Shown: positions 1 through 64,000 of the stretch, one piece after another | Layout: each line of letters starts with the position of its first letter | Numbering within the stretch: the first letter of the stretch is position 1 | Source of the DNA: Escherichia phage ECD7 | Reading direction: 5' to 3' (one strand) | Sequence record: NC_041936.1 | Length of the DNA: 64,000 bases | Position numbers and translations under genes: made by a program | The notes under the pieces: generated by a model | The model's database searches: none | What the model was told of the DNA's origin: nothing | What the model saw: the letters and a program-made list of their open reading frames with translations, nothing else

Positions 1-130
1 CACATCAAAAGTTGATCAGGAAGAACACCAGGTCATCAAGGGTGACGATTGGGGTAAAATGGCTGGACGTTCAGAAATGTCCTACATTTTAGGAATCGAA
101 CTGCCACCGCTTGAGATTGACAACGCTTAA

Positions 131-718
131 CTAAATATCTAACCAAGACAAGTCAGATCCGCCCAAGATTTTTTCGACGGCGGATCTATTTTCTTGATGA
201 TATAAGTTAAAACATGGTATCCCATGTCTACGGGCAACATAAACAGCAATTCGAGTTCCTCCCGAAACGATTCCATTAACTTCTTTCGCCCAAAATATCA
301 CACAATCTACAGGGTCATCAAGTGTCTCACCTAAGACTTGAGCAACATTTCTAGAAAACAGATTTTGCATGTATAACGGTATAGAACGAGGATTATCATA
401 AACGTGTTCTAATTCATCCATCGCCAGATTTTTTTGTTCTAAGGTTTGCCATGCAATCACATCATGACCGTTATGCTTGTGGTCATAAAACTTCCAATTT
501 GGAATGAAAATTTTTCTATAATCTGGATCGTAATACTTCATGAAAGCATTGTCCATACCGTAAGCCCCTCCAGAATGCGCTACAACGCGATTTTCTGACA
601 ATACCCTCCCAATGGTACTAGCCATTATCAAAATGTCGCTAGGCGCTTTTCTAGAGCCGATTAAAGCACATCTACGAAGTGGTTTTACTCCAAATAGATC
701 TTGTAACTGGTCAAACAT
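131..718 (-). CDS. hypothetical protein, SLOG/DprA-LOG-like Rossmann fold (tentative)
   Basis: 195-aa ORF with ATG start; glycine-rich loops HSGGAYGMD and VSGGTRIA resemble SLOG/DprA/LOG nucleotide-binding motifs. Confidence 0.5.
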   Translation of the reverse strand: MFDQLQDLFGVKPLRRCALIGSRKAPSDILIMASTIGRVLSENRVVAHSGGAYGMDNAFMKYYDPDYRKIFIPNWKFYDHKHNGHDVIAWQTLEQKNLAMDELEHVYDNPRSIPLYMQNLFSRNVAQVLGETLDDPVDCVIFWAKEVNGIVSGGTRIAVYVARRHGIPCFNLYHQENRSAVEKILGGSDLSWLDI

Positions 719-1100
719 AATATTTCCTCCATAGAAAGCAATATCATACTACAAGTTAATAACAAATACAAGTATCCGCGTAGCGGAAGCGAGCACAGCG
801 AGCAATAAAACACTTCCAGTAATTGATTAATAAATGTTCGAAACAAATTTTTATTATTCTATAAGATAAGTCTTCGTTTTGATCATAATTTAATCATACA
901 TGTAAAAACTACACAAAAGGATATCGCTTCGCGAACTCCTACGGAGTATAACATTTGTGTTACAATATGTAGTGATTAATAATTAACCAAAGATACATTT
1001 TCTATGTTCTAAAGATCTTTCTTCGTTTTGATCATAATTTAATCAAACAGTATTAATATTGTGCACATGTAAACTAAAATTATGTTAATAACAGATACAA

Positions 1101-1128
1101 AAAAGCCGCCCCAAAGGACGGCTAATGT
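1101..1128 (-). terminator. rho-independent terminator-like hairpin
   Basis: GC-rich imperfect hairpin GCCGCCCC..GGACGGC followed by T-run on minus strand, just downstream of ORF 1132-1569. Confidence 0.4.
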
Positions 1129-1131
1129 TAA

Positions 1132-1569
1132 TTATTTGTTGATAACGATCTGATTTCGGCGAATGGTAACATTACTCTTAGAGATGATCAGATCATCCGG
1201 CACTACGTTAGTTTTGTATGGTTGGAAGCGAACAAGCATCTGATTGCGTTTAGACCCTTCCTTAATCTTGATTTCCATCTGGATATTGTTGCCTACGTGA
1301 GCAACCGCAATTTCACCTTTATTCTCATAGACCCACTTGCTGGTAACGTCTCCAGCAAAAGCCTTAATAACTTGCAATGCTTCGTCGTATGCGGTAGAGC
1401 TGTGAACTTTCAGAAGGCCAGCCGTAGCAAGACGTGAGCAGGTGATCGCCGGAGATTGCCAAACATCAACATTAATTTGCTCAATCAGAGTAACACCGCC
1501 CTGATCAACTGCTTTGAATGCTTCGAACATTGCCTTTTTCATTGCTACGTGGTTTTTACGGAATTTCAT
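1132..1569 (-). CDS. hypothetical protein
   Basis: 145-aa ORF, ATG start, terminator-like hairpin immediately downstream (approx 1101-1128). Confidence 0.55.
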   Translation of the reverse strand: MKFRKNHVAMKKAMFEAFKAVDQGGVTLIEQINVDVWQSPAITCSRLATAGLLKVHSSTAYDEALQVIKAFAGDVTSKWVYENKGEIAVAHVGNNIQMEIKIKEGSKRNQMLVRFQPYKTNVVPDDLIISKSNVTIRRNQIVINK

Positions 1570-1615
1570 AATTAGTCACCTCTATTGATTAGTTATTCAG
1601 AATATTAATTACAAA

Positions 1616-1891
1616 TCAGGACATTGCCCGTTTGAATGCGTCCATTATAACAGTGTTATTTGGCATGTCAACACGTTTTTGAACTTTATTTTTAAATTTT
1701 TTGTTGATGTGGTGTTTACGATAAACAACCTTTTCACGGTTGGCGTAAGCCTCGCGTGCGTCTTTTACCATCAACCATGCCTTAGCCGCATCTTGTCCGC
1801 TGATCCCGCCAATCTTCTTAGCAATATCAACAAAATTAAGACCGTGGTCTTCGCGTAGCATGTAAACCATTAACGCTGTTTTCTTGTCCAT
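1616..1891 (-). CDS. hypothetical protein (possible HTH)
   Basis: internal ATG (MDKKT...) chosen because it overlaps the stop of the upstream ORF in an ATGA arrangement; track ORF extends to 1999. Confidence 0.4.
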   Translation of the reverse strand: MDKKTALMVYMLREDHGLNFVDIAKKIGGISGQDAAKAWLMVKDAREAYANREKVVYRKHHINKKFKNKVQKRVDMPNNTVIMDAFKRAMS

Positions 1892-2088
1892 CACTTCGCC
1901 CCATTGACGATTAACAGGATAGTGATTAGCACCGGAAACTGGATCATGATAGTGCCAATAAACCGGATAAATGCATTTTCTGACTTCCACACATGACATG
2001 CGACTAGCTGATAGACCATTGTTGAAACCAGAACTAGGATATAAACCGAAAGCGGTGTAACTTCGATTAGTCGGGAAATCTCATTCAT
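1891..2088 (-). CDS. hypothetical small membrane protein
   Basis: 65-aa ORF, hydrophobic stretch VYILVLVSTMVYQLVA and C-terminal PVLITILLIV. Confidence 0.4.
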   Translation of the reverse strand: MNEISRLIEVTPLSVYILVLVSTMVYQLVACHVWKSENAFIRFIGTIMIQFPVLITILLIVNGAK

Positions 2089-2250
2089 ACTTCACCTCAT
2101 ACATTCATAAACACAACAACGAATAATACAGTAACAGTTATCAACGCCATTTTCAACCCCATATTCATAATATGTTCTTCGCCTCACTATGGACAGTAGC
2201 ATGTCGATGCGTGCCATTATAGACATCTAAATCGCTCTGTCAAGCACAAA

Positions 2251-2279
2251 AACAAAAAAGCCACCCCGAAGGATGGCTG
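2251..2279 (-). terminator. rho-independent terminator downstream of hoc
   Basis: AGCCATCC-TTCG-GGGTGGCT hairpin followed by TTTTTTGTTTTT on minus strand. Confidence 0.6.
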
Positions 2280-2289
2280 ATAGATTTCA

Positions 2290-3504
2290 TTAAGCAGGAT
2301 GCGTTTCACGAATGCGTAGAACTCGCTCTAACGTATCTCGGTCCAGTTTATGTAACTCTTTGGAATGATACATGAAACCATTGCGAGATTCCATGCAAGT
2401 GCAATCACTATATTTTTCTTCCGCTGCCGCGATTGTCTCCAGATCTTTGGCGTACTTGCTGGTTGAATAAACTTCTCGATCACGCCACTCTAACCCAGAC
2501 TCATTGAATTTAACAATCTCGTCAAATACCCACCATCCAATGTAGATAAATGAAGTTTTGCGCCACGGGATCGGGTGTACGTAACGAAACATTTTAACAA
2601 CTTCCATTGAACATTTTCGGCTTGTACTTGCTGCAACTTCTACTGTTTCATCTTCGATCTGTTGATATAGTTTAGCAACACACCAGAATTTGGCTGTGTC
2701 ATCGTAAGTAGCACTCTCTTTGAACAGATGACCGTCTGGAGTGATAGAAAATCCTTCCAGTGCTTCGCCGACCTCACTACCGATCAGAGTCGGTGACATT
2801 TGCCCTTCGCGCTGCAAATACCAGTTATATTTGATCGTCAAATTAGGCATACCGCTAGAATCGCCTACAATGTCCTCTGACACAACATAATTAAGTGATA
2901 TCTCATTACCTAGTGCCACGGTCTTTGATTCCACCACATCCTGATCTACGTTCATTGTTGCCAGCATTATTTTAGTCGATGCGCTAGCGGCTGAATCTTC
3001 CGACTCGCCCCACACTTTTACAGTATACACGCCGTTTTTATCTGCTGTAAATTCTTGGATCGTAATATCCTTTTTTGTGTCTATAACGTCATCGCCCTTA
3101 CTCCAACTATAATGTAGTTCATAGTTGTCTGCTGGAGTCTTCCCACCAGAAAAATTTACTGTTGCATGTAATTCTACGTCTTTTTGTGATGATACGTAGA
3201 AATGCTGCGGTTCGGTGATATTTACGATTAATTCAGCTTCTTCCATGAGGAAAACTTCAGATTCTACTGATGTCATCGTATCGGTATCTTGTACCGTTAC
3301 TTTATAGCTACCCGCATTTTCACTTGTTGCGTCTGCTACAGTTAGCGTAGCTGTGCTATTTTCATGCGGTTGGTCGTCTTTTGTCCATGTATATGTCAAA
3401 TTGCTGGGTAATGGTTCGTCACCCGCTACAGTCGCCGTTAAGGTGAAACCATCTCCAGCAAGAAAACATCTTTTGTTAGATTGTATTGATACTGTGAAAG
3501 CCAT
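2290..3504 (-). CDS. hoc: Hoc-like outer capsid decoration protein with Ig-like repeats
   Basis: 404 aa; repeated Ig-like modules (..YTWTKDD.., ..YSWSKGDD..); position upstream of inh-uvsW as in T4; terminator downstream. Confidence 0.7.
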   Translation of the reverse strand: MAFTVSIQSNKRCFLAGDGFTLTATVAGDEPLPSNLTYTWTKDDQPHENSTATLTVADATSENAGSYKVTVQDTDTMTSVESEVFLMEEAELIVNITEPQHFYVSSQKDVELHATVNFSGGKTPADNYELHYSWSKGDDVIDTKKDITIQEFTADKNGVYTVKVWGESEDSAASASTKIMLATMNVDQDVVESKTVALGNEISLNYVVSEDIVGDSSGMPNLTIKYNWYLQREGQMSPTLIGSEVGEALEGFSITPDGHLFKESATYDDTAKFWCVAKLYQQIEDETVEVAASTSRKCSMEVVKMFRYVHPIPWRKTSFIYIGWWVFDEIVKFNESGLEWRDREVYSTSKYAKDLETIAAAEEKYSDCTCMESRNGFMYHSKELHKLDRDTLERVLRIRETHPA

Positions 3505-3843
3505 ATAAAGCCACTCCCATCGAAAATCCGAATTTAATTAATTGAAATAGTTGATTGTCATCAACCAGATAACCATTGCGAGATTCCAATACATGAGTAT
3601 TAGAATAGTGATGCAACGAGGCCGAAATAATATCGATCTCGTCTGGGTATTTGTTCTGCTATAAAGTCTGCTGTACTAACAACAATCTTTAACAGAAGTG
3701 GATGACCAACGGAGCCATAAACCGGACCTTCTGTTTGATGTAATACATTGATTTTGTTAGACATGTAGTCTCCCTTTTTAATTGCATAACGGAACTACAA
3801 TTAAAATTATAACAAATATTTCACAACTTTTATCACCCAAAAA

Positions 3844-4569
3844 TTACTTGAGTGTGTGGAATTGGCTATGTTTAGTCTCTCGCACCTTGACAGACCCATC
3901 GCGTTTGATATAATAGATCAGTGACTTGAGGGTGTCGTGTACATACGCGTGCGGGAAACGCTCTGGATACTTCTTCCAATCTGGAGTATTAACGATCCAG
4001 TCGAAAATCCACCACGGGCAGGAGTAGTAACCACGACCGCCACCGATCAAGCAAATGGTCGGACGGAAGCCAGTAAGATCGCAAAATGAATCAGTGTCAT
4101 TTGCTGGGGAACGATGTTCTGCTTCGTCAGAGAAAATGTTTGCTACCGGAGATTCCACTTTAACTTCCGGTGCTTCTTCAACATCTGACTTAACTTCTTC
4201 GACCACTGGTTCAACTGCTGGAGATTCTTCTTTTGTTTCTTCAATGACGATCTCAGGTTCTTTCATTGCTTCAACCAGAGACGGGTCAACTTCGTCGAAT
4301 ACCACTTTATCATCTGCGGTGTCTGCTGCCAGAATAAGATCGTTAATACTGGTTCCTTCTGCCGGAGTTTCTTCTTCCATTTCGGAAGCCAGTTTAGTTA
4401 ATTCGGTTTCTACGAACTCGATCATGTTCTCTAGTGATAAAGTCTTTTTGACCTTAATATCAAATTGTTTTGCGTAGTCAGCTAATTCTGTTTTAGCTGT
4501 TTTCTGTGCTTCTTTGTCGTCGGACGCCGCAATAGCGCGGAGTTCTTCGAAATATTCTTTATCAAACAT
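3844..4569 (-). CDS. inh: acidic protein, Inh-like (prohead protease inhibitor) by synteny
   Basis: 241 aa, highly acidic; lies between hoc and uvsW as T4 inh does; no sequence motif recognised. Confidence 0.45.
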   Translation of the reverse strand: MFDKEYFEELRAIAASDDKEAQKTAKTELADYAKQFDIKVKKTLSLENMIEFVETELTKLASEMEEETPAEGTSINDLILAADTADDKVVFDEVDPSLVEAMKEPEIVIEETKEESPAVEPVVEEVKSDVEEAPEVKVESPVANIFSDEAEHRSPANDTDSFCDLTGFRPTICLIGGGRGYYSCPWWIFDWIVNTPDWKKYPERFPHAYVHDTLKSLIYYIKRDGSVKVRETKHSQFHTLK

Positions 4570-4595
4570 GTTATTCTCCTGATTGGGGGTGTTTG

Positions 4596-4603
4596 TATAA
4601 ATA
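4596..4603 (+). promoter_or_regulatory. T4-type late promoter (TATAAATA) for uvsW
   Basis: exact TATAAATA about 37 nt upstream of uvsW ATG. Confidence 0.55.
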
Positions 4604-4639
4604 TTTGTATACTGTATTTATTGAGTGAGGCTATTCGCT

Positions 4640-6142
4640 ATGCAAGATATTAAAATTCACTTTCTGAACTATTCCCATGTTCAAATTGAATGTAGCGATT
4701 CAATTTTATTAGAAATGCGAGATTATTTTAGTTTTGAAGTCGAGGGAGCGCGGTTTCAAAAAAGATTTAAGTATGGTGGATGGGATGGGCGTATTCGTCT
4801 TTTAGATTACAACGGAAAGCTGCCAATCGGCCTAACTAAAACCGTGGGAATCTTCGCTAAAAATATGGGCTATAGCGTATGGGTAGATCCTCGCTTATTC
4901 GAAAAAGAACAAGTTACAGAAGAAGAAATTACAAAATGGTGTAATGACTTAGAATTATATTCCGGTGCTAACAGGATCACCCCGCATTGGTATCAATCAA
5001 AGGCTGTCTTTGAAGGTATTCATCATAAACGCCGTATGTTAGTTTTGCCTACGTCCGCTGGTAAATCTGCGATTGCTTGTATGTTGTCTCGCTGGTACTT
5101 AGAGAACTACGAAGGGAAAGTGTTGATCATCGTTCCTACCACGTCGCTAGTGCTGCAAATGCGTGATGATTTTGTTGATTATCGCCAGTTTCCTTATGAA
5201 GCAATTCATACTATCATGAGCGGTACTAGTAAACACGTAGGTGATCGCCTGATCGTTGTTAGTACGTGGCAATCTGCATGTAAACAACCTCGTGAGTGGT
5301 TCCAGCAATTTGGGATGGTTATTGTTGACGAATGTCACAAAGCCACTGCTAAAAACCTGCTAAACATCGTTACTGATATGGATCATTGCCAATTTAAGAT
5401 CGGCATGACTGGTTCCCCTCGTGACGGGAAAGCTAACATGATGCAGTATGTCGGGCTTTTCGGTGACATTTCCAAGATCGTGAGTATTGACCGCCTGATG
5501 GAAGAAGGCCAGGTGACAAAACTGAAAATTAACTGTCTTTTCCTTCGTTATACCGATGAGGAATGTAGCGCGGTTAAGGGTAGAGAATATGCGGAAGAGA
5601 TCAAGTATATTACGTCTAACCCACGACGTAATAAGTTTGCTTGTAATTTGGCGCTAAAACTCGCTAAGAAGGGCGAAAACGTATTCCTGATGTTCCGCAA
5701 TACTAAGCACGGAAAACTTATGTATGACGCGTTACAGAAGGTACACGACAAGGTTTATTATATTGACGGTGGAGTTAAGACAGAAGAACGTGATGAATTT
5801 AAGAAATTAGCGGAAGGGGAAACCGGGATCATTTGTGTTGCGTCTTATGGTGTGTTCTCTACTGGTGTTTCAATTAAGAATTTGCACCATGTTATTTTCG
5901 GTCATCCAGTGAAGGAATCAACTATCGTTCGTCAGAGTATCGGTCGTGCATTGCGTAAACATGGTTCGAAAGACATTGCAACGGTCTGGGATCTTATAGA
6001 TCATCTGGCGGTGAAGACAAAGAGCAAGAATGCTAAGAAACAGTTTAGTCACCTTAATTATGCTCTTAAACATGCCCTTGAAAGAATAAAAATTTACAAC
6101 ACCGACCGATTCGAATATGTCACGAAAACCATCGAGATTTAA
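4640..6142 (+). CDS. uvsW: UvsW DNA helicase (SF2)
   Basis: N-terminus MQDIKIHF..FSFEVEGARFQKRFKYGGWDGRIRLLDY matches recalled T4 UvsW; Walker A PTSAGKS, DEAH-like VDECH; start moved from track GTG (4625) to ATG 4640; late promoter TATAAATA upstream. Confidence 0.9.
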   Translation: MQDIKIHFLNYSHVQIECSDSILLEMRDYFSFEVEGARFQKRFKYGGWDGRIRLLDYNGKLPIGLTKTVGIFAKNMGYSVWVDPRLFEKEQVTEEEITKWCNDLELYSGANRITPHWYQSKAVFEGIHHKRRMLVLPTSAGKSAIACMLSRWYLENYEGKVLIIVPTTSLVLQMRDDFVDYRQFPYEAIHTIMSGTSKHVGDRLIVVSTWQSACKQPREWFQQFGMVIVDECHKATAKNLLNIVTDMDHCQFKIGMTGSPRDGKANMMQYVGLFGDISKIVSIDRLMEEGQVTKLKINCLFLRYTDEECSAVKGREYAEEIKYITSNPRRNKFACNLALKLAKKGENVFLMFRNTKHGKLMYDALQKVHDKVYYIDGGVKTEERDEFKKLAEGETGIICVASYGVFSTGVSIKNLHHVIFGHPVKESTIVRQSIGRALRKHGSKDIATVWDLIDHLAVKTKSKNAKKQFSHLNYALKHALERIKIYNTDRFEYVTKTIEI

Positions 6143-6147
6143 TAAAT

Positions 6148-6172
6148 AGGGGCTTTAATGCCCCTTTATTTC
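6148..6172 (+). terminator. rho-independent terminator downstream of uvsW
   Basis: AGGGGCTTTAATGCCCCT hairpin followed by TTATTT. Confidence 0.55.
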
Positions 6173-6186
6173 TACGGAGATTAAAA

Positions 6187-6423
6187 ATGATTAGCTTTAA
6201 ACGTTTTTTGGTTGAGGCCGCTATTGACGGTTTCATGCGTAAGATTTATTCTTGTAATACTATCGAGGGATTAAATGAACTTGAGGAATATTATGAGAAG
6301 CGCAAGAAAGAAACAGAATTGAAACCTGCTGATGATATTTCGATCCGTGATGCCATCGCTGGACGCCGTAAGCAATTGGAAGCGGACAACGAGCCAGAAG
6401 AGGAGCCGGAAGAGGATTTTTAA
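6187..6423 (+). CDS. UvsW.1-like small protein
   Basis: 78-aa ORF immediately after uvsW, acidic C-terminus; synteny with T4 uvsW.1. Confidence 0.55.
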   Translation: MISFKRFLVEAAIDGFMRKIYSCNTIEGLNELEEYYEKRKKETELKPADDISIRDAIAGRRKQLEADNEPEEEPEEDF

Positions 6424-6425
6424 GA

Positions 6426-6453
6426 TATAAAAAAGCCCCATCAATGATGGGGC
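6426..6453 (-). terminator. rho-independent terminator (minus strand), hairpin shared with uvsW.1 3-prime end
   Basis: GCCCCATCAATGATGGGGC hairpin, TTTTTTATAT after it on minus strand. Confidence 0.55.
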
Positions 6454-6486
6454 AAAATAAACCAATTAAAATCGGTTATCAACAAA

Positions 6487-6663
6487 TTACATTAACAGCA
6501 TTGTTTGCTCTACGAGTTGTTCTTGTTCTTCGCCGTTCGCATCTTCACTAATCGAACGTTCTGTTACTAGCTGTAAGCAGTAGCCAGTGTGAACAACGCC
6601 GTTTTCTGTCTGGACTGCTAACGCATCCTCGACAGGTTGTTTACAACAAATACAGATTTTCAT
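6487..6663 (-). CDS. small Cys-containing hypothetical protein (uvsY.-2 position)
   Basis: 58-aa ORF read by eye (MKICICCKQPVEDALAVQTENGVVHTGYC...), ATG start, terminator hairpin downstream (6435-6453); not in ORF track because under 60 aa. Confidence 0.4.
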   Translation of the reverse strand: MKICICCKQPVEDALAVQTENGVVHTGYCLQLVTERSISEDANGEEQEQLVEQTMLLM

Positions 6664-6684
6664 AAAAATTCCTCCTGCATGTAT

Positions 6685-7092
6685 TTAGCGACCAGATTCC
6701 AGCATACGCAATTCTATAGCATTCTTGATCGCAAATCCACGAGATTTAACGATATCAAGTGCGCGACCAGCAAAATCCATTACCATCTGGTAATATGCAA
6801 TTTTCGTATCAAGCGGTAAGATCTCGTCGTCTGCTGCCATGACAACTTTCAATTCTGATTTCTCATATTCAGCACGACACCAGTCATCACTACGGTTAGT
6901 GTAAAAGTCAAGACGATTTTTCATAGCCTTTTTCTTTTTAGCCTCAAGAGCAATCGTCTCTCTTTTCGCCTCGCTGTAAATCCTTAACCACTTTGAGTAT
7001 ACTACCGGATTATTCAGCGCCTCCCATTGCAACTTAGTCGCATCGATCTTCATGTCAGCTTCTAATTGTTCTTTCAAATCGTTTAGGTCCAT
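6685..7092 (-). CDS. uvsY: UvsY recombination mediator
   Basis: 135 aa; ..KLQWEALNN..YSKWL..KSRGFAIKN.. matches recalled T4 UvsY. Confidence 0.85.
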   Translation of the reverse strand: MDLNDLKEQLEADMKIDATKLQWEALNNPVVYSKWLRIYSEAKRETIALEAKKKKAMKNRLDFYTNRSDDWCRAEYEKSELKVVMAADDEILPLDTKIAYYQMVMDFAGRALDIVKSRGFAIKNAIELRMLESGR

Positions 7093-7139
7093 AATATCCC
7101 CTTATTCACACTAAGACCTATATCATATCACACACAAAA

Positions 7140-7526
7140 TCACTTTGCAAGTCTTATGCGTAGTTGTTCAAGATCATCTGGGTTATCTATTACTGAAAAG
7201 TAGATTGATACTATGATTGAGTTATCGTCGTACTGCGGAGTTACTTCTACTGTCAGGTTTCGGACCCGTGGTTCATAGTTTCGGATCGCCTCATTGATGT
7301 TTTTTGATAAGGTATCCACTGTCAGTGGGTTCATGTTCTCAAACAGTGATTTATTGAGATCGCATCCAAACAGTGGATCAAATGGACGAGATCCCTTGCG
7401 AGTAGTCACGATCAGTAGAATAGAATCCTTAACCGCTTTAATCCCTATGTTCTTTTTAACGTCGTTATTCCACGATCTGGATATATTGAGATCCAAATCA
7501 GTATACATCTGATTAATAGTTGCCAT
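7140..7526 (-). CDS. 25: baseplate wedge subunit gp25
   Basis: TTRKGSRPFDPLFGCDL..FSVIDNPDD matches T4 gp25; start set to ATG (MATINQ..) 12 nt inside track ORF. Confidence 0.85.
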   Translation of the reverse strand: MATINQMYTDLDLNISRSWNNDVKKNIGIKAVKDSILLIVTTRKGSRPFDPLFGCDLNKSLFENMNPLTVDTLSKNINEAIRNYEPRVRNLTVEVTPQYDDNSIIVSIYFSVIDNPDDLEQLRIRLAK

Positions 7527-7534
7527 GTTATACC

Positions 7535-8164
7535 TCAAAGAATTTTAAGGAAACTGGATAGACCTGATAATGAATATACACCAGATTCCCCGCATTCGCA
7601 CTTGATCGGTACTGCCAGCGTGATTTGATTTCTTGTTAGCTCGTCGATCACTTCTTCCACTTTATCCGTGGTAAGCATATCCAGCACGCGGTCAAAGTCC
7701 TGTGCGTTCAGGTCGTCTATATTGAATTGCTGATCGCCGATCACGATATATTCGATACATGCAATTACCATCTGCATAATATCAACATCTTCTGTAAACT
7801 TAGGTTGACGAAATTTTATTTTTACTTGCCCTAAGTCCAGAATATACGGTTCAACTTCTGGTATCTGTGTGCGTGAAACATCAAGAGAGTATACTTTCTC
7901 TTTATTGCATACACCACACACCCAAGTAGCATCAATTTTCATCTTATTGAGGCTGTGACACCATAAGAGAAGAAAAATATATTCTGCTTCGCATTTCTCT
8001 AGCTCTAATGCATTGATCCCCGTACATTCATGTATGATCTCTATAACAACCTCTGACAGCTTGCCAGTCTCTTTTGCTGCTACCAGTTTTTGAAATTCGC
8101 CGAAGGTGAAAGCACGGGCGTGTATCAACTTTTCGCCTAATTGGATCTTGAAAAAGTATTGCAT
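7535..8164 (-). CDS. 26: baseplate hub subunit gp26
   Basis: 209 aa, position between gp25 and gp51 as in T4. Confidence 0.75.
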   Translation of the reverse strand: MQYFFKIQLGEKLIHARAFTFGEFQKLVAAKETGKLSEVVIEIIHECTGINALELEKCEAEYIFLLLWCHSLNKMKIDATWVCGVCNKEKVYSLDVSRTQIPEVEPYILDLGQVKIKFRQPKFTEDVDIMQMVIACIEYIVIGDQQFNIDDLNAQDFDRVLDMLTTDKVEEVIDELTRNQITLAVPIKCECGESGVYSLSGLSSFLKIL

Positions 8165-8206
8165 AATAAAACACCCTTTATAAACACATAGAATTATTTA
8201 GTATTT

Positions 8207-8214
8207 TATAAATA
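8207..8214 (+). promoter_or_regulatory. T4-type late promoter (TATAAATA) for gene 51
   Basis: exact TATAAATA about 20 nt upstream of gp51 ATG. Confidence 0.55.
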
Positions 8215-8234
8215 CCCGAAAGGGGGATTATACC

Positions 8235-9005
8235 ATGAATATTATCAGAATAAAACTACCGGAAGGTGTGCAGAGATTTAAACCATTCACGGTAAAAGAT
8301 TATAGAGATTTCCTTCTGGTGTCAACTGAAATTAAGATGAATCCAGAAGAAGAACAAACGATTCTTGATGAGCTATTAGAAGAAATATATCCAGAAGTAG
8401 ATCCGGCATTTCGTGAATATATTTTCCTGAATGTCTTTACTAGTTCAATTGGTAAAACTAAAATACCGCTTTGTTTTACTTGCCCGACTTGCAACAAAGA
8501 AAGAAAAATGTTGCTTAACTTACAGGTTGAAGCACTAAAACCAATCGTTCTAGAGGCCGCAGGGCTTAAAATAACTTTCCGGTATGTTAAACCATCAACC
8601 GACTATGCAAAAACGTTTCTGGATGCGATAGAGCGTGTATCTGATGGTATTAATGATTATCTATGGACTGAATTACCGGAAGAAGTTAGAGAACAGGTTA
8701 TCGATTCAATCTCATTTGCTGAATTTGAAGAAGTTGTTAAGCAGATGCACACAATCAAGATCGAACAAAAGATATCTTGTTGTGAAAGTCATGACCTGAA
8801 ATACATAGGTCTTCTTCCATTATTCAAATTGTTGTTGAATCCAGATGAGTTATTCATCTTTTATCGAATAAACCATCTATTGGCAAAATCAAATTATTCT
8901 ATCAGTGATCTTATGGATATGTTACCGGTCGAGAGAAACATTGCACTGACACTGGTCGAGAAAGACGTAAAAGAGGCAAATAATGCAAAGAACGGGGTTT
9001 CCTAA
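8235..9005 (+). CDS. 51: baseplate hub assembly protein gp51
   Basis: 256 aa, divergent from gp26, CxxC..C motif, late promoter TATAAATA 8207-8214 upstream; synteny. Confidence 0.75.
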   Translation: MNIIRIKLPEGVQRFKPFTVKDYRDFLLVSTEIKMNPEEEQTILDELLEEIYPEVDPAFREYIFLNVFTSSIGKTKIPLCFTCPTCNKERKMLLNLQVEALKPIVLEAAGLKITFRYVKPSTDYAKTFLDAIERVSDGINDYLWTELPEEVREQVIDSISFAEFEEVVKQMHTIKIEQKISCCESHDLKYIGLLPLFKLLLNPDELFIFYRINHLLAKSNYSISDLMDMLPVERNIALTLVEKDVKEANNAKNGVS

Positions 9006-10092
9006 TGTCTCAATAAAACTTTATCAGGATTATGAGGCATTTCTAAATCATCGCTTTATAGAATTGGGTGCTACCTTTGTTACAATGACTCTGCGTGATT
9101 CTATTCGTGGGGTGAACGAAGGATTGTTGCAATTCTATGATAATAAGGCGATGCATACAAAATTAAACGGGAGAGAGATCATTCAGATTTCGCTATCAAC
9201 TGCTAATACAGATGAAGTGTTTAACCGAATCTATGGGATCTCTCATAGTAATGTAACAATTGACCAAAAATCCGACAACATTTTAACATTCCAGTTAAAG
9301 AGCTATCACGAAACACTAAACCTTAAATTTTCCCGCTCATTGACAAATAACGCTGTTAATAACGTAACTAGCATGATTGATGCCATCTATAAGGAAGTTC
9401 CTTTATGGAAACCTACTATAAAGGGTGATAACGTTGTTATTCCTCGTTGTCCGTGGGTTAGTACCATAAATGACTATATGGATTTTGTGAGGGCATACGG
9501 GCAAAGCGTAGAAACCGAGTCTTTCGTGTATTGCTGGGAAGATTTTGATGGTATAACGATCGCTGGACACGATACAATATTAAAAAATGAGCCAATACCA
9601 GCTATAATCTGTGAGCCTAGACTCATGGGGCAATTTATTGATATGTCGCCTAATCTGATGGTTTTTAATTTCGAGTGGCAGACTAAGAGCAATGCTAAAG
9701 TTAAAAATTCATTTAGCAATGTGACATACACAACTATTGATTTTGTTACTAAGCAGTATAATAAAATTATTGTTGGTAATGGGGATAATATTGCACACTT
9801 TGCTCATGGTGGAGCTTATGGTGATTTAACTTATAAGAATGCGTTTTTGGAAGGGTCTAAACTCGCCACAATAGAACAATATGATTCATATGCTACCGCC
9901 GTGTGTCACGGTAATTTTTCGTTGCGCCCCGGTATGGTTATTCGATTCTTTGATGAGAAGCAACAAGCACGCAATGATTTTATTGTTGACGAAGTGGTGC
10001 ATGAAATTAGCCGAGAGCAATCATTAACTCACCTGTATATGATCGGTAACAGCGAAGAATTACAGGAAGTCAAATTTGAAGGTAAGATATAA
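8983..10092 (+). CDS. 27: baseplate hub subunit gp27
   Basis: N-terminus MQRTGFPNVSIKLYQDYEAFLNHRFIELGATF..GLLQFYD matches recalled T4 gp27. Confidence 0.85.
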   Translation: MQRTGFPNVSIKLYQDYEAFLNHRFIELGATFVTMTLRDSIRGVNEGLLQFYDNKAMHTKLNGREIIQISLSTANTDEVFNRIYGISHSNVTIDQKSDNILTFQLKSYHETLNLKFSRSLTNNAVNNVTSMIDAIYKEVPLWKPTIKGDNVVIPRCPWVSTINDYMDFVRAYGQSVETESFVYCWEDFDGITIAGHDTILKNEPIPAIICEPRLMGQFIDMSPNLMVFNFEWQTKSNAKVKNSFSNVTYTTIDFVTKQYNKIIVGNGDNIAHFAHGGAYGDLTYKNAFLEGSKLATIEQYDSYATAVCHGNFSLRPGMVIRFFDEKQQARNDFIVDEVVHEISREQSLTHLYMIGNSEELQEVKFEGKI

Positions 10093-10610
10093 TGACAGAA
10101 ACTAAACCTATGTTAAAATTTGTTGTTCCTGTAAAAAAATTAGAGATAAACGGGAAACATATCAAGATCCCAAAAATGGGGATTAAGCAACATCGATTAT
10201 TAAAAGATGTTCGTAGCTGTGATGAAACATTAAAGATTCTTCTTGATTCAATCTGTCCTGGGTTAAACGCTGCCGAGTCTGAATTGGTTATGCTTAACCT
10301 TTGTGCGTTTAATGGTAAGTGTCTGGAAGAAAAAGACGGTCTTAAGCTGTCTGATGTGTATATTTGTACAGAGACTGAATTTACTTTAAATGGTAAAGTC
10401 TTTAAATTTAAAAATCCAATGTATACTTCTGACCCCATTATCGATGACGCTGATTTCTTGAGTCATCATTATCACGATCCTAGTGTAGACTTCCATGATT
10501 TCCCAGCTTTTATTATGGATTGGGCTACAGGATTAAGAAAAACTATTGCACTGGATACACCGGAAGGTACTATCTATGGTGGAATTAACATATTGGATCG
10601 CCTATCATGA
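10092..10610 (+). CDS. 28: baseplate hub distal subunit gp28
   Basis: 172 aa, ATGA overlap with gp27 stop, synteny. Confidence 0.75.
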   Translation: MTETKPMLKFVVPVKKLEINGKHIKIPKMGIKQHRLLKDVRSCDETLKILLDSICPGLNAAESELVMLNLCAFNGKCLEEKDGLKLSDVYICTETEFTLNGKVFKFKNPMYTSDPIIDDADFLSHHYHDPSVDFHDFPAFIMDWATGLRKTIALDTPEGTIYGGINILDRLS

Positions 10611-12340
10611 ATGACGCATTAACATCATTTCGCGGGATGCGCAAGGAAGCGGAAGAAAACCCGATTGATAAACTTAACAAATTAGATAAACTTGATTCTA
10701 TTGATAATTTGCAAGCCGCTACCGAATTGGTGGCGGAGACAGTAGAACAAAAATCTAATGAAGTTGTTGGTGCGGTAGAGGATAACACCGCAGCCAATGA
10801 ATTGACGGCAGAAAATACACAATCTACCGCTGGCAATACCAAAAAAACTTATGAAGAATTGCAAAAACTCAATAATTTCTCTTCTCAGATGAATGAGAAA
10901 TTACGTGGTTTTGGTGTTATGATGGAACGTAGATTTGGTGTTGTCAGTAAAATGGCTAGCGGTATTGGTGCGATTGAAGAAGCACTGAAAAAACCGGAAC
11001 AACCGCAAACAATGCCATCACCTCAGCCAGTTTTGCCTACTGTACCGGAACAGCCTAATAATGACAACTATCAAGGTCTTCCAAAGAAAAAACCAGATGT
11101 TGAGGAACGGAAGAAAAAGAACGCCACAGATAAGCGTAATGCCGATTCTATGGAAAATCTTCTTAAAGTTGTTCGTGGAGGATTTAAAGAAACCATAGGT
11201 ATCTCTAATAAGGTCTTAGGGATGTTATTTAAGATCACCTTGACCGCTATGGCAGAAGCCGCAAAATGGGGTGCTATTTTGATGGGTATTGTTTTTGTCA
11301 TTGATACCCTGATGGTTCATTTCAGATATTGGAGCGATTTATTCGAGACAAAATTCAGTGAATTTATGGATAAAGCCGGAGAATGGGCTGGACCAATTAG
11401 TGATATTCTAACAACTATTCGTCAAGTTCGAGATTATTGGTCTAAAGGCGAATATGGAGAGTTAATTAAATCTCTTGTTATGGGTATTGGTGATGCATTC
11501 TATAAAACCTTTATCCAACTTGATCGAATTATCACTACTGGTATTGCTAAAATTCTTCGCATGATCCCTGGTATGGGTGATTATGCCGATAAGTTAGAAT
11601 ACGGTGCTTTAAAGTCTGCTGTCGCTCAAGGCTATACGCCAAATGAAAGAGAACTCGAATTAATGGATAAGGTCGAGTCTGAACATGAAGAAGACAAATA
11701 TGGAGAGCGTACTGGTTGGACCGGAAAAGCCCGTGATATTGGCGAAGCTATTGGGGATTCTATTAAGGATAAAGTTAACGAAGGTCTTGTTAGTCTGGGC
11801 TGGCGAGATCAAAAGGATGTTGACGCAGAGAAACGACAAGAAGAATTAAAACGCGGGGAATATAAGTCTGTTTCTGCTGAACAACGATCTGCTAGTCGTA
11901 AACTTAGAATTAAAAGCGAGGGCGCGATCAATAATATTAATGAAGTTATGGAGAATTTGAGCGGTGACTATGACAAAGAAAGAATGGGAGAGTTGAAAAA
12001 GGATATTGATGTTTACCGTGAGCAAGTTCAAGATCCTACATTAGTTGAAAGTGATCGTTCTCAGTTAGAGCGTCTTATTGAAAAATTTGATGAGATGTAT
12101 GCTGATAAAACTAAGGGTGCGGTTCCAGCTAATCCTGTTCCTGCAACTGAAACGGAAACAGCAAAACAAGCGGAACGTACTGAACAAATGCAGAAACAAG
12201 CTGCAATCCAGCAACAAACGACAAATCAGACCTCAAACGTAAATAATACACAAATTGTAACAAACAATAGAACTGTTAAACAGGGTGCACCAACAACTAG
12301 AATTGATGCCCCCGGTACAATTAATATGGGGAACTTTTAA
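10607..12340 (+). CDS. 29: baseplate hub subunit / tail length determinator gp29
   Basis: 577 aa, coiled-coil rich, synteny between 28 and 48. Confidence 0.8.
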   Translation: MNDALTSFRGMRKEAEENPIDKLNKLDKLDSIDNLQAATELVAETVEQKSNEVVGAVEDNTAANELTAENTQSTAGNTKKTYEELQKLNNFSSQMNEKLRGFGVMMERRFGVVSKMASGIGAIEEALKKPEQPQTMPSPQPVLPTVPEQPNNDNYQGLPKKKPDVEERKKKNATDKRNADSMENLLKVVRGGFKETIGISNKVLGMLFKITLTAMAEAAKWGAILMGIVFVIDTLMVHFRYWSDLFETKFSEFMDKAGEWAGPISDILTTIRQVRDYWSKGEYGELIKSLVMGIGDAFYKTFIQLDRIITTGIAKILRMIPGMGDYADKLEYGALKSAVAQGYTPNERELELMDKVESEHEEDKYGERTGWTGKARDIGEAIGDSIKDKVNEGLVSLGWRDQKDVDAEKRQEELKRGEYKSVSAEQRSASRKLRIKSEGAINNINEVMENLSGDYDKERMGELKKDIDVYREQVQDPTLVESDRSQLERLIEKFDEMYADKTKGAVPANPVPATETETAKQAERTEQMQKQAAIQQQTTNQTSNVNNTQIVTNNRTVKQGAPTTRIDAPGTINMGNF

Positions 12341-13398
12341 TGAAAATTAGTGTTATCAATGATGCCGTTGATAGCTTTAAAGCGGGGGTTAAAACCTCCG
12401 CTGGTTTTACCTCAAAAAATAAAGGGAAAACATTAACCGCTCAATTCCCCGCTGAACGTGCTAGCGGTAATGATGCTAGCGGTTATTATATCAACGACTT
12501 ATATAATAATGGTCTGTTATTCACTGCATACGATTATACATCTCGTACTACTGGATCGTTGCGTGATTTCAGGAAAAAGAAAAATGTTGCTAGCGGTTTT
12601 GGCGGTAGCGTTAATATCGCTGGTTTTGATTTAAATTTGGGAGGGAGAAATGCTGCATTTGACCGCGAGGCAATTGCTAATATTCTTCTTCCTCGTAGTC
12701 AATCTGACGTTGACGCTGCTAGCCATAAGTTTAATGATGTTGGTGAATCTGTCATTTCTCGCGGCGGTGGTACTTTAGGCGGTGCTCTTTCTAATATGGC
12801 ATCTACTGCCGTTTTTGGTGGTATCGAAAGTATTACTGGTGGATACCTTGCCGATCACGGTGAACAGATTTATAATACTGCGCGAAGCATGTATGCTGGT
12901 GCTGACGCACGAACTAAAAACTACGTATGGCATTTAACCCCACGTAGTATTGAAGACCTTCGCAATATTCTGATCATATACGAAACGTTTTTAGAATTGT
13001 CTTATGGATCTAGTGGTATTTCCAGCACCGCAAAAGAATTAAAAGCGGAAGTTGATGCGTGGTATAAAAATACACTATTGAGAAAATCCACCCCAGAGGA
13101 AGCGAAGAGAAATGATACTCTGTTTGAAGGGATCACCGATTTTCTATCAAACGCAATTACTGTATCTAACCCGACAATATGGATGATCTCTAACTTCGGT
13201 AAGCGTACATCGTTTGAAGGGCGTAGCGATGCATTTGGTCCCGCTCAGATCTCAAGTGTACGTCTGGACAAGTCGCCGGATGGTAAGTTTAATGGCCTTG
13301 CTATTTCTCCTAACTTGCCGAGTACCTTTGTTCTGGAAGTATCATTTAGAGAGATCTTGACACTTTCCCGTGGTACTATATTTGGGAGTGCGGTATAA
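12340..13398 (+). CDS. 48: baseplate tail tube cap gp48
   Basis: 352 aa, synteny, overlapping start/stop with neighbours. Confidence 0.8.
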   Translation: MKISVINDAVDSFKAGVKTSAGFTSKNKGKTLTAQFPAERASGNDASGYYINDLYNNGLLFTAYDYTSRTTGSLRDFRKKKNVASGFGGSVNIAGFDLNLGGRNAAFDREAIANILLPRSQSDVDAASHKFNDVGESVISRGGGTLGGALSNMASTAVFGGIESITGGYLADHGEQIYNTARSMYAGADARTKNYVWHLTPRSIEDLRNILIIYETFLELSYGSSGISSTAKELKAEVDAWYKNTLLRKSTPEEAKRNDTLFEGITDFLSNAITVSNPTIWMISNFGKRTSFEGRSDAFGPAQISSVRLDKSPDGKFNGLAISPNLPSTFVLEVSFREILTLSRGTIFGSAV

Positions 13399-14330
13399 TG
13401 TTTGATTTAAATGATTTTAACGAACAAGCCGCTAACCTTGACTTTCAGCGATCCAACTTATTCAGCGTGGCATTTGCCACCACTCCAAGTAATAAGACAC
13501 AAGCGATCCTAGAAAGTATGGGCGGTGCGGTATATGATATTATACCAAATGCATTAAATGACTATTTCGGGATTACTCGTGGTGATTATACTGACGCATT
13601 AACAAATCTTGCTGTACAGGGTGTTAGGCGTGCTGTTGATTCATCCGGTGTCAAAAAGTATCTTTTAGGTGCAATGTCATCCCGCGTAGTTCAATCTCTT
13701 CTGGGGCAATTTGATGTTGGTACATATGCGCTTGACTGGTTCAATATGGCATATAAGACAAGCGGTCTTCTGGTGTATGCTGTTAAGGTTCCAGAAAACA
13801 GATTGAATTATGAAATGGACCGTAACCACAATGCACCAAACATTCGAATTACCGGACGTGATTTTGATCCGCTTGTGTTGAGCTTTAGAATGGACTCTAG
13901 CGCATCAAACTATAGAGCAATGCAAGATTGGGTTAACTCAGTAGAAGACCCCGTCACAGGGCTTCGTGCGCTTCCTGTTGACGTTGAAGCGGATATTCAG
14001 GTCAACTTACATAACCGAATGGGAGTCCCTCACACGATCATGATGTTTAATGGTTGTGTTCCTGTTGGTGTGAGTGCACCGGAATTAACCTATGAAAACA
14101 ACAACGAAATTACAACATTCGATGTTACTTTTGCGTATAGGACTATGCAAACTGGTGCTGTAGGAGAGCAAGCCGCGCGAGAATGGATTGAGGATAAGGC
14201 AATAAACGCAATAACAAACACTTTCGGCAATAATTTACTTGATAGTGGGTTATCTGCTGCTGGTAATGCTTTATCGCGTCTAAATGGCGTTGGTGGGCGT
14301 GTGGTGAATACTGTCACCAACTGGTTCTAA
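13398..14330 (+). CDS. 54: baseplate tail tube initiator gp54
   Basis: 310 aa, synteny, strong terminator hairpin downstream. Confidence 0.8.
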   Translation: MFDLNDFNEQAANLDFQRSNLFSVAFATTPSNKTQAILESMGGAVYDIIPNALNDYFGITRGDYTDALTNLAVQGVRRAVDSSGVKKYLLGAMSSRVVQSLLGQFDVGTYALDWFNMAYKTSGLLVYAVKVPENRLNYEMDRNHNAPNIRITGRDFDPLVLSFRMDSSASNYRAMQDWVNSVEDPVTGLRALPVDVEADIQVNLHNRMGVPHTIMMFNGCVPVGVSAPELTYENNNEITTFDVTFAYRTMQTGAVGEQAAREWIEDKAINAITNTFGNNLLDSGLSAAGNALSRLNGVGGRVVNTVTNWF

Positions 14331-14338
14331 TAAGCGAA

Positions 14339-14368
14339 AGGCGGGGATAATCCCCGCCTTTTTATTTT
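14339..14368 (+). terminator. rho-independent terminator downstream of gene 54
   Basis: AGGCGGGGATAATCCCCGCCT hairpin followed by TTTTTATTTT. Confidence 0.65.
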
Positions 14369-14847
14369 GCTAAATCATTGCAATATTTTAGTGCCTTAGT
14401 TTGAAATTCTGCGCTGTTAAGTTCTTCATAACGGTCATAATCACCGTTTAATGCTGCCTTTCTTGCTTCTTGCTCTATCTGCATGTCAGACATGATAATA
14501 CAGCGATCCCGCGCTTTCATCTTCTCAAGTTGTATAGACTCTTCTTTCTGCTTGCGCAATTCTTCTTGACGCTTCTTTTCTTCTTGTGCTTTCTCTTCCC
14601 GCGCTTCTTTGATTGCATCCTTGAACATCTGCGTTTGTGGTGCTAAACCAACTTTAACGCGATCCACGTCTCGACGTTCCATTTTAGAAATAAAGCATGA
14701 TTCGATCTGATCATCACTTGCATATGCTGCTTTACATTCACGAAGCAAGAAAACCGGATCTGATTTAGCATTCATCATAGCTTCCATGTTGGCACAACCA
14801 GTAAGCATGAATGCAGCCGCAAGACCAATCAGTTTAATCATTTTCAT
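14362..14847 (-). CDS. predicted lipoprotein
   Basis: signal peptide with lipobox (..FMLTGCANM..), charged coiled-coil body. Confidence 0.6.
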   Translation of the reverse strand: MKMIKLIGLAAAFMLTGCANMEAMMNAKSDPVFLLRECKAAYASDDQIESCFISKMERRDVDRVKVGLAPQTQMFKDAIKEAREEKAQEEKKRQEELRKQKEESIQLEKMKARDRCIIMSDMQIEQEARKAALNGDYDRYEELNSAEFQTKALKYCNDLAK

Positions 14848-15668
14848 TTAGTCACCTCACCGAAAATTGTAAATTGTCTACGATTCTCATCGCCGAAAGA
14901 TTCTACTACGTCGTTTACCTTGACGCAAGTCCCGCGCGGTAAAATTACTTCACATTCGCAAGGGTTCCATGCAATTGACCCAACAACAAAACCTTTATGA
15001 TCTTTTACGTCAATTACCCATGATACATTACAAGAATGTTGCATCTTTCCGGTCATTGATTCATATCGATTCTCGCAATAAAGGCTAGTGCTGTTTGATA
15101 GCCATCCTCCAAAGATGATTGGTGTCATGCTGGTTGACACAAAGTTTTTAAAGGTAAATTCCTTATCTTCAATAATACGCTCTATTGTCTGAATGTCAAG
15201 ATGTTGACCGCGATAAAGAGTACCGTTTAACTTTTCGGTTTTATCCATGACACAATCCATCAAATCAACAATCTCTGATATCTCATCGGTCATGTCTTCT
15301 TCCCCTAAGAGAGCACCATTTACCCATTCGTATTGTTCGGACACATAATCACAGATTGCATTATATTCTGCTGGGGTTATGTTGTTATGTTTGTAATGTT
15401 TGAATACATTATCTCCAAAGTCTTCGGAGTGTACTTCATACATCACATTAATGATTTTCTTGACAAATCCATAATCTTGTGTCTCACGCTCAAGGAAGCG
15501 GATAACCTTCACATAATCATCAAAGTTAATCTGATCGCTGATCATCTCAGTGATCATGTAACCATTAATCCCCTCAATGTCATATGTTTCGATGTAATTA
15601 TCCATACGTTCCATCATTGATTCGCGTGATTCTTCTGAAAGACGAAAATCCTGTAATTTCTTGAACAT
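14844..15668 (-). CDS. Alt-like ADP-ribosyltransferase paralog
   Basis: 274 aa; shares YRGQ.., FKNFVSTS.., GGW and ECEVILPRG motifs with the C-terminal region of the adjacent Alt ORF (R-S-E ART signature). Confidence 0.7.
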   Translation of the reverse strand: MFKKLQDFRLSEESRESMMERMDNYIETYDIEGINGYMITEMISDQINFDDYVKVIRFLERETQDYGFVKKIINVMYEVHSEDFGDNVFKHYKHNNITPAEYNAICDYVSEQYEWVNGALLGEEDMTDEISEIVDLMDCVMDKTEKLNGTLYRGQHLDIQTIERIIEDKEFTFKNFVSTSMTPIIFGGWLSNSTSLYCENRYESMTGKMQHSCNVSWVIDVKDHKGFVVGSIAWNPCECEVILPRGTCVKVNDVVESFGDENRRQFTIFGEVTK

Positions 15669-15680
15669 TTTAAACCTCCC

Positions 15681-15720
15681 ATATAACAGAAAACGGGGCT
15701 AGTATAAAACTAGTCCCCGT
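15681..15720 (-). terminator. terminator-like hairpin between alt and alt-like gene
   Basis: ACGGGGCTAGT..ACTAGTCCCCGT long hairpin followed by T-rich run on minus strand. Confidence 0.45.
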
Positions 15721-15746
15721 TTGAGTCAACCATTATTTCTTAAAAA

Positions 15747-17798
15747 TTACATTTTAAATTTATCTGGCATTGCGTCTACAGATACCAGATCAGCGATAAG
15801 CTGACGTAGAGTTGCCTTATCTGCTTTCTTACGTTCGGTTTTAGCTTCGCTAATGAAGCTGGAGAAAGACAGGTCAGAAGCAGGTTTAACAACACCCTCA
15901 CGGATGAATGCATCACCGTCCGCGATCATCTCACCAGATTCTTGTAATGCTGCCAGTTCACTTTTGTTCATAATATGTGCCTCAATGTAATAAGTTTCTT
16001 GTGAATCCGTCGATGCCGTAGCACGAGTTACCGTATCAAAGGATAACACAACACCGCGAGGAAGTAAAATCTCGCATTCTTTGTAAGCAAATGCTTTGTT
16101 ACCTACTGGCAATACAGGGATGTTTTCCGCGCCAGCGATAGAGAAAGCAACATTAGCGCCACCTTCACCGCGAGAGCCAGCCATAGAATCAACACCAGCA
16201 ACGGCACTAGCCACGTTTGCATTCCAGCCACCAAAAATATTAGGCGCAAGGGAAGTGCTCACATAGTTTTTAAAGTAAAACGCTTTTTGCTTACGTGCAG
16301 TTTCCCACATTTGCGACCGGAAGTCCATACCACGATACAGAATAGTACCCGGATCAAGTTTAACACCATAGTTAGAGAAGGCATTATCCAGTGCATCGCA
16401 CATCTTGACCAATTCTTCTGGATCTGCGATTCCCTCAAACTCTTCCAGCTTGCGATCAGTTAGGAAGTTGTTCATATTGATGTATGCTGCATCGGCATAT
16501 TCGCTCAACACAAAACCTTCCGCGCCCGGCAGATCAAGATCAATATCTGCCATCATTTCACCCATGTTGCTAGCAATTGCTTCAAACATACCGGACGCAA
16601 CATTACGAAGGGCATCGGTTTTAATCTGGGTGATATGACTACGCAGCATTTCAGCTTTTACATCTGCTGGCATAGACTGGTCTACTCGATCCATTGCCAG
16701 GGCGGTGATCTTGTTTTCGAATACTTCCTCGCTCATGATTTCTTTTAAGCGTTTGATTGAGGCTGCGATAACTTCCGCAGACAACGGATCATATTGATCC
16801 TGAACTTTTACCAGTTCGCTTACTGCGTATTTTGCATCGGCTTCGCTTTCAAAAATAGTACGCATGAAACCATAGCGAGTGATAATATCACTTGTCCAGT
16901 CATTCAGAGAACGGGCGGTTGAACGTTCTAAGGCTTGACGGTCAATCAGAGTATTAAACTGTTTCTTAGGTTCGGCTTCGGTGATATCTTCTTCCGGTTT
17001 AAGATTAATTTTTTCTGGATGATTCACGTAGTCGCTGTTATAGGTCGCTTGAGTTTTCAGCATTTCTTCTTTAGTCAAACGAGATTTAGCCGCTACGCGT
17101 TGTTCTGCTTCCGCGTTTCGTTCTTCTTCTGACACAAGACTAGCCGCATACGCCTCATCTTTAGTCAGAGATTCACCAGTAGCCTTAGATACCCAGCGAT
17201 CACCTAAATCACTTTCTACTTTAGTGAACAAGGATTCATCAAGTTTAATCCCTTTAATCTTATCAATCGCCATCCCGCGACGTTTGACAACAACTAAAGC
17301 GATCTTTTTGCTGGTCATTACTTCCTGCTGGAATACTTCAAACTTCGGTGTACGACGCACCAAACGCTCTATAACGCGCTTAACCAGTTCGGTCTTACCT
17401 TTCATGCGGGATACGTTAAAACGGAACATAACAGCGTCTAATTGCGCTTTACGGGCTGTTTCCATAACCACATCAAAAGCACTTGCCATAACTGCAATCG
17501 GGTTATCACCTAGACCATTTTTAAGCTGTACAATACGACCGCTTTTGTTCATTTCACACAGTACAACGTGTGCGGTCTTGTCACCCATACGAATAATTTT
17601 AGGTGTTTTGTTGGTGAAGTTGCAAAGACGGACAATCACATCTTTATCGCGTGTCTGTACTGCAAAAAGCTGTTTAGGATTCTGCTTAGGCTTTAAGCAT
17701 TGTACCGGAGCAATACTGCCAAAGTTTTCTTCCTCTTCCGTCAACAGCCATTTCTCGAAAGATTCAATCATTAGATCGTCGATTTCTAAGTTAAACAT
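15747..17798 (-). CDS. alt: Alt ADP-ribosyltransferase (internal head protein)
   Basis: 683 aa (T4 Alt about 682); LYRGMDF, FKNYVSTSLAPNIFGGW, ECEILLPRG; position between gene 54 and ligase. Confidence 0.85.
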   Translation of the reverse strand: MFNLEIDDLMIESFEKWLLTEEEENFGSIAPVQCLKPKQNPKQLFAVQTRDKDVIVRLCNFTNKTPKIIRMGDKTAHVVLCEMNKSGRIVQLKNGLGDNPIAVMASAFDVVMETARKAQLDAVMFRFNVSRMKGKTELVKRVIERLVRRTPKFEVFQQEVMTSKKIALVVVKRRGMAIDKIKGIKLDESLFTKVESDLGDRWVSKATGESLTKDEAYAASLVSEEERNAEAEQRVAAKSRLTKEEMLKTQATYNSDYVNHPEKINLKPEEDITEAEPKKQFNTLIDRQALERSTARSLNDWTSDIITRYGFMRTIFESEADAKYAVSELVKVQDQYDPLSAEVIAASIKRLKEIMSEEVFENKITALAMDRVDQSMPADVKAEMLRSHITQIKTDALRNVASGMFEAIASNMGEMMADIDLDLPGAEGFVLSEYADAAYINMNNFLTDRKLEEFEGIADPEELVKMCDALDNAFSNYGVKLDPGTILYRGMDFRSQMWETARKQKAFYFKNYVSTSLAPNIFGGWNANVASAVAGVDSMAGSRGEGGANVAFSIAGAENIPVLPVGNKAFAYKECEILLPRGVVLSFDTVTRATASTDSQETYYIEAHIMNKSELAALQESGEMIADGDAFIREGVVKPASDLSFSSFISEAKTERKKADKATLRQLIADLVSVDAMPDKFKM

Positions 17799-17840
17799 TT
17801 TATATCCTCTAGTTGATAACCTATAAACCTATATTTATGA

Positions 17841-17862
17841 AAAAGGGGCTTAACGCCCCCTT
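17841..17862 (-). terminator. terminator-like hairpin upstream of alt
   Basis: AGGGGCTTAACGCCCC hairpin flanked by A- and T-runs, possibly bidirectional. Confidence 0.45.
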
Positions 17863-17865
17863 TTA

Positions 17866-18077
17866 TTATAATGCACCATCAAGCAATTGCTCTAAGGTGT
17901 ATCCTGAATAGTCTTTTTCAATCAGGATATATTTTCCTACTCGTTTAATCCAACCGCGCATTTCAACGTATTCTGCGTAGTTGATGGTGCGAGTTGTTCC
18001 ATCTTCCAGTAATGCAGTACCGATTTCGTTGATGCGGTCATAAGTTACGTCGGTAATGATGATTTCGATGTTAGCCA
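17866..18077 (-). CDS. hypothetical small early protein
   Basis: start set to ATG (MANIEI..) directly downstream of promoter cassette; track ORF extends into the promoter. Confidence 0.5.
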
Positions 18078-18143
18078 TTTGATACTCATTAGTAGTTCGT
18101 TTCGGTATGTGTGCATTATAGGGGATCACCGATCCCTTGTCAA
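18078..18143 (-). promoter_or_regulatory. early promoter cassette (PeSL-like) 1
   Basis: minus strand: TTGACA, 17-bp spacer containing inverted repeat GGGATCGGTGATCCCC, TATAAT, conserved leader ..CCGAAACGAAC.., then ATG. Confidence 0.6.
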
Positions 18144-18151
18144 CAACTTTT

Positions 18152-18670
18152 TTAGTTATTTTTTAATTGCTCATCTTGCAATAGGGCAATCACATGCTGG
18201 CGATGTTCTTCCGATTGAGGCACACCGAAAAAGTTTGTTTTGTAGAAATACTCTAATCGGTCTTCTCGTGTGCTCTCTTCCATCATGATCGCGGGTAGTC
18301 CGAGATTTCGGAAACGTCGCTTTTCTGCTGGCGTAAAATCACTGTAATACAGCATATAATCATCATTACCAGCAATGCTAAACTCATCCTTCATGAAAGA
18401 GAATATTGCGTTTAAACGCTGTTTACCGTCCACGATTTCGATTTCATAGCGAGAGCCATCATCAATCTTAGCCATTGCGATAGCACCAACCGGAAAATCA
18501 TTAATCAGGTTTTCGATAAACATACGTTTGTTTTCTGTGTCCCATACCAAAGGACGCTGATAATCTGGGTTCATGTTGATATAGCCATCTTCTAACCATG
18601 CTTCGTAAACAGAGATGACAAAGTTTTTAGTATTGGTATAGTAACGGCGTTTAGGCGTTAAACGGTTCAT
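18152..18670 (-). CDS. DUF262 (ParB/Srx-like nuclease/NTPase domain) protein
   Basis: motifs NPDYQRPLVW and DGKQRL are the DUF262 signature; start set to ATG (MNRLT..) with AGGAG SD, 1 nt after upstream stop. Confidence 0.6.
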   Translation of the reverse strand: MNRLTPKRRYYTNTKNFVISVYEAWLEDGYINMNPDYQRPLVWDTENKRMFIENLINDFPVGAIAMAKIDDGSRYEIEIVDGKQRLNAIFSFMKDEFSIAGNDDYMLYYSDFTPAEKRRFRNLGLPAIMMEESTREDRLEYFYKTNFFGVPQSEEHRQHVIALLQDEQLKNN

Positions 18671-18671
18671 A

Positions 18672-19001
18672 TTATAGTCTCCTGAATGGATCATCACGTA
18701 AATCAATATCTTTTAAGAACTCATCCCATGAATGGCGGATATTGTTCTTAATTCTCCAGATAAGCGCAGGGATTGAACGCTCTCCCATCTGGAAGTAAGG
18801 ATCATATGATCCGTATGCCCAATATGCTACTACAATTCCACAATCAGCGCAATAGTATTCTATTTCACTTGCTGGCGACCAAAGTCCATCAATATGATCA
18901 GTGATCTTGCTTTCGATGTTATGGCTATGACAATCAGGGCAACGGATGCAATGACCTTGTTTATCGTAATTTGACGTTAGAGAATACTTAAACAATCTCA
19001 T
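18672..19001 (-). CDS. zinc-ribbon-like hypothetical protein
   Basis: 109 aa, CIRCPDC...CADCG cysteine pairs. Confidence 0.5.
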   Translation of the reverse strand: MRLFKYSLTSNYDKQGHCIRCPDCHSHNIESKITDHIDGLWSPASEIEYYCADCGIVVAYWAYGSYDPYFQMGERSIPALIWRIKNNIRHSWDEFLKDIDLRDDPFRRL

Positions 19002-19717
19002 TATAGATCCTTATTGGCTTCAAATACTGCCTTTGCGAATCCTCGCGGCGTAAGTGACCTGATAGTCTTTGTTCTGGTTCCTTTCCCGCCTAGCTTAGAA
19101 TGCTGTTTGCTGTACCCTTTATTAATCTGCAACGGTTTCTTTTCTGGCATTATAAAGCCTTGTCCGGTCCATAAGCAAGTCTTTTTCGGGTACATATCAC
19201 GGGCGGCAATATACTCAGGAAACGTAGGATGCTTATCATCTTCCGGCAAATAACCGCCATATTCCCACGGATGGAACATGTAATCAGGCTTACGCCACAT
19301 ACTAGAGATAACGCTTACAGGATTCTCTATCATATAGGGAACTCCTAGCCATTCACCCAAATAAGCGGTTATTTTAGCTGCCCGTACATCATGAACTTGA
19401 ATCAATGGTCCTTGTTCTCGTTTCTTTCGTTCAAAGTGTGCAGCGCCACTAACAGCTAAATTGGTGCACGGTGGGAATGCAAATATAATATCCGGTTTCC
19501 CCCATTCAAGGTCCATTGCTCTTTCCAGCCAGTTCAAATCAATCCAGGTGTTTACATAGGTAATGTTTGGATGTTCAAATCTGGTATTATACTTTTTGTA
19601 TGTACCGTGGTCGGCGTCATCCGCATTAAAGCAGACTACCTTATGACCTGCTTTAGCCCATTCTAGCCCCATTATCCCCGATCCGTCAAAGTTGCAGAAT
19701 ATTAATTTTTGTTTCAT
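19001..19717 (-). CDS. compact C5-cytosine methyltransferase-like protein
   Basis: 238 aa; FCNFDGSGIMG (motif I-like FxGxG), DIIFAFPPCTNLAVSG (motif IV PC-like), MIENPVS (motif VI ENV-like); no obvious target-recognition domain. Confidence 0.55.
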   Translation of the reverse strand: MKQKLIFCNFDGSGIMGLEWAKAGHKVVCFNADDADHGTYKKYNTRFEHPNITYVNTWIDLNWLERAMDLEWGKPDIIFAFPPCTNLAVSGAAHFERKKREQGPLIQVHDVRAAKITAYLGEWLGVPYMIENPVSVISSMWRKPDYMFHPWEYGGYLPEDDKHPTFPEYIAARDMYPKKTCLWTGQGFIMPEKKPLQINKGYSKQHSKLGGKGTRTKTIRSLTPRGFAKAVFEANKDL

Positions 19718-19959
19718 ATACGACCCTTTAACCCAGCACAGATTTTAGTCGGTTCTTTACCGTGCCACATTAAGTAAAGTCCGTTAGTGCGGCCTTGTTT
19801 TGTATATGATTCTTTTCTGATCTTCTTATAGTATCGTGCTTCCTCAGCCGATTGTTTAGAATGCCGATCATAAAGGAAGAGGAACAAAGGCCAACCATTA
19901 GCGGCCTTAATGCAGTTATTAAGAAATTCCTTATTGCGTTTAATTAATTTTCTTTTCAC
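19714..19959 (-). CDS. hypothetical basic protein
   Basis: 81-aa ORF, overlapping stop/start with neighbours in the same operon. Confidence 0.5.
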   Translation of the reverse strand: MKRKLIKRNKEFLNNCIKAANGWPLFLFLYDRHSKQSAEEARYYKKIRKESYTKQGRTNGLYLMWHGKEPTKICAGLKGRI

Positions 19960-20207
19960 GCTGCCCCCATTGGTTTGATAGTAACAGAATCTAAAAGACC
20001 TTTGTTAGCCAGTTCGCGGCAAGTTTTCAGATCCGTAACTTCCCAGCCAGCCGCAATCAGGTTATCAATGAGGCTGTTAGCAACTTCCTCGCTCATGAAA
20101 GAGCACTGTTTGCCGATGGTGTAGCGCACACGCTGTAATTTCAGTTTACGGAAGCCTTTAACGTTCAGGTCTTTAGCGATTTTCTTTGCGGTTTCGATGT
20201 TAGCCAT
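19956..20207 (-). CDS. hypothetical small early protein
   Basis: 83 aa, first gene after promoter cassette at 20208-20276. Confidence 0.5.
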   Translation of the reverse strand: MANIETAKKIAKDLNVKGFRKLKLQRVRYTIGKQCSFMSEEVANSLIDNLIAAGWEVTDLKTCRELANKGLLDSVTIKPMGAA

Positions 20208-20276
20208 TGTTTGATTCTCCTAAGTGGTATCTCGTCTTGATGGTTGTATTGTAGGGGAGTTATCCTCCCCTGTCAA
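20208..20276 (-). promoter_or_regulatory. early promoter cassette (PeSL-like) 2
   Basis: TTGACA, 17-bp spacer with palindrome GGGGAGGATAACTCCCC, TACAAT, leader, GGAGAATCAAACAATG. Confidence 0.55.
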
Positions 20277-20290
20277 CACTTTTTATAAAA

Positions 20291-20458
20291 TTATTTGTTA
20301 ATTTCTGGTGCGTTGCTCGGATAGTAACCTTCTTTAACGCCCAGGTATTTCGCAACCATCCCTACAATCTTCTGTGCTACTACAATGTCAAATTTCAGAT
20401 AATCTTCGCCGTGGGTTTCAATGATATATGCTTCACATGCTGCTTTAGTCTCGAACAT
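20291..20458 (-). CDS. hypothetical 55-aa protein (copy 1 of duplicated gene)
   Basis: read by eye: MFETKAACEAYIIETHGEDYLKFDIVVAQKIVGMVAKYLGVKEGYYPSNAPEINK; near-identical paralog at 23549-23716; own promoter cassette. Confidence 0.5.
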   Translation of the reverse strand: MFETKAACEAYIIETHGEDYLKFDIVVAQKIVGMVAKYLGVKEGYYPSNAPEINK

Positions 20459-20520
20459 TTTGATTCTCCTATTTCGTTTCGGTATGGGTGTATTATAGGG
20501 GATCTCCCGATCCCCGTCAA
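20459..20520 (-). promoter_or_regulatory. early promoter cassette (PeSL-like) 3
   Basis: TTGACG, spacer GGGGATCGGGAGATCCCC, TATAAT, leader CCGAAACGAAAT, GGAGAATCAAAATG. Confidence 0.6.
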
Positions 20521-20534
20521 CAACTTTTTTAAAA

Positions 20535-20816
20535 TTATTCGTGATTAGTTTCGATGTTGTGCATTTTGCACCAGTTCAGCCAATCGCCCAGATCTTGATA
20601 GTTGATGCTTTTATCTGCTGCCATCGTTTTTGTCTTGATACCCATATGTGCGTTATGAGTAAGCATTTTTACAGTGAACTCAATTTTATCGCCTTTAGCT
20701 TTAACATCAACCAGTTTGGTCCACTGGCTACCAGCGCCGCGAATGTTCATGCCAACGATGTTTCCGATGTATGCTTCTTTGTTTTTCAGGATTTCGGTTG
20801 CTTTGATGAATTTCAT
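20535..20816 (-). CDS. hypothetical small early protein
   Basis: 93 aa, promoter cassette upstream. Confidence 0.55.
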   Translation of the reverse strand: MKFIKATEILKNKEAYIGNIVGMNIRGAGSQWTKLVDVKAKGDKIEFTVKMLTHNAHMGIKTKTMAADKSINYQDLGDWLNWCKMHNIETNHE

Positions 20817-20878
20817 TTTTGATTCTCCAGTTCGTTTCGGTATGGGTGTATTATGCTATGTTCTTACTTTGGTGTCAA
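20817..20878 (-). promoter_or_regulatory. early promoter cassette 4
   Basis: TTGACA, 17 bp, CATAAT, conserved leader and GGAGAATCAAAA ATG; spacer not palindromic here. Confidence 0.55.
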
Positions 20879-20885
20879 CAACTTT

Positions 20886-21155
20886 TTAGATATTTTCAGA
20901 AATAAATTTTAAAACTTGACGTAAATGTTTCTCATCTTTGATAGTCGCCGGAAGTTCTTCTTTTACTTCCTGTGCAAGATAGATATTTCCGTTCCAAGTG
21001 AAAGATCCGTCTTCGTTTACGCGATAGCTGAACATCCACTCGCAATCATTTTCGATTTCATATACACACAGAAGGGTGTAATCGTTAAAGCTATTGATTT
21101 CAAGGTCGAAGCCGTGACGTTTTGCAAAGTTGGTAGTGGTTTTAGTCAGTGCCAT
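20886..21155 (-). CDS. hypothetical small early protein
   Basis: 89 aa, promoter cassette upstream. Confidence 0.55.
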   Translation of the reverse strand: MALTKTTTNFAKRHGFDLEINSFNDYTLLCVYEIENDCEWMFSYRVNEDGSFTWNGNIYLAQEVKEELPATIKDEKHLRQVLKFISENI

Positions 21156-21224
21156 TGTTTGATTCTCCTAAGTGGTATCTAGTTTCGATGGGTGTATTAT
21201 GCTATACACAGGATCTGGTGTCAA
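21156..21224 (-). promoter_or_regulatory. early promoter cassette 5
   Basis: TTGACA, 17 bp, CATAAT, leader CATCGAAAC.., GGAGAATCAAACAATG. Confidence 0.55.
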
Positions 21225-21248
21225 TGCCTTTTTTAAAATTTTATGCAA

Positions 21249-21274
21249 TAAAAAAGCCGACGCTATGGTCGGCT
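21249..21274 (-). terminator. rho-independent terminator
   Basis: AGCCGACCATAGCGTCGGCT hairpin followed by TTTTTTATT on minus strand. Confidence 0.6.
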
Positions 21275-21281
21275 AATAAAA

Positions 21282-21590
21282 TCATTTAGACAAATAATCA
21301 TTCTGTGCAATCCGGTCGGCGTATGCTGGTGTTATGTCAATCGCCAGCACTTTAACGCGTGCTTTCTTGCGACCTGGGTTTTCTCGTAACCAGTGCTCAT
21401 GACCGTGAATATTTTTATACTGCGATGCTTCTTCGAAGGTACGGATCGGACCTGGGTAATCAGCGTAAAGGATCTCTAGATCTTCGGTGATGTAAAAATA
21501 TACATCGTAATTGCTGTTCTCTAGCTTAAGCAGAGACTTTCGGAACATTGGGAGATTTTCGCGGGTAAATTCAAAGATATTATCTTTCAT
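21282..21590 (-). CDS. HxHW-family small protein (paralog 1)
   Basis: 102 aa; ..YFYITEDLEILY..HGHEHW..VKVLAIDI..; terminator downstream. Confidence 0.55.
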   Translation of the reverse strand: MKDNIFEFTRENLPMFRKSLLKLENSNYDVYFYITEDLEILYADYPGPIRTFEEASQYKNIHGHEHWLRENPGRKKARVKVLAIDITPAYADRIAQNDYLSK

Positions 21591-21613
21591 AGTATTATCC
21601 TCAATAGTTGGAT

Positions 21614-21636
21614 GAAAAGGGGCGTTAACGCCCCCA
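21614..21636 (-). terminator. rho-independent terminator
   Basis: GGGGCGTTAACGCCCC hairpin then TTTTCAT on minus strand. Confidence 0.5.
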
Positions 21637-21640
21637 TATA

Positions 21641-21928
21641 TTAAAACAGTCCTTCCTGTACACCGTAGTAGAGTTCGTCGCTGATAATTTCATTAATGCG
21701 ACGGTGTGCATATTCCTGATTTGCGAAGTTGTCAGCAAGTTCTACTTTAGTTTCGCCGTCATGAGTCCATTTAGTGATAACTTTACCATCTGCAAATTTG
21801 AAGTTGAACTCTTTAGCTACTGCATCGCGTACCAGACGTGCAAACTTATTGTTGCGGATTGCATTGTCGGTTTCGTGTGCAGCGTGAGCAAATTTGTTAA
21901 CTTTCAGAGTGATAGTGATGTATGCCAT
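21641..21928 (-). CDS. hypothetical small early protein (VAKEFN family)
   Basis: 95 aa; shares VAKEFNFK block with ORF 24934-25245; promoter cassette upstream, terminator downstream. Confidence 0.55.
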   Translation of the reverse strand: MAYITITLKVNKFAHAAHETDNAIRNNKFARLVRDAVAKEFNFKFADGKVITKWTHDGETKVELADNFANQEYAHRRINEIISDELYYGVQEGLF

Positions 21929-22003
21929 AATTTGATTCTCCTAGTTAGAAAGTGTATCTCGTTTCGATGGGGATATTATGCTATACCCCCGATCTGGTGT
22001 CAA
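21929..22003 (-). promoter_or_regulatory. early promoter cassette 6
   Basis: TTGACA, 17 bp, CATAAT, leader ..CATCGAAACGAGATAC.., GGAGAATCAAATTATG. Confidence 0.55.
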
Positions 22004-22009
22004 CACTTT

Positions 22010-22288
22010 TTATAAAATAATTTTTTGATATTTTTCTATGATGTTCGTGTAAGTCACATCAACCGCTAGCACCGTTGCTTCGAATCCACCGTTTAGCCAA
22101 TGGCTATGATCATGGTCGTGAAAGAAACCTAGTCCAGTACGAAGACCTTCTTTATATTCTGCGCGTACATTCAGTTTGTCGTCGATAAACAGATAAAACC
22201 ATGAATTTTTACTAGGATTGATGATACAACCTTTCAGATTAGGGAGAATATCACGACTAAGAATAAATTTATCACCTACTTTGAACAT
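22010..22288 (-). CDS. HxHW-family small protein (paralog 2)
   Basis: start set to ATG (MFKVGDK..) with GAGGA SD; ..FYLFIDDKLNV..HDHSHW..TVLAVDV.. Confidence 0.55.
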   Translation of the reverse strand: MFKVGDKFILSRDILPNLKGCIINPSKNSWFYLFIDDKLNVRAEYKEGLRTGLGFFHDHDHSHWLNGGFEATVLAVDVTYTNIIEKYQKIIL

Positions 22289-22292
22289 AATA

Positions 22293-22613
22293 TTAGTCCT
22301 CACTTATAAGGTCAAACCAATTGTTTTTCGCATAATGCTTAATGCGTGCTTGATCTGCTTCCGCTGGTGATAGATTCCATGCAACCACTACAACTTCTGA
22401 CGCATCGTCATCAGTTTCTGATACCCAATGATTGTGATTCATACAGTTATTTGCTATCGAGTGAGCAAATGATTTCATCACTGGAGACGTATAATCATAG
22501 TAACGGATTTTCAGATTTTCATCAACATACAAATAGATCGTATAAGGTTTATATTCAGTAACCAGTAACAGACAGTTACGCAATTCTGGGAAAATCTTTT
22601 TAGTTAATTTCAT
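22293..22613 (-). CDS. HxHW-family small protein (paralog 3)
   Basis: 106 aa; ..YLYVDENLKIRY..NHNHW.. Confidence 0.5.
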   Translation of the reverse strand: MKLTKKIFPELRNCLLLVTEYKPYTIYLYVDENLKIRYYDYTSPVMKSFAHSIANNCMNHNHWVSETDDDASEVVVVAWNLSPAEADQARIKHYAKNNWFDLISED

Positions 22614-22815
22614 ATTCTAGTTCTCCGTAATACACAGTAATCCATTTTTCTTCATACTTTGTATCTTTCCAGCACACAACCCCGTTTACTGTGCAATCTT
22701 TGGAATTGACGAATGATTCATATTGTTCTGCATCTTCCATCATTTCATGAGCGGTCTTTTCATCGAATATATCGCAGATCGCTTTATATGCTCGATAATC
22801 TTTAAATTTGCTCAT
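22600..22815 (-). CDS. hypothetical small protein (MSKFKDY tandem paralog a)
   Basis: start set to ATG MSKFKDYRAYK; paralogous to next ORF. Confidence 0.5.
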   Translation of the reverse strand: MSKFKDYRAYKAICDIFDEKTAHEMMEDAEQYESFVNSKDCTVNGVVCWKDTKYEEKWITVYYGELEYEIN

Positions 22816-22817
22816 AA

Positions 22818-23027
22818 TTAACACCACTCAAGAGTTTTTGAAAACACATCTATCCATTGTTGAGTATATGCGGTTTCTTTCCATGATACAATACCAGTCG
22901 AATAATGGTTTTTGTTTCCAGAAAAGGACGGGCATTTTGATGCATCTTCCATCATCTTTTCGGCGAACTCTGGTGCGTATACTCGCAAGATCTGTTGATA
23001 TGCTTTGTAGTCTTTAAATTTGCTCAT
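22818..23027 (-). CDS. hypothetical small protein (MSKFKDY tandem paralog b)
   Basis: 69 aa MSKFKDYKAYQQ...; tandem duplicate of 22600-22815. Confidence 0.5.
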   Translation of the reverse strand: MSKFKDYKAYQQILRVYAPEFAEKMMEDASKCPSFSGNKNHYSTGIVSWKETAYTQQWIDVFSKTLEWC

Positions 23028-23292
23028 AATCGTTAACTACCTTATCAGCTTCTTTTATTGTTTTTACATCAACTGCGATAATACGTAAAGGTTCGTCGAA
23101 GGTCCACCAATGATCGTGAATATCAGCTTGTGATTTATCACCAAAGGAATCACGAATATCATTTTTACATTTATAGCTAATGTGACCGTTATAGTCAACA
23201 TAAAGGTAATTATCGAAAATCGGCGTTTTTAAGATCATACCGAAAAATCTTTCTTTGTGTGTCTTATCCAGCGTTGCAGTAATTCGCATCAT
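23014..23292 (-). CDS. HxHW-family small protein (paralog 4)
   Basis: 92 aa; ..YLYVDYNGHISY..HDHWW..RIIAVDV.. Confidence 0.55.
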   Translation of the reverse strand: MMRITATLDKTHKERFFGMILKTPIFDNYLYVDYNGHISYKCKNDIRDSFGDKSQADIHDHWWTFDEPLRIIAVDVKTIKEADKVVNDYEQI

Positions 23293-23304
23293 AATATATT
23301 CCTC

Positions 23305-23484
23305 TTAGAAAGGGATGGTCATTTCTTGAGCTTGTACATTCTCGTTAGGATTAAACTTCATCCAACCGATATTGTCTACCAGCATATACACATTTTTATC
23401 ATATCCTACGTGAGTAGTCAACACTAAATGTGCTTTACCTTCAACGATGATTTCCATGTACTTCTGAACTTCGATAGCTTTCAT
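23305..23484 (-). CDS. hypothetical 59-aa protein
   Basis: read by eye (MKAIEVQKYMEII...), ATG directly after promoter cassette; under 60 aa so absent from track. Confidence 0.45.
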   Translation of the reverse strand: MKAIEVQKYMEIIVEGKAHLVLTTHVGYDKNVYMLVDNIGWMKFNPNENVQAQEMTIPF

Positions 23485-23545
23485 TTTGATTCTCCGTTTG
23501 TTGTCTTGATGGGAGTATCTTACTACTCCCTTTAATCATTGTCAA
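23485..23545 (-). promoter_or_regulatory. early promoter cassette (PeSL-like) 7
   Basis: TTGACA, spacer then inverted repeat GGGAGTAGTAAGATACTCCC overlapping a TAAGAT -10, leader, GGAGAATCAAAATG. Confidence 0.5.
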
Positions 23546-23548
23546 CGA

Positions 23549-23716
23549 TTATTTGTTAATTTCCGGTGCGTTGCTTGGATAGTAACCTTCTTTAACACCC
23601 AGATATTTTGCAACCATTCCGGTGATCTTCTGTGCCACTACGATATCGAATTTCAGGTAGTCTTCACCGTGGGTTGCTACAATGTATGCTTCGCATTCTG
23701 CTTTAGTCTGGAACAT
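23549..23716 (-). CDS. hypothetical 55-aa protein (copy 2 of duplicated gene)
   Basis: MFQTKAECEAYIVATHGEDYLKFDIVVAQKITGMVAKYLGVKEGYYPSNAPEINK; roughly 85-90 percent nt identity by eye to 20291-20458. Confidence 0.5.
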   Translation of the reverse strand: MFQTKAECEAYIVATHGEDYLKFDIVVAQKITGMVAKYLGVKEGYYPSNAPEINK

Positions 23717-23778
23717 TTTGATTCTCCTTTATCTCGTTGGTATGTGTGCATTATAGGGGATCACCGATCCCCTGTCAA
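23717..23778 (-). promoter_or_regulatory. early promoter cassette (PeSL-like) 8
   Basis: TTGACA, GGGGATCGGTGATCCCC, TATAAT, leader, GGAGAATCAAAATG; duplicated with cassette 3 together with its gene. Confidence 0.6.
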
Positions 23779-23783
23779 CAACT

Positions 23784-24079
23784 TTATAATGCTTTATATG
23801 CGTATTTCATAAATTTGTCTGCCACTTCATTGGCATGTTCAGATTCTACGCCTGATTCGAGAACAATAGCTAGGTCGGTTTCGTCATTCCCGCCGTACCA
23901 ATGATTTGATGTTCGATTTTTTTCAATTGGAAATTGGTCACTTTTATCTGTGCGACAAAATACATCTAAATGCTCGTCGATGTAAAAGATCCAATCTTCA
24001 TAAAGAATAACGGTATTAGCCAGATTTTTATTGCCTTCAACGAAAGGTTCGGCTACAAACAAATTAGTATGTTCCATAG
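23784..24079 (-). CDS. HxHW-family small protein (paralog 5)
   Basis: start set to ATG MEHTNLFV.. (SD GAGGAAAT); ..ILYEDWIFYIDEHLDV..SNHW..LAIVLE. Confidence 0.5.
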
Positions 24080-24093
24080 TAATTTCCTCAAAA

Positions 24094-24285
24094 TTATACA
24101 GCTTCGTAAACTTCCCAATGTCCAACACCAGCACGCTTAACGAAAAGGTTTTCTTTGATGTTATTCATAAACGTCTGGATGGATTTAATGCGGTTTGAAG
24201 GTTTCCATTCTTCGTTGGCATTGCGTCGATACATCATAACATTACCAGTTCGCTTATATTCAGCAACCATTTTAAGACCACACAT
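24094..24285 (-). CDS. hypothetical small protein
   Basis: 63-aa ORF in same transcription unit. Confidence 0.45.
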   Translation of the reverse strand: MCGLKMVAEYKRTGNVMMYRRNANEEWKPSNRIKSIQTFMNNIKENLFVKRAGVGHWEVYEAV

Positions 24286-24342
24286 AATATTATCCTCAAT
24301 TTGCGGGAGAGTATTACCCCTCCCAATGATTGTTATGTTATA

Positions 24343-24663
24343 TCACACAAAATGGCGTGTCAATGCTTCTTTTGCGGTTCCGCTAAGACTTTCGATCTCG
24401 CCTGGCATAACATCAACCGCCAGAACTTCTACAACATCCTCGGACCCTAACCAGTGAGTATGGCCTTTGTAGAACTTGATAACCAGACTACCTTCCTCGT
24501 CCCATTTAACGCTATCGCTAGCCCACCACACATCACCGTCGATAAAGTTGATGTAAAGCACACTACGCAACATTGAATTAATTACTTTCAATACTGCGCC
24601 TTTCATCTCTTCCACGGTATGGTCTTCCATTTTGAAGACCATACCTACCTGAACTTTTGCCAT
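24343..24663 (-). CDS. HxHW-family small protein (paralog 6)
   Basis: 106 aa; ..LYINFIDGDVWW..KGHTHWLGSEDVVEVLAVDV.. Confidence 0.55.
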   Translation of the reverse strand: MAKVQVGMVFKMEDHTVEEMKGAVLKVINSMLRSVLYINFIDGDVWWASDSVKWDEEGSLVIKFYKGHTHWLGSEDVVEVLAVDVMPGEIESLSGTAKEALTRHFV

Positions 24664-24680
24664 TTAGTCACCTCTCTTTA

Positions 24681-24860
24681 TTACATAACAATCACGCCAG
24701 CCGTTGAAAGTTGATGTTTCAACTGAGCATTTTCTGCTACCGTCAAATCAATGATTTCTTGTGACGCTGCAATCATATATCCATTGGTGATATTGTTTTG
24801 CATCAGTTCAATGGTTTCTTCGTTGTAGCGGATTTTAGCGATGATTTCGTTGAAGTTCAT
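24681..24860 (-). CDS. hypothetical 59-aa protein
   Basis: read by eye (MNFNEIIAKIRYNEETIELMQ...), ATG directly after promoter cassette. Confidence 0.45.
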   Translation of the reverse strand: MNFNEIIAKIRYNEETIELMQNNITNGYMIAASQEIIDLTVAENAQLKHQLSTAGVIVM

Positions 24861-24924
24861 GATTGATTCTCCTAGTTCGTTTCGGTATGTGTGTAGTATA
24901 GGGGATCTCCCGATCCCCTGTCAA
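24861..24924 (-). promoter_or_regulatory. early promoter cassette (PeSL-like) 9
   Basis: TTGACA, GGGGATCGGGAGATCCCC, TATACT, leader ..CCGAAACGAAC.., GGAGAATCAATCATG. Confidence 0.6.
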
Positions 24925-24933
24925 CAACTTTTT

Positions 24934-25245
24934 TTAAAGTTTTTCCATGATAACGGTCATAATTACATCTTCTGCGCGAGCGGTCAGATTATCAGCGTCA
25001 GCATGTGGGCGGTTGGTTGTTACAGAGATAACACCGTTGCGCACTGGTTTGATATTGATATCAAGATGATCCGCGAAACGTTCGCCAGTTACAGAATGAA
25101 TTTTGGTGTTAAATTCTTTTGCCAGTGCCTTGCGAACTTCACGAATCAGGGTAGCGTTTTTCAGTTGGTTCTCCGCGCTCATGGTCTTCTGGGTGTTCAT
25201 GGTTCCGTCGAAGTCAATCATTGGCAGCGTTACGATGTATTTCAT
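24934..25245 (-). CDS. hypothetical small early protein (VAKEFN family)
   Basis: 103 aa; LAKEFNTK block shared with 21641-21928; promoter cassette upstream. Confidence 0.55.
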   Translation of the reverse strand: MKYIVTLPMIDFDGTMNTQKTMSAENQLKNATLIREVRKALAKEFNTKIHSVTGERFADHLDINIKPVRNGVISVTTNRPHADADNLTARAEDVIMTVIMEKL

Positions 25246-25319
25246 TTTTGATTCTCCGTTTAAGAAAGTGTGTTTCGTTTTGATGTGTGTAGTATAGGGG
25301 ATACGTGATCCCCTGTCAA
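25246..25319 (-). promoter_or_regulatory. early promoter cassette (PeSL-like) 10
   Basis: TTGACA, GGGGATCACGTATCCCC, TATACT, leader, GGAGAATCAAAAATG. Confidence 0.6.
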
Positions 25320-25332
25320 CAACTTTTTTGAA

Positions 25333-25809
25333 TTATTTTTCTTGATGCTCGCGCTCGTACTTTTCGAAATAAAATTCTACTGGCTGGTCATGAATTGACA
25401 GCAAGCCAAAGCGTTTAGCCGCTCGCAATCCCATATTGCGCTGAATGTACTTCTGGAAGTTCTCGCGTATACACTTACGCCAGTATTCTAAGCCCATACA
25501 GCTTTTATAAAGATTGCATTGTACACACGCCGGATTCATGTTATCAAGTATATCATGTTCCGGTTTATGCATTCCTACAACCTTATACTTCCACGACCCA
25601 TCATCATTACGGGCAATTCGTCCATTTTCATCATAGACTACCTTTGAGCGTCGCAATACTGGTTTGATATGGTCTGCGTGCCAGCGATCCCCTAGTTCCT
25701 CGCCACAATAGGCACAACGCCCACCGTATTTCATTTTCAGGATCTGGCGTTGCTCTTTCTTTGACAATTTTTTAGGTTTAGGGGCTTTCGCCCCTTCATT
25801 ATCACACAT
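25333..25809 (-). CDS. HNH endonuclease (free-standing, homing-type)
   Basis: CAYCG..DRWHADHIKP..N..CVQCN: HNH motif with paired CxxC zinc knuckles; start overlaps ligase stop. Confidence 0.7.
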   Translation of the reverse strand: MCDNEGAKAPKPKKLSKKEQRQILKMKYGGRCAYCGEELGDRWHADHIKPVLRRSKVVYDENGRIARNDDGSWKYKVVGMHKPEHDILDNMNPACVQCNLYKSCMGLEYWRKCIRENFQKYIQRNMGLRAAKRFGLLSIHDQPVEFYFEKYEREHQEK

Positions 25810-27298
25810 CGAATACCTCTTTTACTGTATTTGCAGTGGTCTTGTCGTAGCGAATACGTTTGATGATTGGGAGAAATAAAGAGAACTCCGGTTCATCTTC
25901 TTTACGTGATTTGCTGCGGATATACCCGTTGCATGTCATCTCAATGACTTTTCCAATCAGGTTATGACGGTCAGTCCATAACATTTCTCGGTCGAGTTCA
26001 TTTCGACGATCGAACGGAATTACACGTTCAGTACCATCATCACCTTTTTCGGTTGTAGTGTCGGTTAATCCCGATCCGGTGTTAGTCATCATTCGTCCGC
26101 ACGCACTACGGACAGTAAAACCGCCTACCTTATTGGGGTCTTTACTATGCGGATATACATCAACAATTTCCGCGTCGAAGTCAATCACTTCTTTAAATTT
26201 AACCTGATCTTTACTACGGCGATCTTCAAATACACCATGTAAATTTTTAAGGATAATACCTTCTAAGCCCATGTTTACATAGCGATGATATACTTCGCGA
26301 GCTTCATCGATATTGTTAACTACAGTGTTTTCGATTATCTGAACACGAGGATCGTTAAGTTCTTCAACAATCTGTTTTAGCTCTTCGAATCGATCTTTAT
26401 ATTGCTTCGTTGCTTTCTCGTTTCCGTAATACACATCACGGTCGATAACATCCCAGACAGTGTAAACAATACATTGGGCTTCTTCTTTTGGAATAGTTCC
26501 TTTCAGTGATTTGTTGAGGATACCATTTCCGGTCTGACGATCTGCAACAACGGATTCTTTCACCGCTTCCGCTACTGGCGTTAATGGCATTTCCTCTTCT
26601 TCAAATATCCATGACAGAGTACCATCATAAACGCTCTCAACGAAGTTCTGCGCTGGTGTTTGCGAAAGGGTAGGCATATATACCAATTCGCCATCTAGAA
26701 CAATTCCACGGCCTCGTAGACTCTCTAAAACCGCAAACAAATCATCAAGCCCTTGATAGGTATTACCTGAACGGGTATAGATTGCTAATGTTTCCCCGTC
26801 AATATCAGCCATACCACGAGCGCCATCGCTTTTAAGTTGTGCATACGCCGGATATTTGATATTGGCAATGGTCTTATCAGAACATGACGATGCAAGGTGG
26901 CACGGCTGCTGGGGGATCAGTTTCTTCCATACCTTGTTTGCAGTGGTAGCGGAACAACCGCATTCCAGGTCACGATTCAGGACCATCATTGCAACTTTAG
27001 CATCATCTTCTGACAAGCAAGTCAGAGTATCGGTAACTAGCTGTAATGCTGCATTACCAGTTACTTGACGTGTGGCAAGTTTATTTTTAAAGACTTGTAA
27101 TGCACCGGATAAAGACAATACAGACGAATAGCGCGATGGTTTATCGTATTTCTTTACGCCAAACGTAACCTGTTTGCAATATGCCAGATAAAAGCATTCT
27201 TTCAGTGTTTCATTGCTTGCAGATTCTTTCAGGATCTTTTCTTTCAGCGATGTTTTGTCTGTTGCTGCAAGCTGATTAATGATATTAAGAATTGACAT
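25802..27298 (-). CDS. 30: ATP-dependent DNA ligase gp30
   Basis: ..KYPAYAQLKSDGARG.. (adenylation motif I KxDG), LTGNAA.., DLECG.. match recalled T4 ligase; start moved from track GTG to ATG (MSILNI..). Confidence 0.9.
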   Translation of the reverse strand: MSILNIINQLAATDKTSLKEKILKESASNETLKECFYLAYCKQVTFGVKKYDKPSRYSSVLSLSGALQVFKNKLATRQVTGNAALQLVTDTLTCLSEDDAKVAMMVLNRDLECGCSATTANKVWKKLIPQQPCHLASSCSDKTIANIKYPAYAQLKSDGARGMADIDGETLAIYTRSGNTYQGLDDLFAVLESLRGRGIVLDGELVYMPTLSQTPAQNFVESVYDGTLSWIFEEEEMPLTPVAEAVKESVVADRQTGNGILNKSLKGTIPKEEAQCIVYTVWDVIDRDVYYGNEKATKQYKDRFEELKQIVEELNDPRVQIIENTVVNNIDEAREVYHRYVNMGLEGIILKNLHGVFEDRRSKDQVKFKEVIDFDAEIVDVYPHSKDPNKVGGFTVRSACGRMMTNTGSGLTDTTTEKGDDGTERVIPFDRRNELDREMLWTDRHNLIGKVIEMTCNGYIRSKSRKEDEPEFSLFLPIIKRIRYDKTTANTVKEVFDV

Positions 27299-27764
27299 TT
27301 TCACCTCGTTTTGTTAAACGTTCACGAATATCATTGAGGATACTACAAAATTCTGATTCGGTCAATATGGTCTTTAACGGATCAGTTCCACCTATACTAT
27401 GACGTAATTTCTTATTTCCGGTAGCGAGTAATGCTTTACAAAATTCTGGGTTATTCCGTGCCATCGTAACAAATGCCAGGTGCACCAGTCTGTAATAATG
27501 CTCACTCATTCGATGAATCGGGCGACCCTGAAAATATAGCATGTGATTCTCAATCTTTTCAGTCCTTCCGGTTCTTTTTGCCTTGCCACCGTGCATCAAA
27601 AAGATTTCTCTTTGCTTTTCTGGATTCTTGAATCTTAATCCCTGTAAAAATCCTTCTGTGCTGTTAATATCGCAACCAAATAGACGGAATGGTCTTTTAT
27701 TGAAGTTGCTCAATTCACCCGATGGATAAGGTCCACCCGCATAGATATCAATTTCAGAAGTCAT
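27285..27764 (-). CDS. NADAR (YbiA/DUF1768)-like protein
   Basis: pattern ..IYAGGPYPSGELSNF..STEGFLQGLRF..KALLATGNKKLRH resembles recalled E. coli YbiA/NADAR family; assignment by pattern only. Confidence 0.5.
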   Translation of the reverse strand: MTSEIDIYAGGPYPSGELSNFNKRPFRLFGCDINSTEGFLQGLRFKNPEKQREIFLMHGGKAKRTGRTEKIENHMLYFQGRPIHRMSEHYYRLVHLAFVTMARNNPEFCKALLATGNKKLRHSIGGTDPLKTILTESEFCSILNDIRERLTKRGENVNS

Positions 27765-27918
27765 TGAAACTAATCTCGCTAATCATAGAGAACGGATCAT
27801 AATCGTCATGAGGAATATCGATAGTAATCGAATGAGGATTTACCCATACACCAAACTGGTCTTCTTCGGTGAATACTTCGGTATGGATTTCTTGGATGTT
27901 TACATTCATAGTTTTCAT
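27754..27918 (-). CDS. hypothetical 54-aa acidic protein
   Basis: read by eye (MKTMNVNIQEIHTEVF...), stop overlaps start of NADAR-like gene; weak. Confidence 0.3.
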   Translation of the reverse strand: MKTMNVNIQEIHTEVFTEEDQFGVWVNPHSITIDIPHDDYDPFSMISEISFNDF

Positions 27919-28000
27919 AATAAAAATTCCTTAATAATCAATAACTTACAAAATCATATAGCCAAAATATAGCGGGATTATTACCCGCCGTTTAAAATCA

Positions 28001-28324
28001 TTAACCGTAAACTACCACAATATTCTGTTTGTGCGTTACAGTCCATTTCAGGTCGATCTCTTCTTCCTTCTTAACGCCGTTAATAACGTCTGGATGAGGA
28101 ACTTTATTAAGTTTCCCATGAGGAAGCAATACAGTCTTGCCCAGCAATTCTTTATCAACGTTATCACCGATATCAATAATCTTACCGACTAAAGGAATCT
28201 CTCCCATAGTTCGTTTTTGCTCGATGATAATACCAAAATCGCTCTTTACTTCGGTCCCTGCGCTTTCCGCTTTAGCTTCAATGATCACATAGTCACCAAG
28301 TGCTTTAGGAGTTTTAACGGTCAT
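28001..28324 (-). CDS. 31: co-chaperonin gp31 (GroES-like)
   Basis: 107 aa; ..LGDYVIIE..GIIIEQKR..GKIIDIG.. GroES/gp31-like pattern; position between ligase and cd. Confidence 0.7.
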   Translation of the reverse strand: MTVKTPKALGDYVIIEAKAESAGTEVKSDFGIIIEQKRTMGEIPLVGKIIDIGDNVDKELLGKTVLLPHGKLNKVPHPDVINGVKKEEEIDLKWTVTHKQNIVVVYG

Positions 28325-28360
28325 AATTTTCTTACCTCTTCAATTCATCTCAATAGTAAA

Positions 28361-28972
28361 TTATTTATATTTCGCGACCTTTGGATTTCGCCGCAGACCG
28401 GAATGTATTTGCGCTATACAACAATAAGAAACATTAAACATATCAGCTATAATTTGCTTCTTAACTTTTCCTTTAAGCCGCATTATTTCTTCGACTTGCG
28501 CATTTGTCAGTTTTGCCCGTGAGTGGTTTTCACCGACATTGTTATTGAGTCCAGTTCTAAATGAATGTCTCATATTTTCTAGTAAGGTTACTATTTCTAG
28601 ATTCCACACATAATTGCAGGTTTTTACACCATTGATGTGATTAACCTCAAGTCCGGTAACGTCTCCTAGAAATGCATTTGCTACAAGTCGATGTATCTTT
28701 TCGGCTTTAACTGAGATTTTACCATTGTCTTTTTGTTTTGACAATGTTGAATAATAATATCCATATCGGTCTAAAATTGGTTTTATTATTTTACCAGCCC
28801 GTTTTTGTTTTACGAGCTTAATATTACCGGGAGAAACTTCTCTATAAAATTCGATACTTCGGTCAATAGATCTCAATCTACCATAATTAGAGATTTCATA
28901 CCACGGATAACCTACAGCTTGTCTCCATTCTTCCGGCGCTGGTAATACGATATTATCATCTTTTGTTTCCAT
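28361..28972 (-). CDS. HNH homing endonuclease with NUMOD4-like N-terminus
   Basis: WYEISNYGRLRS (NUMOD4-like), EVNHINGVKTCN (HNH), GENHSRAKLT; start set to ATG two codons inside the track TTG start. Confidence 0.7.
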   Translation of the reverse strand: METKDDNIVLPAPEEWRQAVGYPWYEISNYGRLRSIDRSIEFYREVSPGNIKLVKQKRAGKIIKPILDRYGYYYSTLSKQKDNGKISVKAEKIHRLVANAFLGDVTGLEVNHINGVKTCNYVWNLEIVTLLENMRHSFRTGLNNNVGENHSRAKLTNAQVEEIMRLKGKVKKQIIADMFNVSYCCIAQIHSGLRRNPKVAKYK

Positions 28973-28974
28973 TG

Positions 28975-29301
28975 TCAACTGCCACCGTAAATTTCAACGA
29001 TCTGCGCTGGAGTCAGCCCGTCTACATTAATCAGACTATCAAGCCCAATACTACGGAAACCTTCAACTGCAATTTCATATACTGGCAAAGATGTTTCTGA
29101 TTCTTTACGCGGTTTTTCAACATTAGGAACTAACCACTTTTCGTATGTTTCGAAAGGCATCAGTGCCGGATCTCGCGTAGCGATCATATCTCGGACAGTA
29201 CCATCTTTCTTAGTAAACTGCAAAGAGTGAGTACCGACAGAAAACATTTTCTTTAGTGCTTCACGAAGTGCGATATTATCAATTTGTTCAGTCATTATCA
29301 A
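28975..29301 (-). CDS. hypothetical protein
   Basis: 108-aa ORF between HNH gene and cd. Confidence 0.5.
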   Translation of the reverse strand: MIMTEQIDNIALREALKKMFSVGTHSLQFTKKDGTVRDMIATRDPALMPFETYEKWLVPNVEKPRKESETSLPVYEIAVEGFRSIGLDSLINVDGLTPAQIVEIYGGS

Positions 29302-29794
29302 TACCCTTCAAATCAGTCAATAATGCTTTTGGAATACGCGTAACCGTAATGTCGGCTTTATCCAAAATATCAGCCCAATCACACCCACCATTTCGATCAT
29401 ATGTGTCGCAATAGTATAGATGTTTAATTCCACTGTTTGCAATTGCTTTAGCGCAATCTGGACACGGTGAAGCAGTACACCACATACTAGCGCCTTCAAT
29501 CGATACACCGCTACGGGCAGCAAACAAAATAGCATTTAATTCAGCATGGATCTCGTTTTTCTGTGACCATGCACTATGTTCTGGTCGTTTTTCTGGGATC
29601 ATTTTGCCGTCATCATCCAGCCAACCGCTTTTATGTGCATGACAGCTACAATTTACTTGCCCTGCTGGAGTGCCGTTAAATCCAGTAGAAATGATTCGCC
29701 CGTCTTTTTCGATCAGTGCGCCTACCTTCCACGAAACGCATTTAGAGTTCTTTGCGATTAGATAGGCGATCTGCATGTAAGTTTGTGACAACAT
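29288..29794 (-). CDS. cd: dCMP deaminase
   Basis: zinc-binding deaminase motifs HAELNAI and PCPDCAKAI; GALIEKDGRIISTGFNGTPAG matches recalled T4 Cd. Confidence 0.85.
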   Translation of the reverse strand: MLSQTYMQIAYLIAKNSKCVSWKVGALIEKDGRIISTGFNGTPAGQVNCSCHAHKSGWLDDDGKMIPEKRPEHSAWSQKNEIHAELNAILFAARSGVSIEGASMWCTASPCPDCAKAIANSGIKHLYYCDTYDRNGGCDWADILDKADITVTRIPKALLTDLKGIDND

Positions 29795-29815
29795 AATATA
29801 ATCCTCACATATTAA

Positions 29816-30019
29816 TTAACCGTATACGCGAAAGTATTCTACCGATCCGTCACTATACTGTTTTACATTGAATGTATTCACACCATGATCATTGCTCATA
29901 ATGACATATACACTGCGACGCTCATCACCAAACGGGTTAACTGGTGCGGGTTCAATTTCAACATTAAAACCACGTTTAGCAAGTGCTTCGCCTAATTGCT
30001 TGAGTTTATCGGTAAACAT
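29816..30019 (-). CDS. hypothetical small protein
   Basis: 67-aa ORF, ATGA-type junction with pseT. Confidence 0.5.
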   Translation of the reverse strand: MFTDKLKQLGEALAKRGFNVEIEPAPVNPFGDERRSVYVIMSNDHGVNTFNVKQYSDGSVEYFRVYG

Positions 30020-30897
30020 TAAAAGTCTCCGTAGTTAACCTGAAAACATTCTACACCAATTGAGCGGTACATGTCAACCACTTGATCACGGTCATCTACT
30101 GCCAAAACAACATGATAACGCGGTGCAATTTCAGAGAAGAAAATCTCTTTCTTTACTTCATGATCAGGACGACGATCATTAGTTTCACGTTGAAAGTGAT
30201 CACTAGGTTCGATACCTTGTTCACGCAACCATTGCAGAGTATCTTCTTCGCAAACATCCTCACGTCCTGAGCATGTAATGATACGATAACCATTATCACG
30301 ATACAGTTTAAGCATTTCGATCACTTGCGGACGCGGTTTATCTTCTTTGACCTTTGTCCAGTCAAACGGATGACGACCGCCCTTATCCGCTAATGTCCCA
30401 TCAATATCAAAGATCACTGCCTTTGGCAGCATGGTATTCGGTTTGTATACTTCTTGACCCATATATTCCTGCATCAGATAAAATTGGTTACGCAAATGAG
30501 ATAGCGGAATTGCTTTCTCTCCGCGATAGAAATTACGTTTCTTTAGTGTCTCAAATGATTCATTGAACACTTGCTCAGTATACACCGCGTTAAATTCTTT
30601 TGCAAGTTCTTTATAGAATACACGATGTTTTTCTTTCAGGTTAGTATCAGAGATAATGATACTTAATCCGCGTGATAGAGTCTCGCGAGCAATCATTCTC
30701 TGAATAGACTCTACCAGCTTTTCTTTTTCCTTAGTATACTTGTATTTCAAAAGTGAGTCAACACCAAACAACATAAGACGAAGATCATCACGATTCACAT
30801 TACGATAATTACTAAACCGTTTACATGTTTCCATAGCCCATGTAGTTTTACCGGACCCAGAACAACCAACGGTTAAAATCACTTCACATTTCGGCAT
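30019..30897 (-). CDS. pseT: polynucleotide 5-prime kinase / 3-prime phosphatase
   Basis: P-loop GCSGSGKTTW; HAD phosphatase motif AVIFDIDGTLA; C-terminus ..IGVECFQVNYGDF matches T4 Pnk; start set to ATG (MPKCEV..) with AAGGAG SD. Confidence 0.85.
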   Translation of the reverse strand: MPKCEVILTVGCSGSGKTTWAMETCKRFSNYRNVNRDDLRLMLFGVDSLLKYKYTKEKEKLVESIQRMIARETLSRGLSIIISDTNLKEKHRVFYKELAKEFNAVYTEQVFNESFETLKKRNFYRGEKAIPLSHLRNQFYLMQEYMGQEVYKPNTMLPKAVIFDIDGTLADKGGRHPFDWTKVKEDKPRPQVIEMLKLYRDNGYRIITCSGREDVCEEDTLQWLREQGIEPSDHFQRETNDRRPDHEVKKEIFFSEIAPRYHVVLAVDDRDQVVDMYRSIGVECFQVNYGDF

Positions 30898-31349
30898 TAT
30901 TTCTCCTTCGGTTTGCACCGTTCCTCATTAAGTTCTTTGCGATAATAACACATGATCAACTTACTTTCAAGTGTATATCTCTTAATATCCGCAAGCCAGA
31001 CTCTGAATTTTTGGGAGTCCTCCCACGACATAGAAACTCTAGGTTTACCGTCTATTGTATCCACTTTCAGGTCAATGTCAACTTTTTCTATTGGTGCTGG
31101 TAGTGGAGGATGTAATTTCGGTTCCTGTGAATAATGGTCCATTGTACACGAAGAAAGAGCAAATACAATAGGTACAGCGAAGACATGGATTATGGCGGTC
31201 TGAAAATTCTTATGTGCTTTCTTAAACATCCAGTGTATCACGAAAATTGAAAACACCATCAGGATAATAATGCTTGCACCTATCCCCAGATAATCAACCA
31301 GATTAAAATTGCTTATCTGCTCTTGCGTAGGCAATATTTCTATGCTCAT
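30897..31349 (-). CDS. hypothetical membrane protein
   Basis: 150 aa with two hydrophobic helices; TAATG overlap with pseT. Confidence 0.55.
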   Translation of the reverse strand: MSIEILPTQEQISNFNLVDYLGIGASIIILMVFSIFVIHWMFKKAHKNFQTAIIHVFAVPIVFALSSCTMDHYSQEPKLHPPLPAPIEKVDIDLKVDTIDGKPRVSMSWEDSQKFRVWLADIKRYTLESKLIMCYYRKELNEERCKPKEK

Positions 31350-31669
31350 TTAGTAGCCTCCTTTAATTCTTCGGTAAACTCCTTAAATGAATCATTAAGC
31401 TGTTTCTCTACCAACTTGGGTTTTTGTGCTACTACATAGCCTCGTGTAGCGTCTTTCATTGCTTTGTTTTGTTCTTCTGCAAACTTAGTTCTTATTCCGT
31501 ACATCTCCTTTTGTAGTGAGTCTACAACCTTCATCTTTTCATCTGTCTTTTTCTTATACTCTGTAAATTCCTGATTCAGTCGATCTACCTCCTTTTTATT
31601 TTCCCACCACATATTGCCACCTACCCCCAGCAACACAGATATGATAACAATGTATATCAGCTTTGACAT
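31346..31669 (-). CDS. hypothetical membrane-anchored coiled-coil protein
   Basis: start set to ATG MSKLIYIVIISVLL (N-terminal TM), charged coiled-coil tail. Confidence 0.5.
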   Translation of the reverse strand: MSKLIYIVIISVLLGVGGNMWWENKKEVDRLNQEFTEYKKKTDEKMKVVDSLQKEMYGIRTKFAEEQNKAMKDATRGYVVAQKPKLVEKQLNDSFKEFTEELKEATK

Positions 31670-31713
31670 ATTACCCCCAACGACAAAAGGCGGGGAACTA
31701 GCCCCGCTTATTA

Positions 31714-32883
31714 TTACCAATCAATCTTATCAGCCGGAATCAGTTTCTTATAATTCCGTAGATAGTAAGTTTTCATTGAAGCCAGAATACGGTCATAATC
31801 AAGACCATCAAATGCAATCATCAGACACATGAAAATATATGATTGTGCATCACCATGTTTACGTGATTCGATAGTCGCATTGGATGCATATGTCTTTCTG
31901 TCTTCTCCCGCGTGTGCGTTATAAAATTCTGTTGCTGTCGTAAAGGCATTGCGAAGAATGGACCTGAATGCTTCCTCGAATAGCTCGATTCGTTCCAGTG
32001 CTTCCGGTTCGCCTTCATATGCAGCACGCAAATCATCGGTTTCGCTTTCTACGACATAGTAGATCAGGTTATTAGGAAACATCGATGTGTTTTTAATGTT
32101 ATGCACACCAATATACCATTCACTCTTCACCTTGAACATTTGACCGTCTTTAGTGCGTGCAACAATTCCTTCGATACCTTCTGCGGTCCGAACTTCATCA
32201 AGAATATTGCTAAAACGCGCTGAATCAACCTGTAACGCATTTACCAGATGAGGACGTAGGATTGCGTCAGAAAATAGCATTTGATGCGGTACGTACTCTC
32301 CTGTGACGTTATGGCGTACATTCAGAAGTGTTAGCGACGGTTCAGAATATTCTACAACAATTCGGTTGCTGGGTGCTGTATATTCAAAGTTGAAAGTATA
32401 ATCAGATCCAATATCGGCGATCTTAGCGCGTAGATCCGCATACTTCTCTGAATACAGAAGACCGTTTGCTCTCTCTGCCTGGCTTGAGTACAAGGCCGCT
32501 TTAGACTTCAACTGAACATAGCCGTTATCAATGTATGTGCTTACTAGACTACCGTCCATTTTGTCCATGACCATTTCCACATCTTCCGGCTTAAAGCGAG
32601 CGCGATCATTCTCACCTAAATTAAAAAACTTCTCCATAGGACGAGATGCAATGCGGACAGGTCGGTCTTTATCATCGATTTCAAACATGATCCCGCGACA
32701 CTCTAACGCATCTGGTTTATTCCACATTTCCGGTTTGCTCAAGTACAGATAACTAAAAATGCGCATACGGGTTTGCATCGCCGTAATTTCATCTTTGTAA
32801 TAGAACGTATCAGATCCGTCACATAGTGTCATCAGATTTTTGAACAATGCTAAAACTTTTTTGTTGTTTTCTTTTGTTGACAT
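31714..32883 (-). CDS. rnlA: RNA ligase 1
   Basis: ..PDALECRGIMFE..RPVRIASRPMEKFFNL..DKMDGSLVSTY.. matches recalled T4 Rnl1 including the nucleotidyltransferase lysine motif. Confidence 0.85.
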   Translation of the reverse strand: MSTKENNKKVLALFKNLMTLCDGSDTFYYKDEITAMQTRMRIFSYLYLSKPEMWNKPDALECRGIMFEIDDKDRPVRIASRPMEKFFNLGENDRARFKPEDVEMVMDKMDGSLVSTYIDNGYVQLKSKAALYSSQAERANGLLYSEKYADLRAKIADIGSDYTFNFEYTAPSNRIVVEYSEPSLTLLNVRHNVTGEYVPHQMLFSDAILRPHLVNALQVDSARFSNILDEVRTAEGIEGIVARTKDGQMFKVKSEWYIGVHNIKNTSMFPNNLIYYVVESETDDLRAAYEGEPEALERIELFEEAFRSILRNAFTTATEFYNAHAGEDRKTYASNATIESRKHGDAQSYIFMCLMIAFDGLDYDRILASMKTYYLRNYKKLIPADKIDW

Positions 32884-33280
32884 AATTTGTGTTCCACTCT
32901 GGTTTAAATTTGGTGATCAAAACAGGTTCTTCGATATCGGCAGTGCTTATAATATCCTTACCTGTTGGATTTTCTATGTACAACTCAAAGCACTGGCGGT
33001 AATAGAATGTTACTGTCTTCCCTTCCTCTAGCGCCTTATGAATATTCTTACTCTTGCGAGTATCCGCCGTTGGTGTCTGTCTGTTAATGCTAGTCCGGTA
33101 ATAATTGATCCGCTTTCTGAGATTAACAGTCTGACCAATGTATACCAGTTCATCATCAACCGCAATAGCGTAAAGAACATTTAAACGGTTCTTCTGAGGC
33201 GGTAGAATCACATCACCATCTTTACACTCTAAACATGAATATTTAACGAATCCATAGTTTTCTATTAGCTCATTAATCAT
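32819..33280 (-). CDS. denA: endonuclease II (GIY-YIG)
   Basis: ..NVLYAIAVDDELVYIGQTVNLRKRINYYRT.. GIY-YIG motif; matches recalled T4 DenA; follows rnlA as in T4. Confidence 0.75.
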   Translation of the reverse strand: MINELIENYGFVKYSCLECKDGDVILPPQKNRLNVLYAIAVDDELVYIGQTVNLRKRINYYRTSINRQTPTADTRKSKNIHKALEEGKTVTFYYRQCFELYIENPTGKDIISTADIEEPVLITKFKPEWNTNYVNKRKQQKSFSIVQKSDDTM

Positions 33281-33300
33281 TATCCTTTCCTCACGTCACA

Positions 33301-33324
33301 ACAAAGGCGGGATTTCTCCCGCCC
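33301..33324 (-). terminator. rho-independent terminator
   Basis: GGCGGGAGAAATCCCGCC hairpin then TTTGTTGT on minus strand. Confidence 0.5.
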
Positions 33325-33330
33325 ACCTTA

Positions 33331-33729
33331 TTAACTTTCCAGAATATCGCGAGCTTCGTTACGCTCCTTGATGATTTTCAGGACAAATTCCAGTTTTTCT
33401 TTGTTCAGTGTTCCGTTTTCCATTGCTTCTTTGACGGTAAACACTCCGCCACCTTGCCCGTATACAGTGACAGTGATTTCACCTAACATCGTGGTATGAA
33501 AACCGCCAATTTTCGGTGATTCGAACGAAACAATCACCTCGCGGACAGTATTACCGTCGTTGATTTCTGAGAGGGTAATGTCGTTTTTGTAGGCGGTTGC
33601 CTTAACCATACGGATCAGCATAGTCTGATCTGGGGAGATGGTCATTTTGTCCATTGCATGTTGCAATGCAGCGTAACCGAAAACTTTAACGAAGTCCAGA
33701 ACGTCTTTGCGAGTTTGAAATTTAATCAT
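33331..33729 (-). CDS. hypothetical early protein
   Basis: 132 aa, promoter cassette upstream, terminator downstream. Confidence 0.55.
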   Translation of the reverse strand: MIKFQTRKDVLDFVKVFGYAALQHAMDKMTISPDQTMLIRMVKATAYKNDITLSEINDGNTVREVIVSFESPKIGGFHTTMLGEITVTVYGQGGGVFTVKEAMENGTLNKEKLEFVLKIIKERNEARDILES

Positions 33730-33799
33730 CTTGATACTCCTTAGTAAGTTAGTTTCGTTTCGATGGGGGTATATTACTACCCCCGTTCCATGCTGTCAA
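33730..33799 (-). promoter_or_regulatory. early promoter cassette (PeSL-like) 11
   Basis: TTGACA, spacer, GGGGGTAGTAATATACCCCC inverted repeat overlapping -10, leader CATCGAAACGAAAC. Confidence 0.5.
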
Positions 33800-34018
33800 C
33801 TACTTTTTAATGACAAGTTCGAATTTTGCTACCTTGCGTCCTCGTTTATTGAAAGCAACCCACGGACGGGTTTCAATGTAGAACAATTCTTCACCAATAA
33901 TGAATACTGGCTGATTGTAAAGGCGACCCATCAGGTCACGCTGGCGAATGGTAGTAGATTCGTATACTTCGCCTACTACAAAGTGTTTGCTGATAGAGTC
34001 GGTGCAGATAAATTTCAT
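33800..34018 (-). CDS. hypothetical small early protein
   Basis: 72 aa, promoter cassette upstream. Confidence 0.5.
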   Translation of the reverse strand: MKFICTDSISKHFVVGEVYESTTIRQRDLMGRLYNQPVFIIGEELFYIETRPWVAFNKRGRKVAKFELVIKK

Positions 34019-34080
34019 TTTGATTCTCCTTTGTTTCGTTTCGATGGGAGTATCTTACTACCCCCGTTATTCAGTGTCAA
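34019..34080 (-). promoter_or_regulatory. early promoter cassette (PeSL-like) 12
   Basis: TTGACA, GGGGGTAGTAAGATACTCCC, leader CATCGAAACGAAAC, GGAGAATCAAAATG. Confidence 0.5.
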
Positions 34081-34088
34081 CTACTTTT

Positions 34089-34307
34089 TTACTTGTTGTA
34101 TTCATTCCACCATTGGGTGAGCTTATCAATTATTTTTGTGTTTCTATCCAACTTATCCCACCGTTTTCGAGGGTTTATCAACCGGAATAGGTAAGGTGTA
34201 CTTGTTAAGTGGACTCGGTCAATATAGTGATTGATGTACTGTTTTTCGATTCTAAGTTTCATCTTTTTACGATGAAAATATGCAATAACTTGTTCTTCTG
34301 TTTCCAT
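34089..34307 (-). CDS. hypothetical small early protein
   Basis: 72 aa, promoter cassette upstream. Confidence 0.5.
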   Translation of the reverse strand: METEEQVIAYFHRKKMKLRIEKQYINHYIDRVHLTSTPYLFRLINPRKRWDKLDRNTKIIDKLTQWWNEYNK

Positions 34308-34360
34308 ATGTTCCTCCGTTTCGATGTGCGTATTATGCTATGGCAAGATCCGATTGTCAA
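34308..34360 (-). promoter_or_regulatory. early promoter cassette 13
   Basis: TTGACA, 17 bp, CATAAT, leader ..CATCGAAACGGAGGAACATATG. Confidence 0.5.
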
Positions 34361-34370
34361 CGCCCAATAA

Positions 34371-34396
34371 CAAAAAAGTCGCCACTATGGGCGACT
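34371..34396 (-). terminator. rho-independent terminator
   Basis: AGTCGCCCATAGTGGCGACT hairpin then TTTTTTGTTATT on minus strand. Confidence 0.6.
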
Positions 34397-34407
34397 TTGA
34401 ACAAACA

Positions 34408-34884
34408 TTAATCATGACCGTGATTGGCAATGTCCGCGCGTGTCTTATCTTTGTGATTTCCTACGTCAAAGACACGATAGCCGTTTTCTCTAAGAACTTT
34501 AATCACTTCTGGGTTATCCTCAAAGACTCCGACAACTTCATCTTTATCAAAGGATTTAATTACCTCTAATTTGATGTGATAGTCTTTACGGGAATCATTG
34601 CGACCTCTCATAAAGATTTTATCGAAACACACATCATTAGCGATCAGCCATTCCACCGTTTCTATGTAAGCATGTGAACTTCGTCCGGTGAGGATGTAAA
34701 TCAAATGCCCGTTGTCGGAAAGAGCATTAATAACACGGATTACATCGTAAATGGGGGAATCTCCCCCACATGCCTTGTTATATTCGATCCATGACTCGAC
34801 TTTATCAAGATTTTCGGTTGGCATCTTTGCTAGTCGATGTGTTGGATCTGTGATCGTAAAATCTAAATCGACAAAATATATCAT
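34408..34884 (-). CDS. HAD-superfamily phosphatase-like protein
   Basis: DxDxT motif (IYFVDLDFTITD) and ..YILTGRS.. resemble HAD motifs I and II. Confidence 0.55.
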   Translation of the reverse strand: MIYFVDLDFTITDPTHRLAKMPTENLDKVESWIEYNKACGGDSPIYDVIRVINALSDNGHLIYILTGRSSHAYIETVEWLIANDVCFDKIFMRGRNDSRKDYHIKLEVIKSFDKDEVVGVFEDNPEVIKVLRENGYRVFDVGNHKDKTRADIANHGHD

Positions 34885-36041
34885 AGATATTTCCCGAATC
34901 GGTTGTAGTCATCGTCTGTTAAATCGGTATTAACCTGAGATACCAGATACATAATCTCTACTTCTTGCGCCGCGTTTTGAACTTCGTCAGAGTTTAACCA
35001 CTTACGCATCCACGGTAAAGGATGACGACGAACACTAAACGGGCTTTTCAGTCCGGCAGCACGCATACGGGAATCTGCCAGGTATTCTACATAGGTTTTC
35101 AGAATTTCCGGTGACAGGTTAGGAATTGCCCCCATTGCGAATAAGTGGTCTACCCATTCTTTTTCTTGCTCGACAACATCCAGAAAGATTTTCGTTGCTT
35201 CGTCTTCAAGTTCTTCCGCAATCTGTTTCCACTCATCACCGTCAGCCCCCGTTTGCCATTGACGAATAATGTATTGTGTGCCTTTTAAGTGAAGTTGTTC
35301 ATCACGCGCAATAAATTTCATGATCTTCGCGTTACCTTCAAGTAAACCACGTTCGGCAAAGCTGAAAGTACATGCAAAGGAAACATAGAAACGGATTGCT
35401 TCCAGTGCATTAACGCAGTGTGCACACAGATAAATCGAAGCCATCAGATCTCGTTTTGTATCTTCAAAAAATCTTCTTGCATCATCTAATGCTGTCTGGT
35501 CGTCTCGTTCTTCCCAATAGCGGAGATCTTCTTTTGCATTCTCATACTTACGAATCCAATAAAGAACATCGTCATAGTATTGCCCGATAGATTCCGCTCG
35601 CTTCATGATAGCAGGGTTATCGATGATCTGGTCAAACTCACTAGCCGGATCAATAAAACAGTTACGCATAATGTGAGTATAACTGCGGCTATGAATTGTC
35701 TCGCTGAATGTCCATGTTTGCAACCATGTATCGAGAGTCGGATCAGATACAATTGGACCAAATGCTGCGGACGGTGCGCGACCTTGAATAGAATCAAGCA
35801 ATGTCTGATACTTCAAGTTTTCTGTAAAGAAACGTTTTTCAACATCGCCCATATTCAGATATTGAATGCGGTCGGTTGCAAGTGAAATCTCTTCTGGACG
35901 CCAGAAAAATGACAATTGCTTTTCGATCAGTTCTTCAAATACTTGATGACGCTGAATATCATAGCGAGCGATACCCAACCCACTACCCAGAAACATCGGT
36001 TCGTTCATAATATCAACATGTTCGCGGTTAAATACGCTCAT
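34881..36041 (-). CDS. nrdB: ribonucleotide reductase small subunit
   Basis: 386 aa; ferritin-like diiron pattern (..EAIRFYVSFA.., ..ARDEQLHL..); adjacent to nrdA. Confidence 0.9.
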   Translation of the reverse strand: MSVFNREHVDIMNEPMFLGSGLGIARYDIQRHQVFEELIEKQLSFFWRPEEISLATDRIQYLNMGDVEKRFFTENLKYQTLLDSIQGRAPSAAFGPIVSDPTLDTWLQTWTFSETIHSRSYTHIMRNCFIDPASEFDQIIDNPAIMKRAESIGQYYDDVLYWIRKYENAKEDLRYWEERDDQTALDDARRFFEDTKRDLMASIYLCAHCVNALEAIRFYVSFACTFSFAERGLLEGNAKIMKFIARDEQLHLKGTQYIIRQWQTGADGDEWKQIAEELEDEATKIFLDVVEQEKEWVDHLFAMGAIPNLSPEILKTYVEYLADSRMRAAGLKSPFSVRRHPLPWMRKWLNSDEVQNAAQEVEIMYLVSQVNTDLTDDDYNRFGKYL

Positions 36042-36056
36042 TAATTCACCTCACTA

Positions 36057-36224
36057 TCACTTTTTAACACAAAAGAACTTAGTATTTCTGTTTATTTCGA
36101 TATCCTGTTGCAACTCCTGCACGGCTTCAAAACAACTTTGATGTGATGAAAACTCTACGCTGGTAACAGTTCCTTTATTATATGACCCGACACTAACGGA
36201 AAGCAATAACCATAATGTAGCCAT
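36057..36224 (-). CDS. hypothetical 55-aa protein (tandem paralog a)
   Basis: read by eye: MATLWLLLSVSVGSYNKGTVTSVEFSSHQSCFEAVQELQQ...; TAATG overlap with paralog b. Confidence 0.4.
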   Translation of the reverse strand: MATLWLLLSVSVGSYNKGTVTSVEFSSHQSCFEAVQELQQDIEINRNTKFFCVKK

Positions 36225-36397
36225 TAGTTCACCTTCTGCTTTTCAATGCAATACAGATTCATAAAGCGTTTATTGTCTTCGCGTATAATCTCGCGAGCTT
36301 TAACGCAATCCTGCTTTGTTGCAAATTCAATGCTTGACATATTTCCGTAATTATACATTGAATTGCTTATTGCAATCAATAACCATACAGTAGCCAT
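36224..36397 (-). CDS. hypothetical 57-aa protein (tandem paralog b)
   Basis: read by eye: MATVWLLIAISNSMYNYGNMSSIEFATKQDCVKAREII... Confidence 0.4.
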   Translation of the reverse strand: MATVWLLIAISNSMYNYGNMSSIEFATKQDCVKAREIIREDNKRFMNLYCIEKQKVN

Positions 36398-36564
36398 TAT
36401 CCGACAACCTCAAAACATTTATCATCAGGAAGAATAGCCCATTCTACGCCGTATTCATCCTTAACGTAGTAGCAAGTCCCATCATGTCGAGCATCATATT
36501 CATCACCGACAACAAAGCTATCAGCTAGTTCAAAATCTACAGCAACACATTTTAATTTGGTCAT
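36397..36564 (-). CDS. hypothetical small early protein
   Basis: start set to ATG MTKLKCVAV.. just downstream of promoter cassette. Confidence 0.45.
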   Translation of the reverse strand: MTKLKCVAVDFELADSFVVGDEYDARHDGTCYYVKDEYGVEWAILPDDKCFEVVG

Positions 36565-36624
36565 AATAAAATCCTCACTTGTTTTTGATGGTTGTATTAT
36601 AGCGGGGATTTCTCCCCGCGTCAA
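36565..36624 (-). promoter_or_regulatory. early promoter cassette (PeSL-like) 14
   Basis: TTGACG, spacer with GCGGGGAGAAATCCCCGC palindrome, TATAAT, between nrdA and small genes. Confidence 0.5.
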
Positions 36625-36632
36625 CACTTATT

Positions 36633-38876
36633 TTACAGCTTGCAAGATGAGCACTCGCTAGCGTCTTCCGTACCATCAGCACCATCACGCACGTTAGCGT
36701 AATACAGTGTCTTGAGGCCGTAATATTGAGCAAACAACATATCATCTAATACATCAGCAATATCGACTTTACCAGTCTTATAAGTGCTTGGATCGTAGGA
36801 TGTGTTGGAACTAATCGCCTGATCTACAAACTTCTGCATGATCGCTGCCAGTGTCAGATAAGGCTTGTTACCTTTCTTGATCAGTGTCCAAAGCAGGTCA
36901 ATAACATCAGCATTATTCTCTACGTTCGGAATAACCTGATTAAATTGCCCTTCTTTCGATCCTTTAACCGATACAATCCCGCGAGGCGGTTCAATACCGT
37001 TTGTGCTGTTAGACACCTGAGAGGACGACTCACAAGGCATCAGCGCCGAAAGCGTACTGTTACGAATGCCATATTTTTTCAGGTCTTCGCGAAGTTCTTC
37101 CCAATCCATCTCATACACAGGATCAACCAGTTCATCTACTGTCTTTTTGTACCAGTCGATAGGCAGTTCACCGCGACCATAACGTGTTTCGTGCATCAGT
37201 TCGCAAGCACCCTTCTCTTTAGCCAGTTGTACACTAGCCTTAATCAGAGCATATTGCAAGCGTTCAAACGTTTTATGCGTAAACTCGTTAGCGTCTTCAT
37301 ATGTGAAGAAATTATCCGCCAGATATGATGCAAAGTTAGTCACACCAACACCCAGAGAGCGACGTTTTTTGGCTGTCAGAGCTTGTTCTACAGGATAATC
37401 CTGGTAATCTAACAGGTTGTCAAGTGCACGCACCATAACCATAGCAATGCGTTCTACTTCTTCCATATTTTCGATATCAAAGTTTCCTAAAACATATGCT
37501 GCCAAAGTACATAGGCTGATCTCTGAATCATCACGACCCATCGGTTTTGTTGGCAGAGCAATTTCACAACACAGGTTAGATTGTTTAATCGGTGCTACAT
37601 TACGAATAAACGCCCCGTGATTGTTCATGTTGTCTGTGAACGCTGGATAGATTCGACCAGTGTTAAAACGTTCAATTGCCACCGCTAAAAACAGGTCTTC
37701 GGCTTTAACACGAGTTTTACGAACACTCGGATCTTTTTCCAGTTTTTCGTAAAGCTGGCGGAAACCTTCCTCATCTCGGAAGTACAGATCCCACAACAAG
37801 CCACCTGCAACATCTGGACTAAACAGAGTAATGTAATCCCGTTTGAGGAATCGCTCTACCATCAGGTTATTAATCTGTACGCCGTAATCAAGATGACGAA
37901 TGCGGTTATCTTCTACCCCTTTGTTGTTCTTCAACACAATCAGACTTTCAAACTCTAAATGCCACATTGGGTAATAGAGAGTCGCCGCCCCGCCACGAAT
38001 ACCGCCTTGTGAACATGACTTAACGGCAGTCTGAAAATGTTTCCAGAATGGGATAACGCCAGTATGACGAACTTCACCATGCCCGATCTTAGATCCTTCC
38101 GCACGAATCATGCCAGCGTTGATACCGATGCCAGCACGCTTGCTAATATACTTGATGATTGCATTTGCGGTTTCATTAATACCCTGCAATGAATCATCAG
38201 ATTCGATCACCACACACGAACTAAATTGGCGTGTTGGGGTACGCACACCAGCCATAATCGGAGTAGGCAGAGAAATTTGCTTATTAGCAACAGCATTATA
38301 AAAATCAATCACATGTTCAAGTCGATTTTCTGTCTCTTCTTGATGTAAGCACATACCGATCAGCATATACGCAAATTGCGGTGTTTCAATGATTTTCTTA
38401 GTGCTGCGATCCTGAACAAGATATTTCTCTTTTAACTGCATCGCACCAGCATAGGTCATTTTAAAATCAAGTTTATGGTCGATGAATTTCTCCAGATATT
38501 CCACTTCTTCACGGGAATACTTTTGCAGAATTTCGCGATCATATTTTCCGGTTGCAATATTACGCTCAATATGGCTATAAAAATCAATAGGTTGGAATTG
38601 ACCGTATACTGATTTACGAAGCGCGAACATTGCAAGGTTACTTGCTACATATTGATAATCAGGTGTTTCTACAGTAATGTTATCTGCGGCGACCTTAATC
38701 AATACTTTCTGGATATCATTGGTAGACATACCTTCTGTCAGAAGTGGTTCAACCATATCAAATAATTCATATGGGTCAACGTTATGACCTTCGGCTGCCG
38801 CTTCCAGAATTTTCATTACTTTTTCTTTTTCAAACGGAACAGTCAGACCGGAAGACTTAACAACATTTTTAATCAT
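36633..38876 (-). CDS. nrdA: ribonucleotide reductase large subunit
   Basis: 747 aa; N-terminal ATP-cone-like region, catalytic ..NLCCEIALP.. and C-terminal ..CSSCKL redox tail. Confidence 0.9.
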   Translation of the reverse strand: MIKNVVKSSGLTVPFEKEKVMKILEAAAEGHNVDPYELFDMVEPLLTEGMSTNDIQKVLIKVAADNITVETPDYQYVASNLAMFALRKSVYGQFQPIDFYSHIERNIATGKYDREILQKYSREEVEYLEKFIDHKLDFKMTYAGAMQLKEKYLVQDRSTKKIIETPQFAYMLIGMCLHQEETENRLEHVIDFYNAVANKQISLPTPIMAGVRTPTRQFSSCVVIESDDSLQGINETANAIIKYISKRAGIGINAGMIRAEGSKIGHGEVRHTGVIPFWKHFQTAVKSCSQGGIRGGAATLYYPMWHLEFESLIVLKNNKGVEDNRIRHLDYGVQINNLMVERFLKRDYITLFSPDVAGGLLWDLYFRDEEGFRQLYEKLEKDPSVRKTRVKAEDLFLAVAIERFNTGRIYPAFTDNMNNHGAFIRNVAPIKQSNLCCEIALPTKPMGRDDSEISLCTLAAYVLGNFDIENMEEVERIAMVMVRALDNLLDYQDYPVEQALTAKKRRSLGVGVTNFASYLADNFFTYEDANEFTHKTFERLQYALIKASVQLAKEKGACELMHETRYGRGELPIDWYKKTVDELVDPVYEMDWEELREDLKKYGIRNSTLSALMPCESSSQVSNSTNGIEPPRGIVSVKGSKEGQFNQVIPNVENNADVIDLLWTLIKKGNKPYLTLAAIMQKFVDQAISSNTSYDPSTYKTGKVDIADVLDDMLFAQYYGLKTLYYANVRDGADGTEDASECSSCKL

Positions 38877-38943
38877 ATTACCTCACTTCATATTTTAGCA
38901 GGAACAAGTTTATCCTCCATAACGGGGCTTTCGCCCCCTTTGT

Positions 38944-40176
38944 TTATACTGCCATTTGAGCGGTGATCGCTGGATGGCTTTGATAGTTGTGAATTTTAAA
39001 GTCTTTCGGAGTCTTTGTCAATACCTCATCTAAAGATTTAAATTCCGGCAACTCAATTGTTGGTTTATCAAACGGAACACGGTTTAACTGTTCCATAACT
39101 TGATCAAAATGGTTTTTGTAAATGTGAGTATCTCCGCCGGAGAAAATCAGTTCACCAACTTCAAGGTCGCACATTTTCGCTATGATGTGAGTTAACAGCG
39201 CATAGCTGGCGACGTTAAAGGGCAAGCCCAAAAAGCTGTCTACGCTTCTCTGAAACCACATGCAAGATAGTTTACCTTCATTGACGTAGAATTGCACGAA
39301 AGGATGACATACACCTAATACAGCATTATGTGTTCCTTGTACGTTCCATGAGTCAATAATGATCCGGCGATCCGTTGGATTGTTTTTAATTTGTTCAATC
39401 ACGTTTTGTAACTGGTCTTCCCAAATCTTCGGGCGATAGACATATTCTTCATCGTCTTTAGTGCTCGATGTGTCTACGTCCATACTAGCAAAGATCGTGG
39501 TATCTGGTGCTAAAATATCCCCACCCAGATAATCACTATCAAGCAGATAACCGAAATAACCATCATCTACCCATTCCTGGAATCCCCACAAGCAATATGC
39601 ATCATTAACAAAATTAGATTGAGTCTTCCAGTGGTCTGCTACTAAGAATAGATTATATTCAGAATCAAACTCTTCATAACGCATACCACGCCAGATAGCA
39701 CATAAACGGTCTTCTGTTTCATTGGTTGGCGTAAAGTCTTCTACCCACGGGTGCTTAAATGTATGTGTATATTTGCTCTTAACGCGCTTAATTTTGACTT
39801 CCCCGTGTGGATGAATCGGTTTGCGTCGCCACGCCATACCATACATATTGCCAACATTATAGCCGTTGAATCGTAGCGGATTCTTTTCTTTCATATCAAG
39901 ACAGTTGCCGCGCCAAATGTCGAAGGCTTCTTCGTCAAACCGACCGCGTGTAATTTCCTGTAAGCGACGGCGGTCAAGTGATCCCTCCATAAACCATAGC
40001 AACTCGCCAATTACAGAGGCTGTAGCCATCTTTTTAGTGGTCAGTAATGGGAAACCCTTGCTTAAATCAATTCGCATCTCTGCGCCGAATTTAGAGAGCG
40101 TACCTACCCCCGTGCGGTCTTCACGAGGCCAGCCATTATCAAGAACATCACGCAACAGTTTCAAATATTCTTTCAT
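38944..40176 (-). CDS. td: thymidylate synthase with a large internal insertion
   Basis: DRTGVGTLS, PLLTTKK, ELLWFM, ..VCHPFVQFYV.. (active-site Cys), FLGLPFNVASYALL; about 115-125 extra residues between WRR and DQLQNV relative to ThyA. Confidence 0.8.
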   Translation of the reverse strand: MKEYLKLLRDVLDNGWPREDRTGVGTLSKFGAEMRIDLSKGFPLLTTKKMATASVIGELLWFMEGSLDRRRLQEITRGRFDEEAFDIWRGNCLDMKEKNPLRFNGYNVGNMYGMAWRRKPIHPHGEVKIKRVKSKYTHTFKHPWVEDFTPTNETEDRLCAIWRGMRYEEFDSEYNLFLVADHWKTQSNFVNDAYCLWGFQEWVDDGYFGYLLDSDYLGGDILAPDTTIFASMDVDTSSTKDDEEYVYRPKIWEDQLQNVIEQIKNNPTDRRIIIDSWNVQGTHNAVLGVCHPFVQFYVNEGKLSCMWFQRSVDSFLGLPFNVASYALLTHIIAKMCDLEVGELIFSGGDTHIYKNHFDQVMEQLNRVPFDKPTIELPEFKSLDEVLTKTPKDFKIHNYQSHPAITAQMAV

Positions 40177-40417
40177 CCCACATCACCTTTTTCTTGTTGA
40201 TTGCTTTCTTACGCAGTTTTGCTACTGTCTCGTCAATATTGATAAAGACAACGCCCGGATCGAATACAGTAACAGGTCTTGAAATATCGCTATTTTCCTG
40301 TACTGGAAGCCATGATGCTTTAGCTTCATCATAGAGATATTGTAAACCGTAATAATCTACGGCTACTGCGTAGTTTTCACTGGTAGCCGTCCATAATTGA
40401 ATAATACCGACTTTCAT
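40148..40417 (-). CDS. hypothetical small protein
   Basis: start set to ATG MKVGIIQL..; overlaps td start. Confidence 0.45.
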   Translation of the reverse strand: MKVGIIQLWTATSENYAVAVDYYGLQYLYDEAKASWLPVQENSDISRPVTVFDPGVVFINIDETVAKLRKKAINKKKVMWDERIFETVA

Positions 40418-40509
40418 TATTGTTCCCGTCCGCAATGTAAACACCGACTACCAGCAAACATCAAAGATTCACCACAATGTTTGCACTCATAATCTGTCAG
40501 AATTTTCAT
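40417..40509 (-). CDS. tiny zinc-ribbon ORF (30 aa)
   Basis: read by eye MKILTDYECKHCGESLMFAGSRCLHCGREQ; CxxC..CxxC; tightly packed between frd and next gene with TAATG overlap. Confidence 0.3.
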   Translation of the reverse strand: MKILTDYECKHCGESLMFAGSRCLHCGREQ

Positions 40510-40510
40510 G

Positions 40511-41092
40511 TTACGCCTTCTTACGTTCTAAAATTTGTTCGCTGATCAGGTAATTATCAAGGAAGTAATTATGTTCTTCTTTTGTTGCAAAGTCAAAATA
40601 TAATTCCTGAATCATTTCCTTAGAGATACCAACATCATATTCAAATGGATCGTTGACCCCTGAACGTTGAACATACGTTAACACAATACGGTCCGCAAAG
40701 TCAACTGCTTTTTCAATCAGGGAAGGTCCACCGATAACACTTACCAAACCTTGCGTTTTCTCCAGGACTTTTAACAGATCCTTTAATTCGTCATCATTAG
40801 TAATTGCGGTATACACATCTGGTTGGTCGCCGTTTTTTGTTTTCGGTTCTGGCTTGCTGGTATCGGTGCTAACAACCACATTCAAACGTCCCCAAAGTGC
40901 TTTAGGCAGACTTTCAAAGGTGTTACGTCCCATTACTACCGCAGCAAAATCAACATCGCCAATAGTGCGGATTTTAAAGTTTTCCATATCCTTTTTGATT
41001 GGACGATCCCACGGTAAACCGCCTTTAAAACCAAACGCCCAATTTTCATCTGACATTTTAGTGTTGCCAATCGCAAATACACATTGAATCAT
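40511..41092 (-). CDS. frd: dihydrofolate reductase
   Basis: ..IQCVFAIG..GFKGGLPW.. DHFR N-terminal pattern; start set to ATG with GGAG SD; adjacent to td. Confidence 0.8.
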   Translation of the reverse strand: MIQCVFAIGNTKMSDENWAFGFKGGLPWDRPIKKDMENFKIRTIGDVDFAAVVMGRNTFESLPKALWGRLNVVVSTDTSKPEPKTKNGDQPDVYTAITNDDELKDLLKVLEKTQGLVSVIGGPSLIEKAVDFADRIVLTYVQRSGVNDPFEYDVGISKEMIQELYFDFATKEEHNYFLDNYLISEQILERKKA

Positions 41093-41106
41093 AATATAAT
41101 CTCCTA

Positions 41107-41436
41107 TCAAATCAGTTTGAAATAGTTGTCTTGCACGTTTTCTTCTGTGATTGCCGTTTTAAATTCTTGACCGTTATCCGGTGTTATGACATAGCGGTCT
41201 GAATAATCACGCCATCTTTTCAGCATACTGACGCCAACATTAACACCATTTTCCCAGAAACGGAAGGTAATCATTTTTGTTTCATATCGGTAATCACTTT
41301 GAATCAAGCTACCATCACCGCGACGTGATTCATAAACCGTAATACATTCACGGTTAGCGGCTTTAAGGCATTCTTCAATAGTGCCACACGAGACAATTTC
41401 TGTTGAGTCATCTACGATTTGTTCTACAGTCCACAT
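41107..41436 (-). CDS. hypothetical early protein
   Basis: 109 aa, promoter cassette upstream. Confidence 0.5.
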   Translation of the reverse strand: MWTVEQIVDDSTEIVSCGTIEECLKAANRECITVYESRRGDGSLIQSDYRYETKMITFRFWENGVNVGVSMLKRWRDYSDRYVITPDNGQEFKTAITEENVQDNYFKLI

Positions 41437-41485
41437 AATATAATTCTCTCTTCGTTTCGATGTTTGTATTATACATCATCTGTAT
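41437..41485 (-). promoter_or_regulatory. early promoter cassette 15
   Basis: TTGACA, 17 bp, TATAAT-like (ATAATACAAAC), leader CATCGAAACGAAGAG. Confidence 0.5.
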
Positions 41486-41491
41486 TCGGTG

Positions 41492-41821
41492 TCAACCTTT
41501 TTGTTCCATGAAAAGCGGTGCTGTTTCTTCTTTCAGTTTAATAACTAGCGCGGAAACTTCATCAAGAAAATCTTTTTCCATATGAGCAAGCATTGATTTA
41601 GAATCTTTGATGACTTTCAAAGAATATTCACTTAGATTTCCTTTTCCTAACAATAATGCAGGATACACACTATGTGGGATCTCGATTTCATGATATTCGC
41701 TCATAGTATAATATTTGTGAATTTTTAAATCTATATTTCTTCGTTGTACGTCTACATCAGCAATGACATACAGAAGTTCAATTTTATCACTTTTCTGGGA
41801 AAGGGTAGCATTCAAAAACAT
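41492..41821 (-). CDS. hypothetical early protein
   Basis: 109 aa, promoter cassette upstream. Confidence 0.5.
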   Translation of the reverse strand: MFLNATLSQKSDKIELLYVIADVDVQRRNIDLKIHKYYTMSEYHEIEIPHSVYPALLLGKGNLSEYSLKVIKDSKSMLAHMEKDFLDEVSALVIKLKEETAPLFMEQKG

Positions 41822-41878
41822 TGTTAATCCTCCGTTGTTTCGATGCTTGTATTATACAACCTCATCTCAGCATGTCAA
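41822..41878 (-). promoter_or_regulatory. early promoter cassette 16
   Basis: TTGACA, 17 bp, TATAAT, leader CATCGAAACAACGGAGGATTAACAATG. Confidence 0.5.
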
Positions 41879-41903
41879 CACCTTTTTCATAAAATTTTAG
41901 GCA

Positions 41904-41930
41904 ATAAAAAAGCCTCCCCGAAGGGAGGCT
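41904..41930 (-). terminator. rho-independent terminator downstream of gene 32
   Basis: AGCCTCCCTTCGGGGAGGCT hairpin then TTTTTTATT on minus strand. Confidence 0.65.
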
Positions 41931-41940
41931 GTAAAATTCA

Positions 41941-42165
41941 TTACATCGCTAACAGAGAGTCCAGGTCATCCAGATCAGAAGCGGAGGAAGTACCGCCACC
42001 CAGGTCCAGAGATGCCATCAGATCATCAGCGGAAGAATCTGACGCTGTGCTAGTTGCGGTAGTACCAGCGTCGAATGCATTCATCTGTGCATCGAAATCA
42101 TCAAGCTGGCTGTTAATCGCTGCCGCAGCACCAGAAGCCGCAGTACCAGCTACCAGCTTACGCCT
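41941..42165 (-). other. 32: gp32 C-terminal acidic domain encoded out of frame
   Basis: minus-strand frame shifted relative to 42150-42887 translates ..[44 protein letters not shown], typical of the gp32 acidic tail; no start codon of its own. Confidence 0.6.
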
Positions 42166-42887
42166 TTAACTTTCTTAAATTTAGCATCCAGTTCCTCGAA
42201 AGATTTAAACTGGTCTTTTGCTACGATAACATCAATATCTACCATGTTTTCGAACAGATATTTCTGGAATGCTTCATCTTCGATGTTCGGAATCGCTGAT
42301 TGCTGCATGAAACGTGAATCATCGTAGTTCAGGAATTTATCTACTTTCTTAGCTTTCAGAAGGAAGTTAGCGCCTTCGAACGGACATACGATGTTTACAG
42401 GTTTTTCGCCCAATTCCGTGTTTACGTTGCTCATTGCCAGAATCTTGTCATAAATTTTCTTACCGAAGCGGAATTTAAATACTTTACCTTCGTTTTCCGG
42501 CGCTTTCGGATCTTTCATGACCAGAATGTTTGCGAAGTAAGAAGATTTACGCTTAACATCTTGATATTCTTTATTGTTGGTGTTGTACAGGTCATTTTCG
42601 CTAATGTATTTGCACACAGGGCAAGAATCAAAATCACCGTGGGTGCTAGGGCAGTTTTCCCAATAATACTTACCATTTACTTTGAAAGAATGGTTTACAA
42701 GGTTGATGATCGGTAAACCGTCTTCGGTGCGTGCCGGAAGAAAACGAATCACCGCTTCACCGTTACCCGCCGCGTCAGTTTTAATCTTCCACTCTTTCGG
42801 ATCTTCTTTGGAGAAGCCGTTGCTACCTTTCAGTGCTGCCAGTTGAGCTTGCAGTTTGGAAGAATCTTGACGACGAAAAATGTTCAT
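42150..42887 (-). CDS. 32: ssDNA-binding protein gp32, N-terminal and core domains (ORF ends prematurely)
   Basis: ..[32 protein letters not shown].., ..[12 protein letters not shown].., ..[15 protein letters not shown].., ..[14 protein letters not shown].. match recalled T4 gp32; start set to ATG MNIFRRQ..; ORF stops at TAG 42150-42152 before the acidic tail. Confidence 0.8.
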
Positions 42888-42953
42888 AATTATACCTCTT
42901 TTATACATTAACTATTAATTTGCTAGATTATTATACAGATTTAAATTTACTTG

Positions 42954-43634
42954 TCAACTATTTGTTTCGGCTTTTAATTGAGATATTTCTTTACACTCTT
43001 TAACTACTTTAACAAATAATGCTCTTGCTTTTGCGGCGTCAATAACAAGTAGTTTCTTGTACGCCTTCATTTTAACACTATAAGTTTGCCAAATCAAGTC
43101 TTTGGCTACCTTGTCGTGTTCGTCGATTATATTTAGAAAGCTATCTAACAACATAAACGACTCAAACGATATAATCCGATTTTGCAGTAGTTTAAAAATA
43201 CCGCTTGTTTCGGTTGCGGGATTATATGTAATTAGCTCTTTAAGAGTAACCCCGCGTTTCTCTGAGAAGTATACCAGACTTTTAATGTCATCGTCAAATC
43301 GTGTTGCAGCATCAGTGATCTTACCGATATACTCCATGTAAAATCCGTATGCGTCAACATCAGTGATTTCACCTACCCATGCATCGGTATTAGCTACCAG
43401 ATTGCTTAGGAATAGGAAGTATAATTCTCTTAGATTGTACTTTTCCGCTAATTTTGCGAAATAATACTTATCTCTGCGTTTATTGAATGCGGCATCAGAC
43501 AACCGCATCCTCCAATTGTATTTTACGCAATCATAACGCCCGTTCATGTGAGCTTTCATCATGCAATATAACATATACACAGATTTAGCATTAATTCGCA
43601 TATCTGGATCTGGAGGAAGACGGTTTCTGATCAT
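42954..43634 (-). CDS. 59: helicase loader gp59
   Basis: ..AKSVYMLYCMMKAHMNGRYDCVKYNWRMRLSDAAFNKRRDKYYF.. matches recalled T4 gp59. Confidence 0.8.
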   Translation of the reverse strand: MIRNRLPPDPDMRINAKSVYMLYCMMKAHMNGRYDCVKYNWRMRLSDAAFNKRRDKYYFAKLAEKYNLRELYFLFLSNLVANTDAWVGEITDVDAYGFYMEYIGKITDAATRFDDDIKSLVYFSEKRGVTLKELITYNPATETSGIFKLLQNRIISFESFMLLDSFLNIIDEHDKVAKDLIWQTYSVKMKAYKKLLVIDAAKARALFVKVVKECKEISQLKAETNS

Positions 43635-43643
43635 ACATACCCC

Positions 43644-43898
43644 TTAAATATCGAGAGTGTTGGTCGGTTCGTCGATCACTCCCTTCCTGAGCGTTCTATT
43701 TACTATACATTCTTGTGTGATCTTGTCAATAATGGACACAGGAATATACTTCTGATAGTGACCATATTCGATAGAGTTTTCCTCTACAAACTGCGTTGTC
43801 GCTTCAAGATAAGTCAATCCCTCTTCAACAACCAGTTTTTCGATTGCAAGACCGTTTGCTGTTTTGTTCGCGGCTTTTACCGCATGTTCATTAAGCAT
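43644..43898 (-). CDS. 33: late transcription co-activator gp33-like (by synteny)
   Basis: small acidic protein between 59 and dsbA; start set to internal ATG (MLNEHAV..). Confidence 0.5.
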   Translation of the reverse strand: MLNEHAVKAANKTANGLAIEKLVVEEGLTYLEATTQFVEENSIEYGHYQKYIPVSIIDKITQECIVNRTLRKGVIDEPTNTLDI

Positions 43899-44166
43899 TG
43901 AACACCCGATCATAGAGTTCTACCGCTTCGTCGCGTTCTGCTTCGAAGGTTTCGCGCTGTTGCTGGTGATACAGTTTAAACAGAATGCCCCACATTTTAC
44001 CATCTACGCCTAATTCTTCTTTAGCACGCTGCTTGATCTCTTTGATCTTATCGCCATATGCTTCTTGAATGGTTTTCTGATCGCTGGCTTCTTTAATCAG
44101 TTGTGCCAGGGTATTTCCGTGCACTGCTTCGTCGAATACTACTTTTTCTTTTTTCTGTTCAGTCAT
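43891..44166 (-). CDS. dsbA: DsbA-like dsDNA-binding protein (by synteny)
   Basis: 91-aa charged protein at the T4 dsbA position. Confidence 0.55.
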   Translation of the reverse strand: MTEQKKEKVVFDEAVHGNTLAQLIKEASDQKTIQEAYGDKIKEIKQRAKEELGVDGKMWGILFKLYHQQQRETFEAERDEAVELYDRVFNA

Positions 44167-44170
44167 AATA

Positions 44171-44776
44171 TTAACCCTCTTTCGTCATTAATTGAAAACC
44201 ACGTTCAGCTTTTGAGATTTCGCTAGGACGTAAATCGTCACCCACATATTCTAGCATCATTTCTCGGATAATGTCAAGTGCTTTTTCATCACCTGATTTT
44301 AACTCGAACTCAAGTTCATAATGAGCAGTGTCGCCCATTCCTTCGCCTACTTTGCCATAATAGAAAGTGTCTTTGCACATTTCCACTATACCGCAACCCA
44401 GATCTAGAGTCAATGACTTGCGATATGTCATTACTTGCATTATTGTAGTGATATAGTCTGAGTTTACCCCTAGACTATCAATAAAATGGACGAACTCATC
44501 CCAATTTGAAAATGTCATTTCCTCGCGGTTGAATAGTCCAGATTCATTATCACCCATTTTGACCATGATCTCTGATTTTCTACAGTCAAGTCGTGCATAA
44601 ATTCCTTTTTGACGTAGCGCATGGTCTTCGGTATCATAATAAAATTCGTGTTTTAATATGTTATCTCGGTCTACGATATTATAACCGTCATACATTGCTA
44701 CCCACAAATCACAGATGGTTTCGACGCCAATTTGTGAGTGTGCATAGTATTTTAATTCAAGTTCTTTCATAGTCAA
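44171..44776 (-). CDS. CYTH-like (triphosphate tunnel metalloenzyme) domain protein
   Basis: N-terminal ExExK signature (MKELELKYY) and C-terminal ..HYELEFELK..; inserted between dsbA and rnh, absent from T4. Confidence 0.5.
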   Translation of the reverse strand: MTMKELELKYYAHSQIGVETICDLWVAMYDGYNIVDRDNILKHEFYYDTEDHALRQKGIYARLDCRKSEIMVKMGDNESGLFNREEMTFSNWDEFVHFIDSLGVNSDYITTIMQVMTYRKSLTLDLGCGIVEMCKDTFYYGKVGEGMGDTAHYELEFELKSGDEKALDIIREMMLEYVGDDLRPSEISKAERGFQLMTKEG

Positions 44777-44779
44777 CCC

Positions 44780-45727
44780 TTAGAACTCACCAATTTTCTG
44801 CAACATTTTAACTAACGCATTTGTTACAAAATAATTATAAATTTTACCGCGTGGTGCTGGTTTAGATTTCTCCCATGCCAACAAAATTTCATATTCGATG
44901 TTATCAGGAATAAATTCAAAATCAATAAGTTCGCGGTTTTCGTCAAAGCGTCGTGCTTCTTCCTCTGTCATCAAAGACTTTGGATCTTCGGCATCGAAAA
45001 TTTGCTCTAACCATTTGGTTGCAATTGGTTTAGCTCGTTCCCCTTCCAGTCGTGAGATAATGAAATCACTACGGCACTTGATAGAAGCTACACCGTCTTT
45101 TGCGTCACCCTTAACACATTTTACCATAAGGTCTTTGTAAGGGCTACCATATTTGCATTTCTTCCATGCTTTCTGTACTGGCGCCCACTGTTTCACATTT
45201 TTGTATTTGTGCAACTGTGTGTAGTCACCATCGCCGGAGTTGATTAGCACCTGGCGACCTTCTACAGAAAACTTTTTAGTTAACACAGCTATTATATCAT
45301 CCGCTTCAACTTTGTCAACCTTAATAACGTGATAAGGCATATTCTCTTTAAACTCTTCGGTGATCTTATTGATCGCAGCAAAGATCATCTCCCAATCACG
45401 CGGATCTGCGTCTCGTTTTTCCTTACGGTTGCGTTTATAGTAAGGGGCGATATCACGTCGCCAGTAACCTTTGCTTGAATCAAAAGCAAGTACCGTAATA
45501 GGGTATTGCTCTTTGAATTTTGTCATATTATAACGCATGGTGTCAAGAATAAGATGACGGATCATGCCTTCATTAATAGGATCTTCCGGTTTAAAGGTAT
45601 GCGAGATAGTAGCAATCATAAGCTGCGACATATCAATCAAATGCACACCCTCCGGCAGTTTATCTTCTGGATCATCGAAGAAATCATTAAGTGTAGCGGT
45701 AGTTTTTGTAAACGGGTTATACGTCAT
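44780..45727 (-). CDS. rnh: RNase H / flap endonuclease
   Basis: ..MPYHVIKVDKVEADDIIAVLTKKFSVEGRQVLINSGDGDYTQLHKYKNVKQW.. matches recalled T4 RNase H. Confidence 0.85.
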   Translation of the reverse strand: MTYNPFTKTTATLNDFFDDPEDKLPEGVHLIDMSQLMIATISHTFKPEDPINEGMIRHLILDTMRYNMTKFKEQYPITVLAFDSSKGYWRRDIAPYYKRNRKEKRDADPRDWEMIFAAINKITEEFKENMPYHVIKVDKVEADDIIAVLTKKFSVEGRQVLINSGDGDYTQLHKYKNVKQWAPVQKAWKKCKYGSPYKDLMVKCVKGDAKDGVASIKCRSDFIISRLEGERAKPIATKWLEQIFDAEDPKSLMTEEEARRFDENRELIDFEFIPDNIEYEILLAWEKSKPAPRGKIYNYFVTNALVKMLQKIGEF

Positions 45728-45729
45728 AA

Positions 45730-45915
45730 TTAAGTTCTCTCCACTCTCACAACAACATATTCGCCAAACGAGTTAGATACTTCACGATCATACCCATATT
45801 TCTCCATAACTCGCAGAATTGCATTGTTTAATTCGGCGCGGAAATAATTGTAATCCTTATCAGGGATTCTGTCAACTACCCATTTTGCACCTTCTGACAA
45901 ATCAACTTTAACCAT
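45730..45915 (-). CDS. hypothetical small protein
   Basis: 61-aa ORF upstream of rnh, same strand. Confidence 0.5.
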   Translation of the reverse strand: MVKVDLSEGAKWVVDRIPDKDYNYFRAELNNAILRVMEKYGYDREVSNSFGEYVVVRVERT

Positions 45916-45953
45916 AATATATCATCCTCTTTTGTTTCTATCAAGCCTCATTT

Positions 45954-45961
45954 TATAAATA
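45954..45961 (+). promoter_or_regulatory. T4-type late promoter (TATAAATA) for gene 34
   Basis: exact TATAAATA about 29 nt upstream of gp34 ATG. Confidence 0.6.
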
Positions 45962-45989
45962 TGAACATACTATAAAAGGAGACCCAATA

Positions 45990-48900
45990 ATGGCAGATTT
46001 TTCTCAACATTTCAAGGCCACATTTGGCTTTGACGCTGGTAATGAAAAGGTCGTCAATGTAGCATTGGCTGATAAGAATGTCAACACCGATGCGGTCAAC
46101 GTTGAATTTTTCAATTACCATAATGGTATTACTCAGTATGACACAACTCGCGGTTATGATCAATACGGAACTACAATCTATCAAAACCGTCCGTATTATG
46201 CAAAAGAAGATATCACAAAGCCAGCAGGTGATTTTGACCCGACTAAATGGCAAGCACTGCGCACGGACCCACGTTGGGATTATATTGCAGCAACTTCCGG
46301 TGATACTCCTTTACAGTCTGGTGATTATATCGCAGCAGATGGTCAATTTGCAAACTTGACTTTCTCTATGCCAACTAAACCAGCAGAGGGAGACACTATA
46401 ACAGTAAAAGATATCGGTGGCAAGTGTGGTGTTAACGAATTATCGTTCTTGAGTTCAGGACATGAGTTTTACCATAACGGTAATGTGTATAACCGAAAAT
46501 GGTATTGCACTACCCCGTATGCAATGAACTATTTCATCTTTGTTCGTAATCGTTGGCATGTTTATCAGACAGGAACAGAGCCACGCGGGGTGTACGCACA
46601 GCCAGCGATTGATGCTATTCAAATGCAGAATGGTGATCAGGTCTTTCGTCGTAGTTCGTTGGGTAATATTACCTTAGTGCTTCCTAAGTTTGCCAACAAT
46701 GGCGACATGATCCAGACTACAGACCTTGACGGATTAACCGCAACCAACCACGTTACGGTTAAAGTTCATGAGCACGCAGAAGAACAATCAATTGGCACGT
46801 CCGGTCTAAAAGAGATTATCGGTAAGCGTAGCGGTCATGGTGTATTCATCTTTGACAAGACGGAAAACTTATGGCGTTTGTGGGATGGTGATCAGTCTGT
46901 TCGTCTTAAACCGATCATCGATGACACTCGCTTGCAACCTAATAGCTATGTTGCCGTATTTGGTGATCGTGATGTTACTCTGACGCTGCCGACCAATGTC
47001 GAGCCGGGTGATCGTATTCAAGTTTCTATGCAGTATATGCACGGAAACCAGACTTGCCGAATCATTACCTCAGAAGAGGATACAAAAATCCTTATGCAGA
47101 AAAACATGGTTCAGTTTCCTAAGCGTAGCGAGTACCCATTCAATGGGACCGATACATGGACGGGAGTTTCTGAATTGTCTTTCAACGCTGCAAATGATTA
47201 TGTACCTTATCTGGAGTTCTCTTATTCAGAAGGTGATGATGGTAAGAAATACTGGTTGGTGGCACATGCTCACCCGATTGTAGAACGAGTAGATCCGACT
47301 CGTAAAGACCGTGTTGGTGTAATTGCACTGGCTACCCAGACTGAAACGAATAAAAACCATGAAGAGAATCCTAGCGACGAAGTTGCAGTAACACCAAAAA
47401 TGCTGGCTAATAAAACCGCCAACGAAACTCGACGCGGTATTGCTCGAATTGCAACTCAAGCGGAAACGCATCAAGATACTGGTTCCAACTTCCTGGATGA
47501 TGTTATCGTTACGCCTAAAAAGTTAAATGACTGTGTTGCTACCGAAGCCCGTCGTGGTGTGATGGAAATTGCAACCCAGCACGAAACCAATGAAGGTTTA
47601 GACGATACCCGCGCTATTACTCCTAAGAAATTAGAAGAACGTCGCGCTTCCGAAGATCTCGCTGGTATTGCTGAAATTGTTCAGGTTGGCGGTAGTGCTG
47701 CCGCTCGACGTGGCGAAGCTGGTACAGGGATCTATAACATCAACGACCATGCTAAAATTGTTACGCCAAAAAACATCAACGAGGTCAAGGCGACCGAAAC
47801 TTCCCGTGGTGTTGGCTATCTGGCAACTGACGCGGAAGTGCAAGGGGCTACAGAATCAACCCCGCAAGATGCTTTACTAATCACGACTCGCACGCTAACG
47901 AAACGTACTGCTACCGAATCGCGCACTGGTATCGCTGAAATTGCAACACAGGAAGAAACAAACTTAGGTCAAAGTGATAACCATATCATCACGCCTAAAA
48001 AGCTGCATACTCGCCGCGCAACGGAAACTTTACACGGTTTAGCAGAAATTGCAACTCAGCCGGAATTTGACGCAGGTCTTGACGATGCTCGCATTTCTAC
48101 CCCATTGAAGATTAAAACCTTCTTTGAGAATGCACAGCGTTTGAAAGTAGATCCGACTCAGGGGCTTAACCTTACTGGTGATTTGTGGCAAGGTATCATG
48201 ATCCGCGGTCTGGACGCAACCGAAGACACAAAAGGTGTCGCTAAAGTTGCTACTACTCAGCTTACGGATGCTGGTCAAGATGATACTACAATCATCACGC
48301 CTAAAAAGCTGCAAGGCAAAAAGGCCACAGAAGGTAAAGAAGGTATTATCCGAGTTGGTACTCAAGCCGAAACCGTGGCTGGTACACTGGCTAATGTAGC
48401 AATTTCTCCGAAGAACTTCAAATATGTTGTTCAGACAGAGGATACATGGAAAGCAACCGAAGCGCGTCGTGGTTTCTTGAAAGTTGCCACTCAGGAAAAC
48501 TGTTTTGTTGGTGATAATCTGCAAGGTTCTACTCAAGAACTAGGAAACTACCAGCATGACGGAATTGCTGTTACCCCGAAAGGATTAAACTACGCACTTG
48601 CTAATTTCTTACCTAAGATGGCAACCGCTCAGAATAGTTTGAAATTAGGTAACGTAGAGGCCGCTAAATGGGCGCGTAGAGACATTGACCAGACCATAGA
48701 GAGCAATTACACGTTTAATAAAAACGTTAACGTGAAGGGCGATTTAGAGTGCTTAAAATCAGGTTCCTTTGAAACTCTGTATGTGACTAAGAACTCTACT
48801 GATGATCCGAGTAATGGTCATCTGGTGTTGGGTGAGCGTGGAGTTGACGGTCACACCGGAATTACTCTGCATGGCACAACCGCATCGGAAGGCATGAAAA

Positions 48901-49730
48901 ACTCCTGGTCTATTATCGTTGGTGGTACTGGAACGGCGCAAGCAGTTAATAGTGGCGCTATCGCTTTCGGTCAAATCAATGATGGTGGAGTCGTCGAGCA
49001 TTACGCCTTTGCTATGGAACACACTGGCGACGCGACAGCATATAGAAACTTAATGGCAGGTCGTAACCTGTATGCAAAACAAGGCGGTTTATACATTGTT
49101 GACCTGTCTAATCCGGCAATGACTCGTTCCTCAGATGGTATGCTGAATATCGGTCACGGTGGAAGTGTTAACATCAAGGCAGGTCATCAAACGTTAACTA
49201 CAGAGATCGCCGGACAGAAATATCAGATCGTACACGCAGGAAACGCCGACGAAGTTCTTAACCGTCGGTTTGTTAAGAATGCTGGCGATACAATGGTCGG
49301 TAAGCTGACTATGGATAATGCGCCTATTGTTTCTGTTAAGCATGAAGCTAGCGCGGCAACCGCTCCGGCAATCGGTAACATCGGTTTCTGGAATATGCGA
49401 GTTACTACCCAGAACATCAAAGAAACTTATCCAGAGAAGAAAAACGGTACTCTGATGCAATGGGGTACTGACGCGGACGGGCTTACCCAGCTTTGGTCCC
49501 CTGATGGTACTCATAAACATTATATCCGTTCCGGTACTGGTGGTCAATGGACCGCATGGGGTGAAATTTACACCAAACAGAATAAGCCTACCGCTCAGGA
49601 AATCGGGGCAGTTGTTGCAGAAGGTGGTTTAATGAACTCTATGACGGTTCGTGATTGGATCAAAGTTGGTAATGTTAAAATCATCGCCAATAATCTGACT
49701 CGTACCGTAGACTTTATCTGGGAAGACTAA
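45990..49730 (+). CDS. 34: long tail fibre proximal subunit gp34
   Basis: 1246 aa; N-terminus MADFSQHF..FDAGNEKVVNVALADKNVNTDAVNVEF..TRGY matches T4 gp34; internal ~30-aa repeats (..TPKKL..ATE..G.AEIATQ.E..); late promoter TATAAATA 45954-45961. Confidence 0.9.
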   Translation: MADFSQHFKATFGFDAGNEKVVNVALADKNVNTDAVNVEFFNYHNGITQYDTTRGYDQYGTTIYQNRPYYAKEDITKPAGDFDPTKWQALRTDPRWDYIAATSGDTPLQSGDYIAADGQFANLTFSMPTKPAEGDTITVKDIGGKCGVNELSFLSSGHEFYHNGNVYNRKWYCTTPYAMNYFIFVRNRWHVYQTGTEPRGVYAQPAIDAIQMQNGDQVFRRSSLGNITLVLPKFANNGDMIQTTDLDGLTATNHVTVKVHEHAEEQSIGTSGLKEIIGKRSGHGVFIFDKTENLWRLWDGDQSVRLKPIIDDTRLQPNSYVAVFGDRDVTLTLPTNVEPGDRIQVSMQYMHGNQTCRIITSEEDTKILMQKNMVQFPKRSEYPFNGTDTWTGVSELSFNAANDYVPYLEFSYSEGDDGKKYWLVAHAHPIVERVDPTRKDRVGVIALATQTETNKNHEENPSDEVAVTPKMLANKTANETRRGIARIATQAETHQDTGSNFLDDVIVTPKKLNDCVATEARRGVMEIATQHETNEGLDDTRAITPKKLEERRASEDLAGIAEIVQVGGSAAARRGEAGTGIYNINDHAKIVTPKNINEVKATETSRGVGYLATDAEVQGATESTPQDALLITTRTLTKRTATESRTGIAEIATQEETNLGQSDNHIITPKKLHTRRATETLHGLAEIATQPEFDAGLDDARISTPLKIKTFFENAQRLKVDPTQGLNLTGDLWQGIMIRGLDATEDTKGVAKVATTQLTDAGQDDTTIITPKKLQGKKATEGKEGIIRVGTQAETVAGTLANVAISPKNFKYVVQTEDTWKATEARRGFLKVATQENCFVGDNLQGSTQELGNYQHDGIAVTPKGLNYALANFLPKMATAQNSLKLGNVEAAKWARRDIDQTIESNYTFNKNVNVKGDLECLKSGSFETLYVTKNSTDDPSNGHLVLGERGVDGHTGITLHGTTASEGMKNSWSIIVGGTGTAQAVNSGAIAFGQINDGGVVEHYAFAMEHTGDATAYRNLMAGRNLYAKQGGLYIVDLSNPAMTRSSDGMLNIGHGGSVNIKAGHQTLTTEIAGQKYQIVHAGNADEVLNRRFVKNAGDTMVGKLTMDNAPIVSVKHEASAATAPAIGNIGFWNMRVTTQNIKETYPEKKNGTLMQWGTDADGLTQLWSPDGTHKHYIRSGTGGQWTAWGEIYTKQNKPTAQEIGAVVAEGGLMNSMTVRDWIKVGNVKIIANNLTRTVDFIWED

Positions 49731-49762
49731 TTAAAGGGGGCGAAAGCCCCTATGGGGTTATT

Positions 49763-50902
49763 ATGACACAAGATATAGAATTACGCAATACTGGAATTAG
49801 GTTTGCGCATTTCGACGAAGACTCTGCGACATTTACCAGCATTTCAGAAAATAACTCTGTGATGTATAAGCTGGAAGTGCGCGGATCTAATGCGGATTCT
49901 ACCAAACCAGCAAGGATTAGATTTAATGGAGTGGAGATCGTTGGCACTGGCTATGAAAATGGCCTAAATTTTAAAGTTCTTACTCCAACTGGACAACTAC
50001 ACGAAGAAAAGGTATTCTATGGTCGCGGTGCTGTTTTGGCAATGCGTGATTATCTTTCTTTGCTGAAAGGTGACTATATCATTGCGATGGCAACGCATGG
50101 AGAATTGTTTGCAGATCCGATAAGTGATGATGTATTTTCTAAGCTGGGATCTGTATCATTCCCGAATCACATTTTGTTACAGCAAATGCCTCGTGTATCA
50201 TATGCAGCAATTTATTCTACTAAAATGGGTAAAATTGTGTGCGAAGGTATGCAAGCGACCCACGGGGAAGGACAAGATTCATCTATACAAATTGAGAAAG
50301 TCTATGATACTATAGATGATCTTGCTATAACAGGAACACCACAACGATTTTTAGATTATCCGGTTGAGTATGTTAGCGAAGATGCCGAACATTTCGAGCT
50401 AATACAATGGCCTCACGATGAGATCAGCGCCCCACTTGAGGATTTTAACATAAAGGCAGGTGACAAACTATCAATATCCTTTGAATTGTTCCGTGATAGT
50501 GCCGCAGCCGCAGCCAACGTAACAGCGCGTTTCTATCACAACTACTTCACCGATGGACAATATCAAACTGGTGTTCGATACAATGCCAGCAAAAAAGACC
50601 AATGGGAAAAGTTTGAAGCCGTCTATACCGTACCGGAAGGAGTTGATAGTGTAGTAACTGGTTGTATCAGATATCCAACCAACTCAAGTGAAGGTATTGT
50701 TAAAATTAGAAACATACTAATAACGCCGATCAGTGGAGTCGTCAAAACTACTGGTCCTACTTCATTTGGTGTTAATGGTGTTAGAACAACTCATATTCAG
50801 GATAACGGTGATTTTACTAACCCTGTAATGAGTCTTCTTAAACTGCCTAGAGATAATAAACACATCACATCCAACAACTTTAAAGAGTTCGATGTTGATT
50901 AA
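49763..50902 (+). CDS. 35: tail fibre hinge gp35
   Basis: 379 aa, synteny between 34 and 36, terminator downstream. Confidence 0.75.
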   Translation: MTQDIELRNTGIRFAHFDEDSATFTSISENNSVMYKLEVRGSNADSTKPARIRFNGVEIVGTGYENGLNFKVLTPTGQLHEEKVFYGRGAVLAMRDYLSLLKGDYIIAMATHGELFADPISDDVFSKLGSVSFPNHILLQQMPRVSYAAIYSTKMGKIVCEGMQATHGEGQDSSIQIEKVYDTIDDLAITGTPQRFLDYPVEYVSEDAEHFELIQWPHDEISAPLEDFNIKAGDKLSISFELFRDSAAAAANVTARFYHNYFTDGQYQTGVRYNASKKDQWEKFEAVYTVPEGVDSVVTGCIRYPTNSSEGIVKIRNILITPISGVVKTTGPTSFGVNGVRTTHIQDNGDFTNPVMSLLKLPRDNKHITSNNFKEFDVD

Positions 50903-50913
50903 CATTTTTAACA

Positions 50914-50944
50914 AGCCGATCCTCGTGGTCGGCTTTATTTTTAT
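50914..50944 (+). terminator. rho-independent terminator downstream of gene 35
   Basis: AGCCGATCCTCGTGGTCGGCT hairpin followed by TTATTTTTAT. Confidence 0.6.
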
Positions 50945-51062
50945 ACAGTTGGTTAAATTATAACCAAAACGAAGAAAGATCTTTAGAATATAGAAAAGTT
51001 TGTTTCGGTTAAAAATTAGTCAGTGCCTACGGCACGTCGCGAAGCGATATTTTGTTAACATT

Positions 51063-51070
51063 CTATAAAT
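51063..51070 (+). promoter_or_regulatory. T4-type late promoter (TATAAATA) for gene 36
   Basis: exact TATAAATA about 35 nt upstream of gp36 ATG. Confidence 0.6.
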
Positions 51071-51104
51071 ACTCGGAACTATAACTAATTTTTGAGGTTA
51101 CTTT

Positions 51105-52595
51105 ATGGCAGATTTGAAATATGGATCTACTGTAGGTGGATCTCCCATTTGGACGCAAGGAAACTTGACGATCCAGCCAGCGGGGGATCAGCTTTTCTAC
51201 AAAGGTCATAAAATCTATACCGCTTTTGATAGACCTTCGGCTACCGATTTTGATGCTGTTAGTGCATCCGAAGGTGGAACATTTCAAAAGCAAGTTCATT
51301 TCGAGGAAGGTTTAAGCGTAGGTAGCGCATCGGCTGGAGAAACCAAAAAGAATGGTATCTTTAAAGGTCAGAGTGACGCTGCTAATTTTGACGGCGTAAG
51401 CTGGGGTTTGCATTCATGGAAGTCAATCGGCTTTGTTAATGCCCGTGATGGCGTTATTATGGCGTATATTGACACCACAACGGGCGAATTTAAGTCTAAA
51501 GGGACTATCGAAGGGACAACCATTAAAGACACAGGTCAACGCGTCTATAGCCCTGTTAATAAACCAACGAATAATGATTTAGATTTGGTGTCTCGTCGCG
51601 GTGATACTCTCACAGGAACATATAATTTAAACACTGTCACTGTTAAACTATCGGTTGATTCGAAATTAATTGCAAGGGAACGTGATTTAATTAATTTTGA
51701 TGCGACTAAGATCTATTATGGTAACGTTCTTGATACGTTGGTCTTCCGAAGTAAAGATGAGCCTACCATTTTTGTTAATGGCAAAGAAGGTCGTTTTTAT
51801 CACACCAACAATAAACCAACTAAAGCCGATGTTGGACTAGGAAATGTCACCAATGATGCACAGGTTAAACGTGCTGGTGATATTATGGAAGGTAACTTGC
51901 AAGCGCCTAGAATGTTGGCGACAAACGATCCTGCTGGTCCTAATGAATTGGTTCGTTTGAGCTACTTTGAGAGAAAATCAATGGTAGCAAATCCAACCAT
52001 CATAGGAAACGTTGATTGGAACACTCTTATTAATCGCGGTATCTATCGTGTGGAAAATGCTGGGTCGGGTACTAATAAACCGTCTGATAGCTATTATAAC
52101 GGCGTTTTGATGGTATATCGCCCAGAAGATGCGGTCGGCACTCGTCGAATTGTTCAGGTGTATTATCCTGAATCTATTGACCATCCGATGTGCTGGCGTT
52201 CTTGTTCTAATGAATCATGGACTGCATGGAACTATGTAGATCACCGTAAATTAGCCGATATTCGCTATGTTAACGTAACTGGCGATACCATGACAGGACC
52301 GTTAACTGTTCCGGCTGCAAACGGTGTTAGAACGGCTAAAACTAACTATAACGGGGATAACTGTTATGCGGCGTTAAGCGGTGCTGATGGTACTGCTATG
52401 ATTCACCGCATTAGTGATATTAAAGGGACCGAAAAGCTGGGGATCACCCACGACTCAAAGGTCGTGTTTTTCCGTTCTAGAAACAATACTCAAACCGTGG
52501 ACCGCTATCAGCTTTATCATGAAGGCAATAAGCCTACTCCGGCTGATGTTGGAGCGGTTCCACTTAATGCGGTGATTGATTTTGGTACTTTCTAA
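51105..52595 (+). CDS. 36: long tail fibre distal subunit gp36
   Basis: N-terminus MADLKYGSTVGGSPIWTQGN.. matches T4 gp36 N-terminus; late promoter TATAAATA 51063-51070; longer than the T4 protein as I recall it. Confidence 0.8.
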   Translation: MADLKYGSTVGGSPIWTQGNLTIQPAGDQLFYKGHKIYTAFDRPSATDFDAVSASEGGTFQKQVHFEEGLSVGSASAGETKKNGIFKGQSDAANFDGVSWGLHSWKSIGFVNARDGVIMAYIDTTTGEFKSKGTIEGTTIKDTGQRVYSPVNKPTNNDLDLVSRRGDTLTGTYNLNTVTVKLSVDSKLIARERDLINFDATKIYYGNVLDTLVFRSKDEPTIFVNGKEGRFYHTNNKPTKADVGLGNVTNDAQVKRAGDIMEGNLQAPRMLATNDPAGPNELVRLSYFERKSMVANPTIIGNVDWNTLINRGIYRVENAGSGTNKPSDSYYNGVLMVYRPEDAVGTRRIVQVYYPESIDHPMCWRSCSNESWTAWNYVDHRKLADIRYVNVTGDTMTGPLTVPAANGVRTAKTNYNGDNCYAALSGADGTAMIHRISDIKGTEKLGITHDSKVVFFRSRNNTQTVDRYQLYHEGNKPTPADVGAVPLNAVIDFGTF

Positions 52596-52599
52596 TTTT

Positions 52600-52625
52600 A
52601 GCGGGGATTATCTCCCCGCTTTTCT
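52600..52625 (+). terminator. rho-independent terminator downstream of gene 36
   Basis: AGCGGGGATTATCTCCCCGCT hairpin followed by TTTCT. Confidence 0.5.
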
Positions 52626-52665
52626 AAATAATATTATTCTAATAACCGTTTAAGGATTTTATAAA

Positions 52666-55608
52666 ATGGCAGATTTAAGCAGAATCCAATTTAAACGCAC
52701 TAGCACTAAAGGTCGTAAACCTGATGCTAGTACGATGAATCCGGGGGAATTGGCAATCAACCTTGCGGATCAATATCTTCTTACTAAAAATGATTCCGGT
52801 GCTATTATCAATTTAAGTTGTCCTCCGGTGTATGACCGCGATGTTACAATGGCGGGTAAGGTTAAAGGTAATAATTATATCTTAAGTAAAACCGCCAACT
52901 ATTTGGAAGACCAGACAGCGAGAGATCTTAACTACTTTGGCGCTTTCTGTACCAATGGTCTTGATGGTCTTCTCGAACTCACGCTAAACGTTCCTCACTC
53001 TTCCGGTGTCCAACATGGTCGAGGATTTACTTTCCAGTATGGGCACACTGGATCGCGCGTAGAAACTTATGGATATAATGCACAAGGACAAAAAGCATTT
53101 AGCTATAAAATGTATCACGAAGGTGATAAACCAACTCCAGGAGAATTGAACGTTTATAGCAAACAAGAAGTTGACCGTATGTTTGTTAAAACCGTTAAAC
53201 TTGCTACAGTTCCTGTTGATATAGTTGACGGTTATTTTAAATTAGCGACTGCGATGATTCCGCAAAACGGTCGTAGCGTATTTTTCCGTATTCATGGTGG
53301 TAACGGATATAACGTTACTGCATACGATCAAGTTGATATTGTAGAAATTGTTATTCGCAGTGGAAATAATCGTCCTAAAGGTGTTAACGTTATTGCATAC
53401 CGCCGAAATACAAACAAAGCATTTGATGTTTTGGCTGTTAATACTTCTGGTGATAACTATGATATCTACGTGAAATATCAGCGTTACACTGATAACGTTA
53501 TTGTTGAATTTGGTAAAAGTGTTGATGTTGATCTGGTAGTCCATGACGTTCCAGATTTTGTTGTTGATCGTCCTGTTGGCGATAATGTTATTGGCGGTCG
53601 CGCGGTAACTCTTTTCAACACCGAAAACAAACGAGGTGTGTTGAGTTTTGACGACAACACACAAAATAGTTATGATATTGTTCACTTGAGTAATGATAGG
53701 GGTACTGGACGGAAATATATTCGTAAATTCCGTAGCAACTATAACGAAATGATCTGGCATGAGACGGTTCAAGGTTCTACTTATCGACTCGCCACGGGTA
53801 GTACAGATGCCCAGGAGATTCTATCCGTTGAATCTAGTAGCTCTATTGCTGGGACTCATAAAGGTAATATTCTTTCTGGTCGAATGATGTTGGGTGGCGG
53901 TAGTAATGTTATTACCTTGCGGCGTCCTGCTGGTCAATCCAACCATATTACGTTTCAAGATAATCGGACTGGATCTATTACCCGTCAAGGGTGGATCGGT
54001 TATGGTAATGCTGATACTAACGTTTTTGAATGGTATAGTGATGTAGGTGGTACTTCTATTCGTCACCACATCGACGGACAGATCGAACTTGCAACCGGTA
54101 ACACAAAACGAGTTTATACTAACGCTCAATTCATCTCAATGAATAGCAACGCCTACCGTATGCTATACGGTAATTATGGTGCATTCTGGCGTAATGACGG
54201 CGTTAAAGTTTATCTTCTTTCTACTGCCGAAAATGATAAATTGGGTGGATGGAATAGCTATCGTCCATTCATTTATGATTTAACTTCCGGTAACGTTCAA
54301 TTAGGCGGTGATGGTAACGAAGATGCATTAACGTTAGAACTTGCTTCTCGTGCCGCTCGCTTTAGTAATGACGTTTACATTAAGAAAGGGCATTTGACTT
54401 TCGACGCTGGGCGCTCTGGATCTCGCGATTACTTCCGGTTTAACCATTGGGGTGATAGCAATAATGCCCGTGATAACATTCTATATCTAGAAGACAGTAA
54501 AGGTCGACATTTTAGCACCGAGCGTAATATGGCAACGGGTGCATTAAAAGCCGACTTCTTAGGCGATCTTGAAGTTGGTGGTAAGTTGACATGGGGTAAA
54601 AATACAGCTACATCTAGCTTTAATATTCGTGCATGGGGTAGTGATTCTCGTAAGCAAGTATTAGAATGCGCGGATGAAAGTGGTTGGCATTGGTATACCC
54701 AACGTGCTGGCGGTCCAGGTACTGAATTAATCGATTTTGCCATTAATGGTACTGTTAAGCCTAAAGCAATTCACACTGGCGGTAATATTACCCTGAACGG
54801 TCCTGATATTGAGTTTAAACGCGCTGGCAATAAGCACATCTGGTTTAGAGATCCAGACGGTTTAGAGTTAGGCTTGATGTACTGCGATGATGCTGGTGCT
54901 ATTCGATTCCGTGGTCAGAAACAAGCCCAAGCGTGGAAATTTGCAGATAAAATGATCCAGTTGGAATCTGGTACTGTAACCGGTGGCGGTAATGGCCTGA
55001 TTCGTGGTGAAGTTGCTGGCGGTAGTTGGGCTAGCTGGCGTGACCGTGCTGCTGGCCTTATGGTTGGGTGTCCTCAATCCACCAACTCGGCACATAACGT
55101 ATGGAAAGCGACGCATTGGGGTAAATATCACATTGCAGCAATGGCTGTACATGTTCCTGATGGTACTATTACCAATGCTTTAGCTCGCCTAAACGTTCAT
55201 GACGCCAACTTTGACTTTAGCGCATCCGGTGACTTGTCGGCAGGTCGTAACGGTTCGTTTAACGATGTGTATATTCGTTCTGATGCTCGCCTTAAAATCA
55301 ATAAGGAAGAGTATAAGGAGAATGCCACCGATAAAGTTAATCGCTTGACGGTATACACCTATGACAAGGTTAAATCTTTAACCGACCGTACTGTCATTGC
55401 TCATGAAGTTGGTATTATTGCTCAGGATCTTGAAAAAGAATTGCCGGAAGCCGTAACAACTTCTAAGATCGGCGACCCAGATAATCCAGAAGAGATCTTA
55501 ACAATTTCTAACTCTGCTGTCAACGCTCTTTTAATTAAGGCGTTTCAGGAAATGAGCAAAGAATTGAAAGCCGTTAAAGCTGAACTAGCAGAACTTAAAA
55601 AGAATTAA
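52666..55608 (+). CDS. 37: long tail fibre distal subunit gp37 with C-terminal intramolecular chaperone domain
   Basis: N-terminus ..IQFKRTSTKGRKPDASTMNPGELAINL.. matches T4 gp37; C-terminus ..YIRSDARLKINKEE.. to end resembles peptidase S74 autoproteolytic chaperone domains. Confidence 0.85.
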   Translation: MADLSRIQFKRTSTKGRKPDASTMNPGELAINLADQYLLTKNDSGAIINLSCPPVYDRDVTMAGKVKGNNYILSKTANYLEDQTARDLNYFGAFCTNGLDGLLELTLNVPHSSGVQHGRGFTFQYGHTGSRVETYGYNAQGQKAFSYKMYHEGDKPTPGELNVYSKQEVDRMFVKTVKLATVPVDIVDGYFKLATAMIPQNGRSVFFRIHGGNGYNVTAYDQVDIVEIVIRSGNNRPKGVNVIAYRRNTNKAFDVLAVNTSGDNYDIYVKYQRYTDNVIVEFGKSVDVDLVVHDVPDFVVDRPVGDNVIGGRAVTLFNTENKRGVLSFDDNTQNSYDIVHLSNDRGTGRKYIRKFRSNYNEMIWHETVQGSTYRLATGSTDAQEILSVESSSSIAGTHKGNILSGRMMLGGGSNVITLRRPAGQSNHITFQDNRTGSITRQGWIGYGNADTNVFEWYSDVGGTSIRHHIDGQIELATGNTKRVYTNAQFISMNSNAYRMLYGNYGAFWRNDGVKVYLLSTAENDKLGGWNSYRPFIYDLTSGNVQLGGDGNEDALTLELASRAARFSNDVYIKKGHLTFDAGRSGSRDYFRFNHWGDSNNARDNILYLEDSKGRHFSTERNMATGALKADFLGDLEVGGKLTWGKNTATSSFNIRAWGSDSRKQVLECADESGWHWYTQRAGGPGTELIDFAINGTVKPKAIHTGGNITLNGPDIEFKRAGNKHIWFRDPDGLELGLMYCDDAGAIRFRGQKQAQAWKFADKMIQLESGTVTGGGNGLIRGEVAGGSWASWRDRAAGLMVGCPQSTNSAHNVWKATHWGKYHIAAMAVHVPDGTITNALARLNVHDANFDFSASGDLSAGRNGSFNDVYIRSDARLKINKEEYKENATDKVNRLTVYTYDKVKSLTDRTVIAHEVGIIAQDLEKELPEAVTTSKIGDPDNPEEILTISNSAVNALLIKAFQEMSKELKAVKAELAELKKN

Positions 55609-55650
55609 GGAAAATTCCCAGGGAAGGGAAACTACTAAGGAGAAACGGCT

Positions 55651-55890
55651 GTGGTCTATAATATCATCATTGGTGCTTTGTCTAATTTCGGAATGAAATT
55701 ATTGTCAAAGTTAATTAGTGAAAAGATGCTCACTAAAATTTTCTTCTACTGCGCTCGTCGTCTTGCGGCTTATACCAATACGCCAATTGATGATCGTTTT
55801 GTGGAAGAACTTTATAAGGAGTTTAATAAAGATCAGTCAGAAGATAGTAACGAGCAAGATAAACCTAGTGATAGTCAAGTACCTAAATAA
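55651..55890 (+). CDS. hypothetical small protein (GTG start)
   Basis: 79 aa, AAGGAG SD 8 nt upstream of GTG; hydrophobic N-terminus, acidic tail; occupies the gp38 position but is not gp38-like. Confidence 0.4.
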   Translation: MVYNIIIGALSNFGMKLLSKLISEKMLTKIFFYCARRLAAYTNTPIDDRFVEELYKEFNKDQSEDSNEQDKPSDSQVPK

Positions 55891-55923
55891 GAGTACACTG
55901 TCATAGTTATCTTAGGGCATTAT

Positions 55924-56580
55924 ATGCAAGTTTCTGAAAAAGAGAAAGACTTTGCTATCTCAAATGTCCTGCGCGCTATTTTCACAACTAAAAGCACGGA
56001 GTTGCTCGTACTTCGTGTTTTTGCTGCCGTCGTGTTGTCCATATTGGCATTTGTCGTTTATAGTAAAAACGAGTTATTTGCGCTTTATAAAGAGACTCGT
56101 TATGAGACTTATGCTCACATTCTCCAGGTAGAGAAAGACCGCAATTTTGATAATGCAGCACAGGAGCAGTTACAGATAGTTCATGTGTCGGCTGATGCCG
56201 ATTTTTCTGCTGTTTTTAGTTTTCGTCCGAAAAACCTAAACTATTTTGTTGATTTGGTGGCATATGAAGGAAAGCTACCGCACACAATCGATGAAAAAAA
56301 TTTAGGCGGATTCCCTATCAATAAAACGAGTGAAGAATATCGTAGGCATCTTTTAGGTAAATCATATTTTACCGATAAAGATTTCCAGTATATTCCATCA
56401 AGAGAAAAGAAATTAGAGAATATCGATATAGGTTTCATGTATTCTTGTCCTATATTCAATCTCGATAATGTCTATTCTGGTAGTATCGCCATTTCATGGA
56501 AGAATAAACCGGATATTGACATTGAGAATTTAGATACTCTTTGCAATCAATCTGCCAGAATCCTCGGAAGGATTAGATAA
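55924..56580 (+). CDS. t: holin T
   Basis: 218 aa; ..YETYAHILQVEKDRNFDNAAQEQLQIVHVSADADFSAVFSFRPKNLNYFVDLVAYEGKLP..ARILGR matches recalled T4 holin T. Confidence 0.85.
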   Translation: MQVSEKEKDFAISNVLRAIFTTKSTELLVLRVFAAVVLSILAFVVYSKNELFALYKETRYETYAHILQVEKDRNFDNAAQEQLQIVHVSADADFSAVFSFRPKNLNYFVDLVAYEGKLPHTIDEKNLGGFPINKTSEEYRRHLLGKSYFTDKDFQYIPSREKKLENIDIGFMYSCPIFNLDNVYSGSIAISWKNKPDIDIENLDTLCNQSARILGRIR

Positions 56581-56585
56581 CTTAA

Positions 56586-56617
56586 AGGGGAAGCCTTTCG
56601 GCCTCCCCTTCTTTTTA
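56586..56617 (+). terminator. rho-independent terminator downstream of holin t
   Basis: GGGGAAGCCTTTCGGCCTCCCC hairpin followed by TTCTTTTTATT. Confidence 0.65.
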
Positions 56618-56863
56618 TTGGCGCATAGAAGCCCCTGAATCACATTTTGACGCTGTATGATGAAAACAGGTAGCGTACCAGTCATCGGCTTGTTTGTCTT
56701 CGTCAGAAAACGCGTAATTGCGTTGTATGCCGTTTTCTACTTTGACCAGTGCAATAGCTGTTTCTGGAAGATCAATCAATCGGACAAAATCGCCATCTTC
56801 CCATTCTACACGAGCAATATCATAACCCATCTCAAAGTATACAATCGCTTGTTCTAATTTCAT
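56615..56863 (-). CDS. DUF2829-like (Tad2-like) small protein, tentative
   Basis: 82 aa; ..LEQAIVYFEMGYDIARVEWEDG.. and C-terminal ..DKQADDWY.. follow the pattern I associate with DUF2829; pattern-level only. Confidence 0.45.
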   Translation of the reverse strand: MKLEQAIVYFEMGYDIARVEWEDGDFVRLIDLPETAIALVKVENGIQRNYAFSDEDKQADDWYATCFHHTASKCDSGASMRQ

Positions 56864-57192
56864 TCTGGAAACTTCCCGTAAATGTTCTCTGCCAACATAC
56901 GCGCATCGCTAATGATATCTTTCATGCTATGACCGTAGTGTTCAGCCATTGAGTTGACACAATCAACAAAGAAATTATAACGGCGACGGTTTAAGATTTC
57001 TTCTCTGCTATAGTTTTCATATTTGACGGTCGAGTGTGCTTTCTCGATTGCCTTGATTGCTATATTGACTTCATTGATAATGGTTTTAGCATTGTATGCG
57101 CCACGACGGATCAGGATATTTGTCAATTCTCTTGCAATATCTTGCAATTCTTCATATTCATGTTCAAACATAATCAACCTCTCAAAATACAA
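56860..57192 (-). CDS. hypothetical early protein
   Basis: 110-aa ORF. Confidence 0.5.
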   Translation of the reverse strand: MYFERLIMFEHEYEELQDIARELTNILIRRGAYNAKTIINEVNIAIKAIEKAHSTVKYENYSREEILNRRRYNFFVDCVNSMAEHYGHSMKDIISDARMLAENIYGKFPE

Positions 57193-57195
57193 TCC

Positions 57196-57540
57196 TTACA
57201 GATGAAAACCTGTTACGATCACCGCATCGATCTTACCGCTAGGAATAAACGGTTCGCCCTCTTTTATTTCAACTTTGAATTGATGCCATTTCGCTAATAC
57301 TTCTTCCGGTACACCCAGCGATTCGGCGTCTGCTTTAGTTTCATCCATAATCCAACTAGGCTGCATGAGAGCATAGTTTACATAGTCCATTTCTGGGGTC
57401 ATGTCATCAATGTTAATATATTTGCAGTTGACGCGTTTCAGAATTTCAAATTCTTTATTGTCAACCTGTACCATGTATAATTCAGTAGTTTCTGGAATCA
57501 GTTCCCACACAATCAGTACATTTTTCATAGTTCGCCTCAC
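57196..57540 (-). CDS. hypothetical early protein
   Basis: 114-aa ORF. Confidence 0.5.
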   Translation of the reverse strand: MRRTMKNVLIVWELIPETTELYMVQVDNKEFEILKRVNCKYINIDDMTPEMDYVNYALMQPSWIMDETKADAESLGVPEEVLAKWHQFKVEIKEGEPFIPSGKIDAVIVTGFHL

Positions 57541-57905
57541 TTAACAAACATTTTCTTTAATGCTTTCAGGATCGTTGCTTCCGGCGCTTCTTCCGGTGGA
57601 GGAAGCAATTCTACCACTTCCTCTTCCAACTCGATATAGTCTACCAGATATTCTACATAGAATGCAAGTGCTTCCATGAAATTAAATGCTACATCCGATT
57701 CACCACAAGCGCCTACATGCATTGTATAAACATCACTGCGATCAAGTTTGTGGATGCTTCCCAGATAGTTTCGGTTATACCAGACTTCCCACACTTTCAG
57801 CTTTCCGGTTTTGGTTGCTGTTTTATAATCGGTTTCGTAATGATGCAATTGACGTTGCAAATCATTGATAATAACACATTTTTCGTAATTGTTTTGAATT
57901 TCCAT
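57537..57905 (-). CDS. hypothetical early protein
   Basis: 122-aa ORF with acidic tail. Confidence 0.5.
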   Translation of the reverse strand: MEIQNNYEKCVIINDLQRQLHHYETDYKTATKTGKLKVWEVWYNRNYLGSIHKLDRSDVYTMHVGACGESDVAFNFMEALAFYVEYLVDYIELEEEVVELLPPPEEAPEATILKALKKMFVK

Positions 57906-57915
57906 GATGTAATCC

Positions 57916-58107
57916 TCACTTATCGTTAAGAAGTTCTAAAACTTTCTGTCGTACTTTGTCAATATTAGTTGATTCAAAAACTGTACGGTATCCCCAGCTT
58001 TGACCGTATGAGCGGTTGCAATCTCCATATCCCCATTGTTCAACCTGGTAGTATTCAAGGAATGGATGCTGCCGAACTATGATACCATCGCGATTAAAAA
58101 TTACCAT
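57916..58107 (-). CDS. hypothetical small protein
   Basis: 63-aa ORF. Confidence 0.45.
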   Translation of the reverse strand: MVIFNRDGIIVRQHPFLEYYQVEQWGYGDCNRSYGQSWGYRTVFESTNIDKVRQKVLELLNDK

Positions 58108-58130
58108 AATATAATCCTCACGTCAACAAC

Positions 58131-58418
58131 TTATTTTCGGTTGTGGTCACGATATGTTTTAAAATATCCCTCGTACCACGGTAAAATATCTGGATTTTTA
58201 CCACTATACAGACTTTTAACCATCATGTCAATAAGGCCATCTGGTGTTTGATAGTTTCCAGCTTTTATAAGCTCTCTGATTAAAATCTCTCTGTATATGT
58301 CTTTCGGATCTTCGTAATCAACTTGTATTGTGGTTGTGGTCTCATTCAATTTTGTTTCTGGAGTATCTCGCATTGCATCCCACCAATCTTTTGTGACCTT
58401 AATGTTATTGAATTGCAT
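58131..58418 (-). CDS. hypothetical early protein
   Basis: 95-aa ORF. Confidence 0.5.
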   Translation of the reverse strand: MQFNNIKVTKDWWDAMRDTPETKLNETTTTIQVDYEDPKDIYREILIRELIKAGNYQTPDGLIDMMVKSLYSGKNPDILPWYEGYFKTYRDHNRK

Positions 58419-58429
58419 AATTTAACCTC

Positions 58430-59188
58430 TTACTTGCAAACGTATTGATCTACATCAATTGCGCCACCGAATGTGGGATGACGTTTTTCAAATCGAATAG
58501 TTCCGTCGTTTGGTTCGAAAACGGAGTATTCATATAGATCTTTCTTGCCAACATTCTTATAAAACCCACCTTTAGTCATAACGGTTTCTTGTACGTTTGC
58601 TTTGTGTACGTTGTATTCGTCAATGTATACAAAATCAACCATCTTCCCATTTTTAATGGTTACTTTAAGATCTCCTGGCTGGTTTCCATATTTTGCATAC
58701 AGTGGAGCCTCTTTAATTTTTGTGGAAATTCCATCTTTCATACTCCACTCATAACGAACGGTGCATTGATAGGTAAAAGTTTCGACCTTCGGTTCTTCTA
58801 CCACTTTTGCTTCCTGTTTCGGTTGTTCTTCTTCAACCTTCGCAGAAGTCTCTGAATCTCTCTCTGACTCGGTTTCTTCTTTAGGTAATACATTCATCAA
58901 GTTTTGGATTTGAGCGTTATATACAACCTCCAGTGGCTGAATCTGCCCGATATTGATCATTGTATCACGAACAGTTTTATTCCAGTTGCGTTGCTCTTGT
59001 TTAAGAGACGGATCAATCTTAACAGCCTTAACATATACCTCATGAAGTTTCGAATCCAGTGCGGAGATTGACTCATTAGCACAAATAAACTTCTCTGATT
59101 TGGTAGTGGCTTTAGCGCAATCAAAGGACGCAGCATTAGCACCGAAAGCAGTAGCGGAAAGAACGATAGCAGCGATAATGTTTTTCAT
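58430..59188 (-). CDS. secreted protein with DUF1311 (LprI-like) N-terminal domain, tentative
   Basis: cleavable signal peptide MKNIIAAIVLSATAFGANAAS; ..FDCAKA..FICANE..LD..L..Y......QRNW..RD.. pattern; promoter cassette upstream. Confidence 0.55.
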   Translation of the reverse strand: MKNIIAAIVLSATAFGANAASFDCAKATTKSEKFICANESISALDSKLHEVYVKAVKIDPSLKQEQRNWNKTVRDTMINIGQIQPLEVVYNAQIQNLMNVLPKEETESERDSETSAKVEEEQPKQEAKVVEEPKVETFTYQCTVRYEWSMKDGISTKIKEAPLYAKYGNQPGDLKVTIKNGKMVDFVYIDEYNVHKANVQETVMTKGGFYKNVGKKDLYEYSVFEPNDGTIRFEKRHPTFGGAIDVDQYVCK

Positions 59189-59251
59189 AATATATTCCTC
59201 AATGTTTTGTCTTGATGGGAGTATCTTACTACTCCCTTAATCCGGTGTCAA
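59189..59251 (-). promoter_or_regulatory. early promoter cassette (PeSL-like) 17
   Basis: TTGACA, CCGGATTAAGGGAGTAG, TAAGAT with GGGAGTAGTAAGATACTCCC inverted repeat, leader CATCAAGACAAAAC. Confidence 0.5.
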
Positions 59252-59258
59252 CTACTTT

Positions 59259-59414
59259 TTAAATTTCTTCTACAGTAAAGTCTTCAATGTTGTTGTGCTC
59301 GGAGAACGTTGCCAGACCAGCATTCCATGCATCATCCTCAGAGAAGAATACACCGTAACGTTCATATCCTTTAGCGCCTTCAAATTTAACCATTAATTTG
59401 TGAGTATGTTTCAT
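59259..59414 (-). CDS. hypothetical small early protein
   Basis: start set to ATG MKHTHKL.. downstream of promoter cassette. Confidence 0.45.
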   Translation of the reverse strand: MKHTHKLMVKFEGAKGYERYGVFFSEDDAWNAGLATFSEHNNIEDFTVEEI

Positions 59415-59473
59415 TTTGATTCTCCTTCGTTGTCTTGATGGGTTTAGTATAGGGGATCGCCGATCCCCTGTCA
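59415..59473 (-). promoter_or_regulatory. early promoter cassette (PeSL-like) 18
   Basis: TTGACA, GGGGATCGGCGATCCCC, TATACT, leader, GGAGAATCAAAATG. Confidence 0.6.
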
Positions 59474-59484
59474 ACAACTATTTT

Positions 59485-59697
59485 TTAATTTTTACCCGCT
59501 CGTGCATTAATACGCATTTTCTGCATAGCCATGATCTGGCTTACTGCTTCTTCTTTACGTTCTTGCGTGATAACGTGACCAGATTCAGCAAACTCTCCCG
59601 CAACTTCTTCTACGATCTCGCGAACTTGAGAACGTCCAAAGATGCGGTTTCCTTCGTAGCTCATAAATTCAGTCACTACTTGCTCAATAGATTTCAT
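59485..59697 (-). CDS. hypothetical small early protein
   Basis: 70 aa, promoter cassette upstream. Confidence 0.5.
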   Translation of the reverse strand: MKSIEQVVTEFMSYEGNRIFGRSQVREIVEEVAGEFAESGHVITQERKEEAVSQIMAMQKMRINARAGKN

Positions 59698-59755
59698 GTG
59701 ATTCTCCTTTTGTTTGGTATTTGTGTATTATGCAATGATGGATTATGGAAGTCAA
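59698..59755 (-). promoter_or_regulatory. early promoter cassette 19
   Basis: TTGACT, 17 bp, CATAAT, leader, GGAGAATCACATG. Confidence 0.45.
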
Positions 59756-59767
59756 CAACTTTTAAAA

Positions 59768-59794
59768 TAAAAAAGCCGACCACAAGGATCGGCT
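59768..59794 (-). terminator. rho-independent terminator
   Basis: AGCCGATCCTTGTGGTCGGCT hairpin then TTTTTTATTTT on minus strand. Confidence 0.6.
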
Positions 59795-59804
59795 TAATAA
59801 TCAG

Positions 59805-60200
59805 TTACTTACTAAATTTCTTTTTGGCTTCGTCTACTGCATGAGATGCTAGTACCGCTGCCGCATGTGCACTTTTATCTGTGTTGCAGAGAACACCCAG
59901 ATAAACATCACGCCAAAGTTTAATCATCTCATAGATCATATCAATATCATTTTCTTGTTTGTTGGCGATGCTATTCGTTGTTATCTGGTAAGGTAACGGC
60001 TTAATCTGTACTGGTTCCGCCATAGGGCTAATCGGTTTCGGATCAGTCATAATAGGTGCTGTTGTGGGTGGTGTTTTCCATACACCATTATTCCACGGTT
60101 TAATCGTTGTGTCGTAAAGTTTATAAGGATTTTTGTCTGGGTCAACCATCCATGCATGATGAGTACCCAAACCATTTGAAGTGATGCGTCGTTCAGTCAT
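59805..60200 (-). CDS. hypothetical protein
   Basis: 131 aa, terminator hairpin downstream. Confidence 0.5.
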   Translation of the reverse strand: MTERRITSNGLGTHHAWMVDPDKNPYKLYDTTIKPWNNGVWKTPPTTAPIMTDPKPISPMAEPVQIKPLPYQITTNSIANKQENDIDMIYEMIKLWRDVYLGVLCNTDKSAHAAAVLASHAVDEAKKKFSK

Positions 60201-60203
60201 AAT

Positions 60204-60407
60204 TTATTTCCTCTCTGAAAATTCTTTCATCAAGCTGTCGATCTTTGCTCTGTGTTCTGGTGTGTTTGTCATCTCTGCTAATTTGCTCAGAGATTCAATA
60301 GTGATCCGGTTGGCTTCTTCCATAGTCTCAACGACCATTGGCACAATCTTTTTATTGTTGTACACAAATGCAATATAACCGCCTTCTGGATATTCTTTCA
60401 TAATCAA
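60204..60407 (-). CDS. hypothetical small protein
   Basis: 67-aa ORF immediately downstream of gene 52. Confidence 0.5.
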   Translation of the reverse strand: MIMKEYPEGGYIAFVYNNKKIVPMVVETMEEANRITIESLSKLAEMTNTPEHRAKIDSLMKEFSERK

Positions 60408-61765
60408 CCCTTCTTAAGTTCTTTAAGATCTTTCTTATATTCCTTCATTGCGGTCGTCTTTGTCCAATACTCATATTCACTATGATGTTTATCGGCATCT
60501 TTGACCAGTCGATCATACTCTTCTTGAGTAACGCTATACAATGGCATAGAAACTAGCTTATCGGCGTATGGACGCAGTTTTTCATGTCCATTGATGGATT
60601 GCATTACCTCGGCCTTTTTCTTTCCCTGTAGCTCGATTTCGCCCTTAATTACAAGGTCGATAAATTCGGCTTTAGCCATTGCATAATTGTATGCTTCCAG
60701 CGTTTCCGCTTGCATCAATTCAATGCGTTTATCGACATACCCTAATCGGATTTCGACGAATCGACGGATCAGATCACTAGCTTTATCGAATACTTCAACT
60801 AGACCACGTTCGTTAACTACTACGATATTCTGGGCTACTAACTGCGTTAGTTTAAAATCCTTCATGATTTGCTCATGTCGAGCGGATTCATCTTCGCTTT
60901 TGAAATAATCACGTTTCAGTGTTACTTCAAATCTGAATCCGTCCTTAGAGCAACGGTCATTATATGAGACAATCAGATCTTTTTCTTCCAGTGCATCCAG
61001 TACCGCTACATATTCTTCACGGTCGAACTTATAAGGAACTTCTGATATTGTCAGTTTAGTCTTGCCGTTTAGTTCATATATACCCTCAAGAATAACACCA
61101 TCGCGATCATCTCGCGGGATAACTTTACCCGTGAATTTTGGGAATTGAACACTAGGTTCTTTATCCAGTTTTCCGGCAAGTGCTAGCTCTGTGCATTCAA
61201 TGAGGCTTTCCAGTGAATGCGGTAAAATGTCAGTTTTATACCCTGAAGCAATACCACTAATACCATTAGCCAATACCATTGGCACAACTGGCAAGTAGAA
61301 CGCTGGCGGGATGTGTTCCAGATCTTCGTGCTTAGGTGCGCAATTCATATCTTTATAGATTTTAAAGAAGTTTTCATGTACACGAGCAAAGATATAACGT
61401 GCCGCACCTGCTTTCTGGACTAAACGCGATCCGAAGTTACCTTGACCGTCAAGCAGTGGAGTATTATTGCTCCATGTATTCGCCATGAGTGATCCGGCTT
61501 CTACGGCATTAGTTTCGCCGTGGTGATACCCCAACTCAGCGACACCAGATCCAATATCTGCCATCTTACGGAATTTCTTACGGTCGCCTTTACTCTTTTG
61601 CAAAGCACATTCCATAACAAAGCGTTGCACTGGTTTAAGCCCATCCACTAATTGAGGAATCCCGCGTTCCTCGGCAGAATAGATCGCATATTCCTTAGCT
61701 TCATTATGTACAATGCTTTCAAGGCTGCGGTAAGTAACTGATTTATTCATCTTCACCTCATACAC
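60404..61765 (-). CDS. 52: DNA topoisomerase II medium subunit gp52 (GyrA-like)
   Basis: ..DGLKPVQRFV.. GyrA/ParC N-terminal signature; 453 aa (T4 gp52 about 440). Confidence 0.85.
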   Translation of the reverse strand: MYEVKMNKSVTYRSLESIVHNEAKEYAIYSAEERGIPQLVDGLKPVQRFVMECALQKSKGDRKKFRKMADIGSGVAELGYHHGETNAVEAGSLMANTWSNNTPLLDGQGNFGSRLVQKAGAARYIFARVHENFFKIYKDMNCAPKHEDLEHIPPAFYLPVVPMVLANGISGIASGYKTDILPHSLESLIECTELALAGKLDKEPSVQFPKFTGKVIPRDDRDGVILEGIYELNGKTKLTISEVPYKFDREEYVAVLDALEEKDLIVSYNDRCSKDGFRFEVTLKRDYFKSEDESARHEQIMKDFKLTQLVAQNIVVVNERGLVEVFDKASDLIRRFVEIRLGYVDKRIELMQAETLEAYNYAMAKAEFIDLVIKGEIELQGKKKAEVMQSINGHEKLRPYADKLVSMPLYSVTQEEYDRLVKDADKHHSEYEYWTKTTAMKEYKKDLKELKKG

Positions 61766-62120
61766 GCTTACAAATCACATTCTTTACTTTATCAGATTTA
61801 TCAGCCCAATCCAATAGCCATTTTAACGGAAGGATTGAAACAATAAACGGGGCAGCAATCAAAGCAAACATGATACACCGGATAATCAGGAAAGCGCAAG
61901 TAACAAAGCTAGCGATAGCGATCCCGACAAAACAAAATACCATAGAAAACAGAGTAATGATATAGAAAGGCCAGAATACCCACTCCCGCATCTTAACGCC
62001 TTTGTATTCTCTGAATTGCTTAAAATCTACAAACAACTCTCGGATAGACGCGTACAGGACCGAAAAATCATCTTTCATTGCTCTGAATGAGCAATCTTCT
62101 ATTTTAGAATGACCTAGCAT
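61758..62120 (-). CDS. hypothetical membrane protein
   Basis: 120 aa with two hydrophobic helices. Confidence 0.5.
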   Translation of the reverse strand: MLGHSKIEDCSFRAMKDDFSVLYASIRELFVDFKQFREYKGVKMREWVFWPFYIITLFSMVFCFVGIAIASFVTCAFLIIRCIMFALIAAPFIVSILPLKWLLDWADKSDKVKNVICKRV

Positions 62121-62122
62121 TA

Positions 62123-62416
62123 TTAACCGCCTTTCATCATTGATACTGGAATTGTTTTCTGATTTGTGTATAATTGGCCTACTTCAATTTTTTCTTGAAT
62201 CACCACGACGTTACAATATCCACTGTCTTTAAGTTTTCTGATAATAACTCGCTTTTGTTCGTCGGTGATAGGATTGACTGTTCTCACCAATTCACCGCAA
62301 ATAATAGCACCATCTTTACAATTACCAGTAACTTTCATGCTACGACCGTGAACAACAACCACATCACCGCAAATCACATTTTCGTCGTCGTATTTGGTAA
62401 TAACCGTGACCGTCAT
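62123..62416 (-). CDS. hypothetical protein
   Basis: 97-aa ORF. Confidence 0.5.
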   Translation of the reverse strand: MTVTVITKYDDENVICGDVVVVHGRSMKVTGNCKDGAIICGELVRTVNPITDEQKRVIIRKLKDSGYCNVVVIQEKIEVGQLYTNQKTIPVSMMKGG

Positions 62417-62430
62417 AATGTATTCCCTCT

Positions 62431-62454
62431 AAGAAAGGCCGCGCAAAGCGGCCT
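62431..62454 (-). terminator. terminator-like hairpin
   Basis: AGGCCGCTTTGCGCGGCCT hairpin, short T-run. Confidence 0.35.
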
Positions 62455-62461
62455 ATGTTGA

Positions 62462-62788
62462 TTATTGTTCTACAGTATAACCGTTGTTTTCAAGCCATAC
62501 AATAACAATCTTTTCACCAATTTCATCGAGCATTTCATCAGAGCCATATTCTTTGATGAAAATCGATGGATCGTTATTGCTTACTACGTGCTGGATCACA
62601 ACATGTTCAGGAATTGCGTCTAGCAGTTCGCTATGATCATACTCATTAACGATATCTTCAACACTAACATTATTAACCAAATCAACATCATCCATAGTCA
62701 CAGTAACGCGACCGGACGGACGCAATGAATATTGGCTACTTTCAACTTCAACATGTGCACTTTCGCAAGTAACTTTCATATCAACCAT
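62462..62788 (-). CDS. hypothetical acidic protein
   Basis: 108-aa ORF, terminator-like hairpin downstream. Confidence 0.5.
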   Translation of the reverse strand: MVDMKVTCESAHVEVESSQYSLRPSGRVTVTMDDVDLVNNVSVEDIVNEYDHSELLDAIPEHVVIQHVVSNNDPSIFIKEYGSDEMLDEIGEKIVIVWLENNGYTVEQ

Positions 62789-62802
62789 AATTAATTCCTC
62801 TG

Positions 62803-63804
62803 TTAGTAATGGCTAAACCCTTCGGTTACATCTTCAACCACATAGTAACGATGGCAGCGCATTTTGGCATTCGCATAATCTTTCGGGATACTTACAACGT
62901 GACGAGGATCAACTTTGCATTTAATGATTCGGCCTCGTCCACCTCCATAGTGCGGAATATAGTGTTTCGCTGCAACGTGGAGGCCATTAGAGCAAGTGCG
63001 ATCATCATCTGGGTCCACGTCTTTACGCTTCATTTTAACCGTGCGCCCTGGGCTATTATCAAACGTATGCGTAAAGAAATCTTTATAATCAACATCAACA
63101 CGTTTCCATGCATAGAAACATCCATCTTCCCCGATCTCAATGTCGTTGTGCTCTAAGAAGTCAAACAGACGATCTACCGCCTTACGGCTAGGATTCTTCT
63201 TGCACTTCTCAAAGAAGTTCAGATAGTGCGTATATGGCTTATTCTCTTTAATAGACTCAACAACTCGACGAGTCAGATTATTATCAAGAACAATATTATG
63301 ATAATACACAATACCATTTTCGATACGGAAAGCGCCGTGATAATATACTTCAACCGCTTTCTTAATGTCAATCAGCGTAATTGCTTTAATAAAATCATTC
63401 TGCTTAACTGCTTCCAGTGCTTCCTTAAAGTTAACATGTGATGGATCAGCAGTATAAACAATGTCACCGCATGTAATAGTAATAAACTTAGTTGAGGCTA
63501 TGGCTACGATTTTTGAGGTAGTAGTCACGGGCTTTTTTGCGCGTTCACCGCCTTTTCCTTTACTGGTTTTACGGCGTGCTTTACGTTTTTCTAGTGCCTT
63601 GCGACCTTCCGCTACTGCGTCTTTCTGAATCAGTAATACACGGGAGGCAGTACGACGAGATACCCCAAATGCTGCCGCAAGTGCTTCGCGGGTAGTAAAC
63701 TTACCTTCGCCCCACTGTTTAGCCAGTTTGATTTGTTTTTCAGAATCCAGGCATTGAACGTTACGGTCAGAGACGGTGATTTTTGCTTTAGTCATAGTAT
63801 TCAT
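62803..63804 (-). CDS. rIIB: rIIB lysis-inhibition / membrane integrity protein
   Basis: ..KAVDRLFDFLEHNDIEIGEDGCFYAWKRV..FTHTFDNSPGRTVKM..CSNGLHV..VVSIPKDYANAKMRCHRYYVVEDVTE.. matches recalled T4 rIIB. Confidence 0.8.
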   Translation of the reverse strand: MNTMTKAKITVSDRNVQCLDSEKQIKLAKQWGEGKFTTREALAAAFGVSRRTASRVLLIQKDAVAEGRKALEKRKARRKTSKGKGGERAKKPVTTTSKIVAIASTKFITITCGDIVYTADPSHVNFKEALEAVKQNDFIKAITLIDIKKAVEVYYHGAFRIENGIVYYHNIVLDNNLTRRVVESIKENKPYTHYLNFFEKCKKNPSRKAVDRLFDFLEHNDIEIGEDGCFYAWKRVDVDYKDFFTHTFDNSPGRTVKMKRKDVDPDDDRTCSNGLHVAAKHYIPHYGGGRGRIIKCKVDPRHVVSIPKDYANAKMRCHRYYVVEDVTEGFSHY

Positions 63805-63857
63805 TCCTCTATTAGTTGGGCGACTATCGCCGCCCGATTCACAACATTATACCAGAA

Positions 63858-63989
63858 TTATTTTGCTTCGACAACCTTGCGGATTGTGCGGTCTGATACA
63901 TTATAGATTCGTGCCAGTTCACCTTTAGTCAAGCCGCGAGCGTATTGTTTACGGATGGTTTCTTTCTGGATAGCGGTCAGTTTAGTCAT
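63858..63989 (-). CDS. small HTH-like ORF (43 aa)
   Basis: read by eye MTKLTAIQKETIRKQYARGLTKGELARIYNVSDRTIRKVVEAK; helix-turn-helix-like; window ends shortly after. Confidence 0.3.
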   Translation of the reverse strand: MTKLTAIQKETIRKQYARGLTKGELARIYNVSDRTIRKVVEAK

Positions 63990-64000
63990 AATATCACCTC

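What the first reader, a model, noticed from the sequence alone, without database searches (positions are those of the whole stretch)
719..1131. 410-bp non-coding region with 26-bp direct repeats
No ORF is evident. TCTTCGTTTTGATCATAATTTAATCA occurs twice (about 874-899 and 1019-1044), each around a TGATCA palindrome, in an AT-rich region with an additional small hairpin (about 940-960). It could be a replication origin, a regulatory RNA, a packaging or recombination site, or a decayed mobile element.
Basis: seen in the sequence. Interest (0 to 1): 0.4.

Follow-up and report, generated by a model that had tools for sequence, protein, structure and literature searches.

The report
Conserved hairpin-and-palindrome DNA cassette, four copies
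The 26-bp repeat is real and belongs to a conserved non-coding DNA cassette (tiny GC hairpins plus a 77-bp AT-rich palindrome) that occurs four times in every RB49-like coliphage and once in an unrelated E. coli prophage; I think it most likely marks a DNA-replication start zone, but that is not proven.

Summary
The window is an RB49/Phi1-like T4-type coliphage (Krischvirus). An exact 26-mer sits at 871-896 and 1020-1045, no ORF or family match lies in 719-1131, and a hairpin sits at 935-947.

The repeat is the right arm of a ~77-bp AT-rich imperfect palindrome ("core"), preceded by GC mini-hairpins with 3-nt loops, mostly C-GNA-G.

- **Copies.** There are four cores per genome: A and B here, C between genes 35/36 (window 50946-51047), and D between gene 3 and ORF130, outside the window. 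All three loci matched in all 57 Krischvirus records.
- **Selection.** Among nine phages the mini-hairpins never vary, cores vary at 6.5-7.8% of sites, and spacers at 18-37%.
- **Stability.** The A/B locus is the least stable duplex in the window at the 150-bp scale.
- **Distribution.** The cassette also lies in a 1.27-kb non-coding region, next to 22-bp-spaced iterons, in a prophage carried by about 1% of E. coli genomes. No other phage family was found.
- **Negatives.** No consensus promoter, Rfam match or pseudogene signal.

Best reading (confidence about 0.3): a structure-based DNA element acting as a replication-initiation zone. Rivals are a transcriptional punctuation element, a recombination or selfish repeat, and a non-coding RNA.

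The parts
719..1131 (.). Whole non-coding interval between the DprA-like gene (131-718, minus strand) and ORF165 (1132-1569, minus strand). It holds cassette units A and B.
   Evidence: The region is present at 95.5-100% identity in 57 Krischvirus records.
775..787 (.). Mini-hairpin of unit A, TCCGC-GTA-GCGGA (C-GNA-G triloop on the plus strand). It is followed by the direct repeat GCGAGC-ACA-GCGAGC (789-803).
   Evidence: None of the 26 columns 775-800 varies among 9 phages.
824..900 (.). Core A: a 77-bp AT-rich imperfect palindrome (outer arms TGATTAA/TTAATCA, inner arms TCGAAAC/GTTTTGA). It contains the first 26-mer (871-896).
   Evidence: 6.5% of its columns vary.
924..934 (.). Mini-hairpin B1, TCGC-TTC-GCGA. 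On the minus strand it reads TCGC-GAA-GCGA and contains d(GCGAAGC).
   Evidence: Invariant among 9 phages.
935..947 (.). Mini-hairpin B2, ACTCC-TAC-GGAGT (GTA loop on the minus strand).
   Evidence: Invariant among 9 phages.
973..1049 (.). Core B: the second copy of the AT-rich imperfect palindrome. It contains the second 26-mer (1020-1045) and the 10-bp palindrome AAAGATCTTT.
   Evidence: 7.8% of its columns vary.
1050..1103 (.). Variable AT-rich spacer between core B and the terminator.
   Evidence: 36% of its columns vary among 9 phages. A weak promoter-like match lies at 1053-1080 on the plus strand.
1104..1123 (-). Intrinsic terminator hairpin of ORF165 (AGCCGTCC-TTTG-GGGCGGCT followed by a T run). 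It borders the cassette and is not part of the repeat.
   Evidence: Annotated as a terminator in GEC-3S and G2248.
50946..51022 (-). Core C: the third core copy, in the 35/36 intergenic region. It has the same orientation relative to its flanking genes as A and B.
   Evidence: Nearly invariant in 8 phages, although the flanking tail-fibre genes fall to 90% identity.
51023..51047 (.). Twin mini-hairpins of unit C. On the plus strand they read GTGCC-TAC-GGCAC (51023-51035) and TCGC-GAA-GCGA (51037-51047).
50914..50934 (+). Terminator hairpin after gene 35, bordering unit C.
   Evidence: Annotated as a terminator in G2248. The literature reports a conserved terminator between genes 35 and 36 (PMC1524935).
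51064..51071 (+). Late promoter TATAAATA of gene 36, 16 bp beyond the mini-hairpins of unit C.

Best explanation
The repeat belongs to a cis-acting DNA cassette that works through DNA structure rather than through a product. Each unit has one or two very stable GC mini-hairpins (4-5-bp stems; 3-nt loops that are G-N-A closed by C-G in all but one case) followed by a ~77-bp, ~80% A+T imperfect palindrome.

I propose (inferred) that the AT-rich core is a DNA-unwinding element that opens or extrudes under negative supercoiling. The mini-hairpins on the exposed strands would stay free of single-strand-binding protein and give primase or the helicase loader an entry point. The three cassette loci would then act as initiation zones for early, origin-dependent replication. 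This phage genus lacks MotA and middle promoters, which drive the T4 R-loop origins oriF and oriG.

As a by-product, the dispersed 110-bp copies are substrates for homologous recombination.

Shown: the anatomy, copy number, selective constraint, helical instability, the homologue in the prophage, and the rearranged junctions. Inferred: unwinding, priming and origin activity.
For: 1. **Selection acts on the structural sub-elements.** Among 9 phages the mini-hairpins have 0 variable columns of 26 and 27. Cores vary at 6.5-7.8% of columns, like the neighbouring genes (7-8%). Spacers vary at 18-37%.
2. **Hairpin stems differ between copies but stay paired, always Watson-Crick.** Examples: tccgc/gcgga, ctcc/ggag, gtgcc/ggcac; in prophages CGCC/GGCG becomes CGTC/GACG. 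The closing pair is C-G in 16 of 16 hairpins, and 75 of 80 cells pair with no G-T. The hairpins were picked as hairpins, so the pairing percentage itself is biased.
3. **Loop changes usually fall on the middle base and keep G-N-A.** GTA to GGA, GTA to GCA, GAA to GCA, GAA to GTA.
4. **C-GNA-G mini-hairpins are in excess and clustered.** The window has 14 against 5.8 +/- 2.3 expected, and 5 of them lie in the cassettes. The prophage has 5-6 within 240 bp.
5. **Such mini-hairpins are documented at priming and initiation sites:** the phage G4 complementary-strand origin, RSF1010 ssiA, and N4 early promoters (PMC13037366).
6. **The A/B locus is the least stable duplex of the window.** It ranks first at the 150-bp scale (z 4.0) and second and third at 100 bp.
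7. **Both strands fold about equally** (z -1.7 and -2.25). That fits a DNA palindrome.
8. **In the prophage the cassette shares a 1.27-kb non-coding region with about 7 iterons** (ACCTACACTA, mostly 22 bp apart), an origin-like layout.
9. **The three Krischvirus loci lie in late-gene regions** beside genes 3, 24 and 35/36. T4 oriE, oriF and oriG lie in late-gene regions near strand switches (PMC3016281). The gene-level neighbourhoods of the T4 origins are from my own knowledge.
10. **RB49 has no motA and no middle-promoter consensus** (PMC1524935).
Against: - There are no replication data for any Krischvirus.
- No initiator protein or iterons accompany the phage copies.
- The review states that T4 origins share no local motif, so a repeated origin motif would be unusual for this group.
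- No good promoter exists to make an R-loop primer. The best sigma-70-like matches score 8-9 of 12, against 12 of 12 for the phage's early promoters.
- The positional match to the T4 origins is only to within several kb and could be chance (my rough estimate is a few percent).
- In units C and D the cassette sits directly upstream of late promoters, which suits a transcriptional role equally well.
- The prophage protein next to the non-coding region could not be identified as a replication protein.
- In units C and D two substitutions break the outer stem of the long palindrome instead of compensating.
Confidence: 0.3

Rival explanations
1. Transcriptional punctuation or regulatory cassette: a promoter-poor relative of the PeSL cassettes. 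It would insulate late genes (weak terminators or roadblocks for antisense or read-through transcripts), or act as an upstream element or weak bidirectional promoter for genes 36, 3 and the DprA-like gene.
For: - All copies are intergenic and have the same orientation relative to the gene that starts next to the mini-hairpin end: gene 36, gene 3 and the DprA-like gene.
- In C and D a late promoter follows within 8-16 bp.
- In B and C a terminator borders the other end.
- The hairpins of C and D are followed by a T-rich run.
- A -10-like TAGAAT on the gene-sense strand is positionally conserved in A, C, D and the prophage. On the other strand (C/T)ATAAT is present in A, B and C.
- PeSL cassettes are an established precedent in this very phage (PMC2839356).
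Against: - No consensus -35/-10 pair exists (8-9 of 12). The TATAAT of unit C in this window is TATGTT or TACATT in relatives and GATGAT in the prophage.
- The 4-5-bp stems are poor terminators.
- A 77-bp AT-rich palindrome is not needed for termination.
- The absence of G-U pairs and the symmetric folding argue for DNA, not RNA, hairpins.
- Unit A has no late promoter next to it.
Confidence: 0.2
2. A dispersed repeat that persists as a recombination 'linker' or selfish MITE-like element. It would have been acquired by horizontal transfer between a temperate coliphage and the Krischvirus ancestor, be homogenised by gene conversion, and have no dedicated molecular function.
For: - It is multi-copy and confined to two unrelated phage groups that share only the host.
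- C and D are 91% identical over 110 bp and inverted relative to each other.
- The LF73P4 record carries both reciprocal C/D junctions, which amounts to an inversion of about 84.6 kb with crossovers inside the cassette.
- PeSL-mediated shuffling is known in these phages.
Against: - All three loci gave matches in all 57 Krischvirus records, with no sign of presence/absence polymorphism.
- Constraint is concentrated on the hairpins and cores while spacers drift. Gene conversion alone does not predict that pattern for A and B, which are only 80% alike.
- No target-site duplications or terminal features of a transposon were seen.
Confidence: 0.15
3. One or more small non-coding or antisense RNAs, transcribed on the plus strand (antisense to the flanking late genes) or as a structured 5' leader on the minus strand.
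For: - Units A and C fold into a long hairpin on the cassette strand (z about -2.5).
- Two single substitutions in unit B give G-T wobbles that are allowed only on the plus strand (G2248, Makalu_001).
- Weak -10-like hexamers exist.
Against: - No Rfam match exists, even at E of 5-10.
- No consensus promoter is present, and the distance to a terminator is inconsistent: 55 nt in B, 14 nt in C, none in D.
- The loops are triloops, not the tetraloops typical of stable RNA hairpins.
- No G-U pairs occur in the mini-hairpins.
- RNAalifold finds no convincing consensus structure.
- Both strands fold about equally well.
Confidence: 0.12
4. A packaging-related site: preferred terminase entry or cleavage near the cassette.
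For: - Three independent GenBank records (pEJ01, Skers, kvi) are linearised at the same nucleotide, 17 nt to the right of core D.
- GATC-containing TGATCA and AGATCT motifs sit in the cores. They recall the P1 pac hexamers (from my own knowledge).
Against: - Contig breaks at inverted repeats are a common assembly artefact.
- The kvi record appears to lack gene 3 and unit D altogether.
- T4-type headful packaging needs no pac site (established knowledge).
- The two phage groups have unrelated terminases, so a shared recognition site is unlikely.
Confidence: 0.05
5. A remnant of a frameshifted protein-coding gene, or a CRISPR-like mini-array.
For: None beyond the absence of an annotated gene and the presence of a direct repeat.
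Against: - No frame is open for more than 56 codons, and no PHROG match appears at E < 0.1.
- All relatives share the non-coding state.
- The repeats are 149 bp apart and are embedded in ~80-bp homologous units, unlike the 28-37-bp repeat and ~32-bp spacer geometry of CRISPR arrays.
Confidence: 0.02

Closest known systems
PeSL cassettes (promoter-early stem-loop) of phi1/RB49 and other T4-like phages (Arbiol et al. 2010, PMC2839356; Comeau et al. 2014, PMC4122927)
   Same: Both are short, repeated, conserved intergenic cassettes in the same genomes. Both contain stem-loops, and both can serve as sites of homologous exchange between distant loci.
   Different: PeSLs are defined by a consensus sigma-70 early promoter. 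There are about 50 per genome, mostly in hyperplastic regions upstream of ORFans. This cassette has no such promoter (8-9 of 12 against 12 of 12), only 4 copies, lies in late/core regions, and adds a 77-bp AT-rich palindrome and GNA-triloop mini-hairpins. Genuine PeSL-type sites lie nearby, at 2216-2279 and 1644-1671.
T4 R-loop origins oriF (uvsY) and oriG (34): a promoter plus a DNA-unwinding element
   Same: Both have an AT-rich, easily unwound segment, occur at several places per genome, and lie in late-gene regions. The genome neighbourhoods are comparable: 24-hoc-uvsY, and 34-36.
   Different: The T4 origins use MotA-dependent middle promoters and share no sequence motif. RB49-like phages lack MotA, and no adequate promoter is evident here. 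Origin activity is untested.
Single-strand initiation signals and DNA mini-hairpins (G4-type complementary-strand origins, RSF1010 ssiA, N4 virion-RNA-polymerase promoters; review PMC13037366)
   Same: Both have short GC stems capped by G-N-A triloops closed by C-G, including the exact d(GCGAAGC) motif. The 5-bp stem and 3-nt loop geometry matches the N4 promoters.
   Different: Those signals act on single-stranded templates with dedicated enzymes (DnaG, RepB', N4 vRNAP). No such enzyme link is shown here, and these hairpins sit in a double-stranded lytic phage genome next to a long AT-rich palindrome.
Iteron-type origins (T4 oriE, plasmid and lambdoid origins)
   Same: In the E. coli prophage the cassette shares one non-coding region with about 7 iterons spaced mostly 22 bp apart.
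   Different: The Krischvirus copies carry no iterons. The 149-bp direct repeat here is a duplicated unit, not an iteron array.

Membership tests
PeSL (promoter-early stem-loop) cassette | Consensus sigma-70 early promoter (TTGACA - 16-18 bp - TATAAT) with an upstream AT-rich tract | tested here: not met
   The scan of 1-2400 finds 12-of-12 promoters at 2243-2216 and 1671-1644 but nothing of 9 of 12 or better in the cores. My own scan gives a best score of 8-9 on either strand of A-D, against 11.5-12.5 for the reference promoters. The -10-like hexamer is not conserved.
PeSL (promoter-early stem-loop) cassette | A stable GC-rich stem-loop acting as terminator or attenuator | tested here: inconclusive
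   A true terminator (1104-1123) borders unit B but belongs to ORF165. The cassette's own hairpins have only 4-5-bp stems.
PeSL (promoter-early stem-loop) cassette | Location in hyperplastic regions, upstream of ORFans | tested here: not met
   The copies lie beside genes 24/hoc, 35/36 and 3.
T4-type R-loop origin (oriF/oriG) | DNA-unwinding element (low helical stability) | tested here: met
   947-1097 is the least stable 150-bp stretch of the 64-kb window (z 4.0). Cores A, B and C are in the top 0.1-0.8% at 60 bp.
T4-type R-loop origin (oriF/oriG) | A promoter (MotA-dependent in T4) reading into the unwinding element | tested here: not met
   There is no MotA box and no consensus promoter. 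RB49 has no motA gene (PMC1524935). Only weak TAGAAT and CATAAT hexamers are present.
T4-type R-loop origin (oriF/oriG) | Supports initiation of replication in vivo | not testable with these tools
   This needs marker-frequency analysis, 2-D gels or plasmid replication assays.
Iteron-type origin | An array of at least 4 short direct repeats at helical spacing, bound by an initiator | tested here: not met
   The window has only two ~80-bp units 149 bp apart. Iterons occur only in the prophage homologue.
DNA mini-hairpin / ssi-type priming signal | GC stem capped by a G-N-A (or GNNA) loop closed by C-G, e.g. GCGAAGC | tested here: met
   The hairpins are TCGC-GAA-GCGA, CTCC-GTA-GGAG, TCCGC-GTA-GCGGA and GTGCC-GTA-GGCAC. 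They are enriched at 14 against 5.8 +/- 2.3 expected.
DNA mini-hairpin / ssi-type priming signal | Directs primer synthesis on single-stranded DNA | not testable with these tools
   Needs a biochemical assay.
N4-type hairpin promoter | A phage-encoded virion RNA polymerase that recognises the hairpin | not tested
   No RNA polymerase appears among the annotated features seen, but the genome was not screened completely.
Small RNA gene / Rfam family | Match to a curated covariance model, or a promoter-terminator pair bounding a structured transcript | tested here: not met
   The best Rfam hits are far below their gathering scores. The spacing from promoter-like site to terminator is inconsistent.
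MITE / transposon remnant | Presence/absence polymorphism, target-site duplication, terminal inverted repeats | tested here: not met
   All three loci matched in all 57 Krischvirus records. No duplications flanking the units were seen in the alignments. The palindromic arms are internal to the core.
CRISPR mini-array | 28-37-bp repeats separated by spacers of about 30-40 bp | tested here: not met
   The repeats are 149 bp apart, and similarity extends well beyond the 26-mer.
Pseudogene | Residual protein similarity, or an intact gene in relatives | tested here: not met

The most novel reading that the evidence does not exclude
A portable origin or priming module that works by DNA structure alone: GNA mini-hairpins plus an unwinding palindrome. 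It would have been exchanged between a temperate siphophage and a virulent T4-like lineage, where it replaces the MotA-dependent R-loop origins. Its inverted copies would also let the genome flip an ~85-kb segment between two isomers.
Probability: 0.2. Interest if true: 0.75.

Novelty: new variant of a known kind. Interest (0 to 1): 0.55.

Why it matters
How T4-like phages without MotA start replication is unknown, and even in T4 the origins share no recognisable motif. A four-copy, strongly constrained, structure-based cassette gives three precise sites to test by marker-frequency mapping or plasmid assays.

Its presence in an unrelated temperate prophage of the same host suggests that non-coding functional modules, and not only genes, move between virulent and temperate phages.

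The inverted copies also explain at least one rearranged genome record. They may cause recurrent assembly breaks in this genus, which is used for phage therapy.

Tried and rejected
- **Rfam:** searched on the window (1-3000) and on the prophage non-coding region. Only sub-threshold chance hits appeared.
- **tRNA/tmRNA scan of the window:** none found.
- **Promoter and terminator scans:** no consensus promoter lies in the cassette. The attractive TATAAT of unit C turned out to be specific to this window.
- **RNAalifold on 13 core variants:** no convincing consensus. The long-hairpin model is only partly supported. The inner stem covaries (U-A, C-G, and restored in G2248), but the outer stem shows uncompensated changes in C and D.
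- **Searches for further families:** three exact-pattern scans of IMG/VR, one of metagenomes, one of GTDB genomes, and blastn against phages and plasmids. Only Krischvirus and one prophage family were found. One Prolixibacteraceae hit is a chance match in what looks like coding sequence.
- **Identifying the prophage proteins that flank its non-coding region as replication proteins:** nothing came from Pfam, PHROGs, NCBIfam, PDB sequences, the 5.8-billion-protein search or tblastn against phages. The AlphaFold model had pLDDT 46 and was unusable, so no fold search was run.
- **Host-factor sites** (IHF, LexA, FNR, sigma-54, MotA box, oriC 13-mer): compared by eye only. None fits in all copies.
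- **Python file access:** the first script attempts failed because the locus files are bundled together.

Full report
**Source and setting.** Window 600-1250 is 100% identical to Escherichia phages Phi1, GEC-3S and Cognac, and at least 95% identical to 57 Krischvirus (RB49-like, T4-type) records. The interval 719-1131 lies between a DprA-like gene (131-718, minus strand) and ORF165 (1132-1569, minus strand). It sits downstream of gene 24 and on the same strand as 24.3 and hoc. An intrinsic terminator for ORF165 lies at 1104-1123.

**Checking the observation.** The 26-mer is exact at 871-896 and 1020-1045, and no shuffle reproduced it. Ungapped similarity reaches 38 nt; gapped similarity reaches about 80 nt at 78-80% identity. 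TGATCA lies inside each copy. No ORF longer than 23 aa lies inside the region. A 53-aa TTG ORF overlapping the DprA-like start, and all other stop-free stretches, match no PHROG family.

**What the repeat is part of.** A 3-mismatch copy of the 26-mer at 50950-50975 (minus strand) led to a third homologous unit in the 203-bp gap between tail-fibre genes 35 and 36.

- A profile built from the units finds exactly four cores per genome: A (824-900), B (973-1049), C (51022-50946, minus strand) and D. D lies between gene 3 and ORF130 at Phi1 62.6 kb, outside the window.
- Each unit is made of GC mini-hairpins with 3-nt loops followed by a ~77-bp, ~80% A+T imperfect palindrome. In A and B the outer arms are TGATTAA/TTAATCA. 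The inner arms are TCGAAAC/GTTTTGA in A and AACCGAAAC/GTTTTGGTT in C. B, C and D carry the central palindrome AAAGATCTTT.
- C and D are 91% identical over 110 bp. A and B are 80% identical, and B and C 81%.
- In all three loci the mini-hairpin end faces the start of a gene that reads away from the cassette: gene 36, gene 3 and the DprA-like gene. In C and D a late promoter (TATAAATA or AATAAATA) follows within 8-16 bp. RB49 late promoters accept A or T at -13 (PMC1524935).

**Conservation.** The A/B, C and D loci each gave matches in 57 Krischvirus records. In an alignment of nine phages the variable fraction of columns is:

| Segment | Variable columns |
|---|---|
| Hairpin A region (775-800) | 0 of 26 |
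| Twin hairpins B (924-950) | 0 of 27 |
| Cores A and B | 6.5% and 7.8% |
| Spacers between elements | 18-37% |
| DprA-like gene, ORF165 | 7-8% |
| hoc | 43% |

. Unit C is nearly invariant in phages whose flanking tail-fibre genes fall to 90% identity. Selection therefore acts on the hairpins and cores, not on the interval as a whole.

**The mini-hairpins.**

- Their stems differ between copies yet remain perfectly Watson-Crick: tccgc/gcgga, ctcc/ggag, gtgcc/ggcac, tcgc/gcga.
- Across 16 phage and prophage hairpins the closing pair is always C-G, and 75 of 80 cells pair with no G-T wobble. I chose those sequences because they form hairpins, so the pairing percentage is biased. The absence of wobble pairs and the invariant closing pair are the informative points.
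- On one strand the loops read G-N-A. Four loop substitutions among relatives hit the middle base: GTA to GGA, GTA to GCA, GAA to GCA, and GAA to GTA. One (GAA to AAA in unit D, also seen in unit C of UPWr_E1) does not.
- The window holds 14 C-GNA-G hairpins with stems of at least 4 bp, against 5.8 +/- 2.3 in Markov simulations. Five of them are in the cassettes.
- TCGC-GAA-GCGA contains d(GCGAAGC), the archetypal extra-stable DNA mini-hairpin. Such motifs are reported at the G4 complementary-strand origin, RSF1010 ssiA and N4 virion-polymerase promoters (PMC13037366).
- Both strands of 770-1103 fold only modestly, and about equally, better than shuffles (z -1.7 and -2.25).

Together these points favour a DNA-level structure over a strand-specific RNA.

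**Helical stability.** By nearest-neighbour energies, 947-1097 is the least stable 150-bp stretch of the 64-kb window (z 4.0). The two cores rank second and third at 100 bp. Core C is in the top 1% at 60 bp.

**A homologue outside the genus.** The core also occurs, at 77-80% identity, with the same kinds of mini-hairpins upstream in the same order and orientation, in 56 of 5,426 complete E. coli genomes.

- There it lies in an unannotated 1.27-kb non-coding region between divergent operons of a ~35-kb siphovirus-like prophage. The prophage is inserted in hicB and carries a serine recombinase.
- That region also has about 7 copies of ACCTACACTA, mostly 22 bp apart. It has a second repeat, AGAAAGGGATTGG, in 3-4 copies, and 5-6 C-GNA-G hairpins within 240 bp.
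- Prophage variants show compensatory stem changes: CGCC/GGCG to CGTC/GACG, and ACGGC/GCCGT to GGGC/GCCC.
- Pattern scans of IMG/VR, metagenomes and GTDB genomes, plus blastn against phages and plasmids, found no third family.
- The flanking prophage proteins could not be assigned any function.

**What it is not.**

- It is not a PeSL cassette. It has no consensus promoter, scoring 8-9 of 12 against 12 of 12 for the neighbouring early promoters at 2243-2216 and 1671-1644 (PMC2839356).
- The perfect TATAAT of unit C in this window is TATGTT or TACATT in relatives and GATGAT in the prophage.
- It matches no Rfam family and no tRNA. It is not a pseudogene. Its geometry does not fit a CRISPR array.

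**Mechanism.**

- *Shown:* a constrained, multi-copy cassette of stable mini-hairpins plus an exceptionally unstable AT-rich palindrome, shared by two phage groups that have only the host in common.
- *Inferred:* it acts through DNA structure. The core would melt or extrude under superhelical stress. The mini-hairpins would then keep defined stretches free of single-strand-binding protein and offer entry to priming or helicase-loading enzymes, making the three loci initiation zones for early replication.
- *Context that fits:* RB49 lacks MotA and middle promoters, which drive T4 oriF and oriG. T4's most active origins lie in late-gene regions near strand switches. The cassette loci lie beside genes 3, 24 and 35/36, the same neighbourhoods as T4 oriE, oriF and oriG (the T4 positions are from my own knowledge). 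The prophage copy adjoins an iteron array.
- *Against:* there are no replication data, no adequate primer promoter and no initiator. T4 origins share no motif. The positional match is loose.

I give this reading about 0.3. The rivals are a transcriptional punctuation or upstream element (0.2), a recombination or selfish repeat (0.15), a non-coding RNA (0.12), a packaging site (0.05) and a pseudogene or CRISPR-like array (0.02).

**Recombination between copies.** In the LF73P4 record one junction joins the gene 3 flank to the cassette and the end of gene 35. The other joins the gene 36 flank to the cassette and ORF130. Both crossovers fall inside the cassette. This is either a real ~84.6-kb inversion between the inverted copies C and D or a mis-join at that repeat. 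Three other records are linearised at one and the same nucleotide next to unit D.

**Verdict.** The finding is real, and richer than described. It is an undescribed conserved non-coding cassette with a clear architecture and an unexpected homologue in a temperate prophage. Its function is unresolved, but it can be tested directly.

Noticed in passing
Outside the window: Phi1 NC_009821.1 about 62,585-62,690 (L003 12585-12690): A fourth cassette copy (unit D) lies between gene 3 (minus strand) and ORF130 (plus strand), flanked by two divergent AATAAATA late-promoter-like sites. The locus gave matches in all 57 Krischvirus records.
   Followed up: yes
L012 (OZ035795.1 55,943-57,900) and L114 (OZ035795.1 140,890-142,314): The Krischvirus LF73P4 record carries both reciprocal junctions: gene 3 flank + cassette + gene 35 end, and gene 36 flank + cassette + ORF130. 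This amounts to an ~84.6-kb inversion between inverted cassettes C and D. It may be real or an assembly mis-join.
   Followed up: partly
OP114734.1 end, MW748999.1 end, MN850615.1 start (equivalent to L003 12703/12704): Three independent GenBank records are linearised at the same nucleotide, 17 nt to the right of core D. The kvi record seems to lack gene 3 and unit D. This could be an assembly break at the repeat or a physical feature.
   Followed up: partly
Beside core C in Phi1 (L004 ~9916-9930; equivalent to window ~50933-50947) and beside core D (L003 12690-12704): A 13-nt sequence, TATTTTTATACAG, lies next to the right end of both cores C and D. It has opposite orientation relative to the core, so in the genome it is a direct repeat while the cores are inverted.
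   Followed up: no
window 2216-2279 and 1644-1671 (minus strand): These are typical PeSL-type sites. There is a terminator hairpin (2259-2278), and there are perfect TTGACA-16-TATAAT promoters upstream of the small ORFs between hoc and ORF165.
   Followed up: no
L020 4925-6193 (E. coli H2 chromosome, prophage in hicB): A 1.27-kb non-coding region holds about 7 ACCTACACTA iterons (mostly 22-bp spacing), 3-4 AGAAAGGGATTGG repeats and 5-6 GNA mini-hairpins. A hairpin followed by CGACTG appears both upstream and downstream of the unit in some variants. The neighbouring proteins (60, 333, 80 and 155 aa) have no detectable relatives outside Escherichia and Shigella.
   Followed up: partly
L014 871-1587 (UPWr_E1) and L016 1426-1587 (SSG23): A 1-nt insertion just upstream of the DprA-like start codon led one annotation to extend that gene into the cassette region. 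Another record annotates the 53-aa TTG ORF. Both are probably annotation artefacts.
   Followed up: no
window 50700-51300 compared with 600-1250: The window is 100% identical to Phi1, GEC-3S and Cognac at the A/B locus but at best 99.0% identical to any record at the 35/36 locus. Coordinates also shift by about 930 bp relative to Phi1. The source is therefore a mosaic relative, not Phi1 itself.
   Followed up: no
window 29172-29182, 15841-15853, 60837-60851: Further C-GNA-G mini-hairpins lie outside the cassettes (for example TCGC-GTA-GCGA at 29172-29182). The one at 29172-29182 overlaps a 108-aa ORF. Their significance is unknown.
   Followed up: no
window 42876-43026: This is the second least stable duplex stretch of the window. 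It is a short intergenic region with a consensus early promoter on the minus strand. It is unrelated to the cassette.
   Followed up: partly

What the first reader, a model, noticed from the sequence alone, without database searches (positions are those of the whole stretch)
14362..14847. Phage-encoded lipoprotein between baseplate gene 54 and alt
The 161-aa ORF has a lipobox signal peptide (LTGC) and a charged coiled-coil body. Phage lipoproteins often mediate superinfection exclusion or receptor masking (T5 Llp, lambdoid Cor). The gene is on the opposite strand to the flanking structural genes, consistent with a moron-like insertion.
Basis: partly seen in the sequence, partly recalled or inferred. 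Interest (0 to 1): 0.4.

Follow-up and report, generated by a model that had tools for sequence, protein, structure and literature searches.

The report
Early phage outer-membrane lipoprotein, function untested
This is a real, conserved gene of RB49-like (Krischvirus) coliphages that encodes a rod-shaped lipoprotein, probably anchored under the host outer membrane and made early in infection; blocking entry of rival phages is the likeliest role, but nothing here tests it.

Summary
ORF 14362-14847(-) is a real 161-aa gene with a canonical lipoprotein signal (MKMIKLIGLAAAFMLTG|C, Ala at +2, so outer-membrane sorting is expected).

- **Genome:** a Krischvirus, 99% identical to phages Cognac and Phi1.
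- **Conservation:** the gene is in all 57 Krischvirus records that hold the locus, under purifying selection (dN/dS 0.10).
- **Position:** always directly downstream of a 274-aa Alt-like ADP-ribosyltransferase (ATGA overlap), behind a conserved early sigma70-type promoter/stem-loop, and convergent with gene 54.
- **Not a moron:** its G+C matches the genome and no relative lacks it.
- **Structure:** AF2 (pLDDT 88) gives an all-helical rod with a 62-residue charged central helix. Four further Cys are invariant. It has no sequence or fold relative outside its own small family, and none to Llp, Cor, Spackle, Lpp or spanins.
- **New finding:** the mature-protein coding part is a swappable cassette. 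Alleles only 25-30% identical sit between flanks 98% identical, with breakpoints at the signal peptide and the terminator.
- **No link to receptor use:** allele type does not track gp38, the gp37 tip or OmpA dependence.
- **Context:** Krischvirus has no detectable T4 Imm or Spackle homologue.

Best guess (about 0.4) is an early envelope-acting exclusion or lytic-conversion factor. This is not tested.

The parts
14362..14847 (-). Lipoprotein gene (161 aa; phrog_16112, unknown function)
   Evidence: ORF; full-length match to phrog_16112, E 9e-110; 57 phage records; dN/dS 0.10; AF2 pLDDT 88, all-helical.
14794..14847 (-). Signal peptide (residues 1-17) and lipobox Cys18 (codon 14794-14796), followed by Ala at +2
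   Evidence: Sequence MKMIKLIGLAAAFMLTG|CA. Passes the PS51257-like rule. Every family member keeps G-C and has A or S at +2, never D.
14379..14809 (-). Allelic cassette: the part coding for the mature protein, replaced by unrelated DNA (25-31% aa identity) in otherwise near-identical phages
   Evidence: blastn against phage 011D4: flanks 98.4% and 98.2% identical up to window 14810 and from 14378, with no DNA match in between. Protein alignment. Neighbour identities.
14853..14858 (-). Shine-Dalgarno GAGGTG, 5 nt before the ATG. The ATG overlaps the TGA of the upstream ART gene (ATGA at 14844-14847).
   Evidence: Sequence. A GAGGT-type SD is present in 11 of the 12 loci compared, all but L014.
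14336..14362 (.). G+C-rich hairpin shared by the converging gene 54 and lipoprotein transcripts (bidirectional terminator)
   Evidence: Terminator scan. Folds at -21.8 (+) and -19.9 (-) kcal/mol, z -4.3 and -3.5. Annotated on both strands in GEC-3S.
14844..15668 (-). 274-aa Alt-like ADP-ribosyltransferase, the invariable upstream partner gene
   Evidence: PF03496, E 4e-16. phrog_15144, and phrog_802 positions 330-602 of 674, i.e. the catalytic half of Alt. Adjacent in all ten related loci examined.
15691..15729 (-). Early sigma70-type promoter TTGACT-17-TATACT (15701-15729) overlapping a stem-loop (15691-15722): a PeSL-type terminator/promoter element that ends alt and starts the ART-lipoprotein unit
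   Evidence: Promoter scan. Annotated in GEC-3S. Conserved about 840-900 nt upstream of the lipoprotein ATG in all loci with enough sequence, including those with ART only 44-62% identical. Fold -19 kcal/mol, z -3.2. PeSL concept: PMC4122927.
15172..15199 (-). Candidate internal promoter TTGACA-16-TATTAT inside the ART gene, 352 nt upstream of the lipoprotein ATG
   Evidence: 11 of 12 consensus positions. A site at the same offset in L011, L012 (12/12) and L009 (10/12). This could equally reflect conserved codons, so it is unproven.
15747..17798 (-). alt (683 aa), head of the leftward block
   Evidence: phrog_802, E 6e-180; annotations.

Best explanation
The gene encodes a lipoprotein that the infected E. 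coli cell makes early, together with an Alt-like ADP-ribosyltransferase, from one early promoter.

**Shape.** The mature 143-residue protein is predicted to be a rod.
- A small two-helix domain sits just under the membrane (two conserved Cys, and a conserved RD...G loop).
- A roughly 62-residue, highly charged helix acts as a spacer about 9 nm long.
- A small C-terminal helical hairpin follows. Its two Cys are exactly 40 residues apart, and a conserved G-D-Y turn forms the far tip.

**Most likely job.** It probably changes the envelope of the infected cell so that later-arriving phages, or progeny hitting cell debris, fail. It could do this by binding the periplasmic side of an outer-membrane component, or by intercepting the tail tip or ejected proteins in the periplasm. 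That would fill the role Imm and Spackle play in T4 and Llp plays in T5.

**Alleles.** The mature part exists as deeply diverged alleles that are swapped between phages by recombination at the conserved signal-peptide and terminator sequences.

**What is shown and what is inferred.** Shown: the gene, the signal, conservation, synteny, promoter motifs, allele structure and the absence of relatives. Inferred: localisation, disulfides, rod geometry and, above all, the exclusion function.
For: - **Signal.** Lipobox and +2 Ala; independent lipoprotein annotation of homologues.
- **Early expression.** A conserved sigma70-type PeSL promoter lies upstream of the ART-lipoprotein pair, with ATGA coupling.
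- **Not the spanin.** It is the only lipoprotein besides the o-spanin in a whole genome equivalent. RB49, Phi1 and JSE are already listed as having T4-type spanins.
- **Vacant niche.** No homologue of T4 Sp or Imm was found in Phi1 1-98.2 kb plus the window (best E 0.03), and none is annotated.
- **Real and constrained.** dN/dS is 0.10. Invariant residues are C38, C51, D60, G67, C116, G135 and C156. Cys3-Cys4 spacing is 40 residues in 14 of 15 members, and the spacer is 44-53 residues in 14 of 15.
- **Same architecture across alleles.** Two alleles only 32% identical are predicted with the same layout: long helix of 62 and 63 residues, pLDDT 88 and 87.
- **Conflict-gene pattern.** It is the most diverged gene of its neighbourhood in nearly every comparison. 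In 011D4, for example: alt 100%, ART 100%, lipoprotein 31%, gp54 99%.
[quoted passage not shown] An Rtp accessory protein binds the periplasmic face of LptD.
Against: - No experiment exists for any member. Literature searches found none.
- There is no sequence or fold similarity to any known exclusion protein.
- Allele type is independent of gp38 type (3 of 12 versus 4 of 13 phages carry divergent alleles) and of the gp37 tip.
- Allele type is also independent of OmpA dependence. Cognac49, RB49 and Whisky49 all need OmpA although Whisky carries a 32%-identical allele. Brandy49 does not need OmpA yet carries the main allele.
- A long rod with its best-conserved turn about 9 nm from the membrane is not what a compact receptor plug such as Llp looks like.
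- The window also encodes a secreted LprI-domain (lysozyme-inhibitor family) protein at 58430..59188 that could cover a Spackle-like role instead.
- dN/dS shows old alleles under purifying selection, not ongoing positive selection.
Confidence: 0.4

Rival explanations
1. Envelope tether or spacer. The rod acts like Braun's lipoprotein Lpp, bridging the outer membrane and the peptidoglycan layer or setting their distance. This would stiffen or re-space the envelope of the infected cell, for example to resist lysis from without, to hold the cell together during lysis inhibition, or to reduce vesicle loss.
For: - It is an outer-membrane anchor plus a long helix whose length is conserved: a 62/63-residue helix in two alleles, and a spacer of 44-53 residues in 14 of 15 members.
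- 13 of 15 diverse members end in Lys, as Lpp does (general knowledge).
- One allele gives a weak hit to the Lpp/OprI alanine-zipper model (E 0.017, 15.7 bits).
- Phi1 has rI and rI.-1, so lysis inhibition is probably present.
Against: - The Lpp-model hit is far below its cutoff (43 bits) and was seen for one allele only.
- The C-terminal Lys is not invariant; two members end in Asn.
- The charged helix has no hydrophobic seam for a trimeric coiled coil.
- The C-terminus is predicted to fold back along the rod, not to sit at its tip (topology inference).
- This idea does not explain deep allelic polymorphism.
Confidence: 0.15
2. Host-takeover or counter-defence factor. The rod binds and inhibits a host envelope machine unrelated to phage entry, such as a periplasmic or outer-membrane protease, Tol-Pal, the Rcs sensor, or an envelope-located defence or toxin-import route.
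For: - It is an early gene in a block of host-takeover genes (alt, ART).
- It is periplasm-facing, with conserved loops at both poles of the rod.
- Lack of co-variation with receptor-binding proteins fits a target that is not the receptor.
Against: - There is no similarity to any known inhibitor or PADLOC-listed protein.
- A conserved host target would not obviously maintain alleles only 25% identical.
Confidence: 0.15
3. Accessory lysis protein: a regulator or extra component of the spanin/holin pathway.
For: - It is an outer-membrane lipoprotein with periplasmic Cys residues, as o-spanins are.
- Its charged helical body recalls i-spanin periplasmic domains.
Against: - RB49, Phi1 and JSE already have a PseT.3/PseT.2 pair, and an o-spanin-like ORF sits next to the pseT-sized ORF (299 aa; identity assigned from size and position only) at 30897..31229.
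- There is no adjacent i-spanin and no C-terminal transmembrane segment, so it is not a u-spanin.
- It has an early rather than a late promoter: there is no TATAAATA nearby, the nearest minus-strand copy being at 28362.
Confidence: 0.08
4. Functional partner of the adjacent ADP-ribosyltransferase, for example an immunity-like or regulatory protein, as in toxin-immunity gene pairs.
For: The two genes are strictly adjacent, with overlapping or abutting stop and start in all but one locus (L014, an 11-nt gap), even where the ART is 44-62% and the lipoprotein 23-47% identical.
Against: - The ART has no signal peptide (MFKKLQDFRLSEES...) and so is cytoplasmic, while the lipoprotein is exported. They would not meet.
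- In 011D4, Whisky and L007 the lipoprotein allele is swapped while the ART stays 97-100% identical, so there is no co-evolution.
Confidence: 0.07
5. A moron recently acquired from outside and inserted between structural genes.
For: - It sits at the junction of two transcription blocks next to a terminator.
- It has a possible promoter of its own inside the ART gene.
Against: - It is present in all 57 Krischvirus records and in every distant relative at the same position.
- G+C is 0.40 against 0.404 for the window.
- It is translationally coupled to the upstream gene.
- It has no bacterial homologues: only 12 clusters at 50% identity among 1.8 billion representatives. Ten are short lipoproteins of this family, all seven whose contigs were looked up sit in this phage locus, and two are weak hits to proteins over 1200 aa.
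Confidence: 0.04

Closest known systems
T5 Llp (lytic conversion lipoprotein) and the Cor lipoproteins of T1/phi80-like phages
   Same: They are phage-encoded lipoproteins. Llp is made early, sits on the periplasmic side of the outer membrane and is disulfide-stabilised. It blocks re-infection and loss of progeny on debris.
   Different: - There is no sequence or fold similarity; only signal-peptide-level hits to Cor models and no fold hits.
- This protein is about 2.5 times larger and rod-shaped rather than compact.
- It is not encoded next to the receptor-binding protein: in Phi1, gp38 lies at 45 kb and this locus at 112 kb.
- Its alleles do not follow the adhesin type.
T4 Spackle (Sp) and Imm
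   Same: They are early, envelope-located superinfection-exclusion proteins of a related phage. Sp is a small periplasmic protein (annotation). Krischvirus has no detectable homologue of either, so the niche is open.
   Different: - No homology.
- Sp is soluble rather than lipid-anchored, and Imm is an inner-membrane protein.
- They lie at a different genomic locus.
Ltp-type lipoproteins of Streptococcus thermophilus phages (TP-J34)
   Same: A lipoprotein dedicated to superinfection exclusion (abstract of PMC3952083). From my own knowledge, not checked here: Ltp is all-helical and targets the tape measure protein of the incoming phage.
   Different: - Gram-positive host, temperate phage, anchored to the cytoplasmic membrane.
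- No Pfam or PHROG similarity detected.
Braun's lipoprotein Lpp / OprI
   Same: An outer-membrane lipoprotein consisting mainly of a long helix of defined length; C-terminal Lys in most members.
   Different: - Only a sub-threshold hit, for one allele.
- No alanine-zipper or hydrophobic heptad core.
- It has extra Cys-containing end domains.
- The C-terminal Lys is not invariant.
Phage o-spanins (lambda Rz1, T4 PseT.2)
   Same: Phage outer-membrane lipoproteins with periplasmic cysteines.
   Different: - The phage has its own PseT.2/PseT.3-type pair.
- This protein is larger and helical.
- It is expressed from an early promoter and has no i-spanin neighbour.

Membership tests
Bacterial lipoproteins (Lgt/LspA substrates; PROSITE PS51257) | Lys/Arg within the first 7 residues, an uncharged hydrophobic stretch, and a lipobox [LVI][ASTVI][GAS]-C with Cys at position 15-35 | tested here: met
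   K2, K5; LIGLAAAFM; L-T-G-C18. Passes the rule implemented. All 15 diverse members keep G-C.
Bacterial lipoproteins (Lgt/LspA substrates; PROSITE PS51257) | Outer-membrane sorting: no Asp at +2 (Lol avoidance rule) | tested here: met
   Ala at +2 in the window protein; A or S in all 15 members. Actual localisation was not tested.
Bacterial lipoproteins (Lgt/LspA substrates; PROSITE PS51257) | Actual acylation and signal peptidase II cleavage | not testable with these tools
   Needs globomycin sensitivity or palmitate labelling.
T5 Llp / Cor superinfection-exclusion lipoproteins | Sequence membership in the family models (phrog_1119, NF047972) | tested here: not met
   phrog_1119: E 0.0074, residues 1-45 only. 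NF047972: E 0.058, 13 bits against a cutoff of 31, residues 1-31, for one member. Only the signal peptide matches.
T5 Llp / Cor superinfection-exclusion lipoproteins | Small compact fold (about 60-80 aa) | tested here: not met
   143-aa mature protein predicted as an elongated helical rod. No fold match in PDB or BFVD outside its own family.
T5 Llp / Cor superinfection-exclusion lipoproteins | Gene next to the receptor-binding protein gene and matched to its receptor | tested here: not met
   The neighbours are an ART gene and gene 54. gp38 is elsewhere in the genome. Allele type is independent of gp38 and gp37 type.
T5 Llp / Cor superinfection-exclusion lipoproteins | Blocks infection when expressed | not testable with these tools
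   No experimental data found.
Two-component or unimolecular spanins | o-spanin paired with an i-spanin gene, or a u-spanin with a C-terminal transmembrane segment | tested here: not met
   No i-spanin neighbour. The C-terminus ...KALKYCNDLAK is not hydrophobic. The spanin pair is accounted for elsewhere.
T4 Spackle / Imm | Sequence homology | tested here: not met
   tblastn of T4 Sp and Imm against a Krischvirus genome equivalent: best E 0.03 and 0.34, neither at this locus.
Lpp/OprI alanine-zipper lipoproteins (NF040598) | Score above the model cutoff; trimeric alanine-zipper helix; C-terminal Lys | tested here: not met
   15.7 bits against a cutoff of 43, one allele only, none for the window protein. 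C-terminal Lys in 13 of 15 members, not invariant.
Moron | Autonomous insertion present in some relatives and absent in others, often with atypical composition | tested here: not met
   Present in all relatives at the same site. G+C equals the genome's. Coupled to the upstream gene.

The most novel reading that the evidence does not exclude
The locus is a polymorphic 'exclusion-group' determinant. RB49-like phages lack Imm and Spackle and instead use this outer-membrane-anchored rod to intercept something that incoming relatives deliver into the periplasm. The deeply diverged, recombining alleles would then define which co-circulating Krischvirus phages can exclude which. That would be a non-homologous, allele-specific exclusion system in a T4-like lineage.
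Probability: 0.2. Interest if true: 0.6.

Novelty: new variant of a known kind. Interest (0 to 1): 0.4.

Why it matters
RB49-like phages are common in the gut and in sewage and are used in therapeutic cocktails. How they handle superinfection is not known, and they lack detectable T4 exclusion genes.

This gene is a short, well-defined candidate that can be tested in a week by plasmid expression and deletion. If it excludes phages, it would add a structurally new class, a rod-shaped and allele-swapping one, to the few known envelope-level exclusion proteins. It would also bear on which phages can be combined in a cocktail.

The cassette structure is a clean example of module exchange in T4-like genomes at boundaries other than the described PeSL elements: the breakpoints lie at the signal-peptide codons and at the terminator.

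If it does nothing detectable, it remains an ordinary conserved hypothetical lipoprotein.

Tried and rejected
- **Remote homology gave nothing.** Pfam, PHROGs, NCBIfam, PADLOC and a PDB sequence profile returned only signal-peptide or low-complexity hits.
- **The exhaustive profile search shows the family is tiny.** It found only 12 clusters at 50% identity among 1.8 billion representatives.
- **IMG/VR scans failed.** The family alignment was too variable to build patterns, and single distant members gave no confirmed loci. Exact-protein contig look-ups worked instead.
- **Co-variation tests were negative or uninformative.**
  - gp37 tip and gp38 adhesin: no association.
  - gp29: all 4 phages with a divergent gp29 carry a divergent lipoprotein and none of the 49 main-allele phages do. 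However, 4 other divergent-allele phages have the main gp29, and the genes lie only 2-4 kb apart. Whisky and JK32 are diverged across gp48 and gp54 too. I therefore read this as physical linkage, not functional coupling.
- **Positive selection rejected.** dN/dS is 0.10.
- **Other readings rejected.** The o-spanin, u-spanin, ART-immunity and moron readings are rejected for the reasons given under rivals.
- **T4 alt.-3,** at the equivalent position, is not a lipoprotein.
- **Late promoter rejected.** There is no TATAAATA near the gene.
- **Not possible here.** I could not obtain model coordinates, so the two proposed disulfides (C38-C51, C116-C156) and the rod length rest on secondary-structure topology only.

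Full report
**What the window is.** The 4.4 kb around the finding is 98.4-99.3% identical to Krischvirus genomes: Cognac, Phi1, MIZ phages, GEC-3S and RB49. The layout is that of T4. The rightward late genes 29, 48 and 54 end at 14330. On the other strand come alt (15747..17798), a 274-aa Alt paralogue (14844..15668) and the ORF in question (14362..14847). T4 has alt.-1, alt.-2 and alt.-3 in the same position and orientation.

**The observation.** The ORF is real and sits at the stated coordinates.
- It has a GAGGTG ribosome-binding site 5 nt upstream, and its ATG overlaps the TGA of the upstream gene.
- Its N-terminus (K2, K5, LIGLAAAFM, L-T-G-C18) meets a PROSITE-type lipoprotein rule. I ran that rule over all frames of a full genome equivalent. 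Only this ORF and an o-spanin-like ORF, next to a 299-aa ORF that I take to be pseT from its size and position, passed as credible genes.
- Independent annotations agree. W115's 99.4%-identical homologue is labelled 'putative lipoprotein' in a study that lists LipoP among its annotation tools. The KFS-EC homologue is named 'Lipoprotein'.
- Residue +2 is Ala here and A or S in every relative. [quoted passage not shown] This is an inference.
- The gene occurs in all 57 phage records that hold the locus. dN/dS is 0.10 against a relative with dS 0.98, so it is a constrained coding gene.

**Transcription context.**
- Between alt and the ART gene lies TTGACT-17-TATACT overlapping a stable stem-loop. 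The promoter is annotated in GEC-3S.
- It is conserved 840-900 nt upstream of the lipoprotein ATG in every locus with enough sequence, including loci where the ART is only 44-62% identical.
- It fits the promoter-early stem-loop (PeSL) elements described for RB49 and Phi1.
- No late-promoter TATAAATA is near.
- A second sigma70-like site inside the ART gene, 352 nt upstream of the ATG, recurs in distant loci. This could equally be codon conservation.
- The gene ends at a hairpin shared with gene 54.
- The gene is therefore the distal member of an early two-gene unit. It is not an opposite-strand insertion. Its G+C (0.40) equals the window's (0.404).

**The family.**
- A word-indexed search found 41 clusters at 90% identity.
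- An exhaustive profile search of 1.8 billion representatives found only 12 clusters at 50% identity. Ten are short lipoproteins of this family; two are weak hits (E about 1e-4) to proteins over 1200 aa.
- The diverse members I retrieved and aligned are 155-175 aa lipoproteins.
- Invariant positions are the lipobox G-C, four further Cys (38, 51, 116, 156), D60, G67 and G135.
- The last two Cys are exactly 40 residues apart in 14 of 15 members. The G67-C116 spacer is 44-53 residues in 14 of 15 and is 43-71% E/K/R/D/Q.
- Nine metagenomic or isolate loci carrying members down to 23% identity all show the same arrangement: alt, then a 271-282-aa ART, then the lipoprotein (overlapping or abutting, with an 11-nt gap in L014), then a convergent gene 54.

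**Structure.**
- AF2 on the family alignment gives pLDDT 88. The helices are 31-41, 45-65, a single long helix 72-133, then 137-143 and 146-159.
- A 32%-identical allele (Whisky type) gives the same plan with a 63-residue long helix, pLDDT 87.
- From the topology I infer a rod. One conserved loop (RD...G) lies near the membrane and one conserved turn (G-D-Y) lies about 9 nm away. The Cys pairs are positioned to staple each end domain. I could not inspect coordinates, so this is inference.
- The middle of the long helix lacks a hydrophobic seam. 'Coiled coil' is therefore better read as an ER/K-like single-helix spacer.
- Pfam, PHROGs, NCBIfam, PADLOC and the PDB sequence profile gave only signal-peptide-level hits.

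**The new finding: an allelic cassette.**
- Eight Krischvirus isolates carry, at the same site, proteins only 27-30% identical to the common allele.
- In 011D4 the DNA is 98% identical up to window 14378 and again from 14810. It is unalignable in between. Only the mature-protein coding part is exchanged, with breakpoints at the signal-peptide codons and at the last codons plus terminator.
- Neighbour identities in 011D4 make the point: alt 100%, ART 100%, lipoprotein 31%, gp54 99%, gp48 100%.
- In other loci the lipoprotein is likewise the most diverged gene of the alt-ART-gp54-gp48 neighbourhood.
- Low dN/dS says these are old alleles kept by purifying selection and shuffled by recombination, not a gene evolving rapidly now.

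**Does allele type follow the receptor?** No.
- gp38 adhesins fall into two types. Divergent lipoprotein alleles occur in 3 of 12 phages of one type and 4 of 13 of the other.
- gp37-tip similarity is also unrelated. Whisky has the closest tip (95.8%) but a 32%-identical lipoprotein.
- Published phenotypes agree. RB49, Cognac49 and Whisky49 all depend on OmpA on K-12, whereas Brandy49 does not, although Brandy carries the common allele.
- Divergent gp29 alleles are found only in phages with divergent lipoproteins (4 of 4 versus 0 of 49). However, four other divergent-lipoprotein phages have the common gp29, and the genes are 2-4 kb apart in a block that is diverged as a whole in Whisky and JK32. 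I attribute this to linkage.

**Function.** Nothing experimental exists for this protein. I rank an envelope-level exclusion or lytic-conversion role first, at about 0.4. The reasons are:
- early expression;
- predicted outer-membrane, periplasm-facing location;
- it is the only non-spanin lipoprotein of the phage;
- no T4 Imm or Spackle homologue is detectable in the genus;
- a polymorphism pattern typical of conflict genes;
- precedents in Llp and the Rtp factor, which act from the periplasmic face of the receptor.

Within that class, the rod shape, the distal conserved turn and the lack of receptor co-variation make a periplasmic interception mechanism at least as likely as receptor masking.

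The rivals are an Lpp-like tether or spacer (0.15), a host-envelope takeover or counter-defence factor (0.15), an accessory lysis role (0.08), a partner of the ART (0.07) and a recent moron (0.04).

**Verdict.** The gene is an already catalogued hypothetical lipoprotein (phrog_16112) with no assigned function. What is added here is:
- its operon context;
- its predicted rod architecture;
- its restriction to Krischvirus-like phages;
- its cassette-type allelic polymorphism;
- the negative co-variation tests.

It is moderately interesting as a ready-to-test candidate, and nothing about it is extraordinary on present evidence.

Noticed in passing
window 58430..59188 (-): A 252-aa protein with a cleavable-looking signal peptide (MKNIIAAIVLSATAFGANA) and an N-terminal LprI (lysozyme inhibitor, PF07007) domain, E 1e-5, above the Pfam cutoff. 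It is a second exported phage protein and could be a Spackle-like lysozyme inhibitor. It corresponds to RB49ORF260c, annotated hypothetical.
   Followed up: partly
window 30897..31229 (-): An ORF with a lipobox (…VFALSS|C) and a proline-rich start of the mature part. It overlaps the end of a 299-aa ORF that is probably pseT. It is likely the PseT.2-type o-spanin that the spanin census lists for RB49, Phi1 and JSE.
   Followed up: partly
window 10607..12340 (+) (gp29) and the phage collection: gp29 (tail length determinator) is dimorphic within Krischvirus. Fifty-three records are at least 94% identical. PTE-Eco09, AV108 and JK32 are about 53% identical, and Whisky is 66% over 63% of the query. 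In Whisky and JK32 the divergence extends through gp48 and gp54.
   Followed up: partly
window 52666..55608 (+) (gp37): gp37 ends in a segment that resembles a self-cleaving intramolecular chaperone domain, which is what the literature says for RB49. No gp38 gene follows it. In Phi1, gp38 is encoded about 108 kb away at 44989..45765. In tblastn the last 16 residues of the query tail never aligned (query_to 286 of 302), possibly because of low-complexity filtering.
   Followed up: no
window 15691..15729 (-): The alt-ART intergenic region is a textbook PeSL: an early promoter whose -10 box lies in the loop region of a G+C-rich hairpin that can also terminate alt. It is conserved in distant relatives.
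   Followed up: yes
window 14560..14620 (-), residues about 78-100 of the lipoprotein: Close alleles differ by in-frame indels in the EEK-rich helix: P0006 has 5 fewer residues, P0007 has 7 fewer and P0033 has 11 more through a duplicated EEESRKENKHQ. This suggests slippage in the repetitive GAA/AAG-rich DNA and some tolerance in rod length.
   Followed up: no
window 18152..18706 (-): An ORF of up to 184 aa (173 aa in GEC-3S) upstream of alt. Its counterpart in a related contig carries a precomputed GmrSD_N/DUF262 hit (PF03235). The sequence contains a DGKQR motif. A stand-alone DUF262 domain in a phage could relate to restriction or anti-restriction.
   Followed up: no
window 14844..15668 (-) versus T4 L005:6066-6451: Both T4 and Krischvirus carry partial alt duplications downstream of alt, but of different halves. 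T4 alt.-1/alt.-2 derive from the first part of alt (annotation note). The Krischvirus 274-aa protein matches the catalytic half (phrog_802 positions 330-602) and looks intact (PF03496, E 4e-16). Phi1 additionally has a modB.
   Followed up: partly

Follow-up and report, generated by a model that had tools for sequence, protein, structure and literature searches.

A conserved short Alt-like ADP-ribosyltransferase gene of RB49-type phages lies behind a predicted early promoter/stem-loop element downstream of alt

Directly behind alt (683 aa), on the minus strand of a Krischvirus (RB49-like) genome, lies a 274-aa ORF that is a real, conserved and, for RB49-type phages, ordinary gene, and that codes for what its sequence indicates is an old paralogue of the Alt catalytic domain. 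The window, the 64,000-nucleotide stretch of Escherichia phage ECD7 (NC_041936.1) that was analysed, comes from an RB49-type T4-like coliphage. We consider it probable that this paralogue is an active enzyme, that a PeSL-type element between the two genes separates their expression, and that the short ADP-ribosyltransferase (ART) is made early whereas Alt is made late and packaged. The finding is not new in kind. The short ORF is RB49ORF183c, whose GenBank note reads "similar to C-terminal part of T4 Alt"; its Alt-like annotation goes back to 2003, and three years later it was treated in print as a paralogous duplicate of alt (Nolan et al., 2006), and both RefSeq and PHROG 15144 label it ADP-ribosyltransferase. 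Since the gene and its Alt-like nature were already in databases and the literature, no new kind of element is added here. The upstream gene is labelled alt in RB49, Phi1 and GEC-3S, and the ART inventory of RB49 comes to three: Alt, RB49ORF183c and a single Mod-family gene. NCBIfam gave no match for Alt, the short ART or the adjoining lipoprotein, and a literature search for Krischvirus virion proteomics, or for biochemical, transcriptomic or functional work on the short ORF, found nothing relevant. The features of the locus are as follows, in the order of transcription of the two genes.

17845..17859, no strand assigned: GC-rich hairpin GGGGCTTAACGCCCC with T-runs, a terminator upstream of alt, read from the sequence
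17832..17839, minus strand: predicted late-type promoter CATAAATA, a 7/8 match to the T4 late promoter TATAAATA
15747..17798, minus strand: alt, 683-aa Alt-like ADP-ribosyltransferase (PHROG 802, Pfam PF03496)
15686..15737, minus strand: putative composite promoter/terminator of PeSL type, between alt and the short ART gene
15724-15729, minus strand: -35 box TTGACT, part of the PeSL-type element
15692-15721, minus strand: stem-loop overlapping the -10 box, preceded by an AT-rich leader and the -35 box and followed by UUUUCUGUU
15701-15706, minus strand: -10 box TATACT, at a 17-nt spacer from the -35 box
15675..15680, minus strand: Shine-Dalgarno sequence GGGAGG of the short ART gene, kept in relatives
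14844..15668, minus strand: short Alt-like ART, 274 aa, RB49ORF183c, PHROG 15144
15210-15212, 15129-15137 and 14949-14957, minus strand: short-ART codons for R153, S178-T-S180 and E238-C-E240, respectively
14362..14847, minus strand: 161-aa predicted lipoprotein with lipobox LTGC, third gene of the conserved module
14336..14362, no strand assigned: bidirectional terminator between the module and convergent gene 54, from the GEC-3S annotation and, in passages of the Nolan et al. supplement, '54-><-RB49ORF182c'

Alt matches PHROG 802 over its full length (E=6e-180) and Pfam PF03496 with 37.3 bits, and its ART domain, at about residues 425-610, holds R489, S514-T-S516 and E574-C-E576. The short protein scores 59.3 bits against PF03496 (ADPrib_exo_Tox; E=4e-16; residues 82-266, profile positions 2-187 of 196), so that both proteins pass the gathering threshold of 23.4 bits. 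It matches PHROG 15144 over the full length and the Alt profile PHROG 802 at profile positions 330-602 of 674 only (E=3e-45), and it does not have the full architecture of Alt proper (PHROG 802, about 600-700 aa). BLASTP against the neighbouring Alt (37% identity over 109 aa, E=1e-16) pairs LYRGQ with LYRGM, VSTS with VSTS and ECEVILPRG with ECEILLPRG (short ART and Alt, respectively), and profile-profile comparison with hhalign sets residues 65-273 against Alt 395-610 (E=5e-43). The catalytic residues follow in the order R153 (LYRGQ), S178-T-S180 and E238-C-E240, that of the R-S-ExE class, in which Arg is expected on β1, Ser-Thr-Ser on β2 and Glu-x-Glu in the ARTT loop/β5. The first-pass annotation had called both ORFs as tandem ART genes with one shared R/S-T-S/E-x-E signature and had named a failure of these motifs to align with Alt as grounds for giving up that reading; both ORFs are confirmed, and the motifs do align by BLASTP and hhalign. 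It had also assigned the short protein a different N-terminal region, which is true of the first ~64 residues, where no part matching Alt is detectable, but not of residues 65-273. Judged from these alignments, the short ART is an Alt catalytic domain with a short family-specific N-terminus, not a core fused to an unrelated N-terminal domain; the first ~390 and last ~70 residues of Alt are missing from it.

The AF2 model of the short ART (mean pLDDT 78.9, pTM 0.75) adopts an ART fold, with N-terminal helices and a split β-sandwich, for which the best Foldseek matches in the PDB are Vis, C3 (C3bot and C3bot2), Certhrax, iota Ia, CDTa and Tre1 (E ~1e-9 to 1e-10); the top matches, Vis, C3bot2, Certhrax, CDTa and iota Ia, have E of 4e-10 to 1e-9 and a probability of 1.00. 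By sequence, a search of the PDB for Alt/Mod relatives returned marginal matches only, to Tre1, SpvB and Vis (E 0.07 to 0.55). Loop 187-210 is strongly conserved and is modelled with low confidence, and in the short-ART family the segment from the STS motif to the ARTT loop is shorter and carries a family-specific NSTSLYCENRY motif. Together, these features point to an NAD+-dependent mono-ADP-ribosyltransferase of the R-S-ExE (Alt/VIP2/C3-like) class. ExE versus QxE distinguishes C2/iota from C3 enzymes, and arginine specificity goes with ExE; going by this motif, the short ART is probably arginine specific.

Partial alt duplications do decay: T4 alt.-1/alt.-2 carry the annotation of an ancient duplicate of the first part of alt that a stop codon has interrupted, and one assembly contains a 76-aa truncated copy (P0059). 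The idea that the short ORF is a truncated, non-functional remnant of this sort, which had been flagged at the outset as a possible refutation, is nonetheless effectively refuted by the conservation data and strikes us as extremely improbable. The dN/dS of the short ART is 0.098 against an orthologue of 83% identity, and R153, S178-T-S180 and E238/E240 are invariant in 7/7 aligned homologues (5 of them short-ART orthologues, 83-41% identical), that is, down to ~41% identity. In each of the 57 Krischvirus records with a match to the queried alt region the ORF is full-length, at 97% amino acid identity or more; gene order persists between deeply diverged phages, and the ART fold is predicted with confidence. 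Judged by these substitution rates, the gene is under purifying selection and is a functional gene, not a decaying copy. It is not a recent duplicate of the neighbouring alt either; that reading was rejected because the short ARTs form their own clade outside all full-length Alts (97% bootstrap, in a neighbour-joining tree only, with weakly supported deeper branching), a topology that argues for an old paralogue of the catalytic domain.

The 78 nt that separate alt from the short ART gene have a folding energy of -20.9 kcal/mol (z=-2.8 vs shuffles) and contain a hairpin with a 12-bp stem and one bulge (15692-15721), followed by UUUUCU. This hairpin had been taken in the first-pass annotation for a terminator separating the two genes. 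It is indeed real, and two of its stem pairs have changed in a compensatory manner in related phages; it does not stand as a terminator alone, since it is embedded in a predicted sigma70-type early promoter. The boxes TTGACT-17-TATACT score 10/12, the -10 being TATACT and not TATAAT, and the AT-rich leader and GTTGAC agree with the early consensus described for RB49 (Nolan et al., 2006). In the supplement to that paper, the passages available place an RB49 early promoter at the same spot (Pe:112388) with a score of 9.3, a low early-promoter HMM score vs ~19-39 for other RB49 promoters in the same passage. Within those passages the hairpin is not called a terminator by TransTerm, and read-through from alt could thus express the short ORF late as well. 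The element is kept nearly base for base in 5 divergent phages, and -35, -10, hairpin and U-tract do not vary even among phages with proteins of only 42-83% identity; in two relatives (L020 and L021) the stem is replaced by different stems of equal shape.

This layout is that of the PeSL (promoter-early stem-loop) cassettes of RB49 and phi1 (Arbiol et al., 2010, Comeau et al., 2014). In experiments, the promoters of such cassettes acted as strong early promoters and their stem-loops as terminators (Arbiol et al., 2010). By their published definition, PeSLs combine -35 and -10 boxes at ~17 nt with a G/C-run stem-loop that overlaps or adjoins the promoter, and the further features described there are also found here: an intergenic position, an upstream stop codon in an AT-rich stretch, sigma70-like boxes, a stem-loop, and a Shine-Dalgarno sequence and start codon. 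As in those elements, the stem-loop overlaps the -10 and has a G-run and a C-run. There are differences, however. Canonical PeSL copies occur just upstream in the window, but the alt/ART element, besides its TATACT -10, was rejected as a repeat of them: its sequence is unique in the window, where a search for further copies found none. Typical PeSLs flank ORFans that come and go, whereas the alt/ART element is fixed in place across deeply diverged phages; we did not find it named in the accessible text of the PeSL papers. By its composition, the hairpin is one half of a composite, putative PeSL-type sigma70 early promoter/terminator cassette, and its position within such a promoter suggests that the two genes probably differ in the timing of their expression.

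The control region upstream of alt is of another type. CATAAATA comes just after a terminator hairpin and precedes the alt start by ~30 nt, and T4 alt has the same layout, a hairpin and then TATAAATA. One divergent relative (L005) has AATAAATA at the equivalent place, so a hairpin plus (C/A/T)ATAAATA upstream of alt is common to the window, this relative and T4. In the window, ATAAATA not preceded by T is rare (3 found vs 17 expected). Furthermore, passages of the Nolan et al. (2006) supplement list a TransTerm terminator between alt and RB49ORF185c. From this arrangement, alt transcription appears to begin at the late-type promoter.

The order alt, short ART, 159-174-aa lipoprotein and convergent gp54 is common to divergent uncultured T4-like phages (L005-L008, L014-L015 and L020-L022), and two further contigs (L018/L019) keep alt followed by the short ART and end there. 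The lipoprotein start overlaps the ART stop codon (ATGA), and the record of phage W115 names the gene 'putative lipoprotein'. A candidate identity as the T4 Alt.-3 counterpart was rejected, there being no similarity between the two. Aligned with the window, the DNA of L014 is ~95% identical over alt and the PeSL-type element; right at the start codon of the ART, identity falls to ~70%, in the lipoprotein gene it is as low as ~55%, and in gene 54 it is back at 86%. The dS values are 0.27 (alt), 1.15 (ART) and 2.5 (lipoprotein). The mosaic breakpoint is within 100 nt of the PeSL-type element, which fits exchange there but is not proof of it. Such a pattern is what PeSL-mediated module exchange would produce, and it would suit a reading in which the short ART and the lipoprotein are a mobile accessory cassette for inter-phage or anti-defence conflict, in which, for example, the ART would ADP-ribosylate a toxin or defence protein of the host and superinfection exclusion would fall to the lipoprotein, which has a weak Cor-like match. 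That match is not significant, however (E=0.007), and each relative examined has the module at this one locus, so that it behaves more like a resident locus with allelic exchange than like a roaming cassette; we regard the cassette reading as unlikely.

It might also be supposed that the short ART is packaged in the head and injected like Alt, with its N-terminus (MFKKLQDFRLSE...) acting as a capsid-targeting leader or one processed by the prohead protease. The gene is the next one after alt, so that read-through of the terminator could lead to its late expression, and the N-terminus holds an L-x-E motif (L10-S-E12). Sites of the L-x-E type are cut by the T4 prohead protease, and this N-terminus may loosely resemble the IPIII capsid-targeting sequence. 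Many myovirus ARTs have been argued to be packaged (Iyer et al., 2022). Yet all ~390 N-terminal residues of Alt are missing, as is its conserved C-terminal tail, and the first ~45 residues of the short ART are not conserved in the family, with M1 the sole invariant before D45, which argues against a conserved targeting leader, and this candidate was left unsupported. A conserved, predicted sigma70-type early promoter of its own also precedes the short ART gene, with no TATAAATA upstream, and our search for Krischvirus virion proteomics gave packaging no support. We therefore hold packaging to be rather improbable and infer that the short ART is absent from the virion.

Like T4 Alt, the short ART carries LYRG, F-x-N-x-VSTS, IFGGW and E-C-E-V/I-L-LPRG motifs and occupies the same genomic locus, between DNA ligase/alt and gene 54. 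It differs from T4 Alt, an enzyme carried in the T4 head, in being only 274 aa long, in lacking the ~390-residue N-terminal part and the ~70-residue C-terminal tail (...P-x-KF-x-x), and in having an early-type promoter where alt has a late-type one. In size and predicted timing it resembles T4 ModA/ModB (PHROG 832), small stand-alone R-S-E ARTs of 200-207 aa that are made early, and, with its de novo synthesis predicted to begin early from a sigma70-type promoter, it probably acts in a similar way. It is no member of the Mod family, however: it falls in a different PHROG, and the alignment with ModA/ModB envisaged earlier came to nothing, as neither tblastn with the T4 proteins nor the Mod HMM matched the short ORF. 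The single mod gene of RB49 lies outside the window, next to srd/dda homologues. Tandem duplicates at the alt locus are also seen in RB51/T2 alt.-2 (685 aa), 44RR ORF187c/188c and T4 alt.-1/alt.-2, and RB49ORF183c has been listed with them (Nolan et al., 2006). In contrast to the short ART, RB51 alt.-2 is a full-length Alt inside the Alt clade, and what remains in T4 alt.-1/alt.-2 comes from the first, non-catalytic part of alt, whereas the RB49-type ORF is the catalytic part only, and intact.

In the division of labour that we favour, the stem-loop and U-tract would stop or attenuate alt transcription begun at the late-type promoter, and the overlapping sigma70-type promoter would start a new early transcript for the short ART and the translationally coupled lipoprotein gene. 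Alt would be made late, packaged and injected, and the short ART would be made de novo early and modify host proteins during takeover, as T4 ModA/ModB do. A more far-reaching version, which we think unlikely, is that the early short ART has a target unlike those of Alt and Mod, such as a host defence or toxin protein, or RNAylation-type chemistry, and that the conserved PeSL-type switch both splits an ancestral alt locus into late packaged and early cytoplasmic enzymes and serves as a recombination joint for ART/lipoprotein alleles between related phages.

T4 Alt, ModA and ModB are the model cases of phage ARTs that reprogram host transcription and translation. RB49-type phages would have a different solution: next to a single Alt and a single Mod they carry the catalytic domain of Alt as a protein in its own right, whose gene is controlled separately and, it appears, early. 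For tests of Alt-family target specificity or of PeSL function, modest but helpful leads come from the old clade apart from the full-length Alts, the conserved three-gene module, the position-conserved PeSL-type element with its covarying stem and the mosaic breakpoint at that element.

The two ADP-ribosyltransferase (ART) genes lie at a locus of T4-like gene order, in which the plus-strand baseplate/tail genes 29, 48 and 54 are convergent with the minus-strand block that bears alt. The coding features are as follows.

15747-17798, minus strand: alt, 683 aa
14844-15668, minus strand: short ART gene, 274 aa
14362-14847, minus strand: lipoprotein gene, 161 aa
86698-87246, minus strand, RB49 genome OZ035808 (locus L010), outside the window: Mod-family ART gene, PHROG 832, adjoining srd/dda homologues

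The first-pass annotation, which described alt and the short ART gene as tandem ORFs sharing an ART catalytic signature and separated by a hairpin, is confirmed, and its interpretation is essentially right. In BLASTP, the short ART shares 37% identity with the neighbouring Alt over 109 residues (E=1e-16), and the motifs pair as LYRGQ/LYRGM, FKNFVSTS/FKNYVSTS, IFGGW/IFGGW and ECEVILPRG/ECEILLPRG (short ART/Alt); both proteins pass the Pfam gathering score for ADPrib_exo_Tox. The 683-aa protein belongs to the Alt PHROG over its full length, and the 274-aa protein matches PHROG 15144, labelled 'ADP-ribosyltransferase', over its full length as well as positions 330-602 of the 674 in the Alt PHROG profile. 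Profile-profile comparison, in which the catalytic motifs again align, matches residues 65-273 of the short ART to residues 395-610 of Alt (E=5e-43). The proposed difference in the N-terminal region holds for the first ~64 residues, which have no detectable Alt counterpart and are poorly conserved inside the family, but not for the remainder up to residue 273. Unlike Alt, the short ART lacks the conserved C-terminal tail.

The 3.6-kb stretch spanning both ART genes is matched at 95-99% DNA identity by 57 phage records, all of them RB49-like coliphages of the genus Krischvirus (RB49, Phi1, JSE, GEC-3S and others), with phage Cognac the closest (99.1%). The short ART protein is 97-100% identical across all 57. 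A search of 5.8 billion proteins gave more distant orthologues of 272-288 aa, with BLASTP identities of 83, 63, 48, 44 and 45%, the last three being 46, 45 and 42% identical to the short ART in the multiple alignment. When 1.84 billion cluster representatives were searched exhaustively with a profile, the proteins P0005 and P0006 came up again, with one further strong member, P0009. Below P0009 there is a gap before the next matches, Alts of 600-700 aa and certain large multidomain proteins (E ~1e-32 to 1e-28), and the short-ART family is therefore small and distinct. The called start codon of P0009 sits within the conserved hairpin loop (1503-1560 of its uncultured-phage locus L020); translation probably begins instead at the ATG that follows GGGAGG, which is M13 in the product as called. 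The same search returned P0059, a 76-aa product identical to the short ART over its first ~72 residues and then out of frame. This truncated copy comes from a public assembly and could reflect either an error in sequencing or a real frameshift variant.

A neighbour-joining tree built on the ART domain groups the short ARTs in one clade (97% bootstrap), outside the clade that holds every full-length Alt, among them the neighbouring Krischvirus Alt, T4 Alt and both RB51 proteins (Alt and Alt.-2); the short ART is therefore an old paralogue rather than a recent duplicate of the adjacent alt. The alt locus of RB51, in contrast, carries a tandem pair of full-length Alts, and in T4 a second alt survives only as decayed remnants of its first part. 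By tblastn and HMM searches, the complete RB49 genome holds three ARTs, as does T4, although the composition differs: Alt, the short ART and one Mod-family gene, against Alt, ModA and ModB in T4. The Mod-family protein, from the PHROG that contains T4 ModA and ModB, carries LYRG and ERE motifs; tblastn of the complete RB49 genome detected its gene with T4 ModB (33% identity over 113 aa) and not with T4 ModA. With a single such gene detected, RB49 therefore has one mod gene versus two in T4.

We propose that the short ORF encodes an active R-S-ExE mono-ADP-ribosyltransferase, which would be a long-ago derivative of the Alt catalytic domain; its arginine specificity and its targets we infer. In the AlphaFold model (mean pLDDT 78.9), six helices at the N-terminus precede an ART beta core; the model resembles the PDB structures of Vis, C3, Certhrax, iota Ia, CDTa and Tre1, and is poor only in loop 187-210 (GGWLSNSTSLYCENRY), a strongly conserved segment. 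A dead, truncated duplicate is less well supported: R153, S178-T-S180, E238, E240 and the VILPR after them do not vary in the family alignment, and dN/dS against the 83% orthologue is 0.098, so that this is a live gene. Also less well supported than an active enzyme made from its own transcript are a packaged second internal protein and a conflict cassette with a specialised target. The short ART and lipoprotein genes would share that transcript, probably an early one, and Alt would be synthesised late and then packaged.

On the minus strand, the gap between the two ART genes reads as follows.

Promoter part: alt stop codon in an AT-rich stretch, G-TTGACT (-35), 17-nt spacer, TATACT (-10)
Stem-loop part: ACGGGG(A)CTAG...CTAGCCCCGT overlapping the -10, TTTTCT, GGGAGG (Shine-Dalgarno), ATG

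The hairpin has a 12-bp stem with one bulge (15692-15721), followed by UUUUCU. The -35, -10, loop, G/C runs and U-tract are invariant across five related phages with ART proteins of only 42-83% identity, two stem pairs show double compensatory changes, and two still more distant phages have a different stem sequence of the same shape and position. Judged from sequence, this layout fits the published definition of the promoter-early stem-loop (PeSL) of RB49 and phi1, and the experiments of Arbiol et al. (2010; PMC2839356) on other copies showed their promoters to be strong and early and their stem-loops to terminate efficiently. The relevant passages of the Nolan et al. supplement give a low-scoring predicted RB49 early promoter at exactly the same spot and no TransTerm terminator call in this gap. 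Upstream of alt, a terminator hairpin is followed by CATAAATA, as also in T4 (TATAAATA) and in L005, an uncultured T4-like phage locus (AATAAATA), and this common layout suggests that alt is transcribed late. Across the whole window, ATAAATA preceded by non-T is strongly depleted (3 observed versus 17.4 expected from shuffles), one of the three sites standing in front of alt; exact TATAAATA is not depleted (5 versus 5.4).

Canonical PeSLs precede small ORFs of the hyperplastic region just upstream of alt, as two families of 62-65-nt direct repeats at these positions.

18093-18154
20227-20291
20470-20531
20828-20893
21175-21239
21954-22018
23728-23789

On the minus strand they read GTTGACA, stem-loop, then TATAAT or a variant; the two best-matching family D2 copies have a GGGGATC...GATCCCC stem-loop, and the others are variants or have no clear stem. 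The region also holds a 238-nt direct repeat (20290-20527 and 23548-23785; 84% identity, 3.3 kb apart), probably reflecting duplicated small ORF and PeSL units. A 184-aa ORF (18152-18706, minus strand) matches GmrSD type IV restriction enzymes only in their N-terminal DUF262/ParB-like domain (PF03235, E=6e-20) and lacks their C-terminal nuclease domain.

In the uncultured T4-like phages that bear orthologues, including ~168 kb contigs, the order is constantly alt (660-668 aa where complete), short ART, a 159-174-aa protein and convergent gene 54; in the loci L018 and L019 the contig ends after the short ART, and the coverage stops there. The third gene encodes a predicted lipoprotein, which has the lipobox L-T-G-C and four cysteines conserved across all relatives. 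In the window the start of this gene overlaps the stop codon of the ART gene (ATGA), and the two are translationally coupled. The lipoprotein evolves very fast (33% identity to its counterpart in L014, a closely related metagenomic phage, against 98% for Alt), and has a weak, non-significant Cor-like match. DNA identity to L014 is ~95% across alt and the intergenic element, drops to ~70% precisely at the start codon of the ART gene, climbs back to 83-89% over that gene's 3' half, and is ~55% in the lipoprotein gene and 86% in gene 54; dS is 0.27, 1.15 and 2.5 for alt, ART and lipoprotein. This circumstantial pattern is the trace that an exchange of alleles would leave if its breakpoint lay at or beside the PeSL, and the PeSL model proposes exchange at such elements.

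The literature search found no functional study of the short ART, and the finding itself was already known, restating a 2006 publication and what the databases already say: Nolan et al. (2006) count the ORF among the paralogous duplications of alt, the first GenBank entry for RB49 notes RB49ORF183c as 'similar to C-terminal part of T4 Alt protein', and RefSeq and many recent submissions label it 'ADP-ribosyltransferase'. The short ART is an ordinary feature of Krischvirus genomes, to which the comparative details add only a little.
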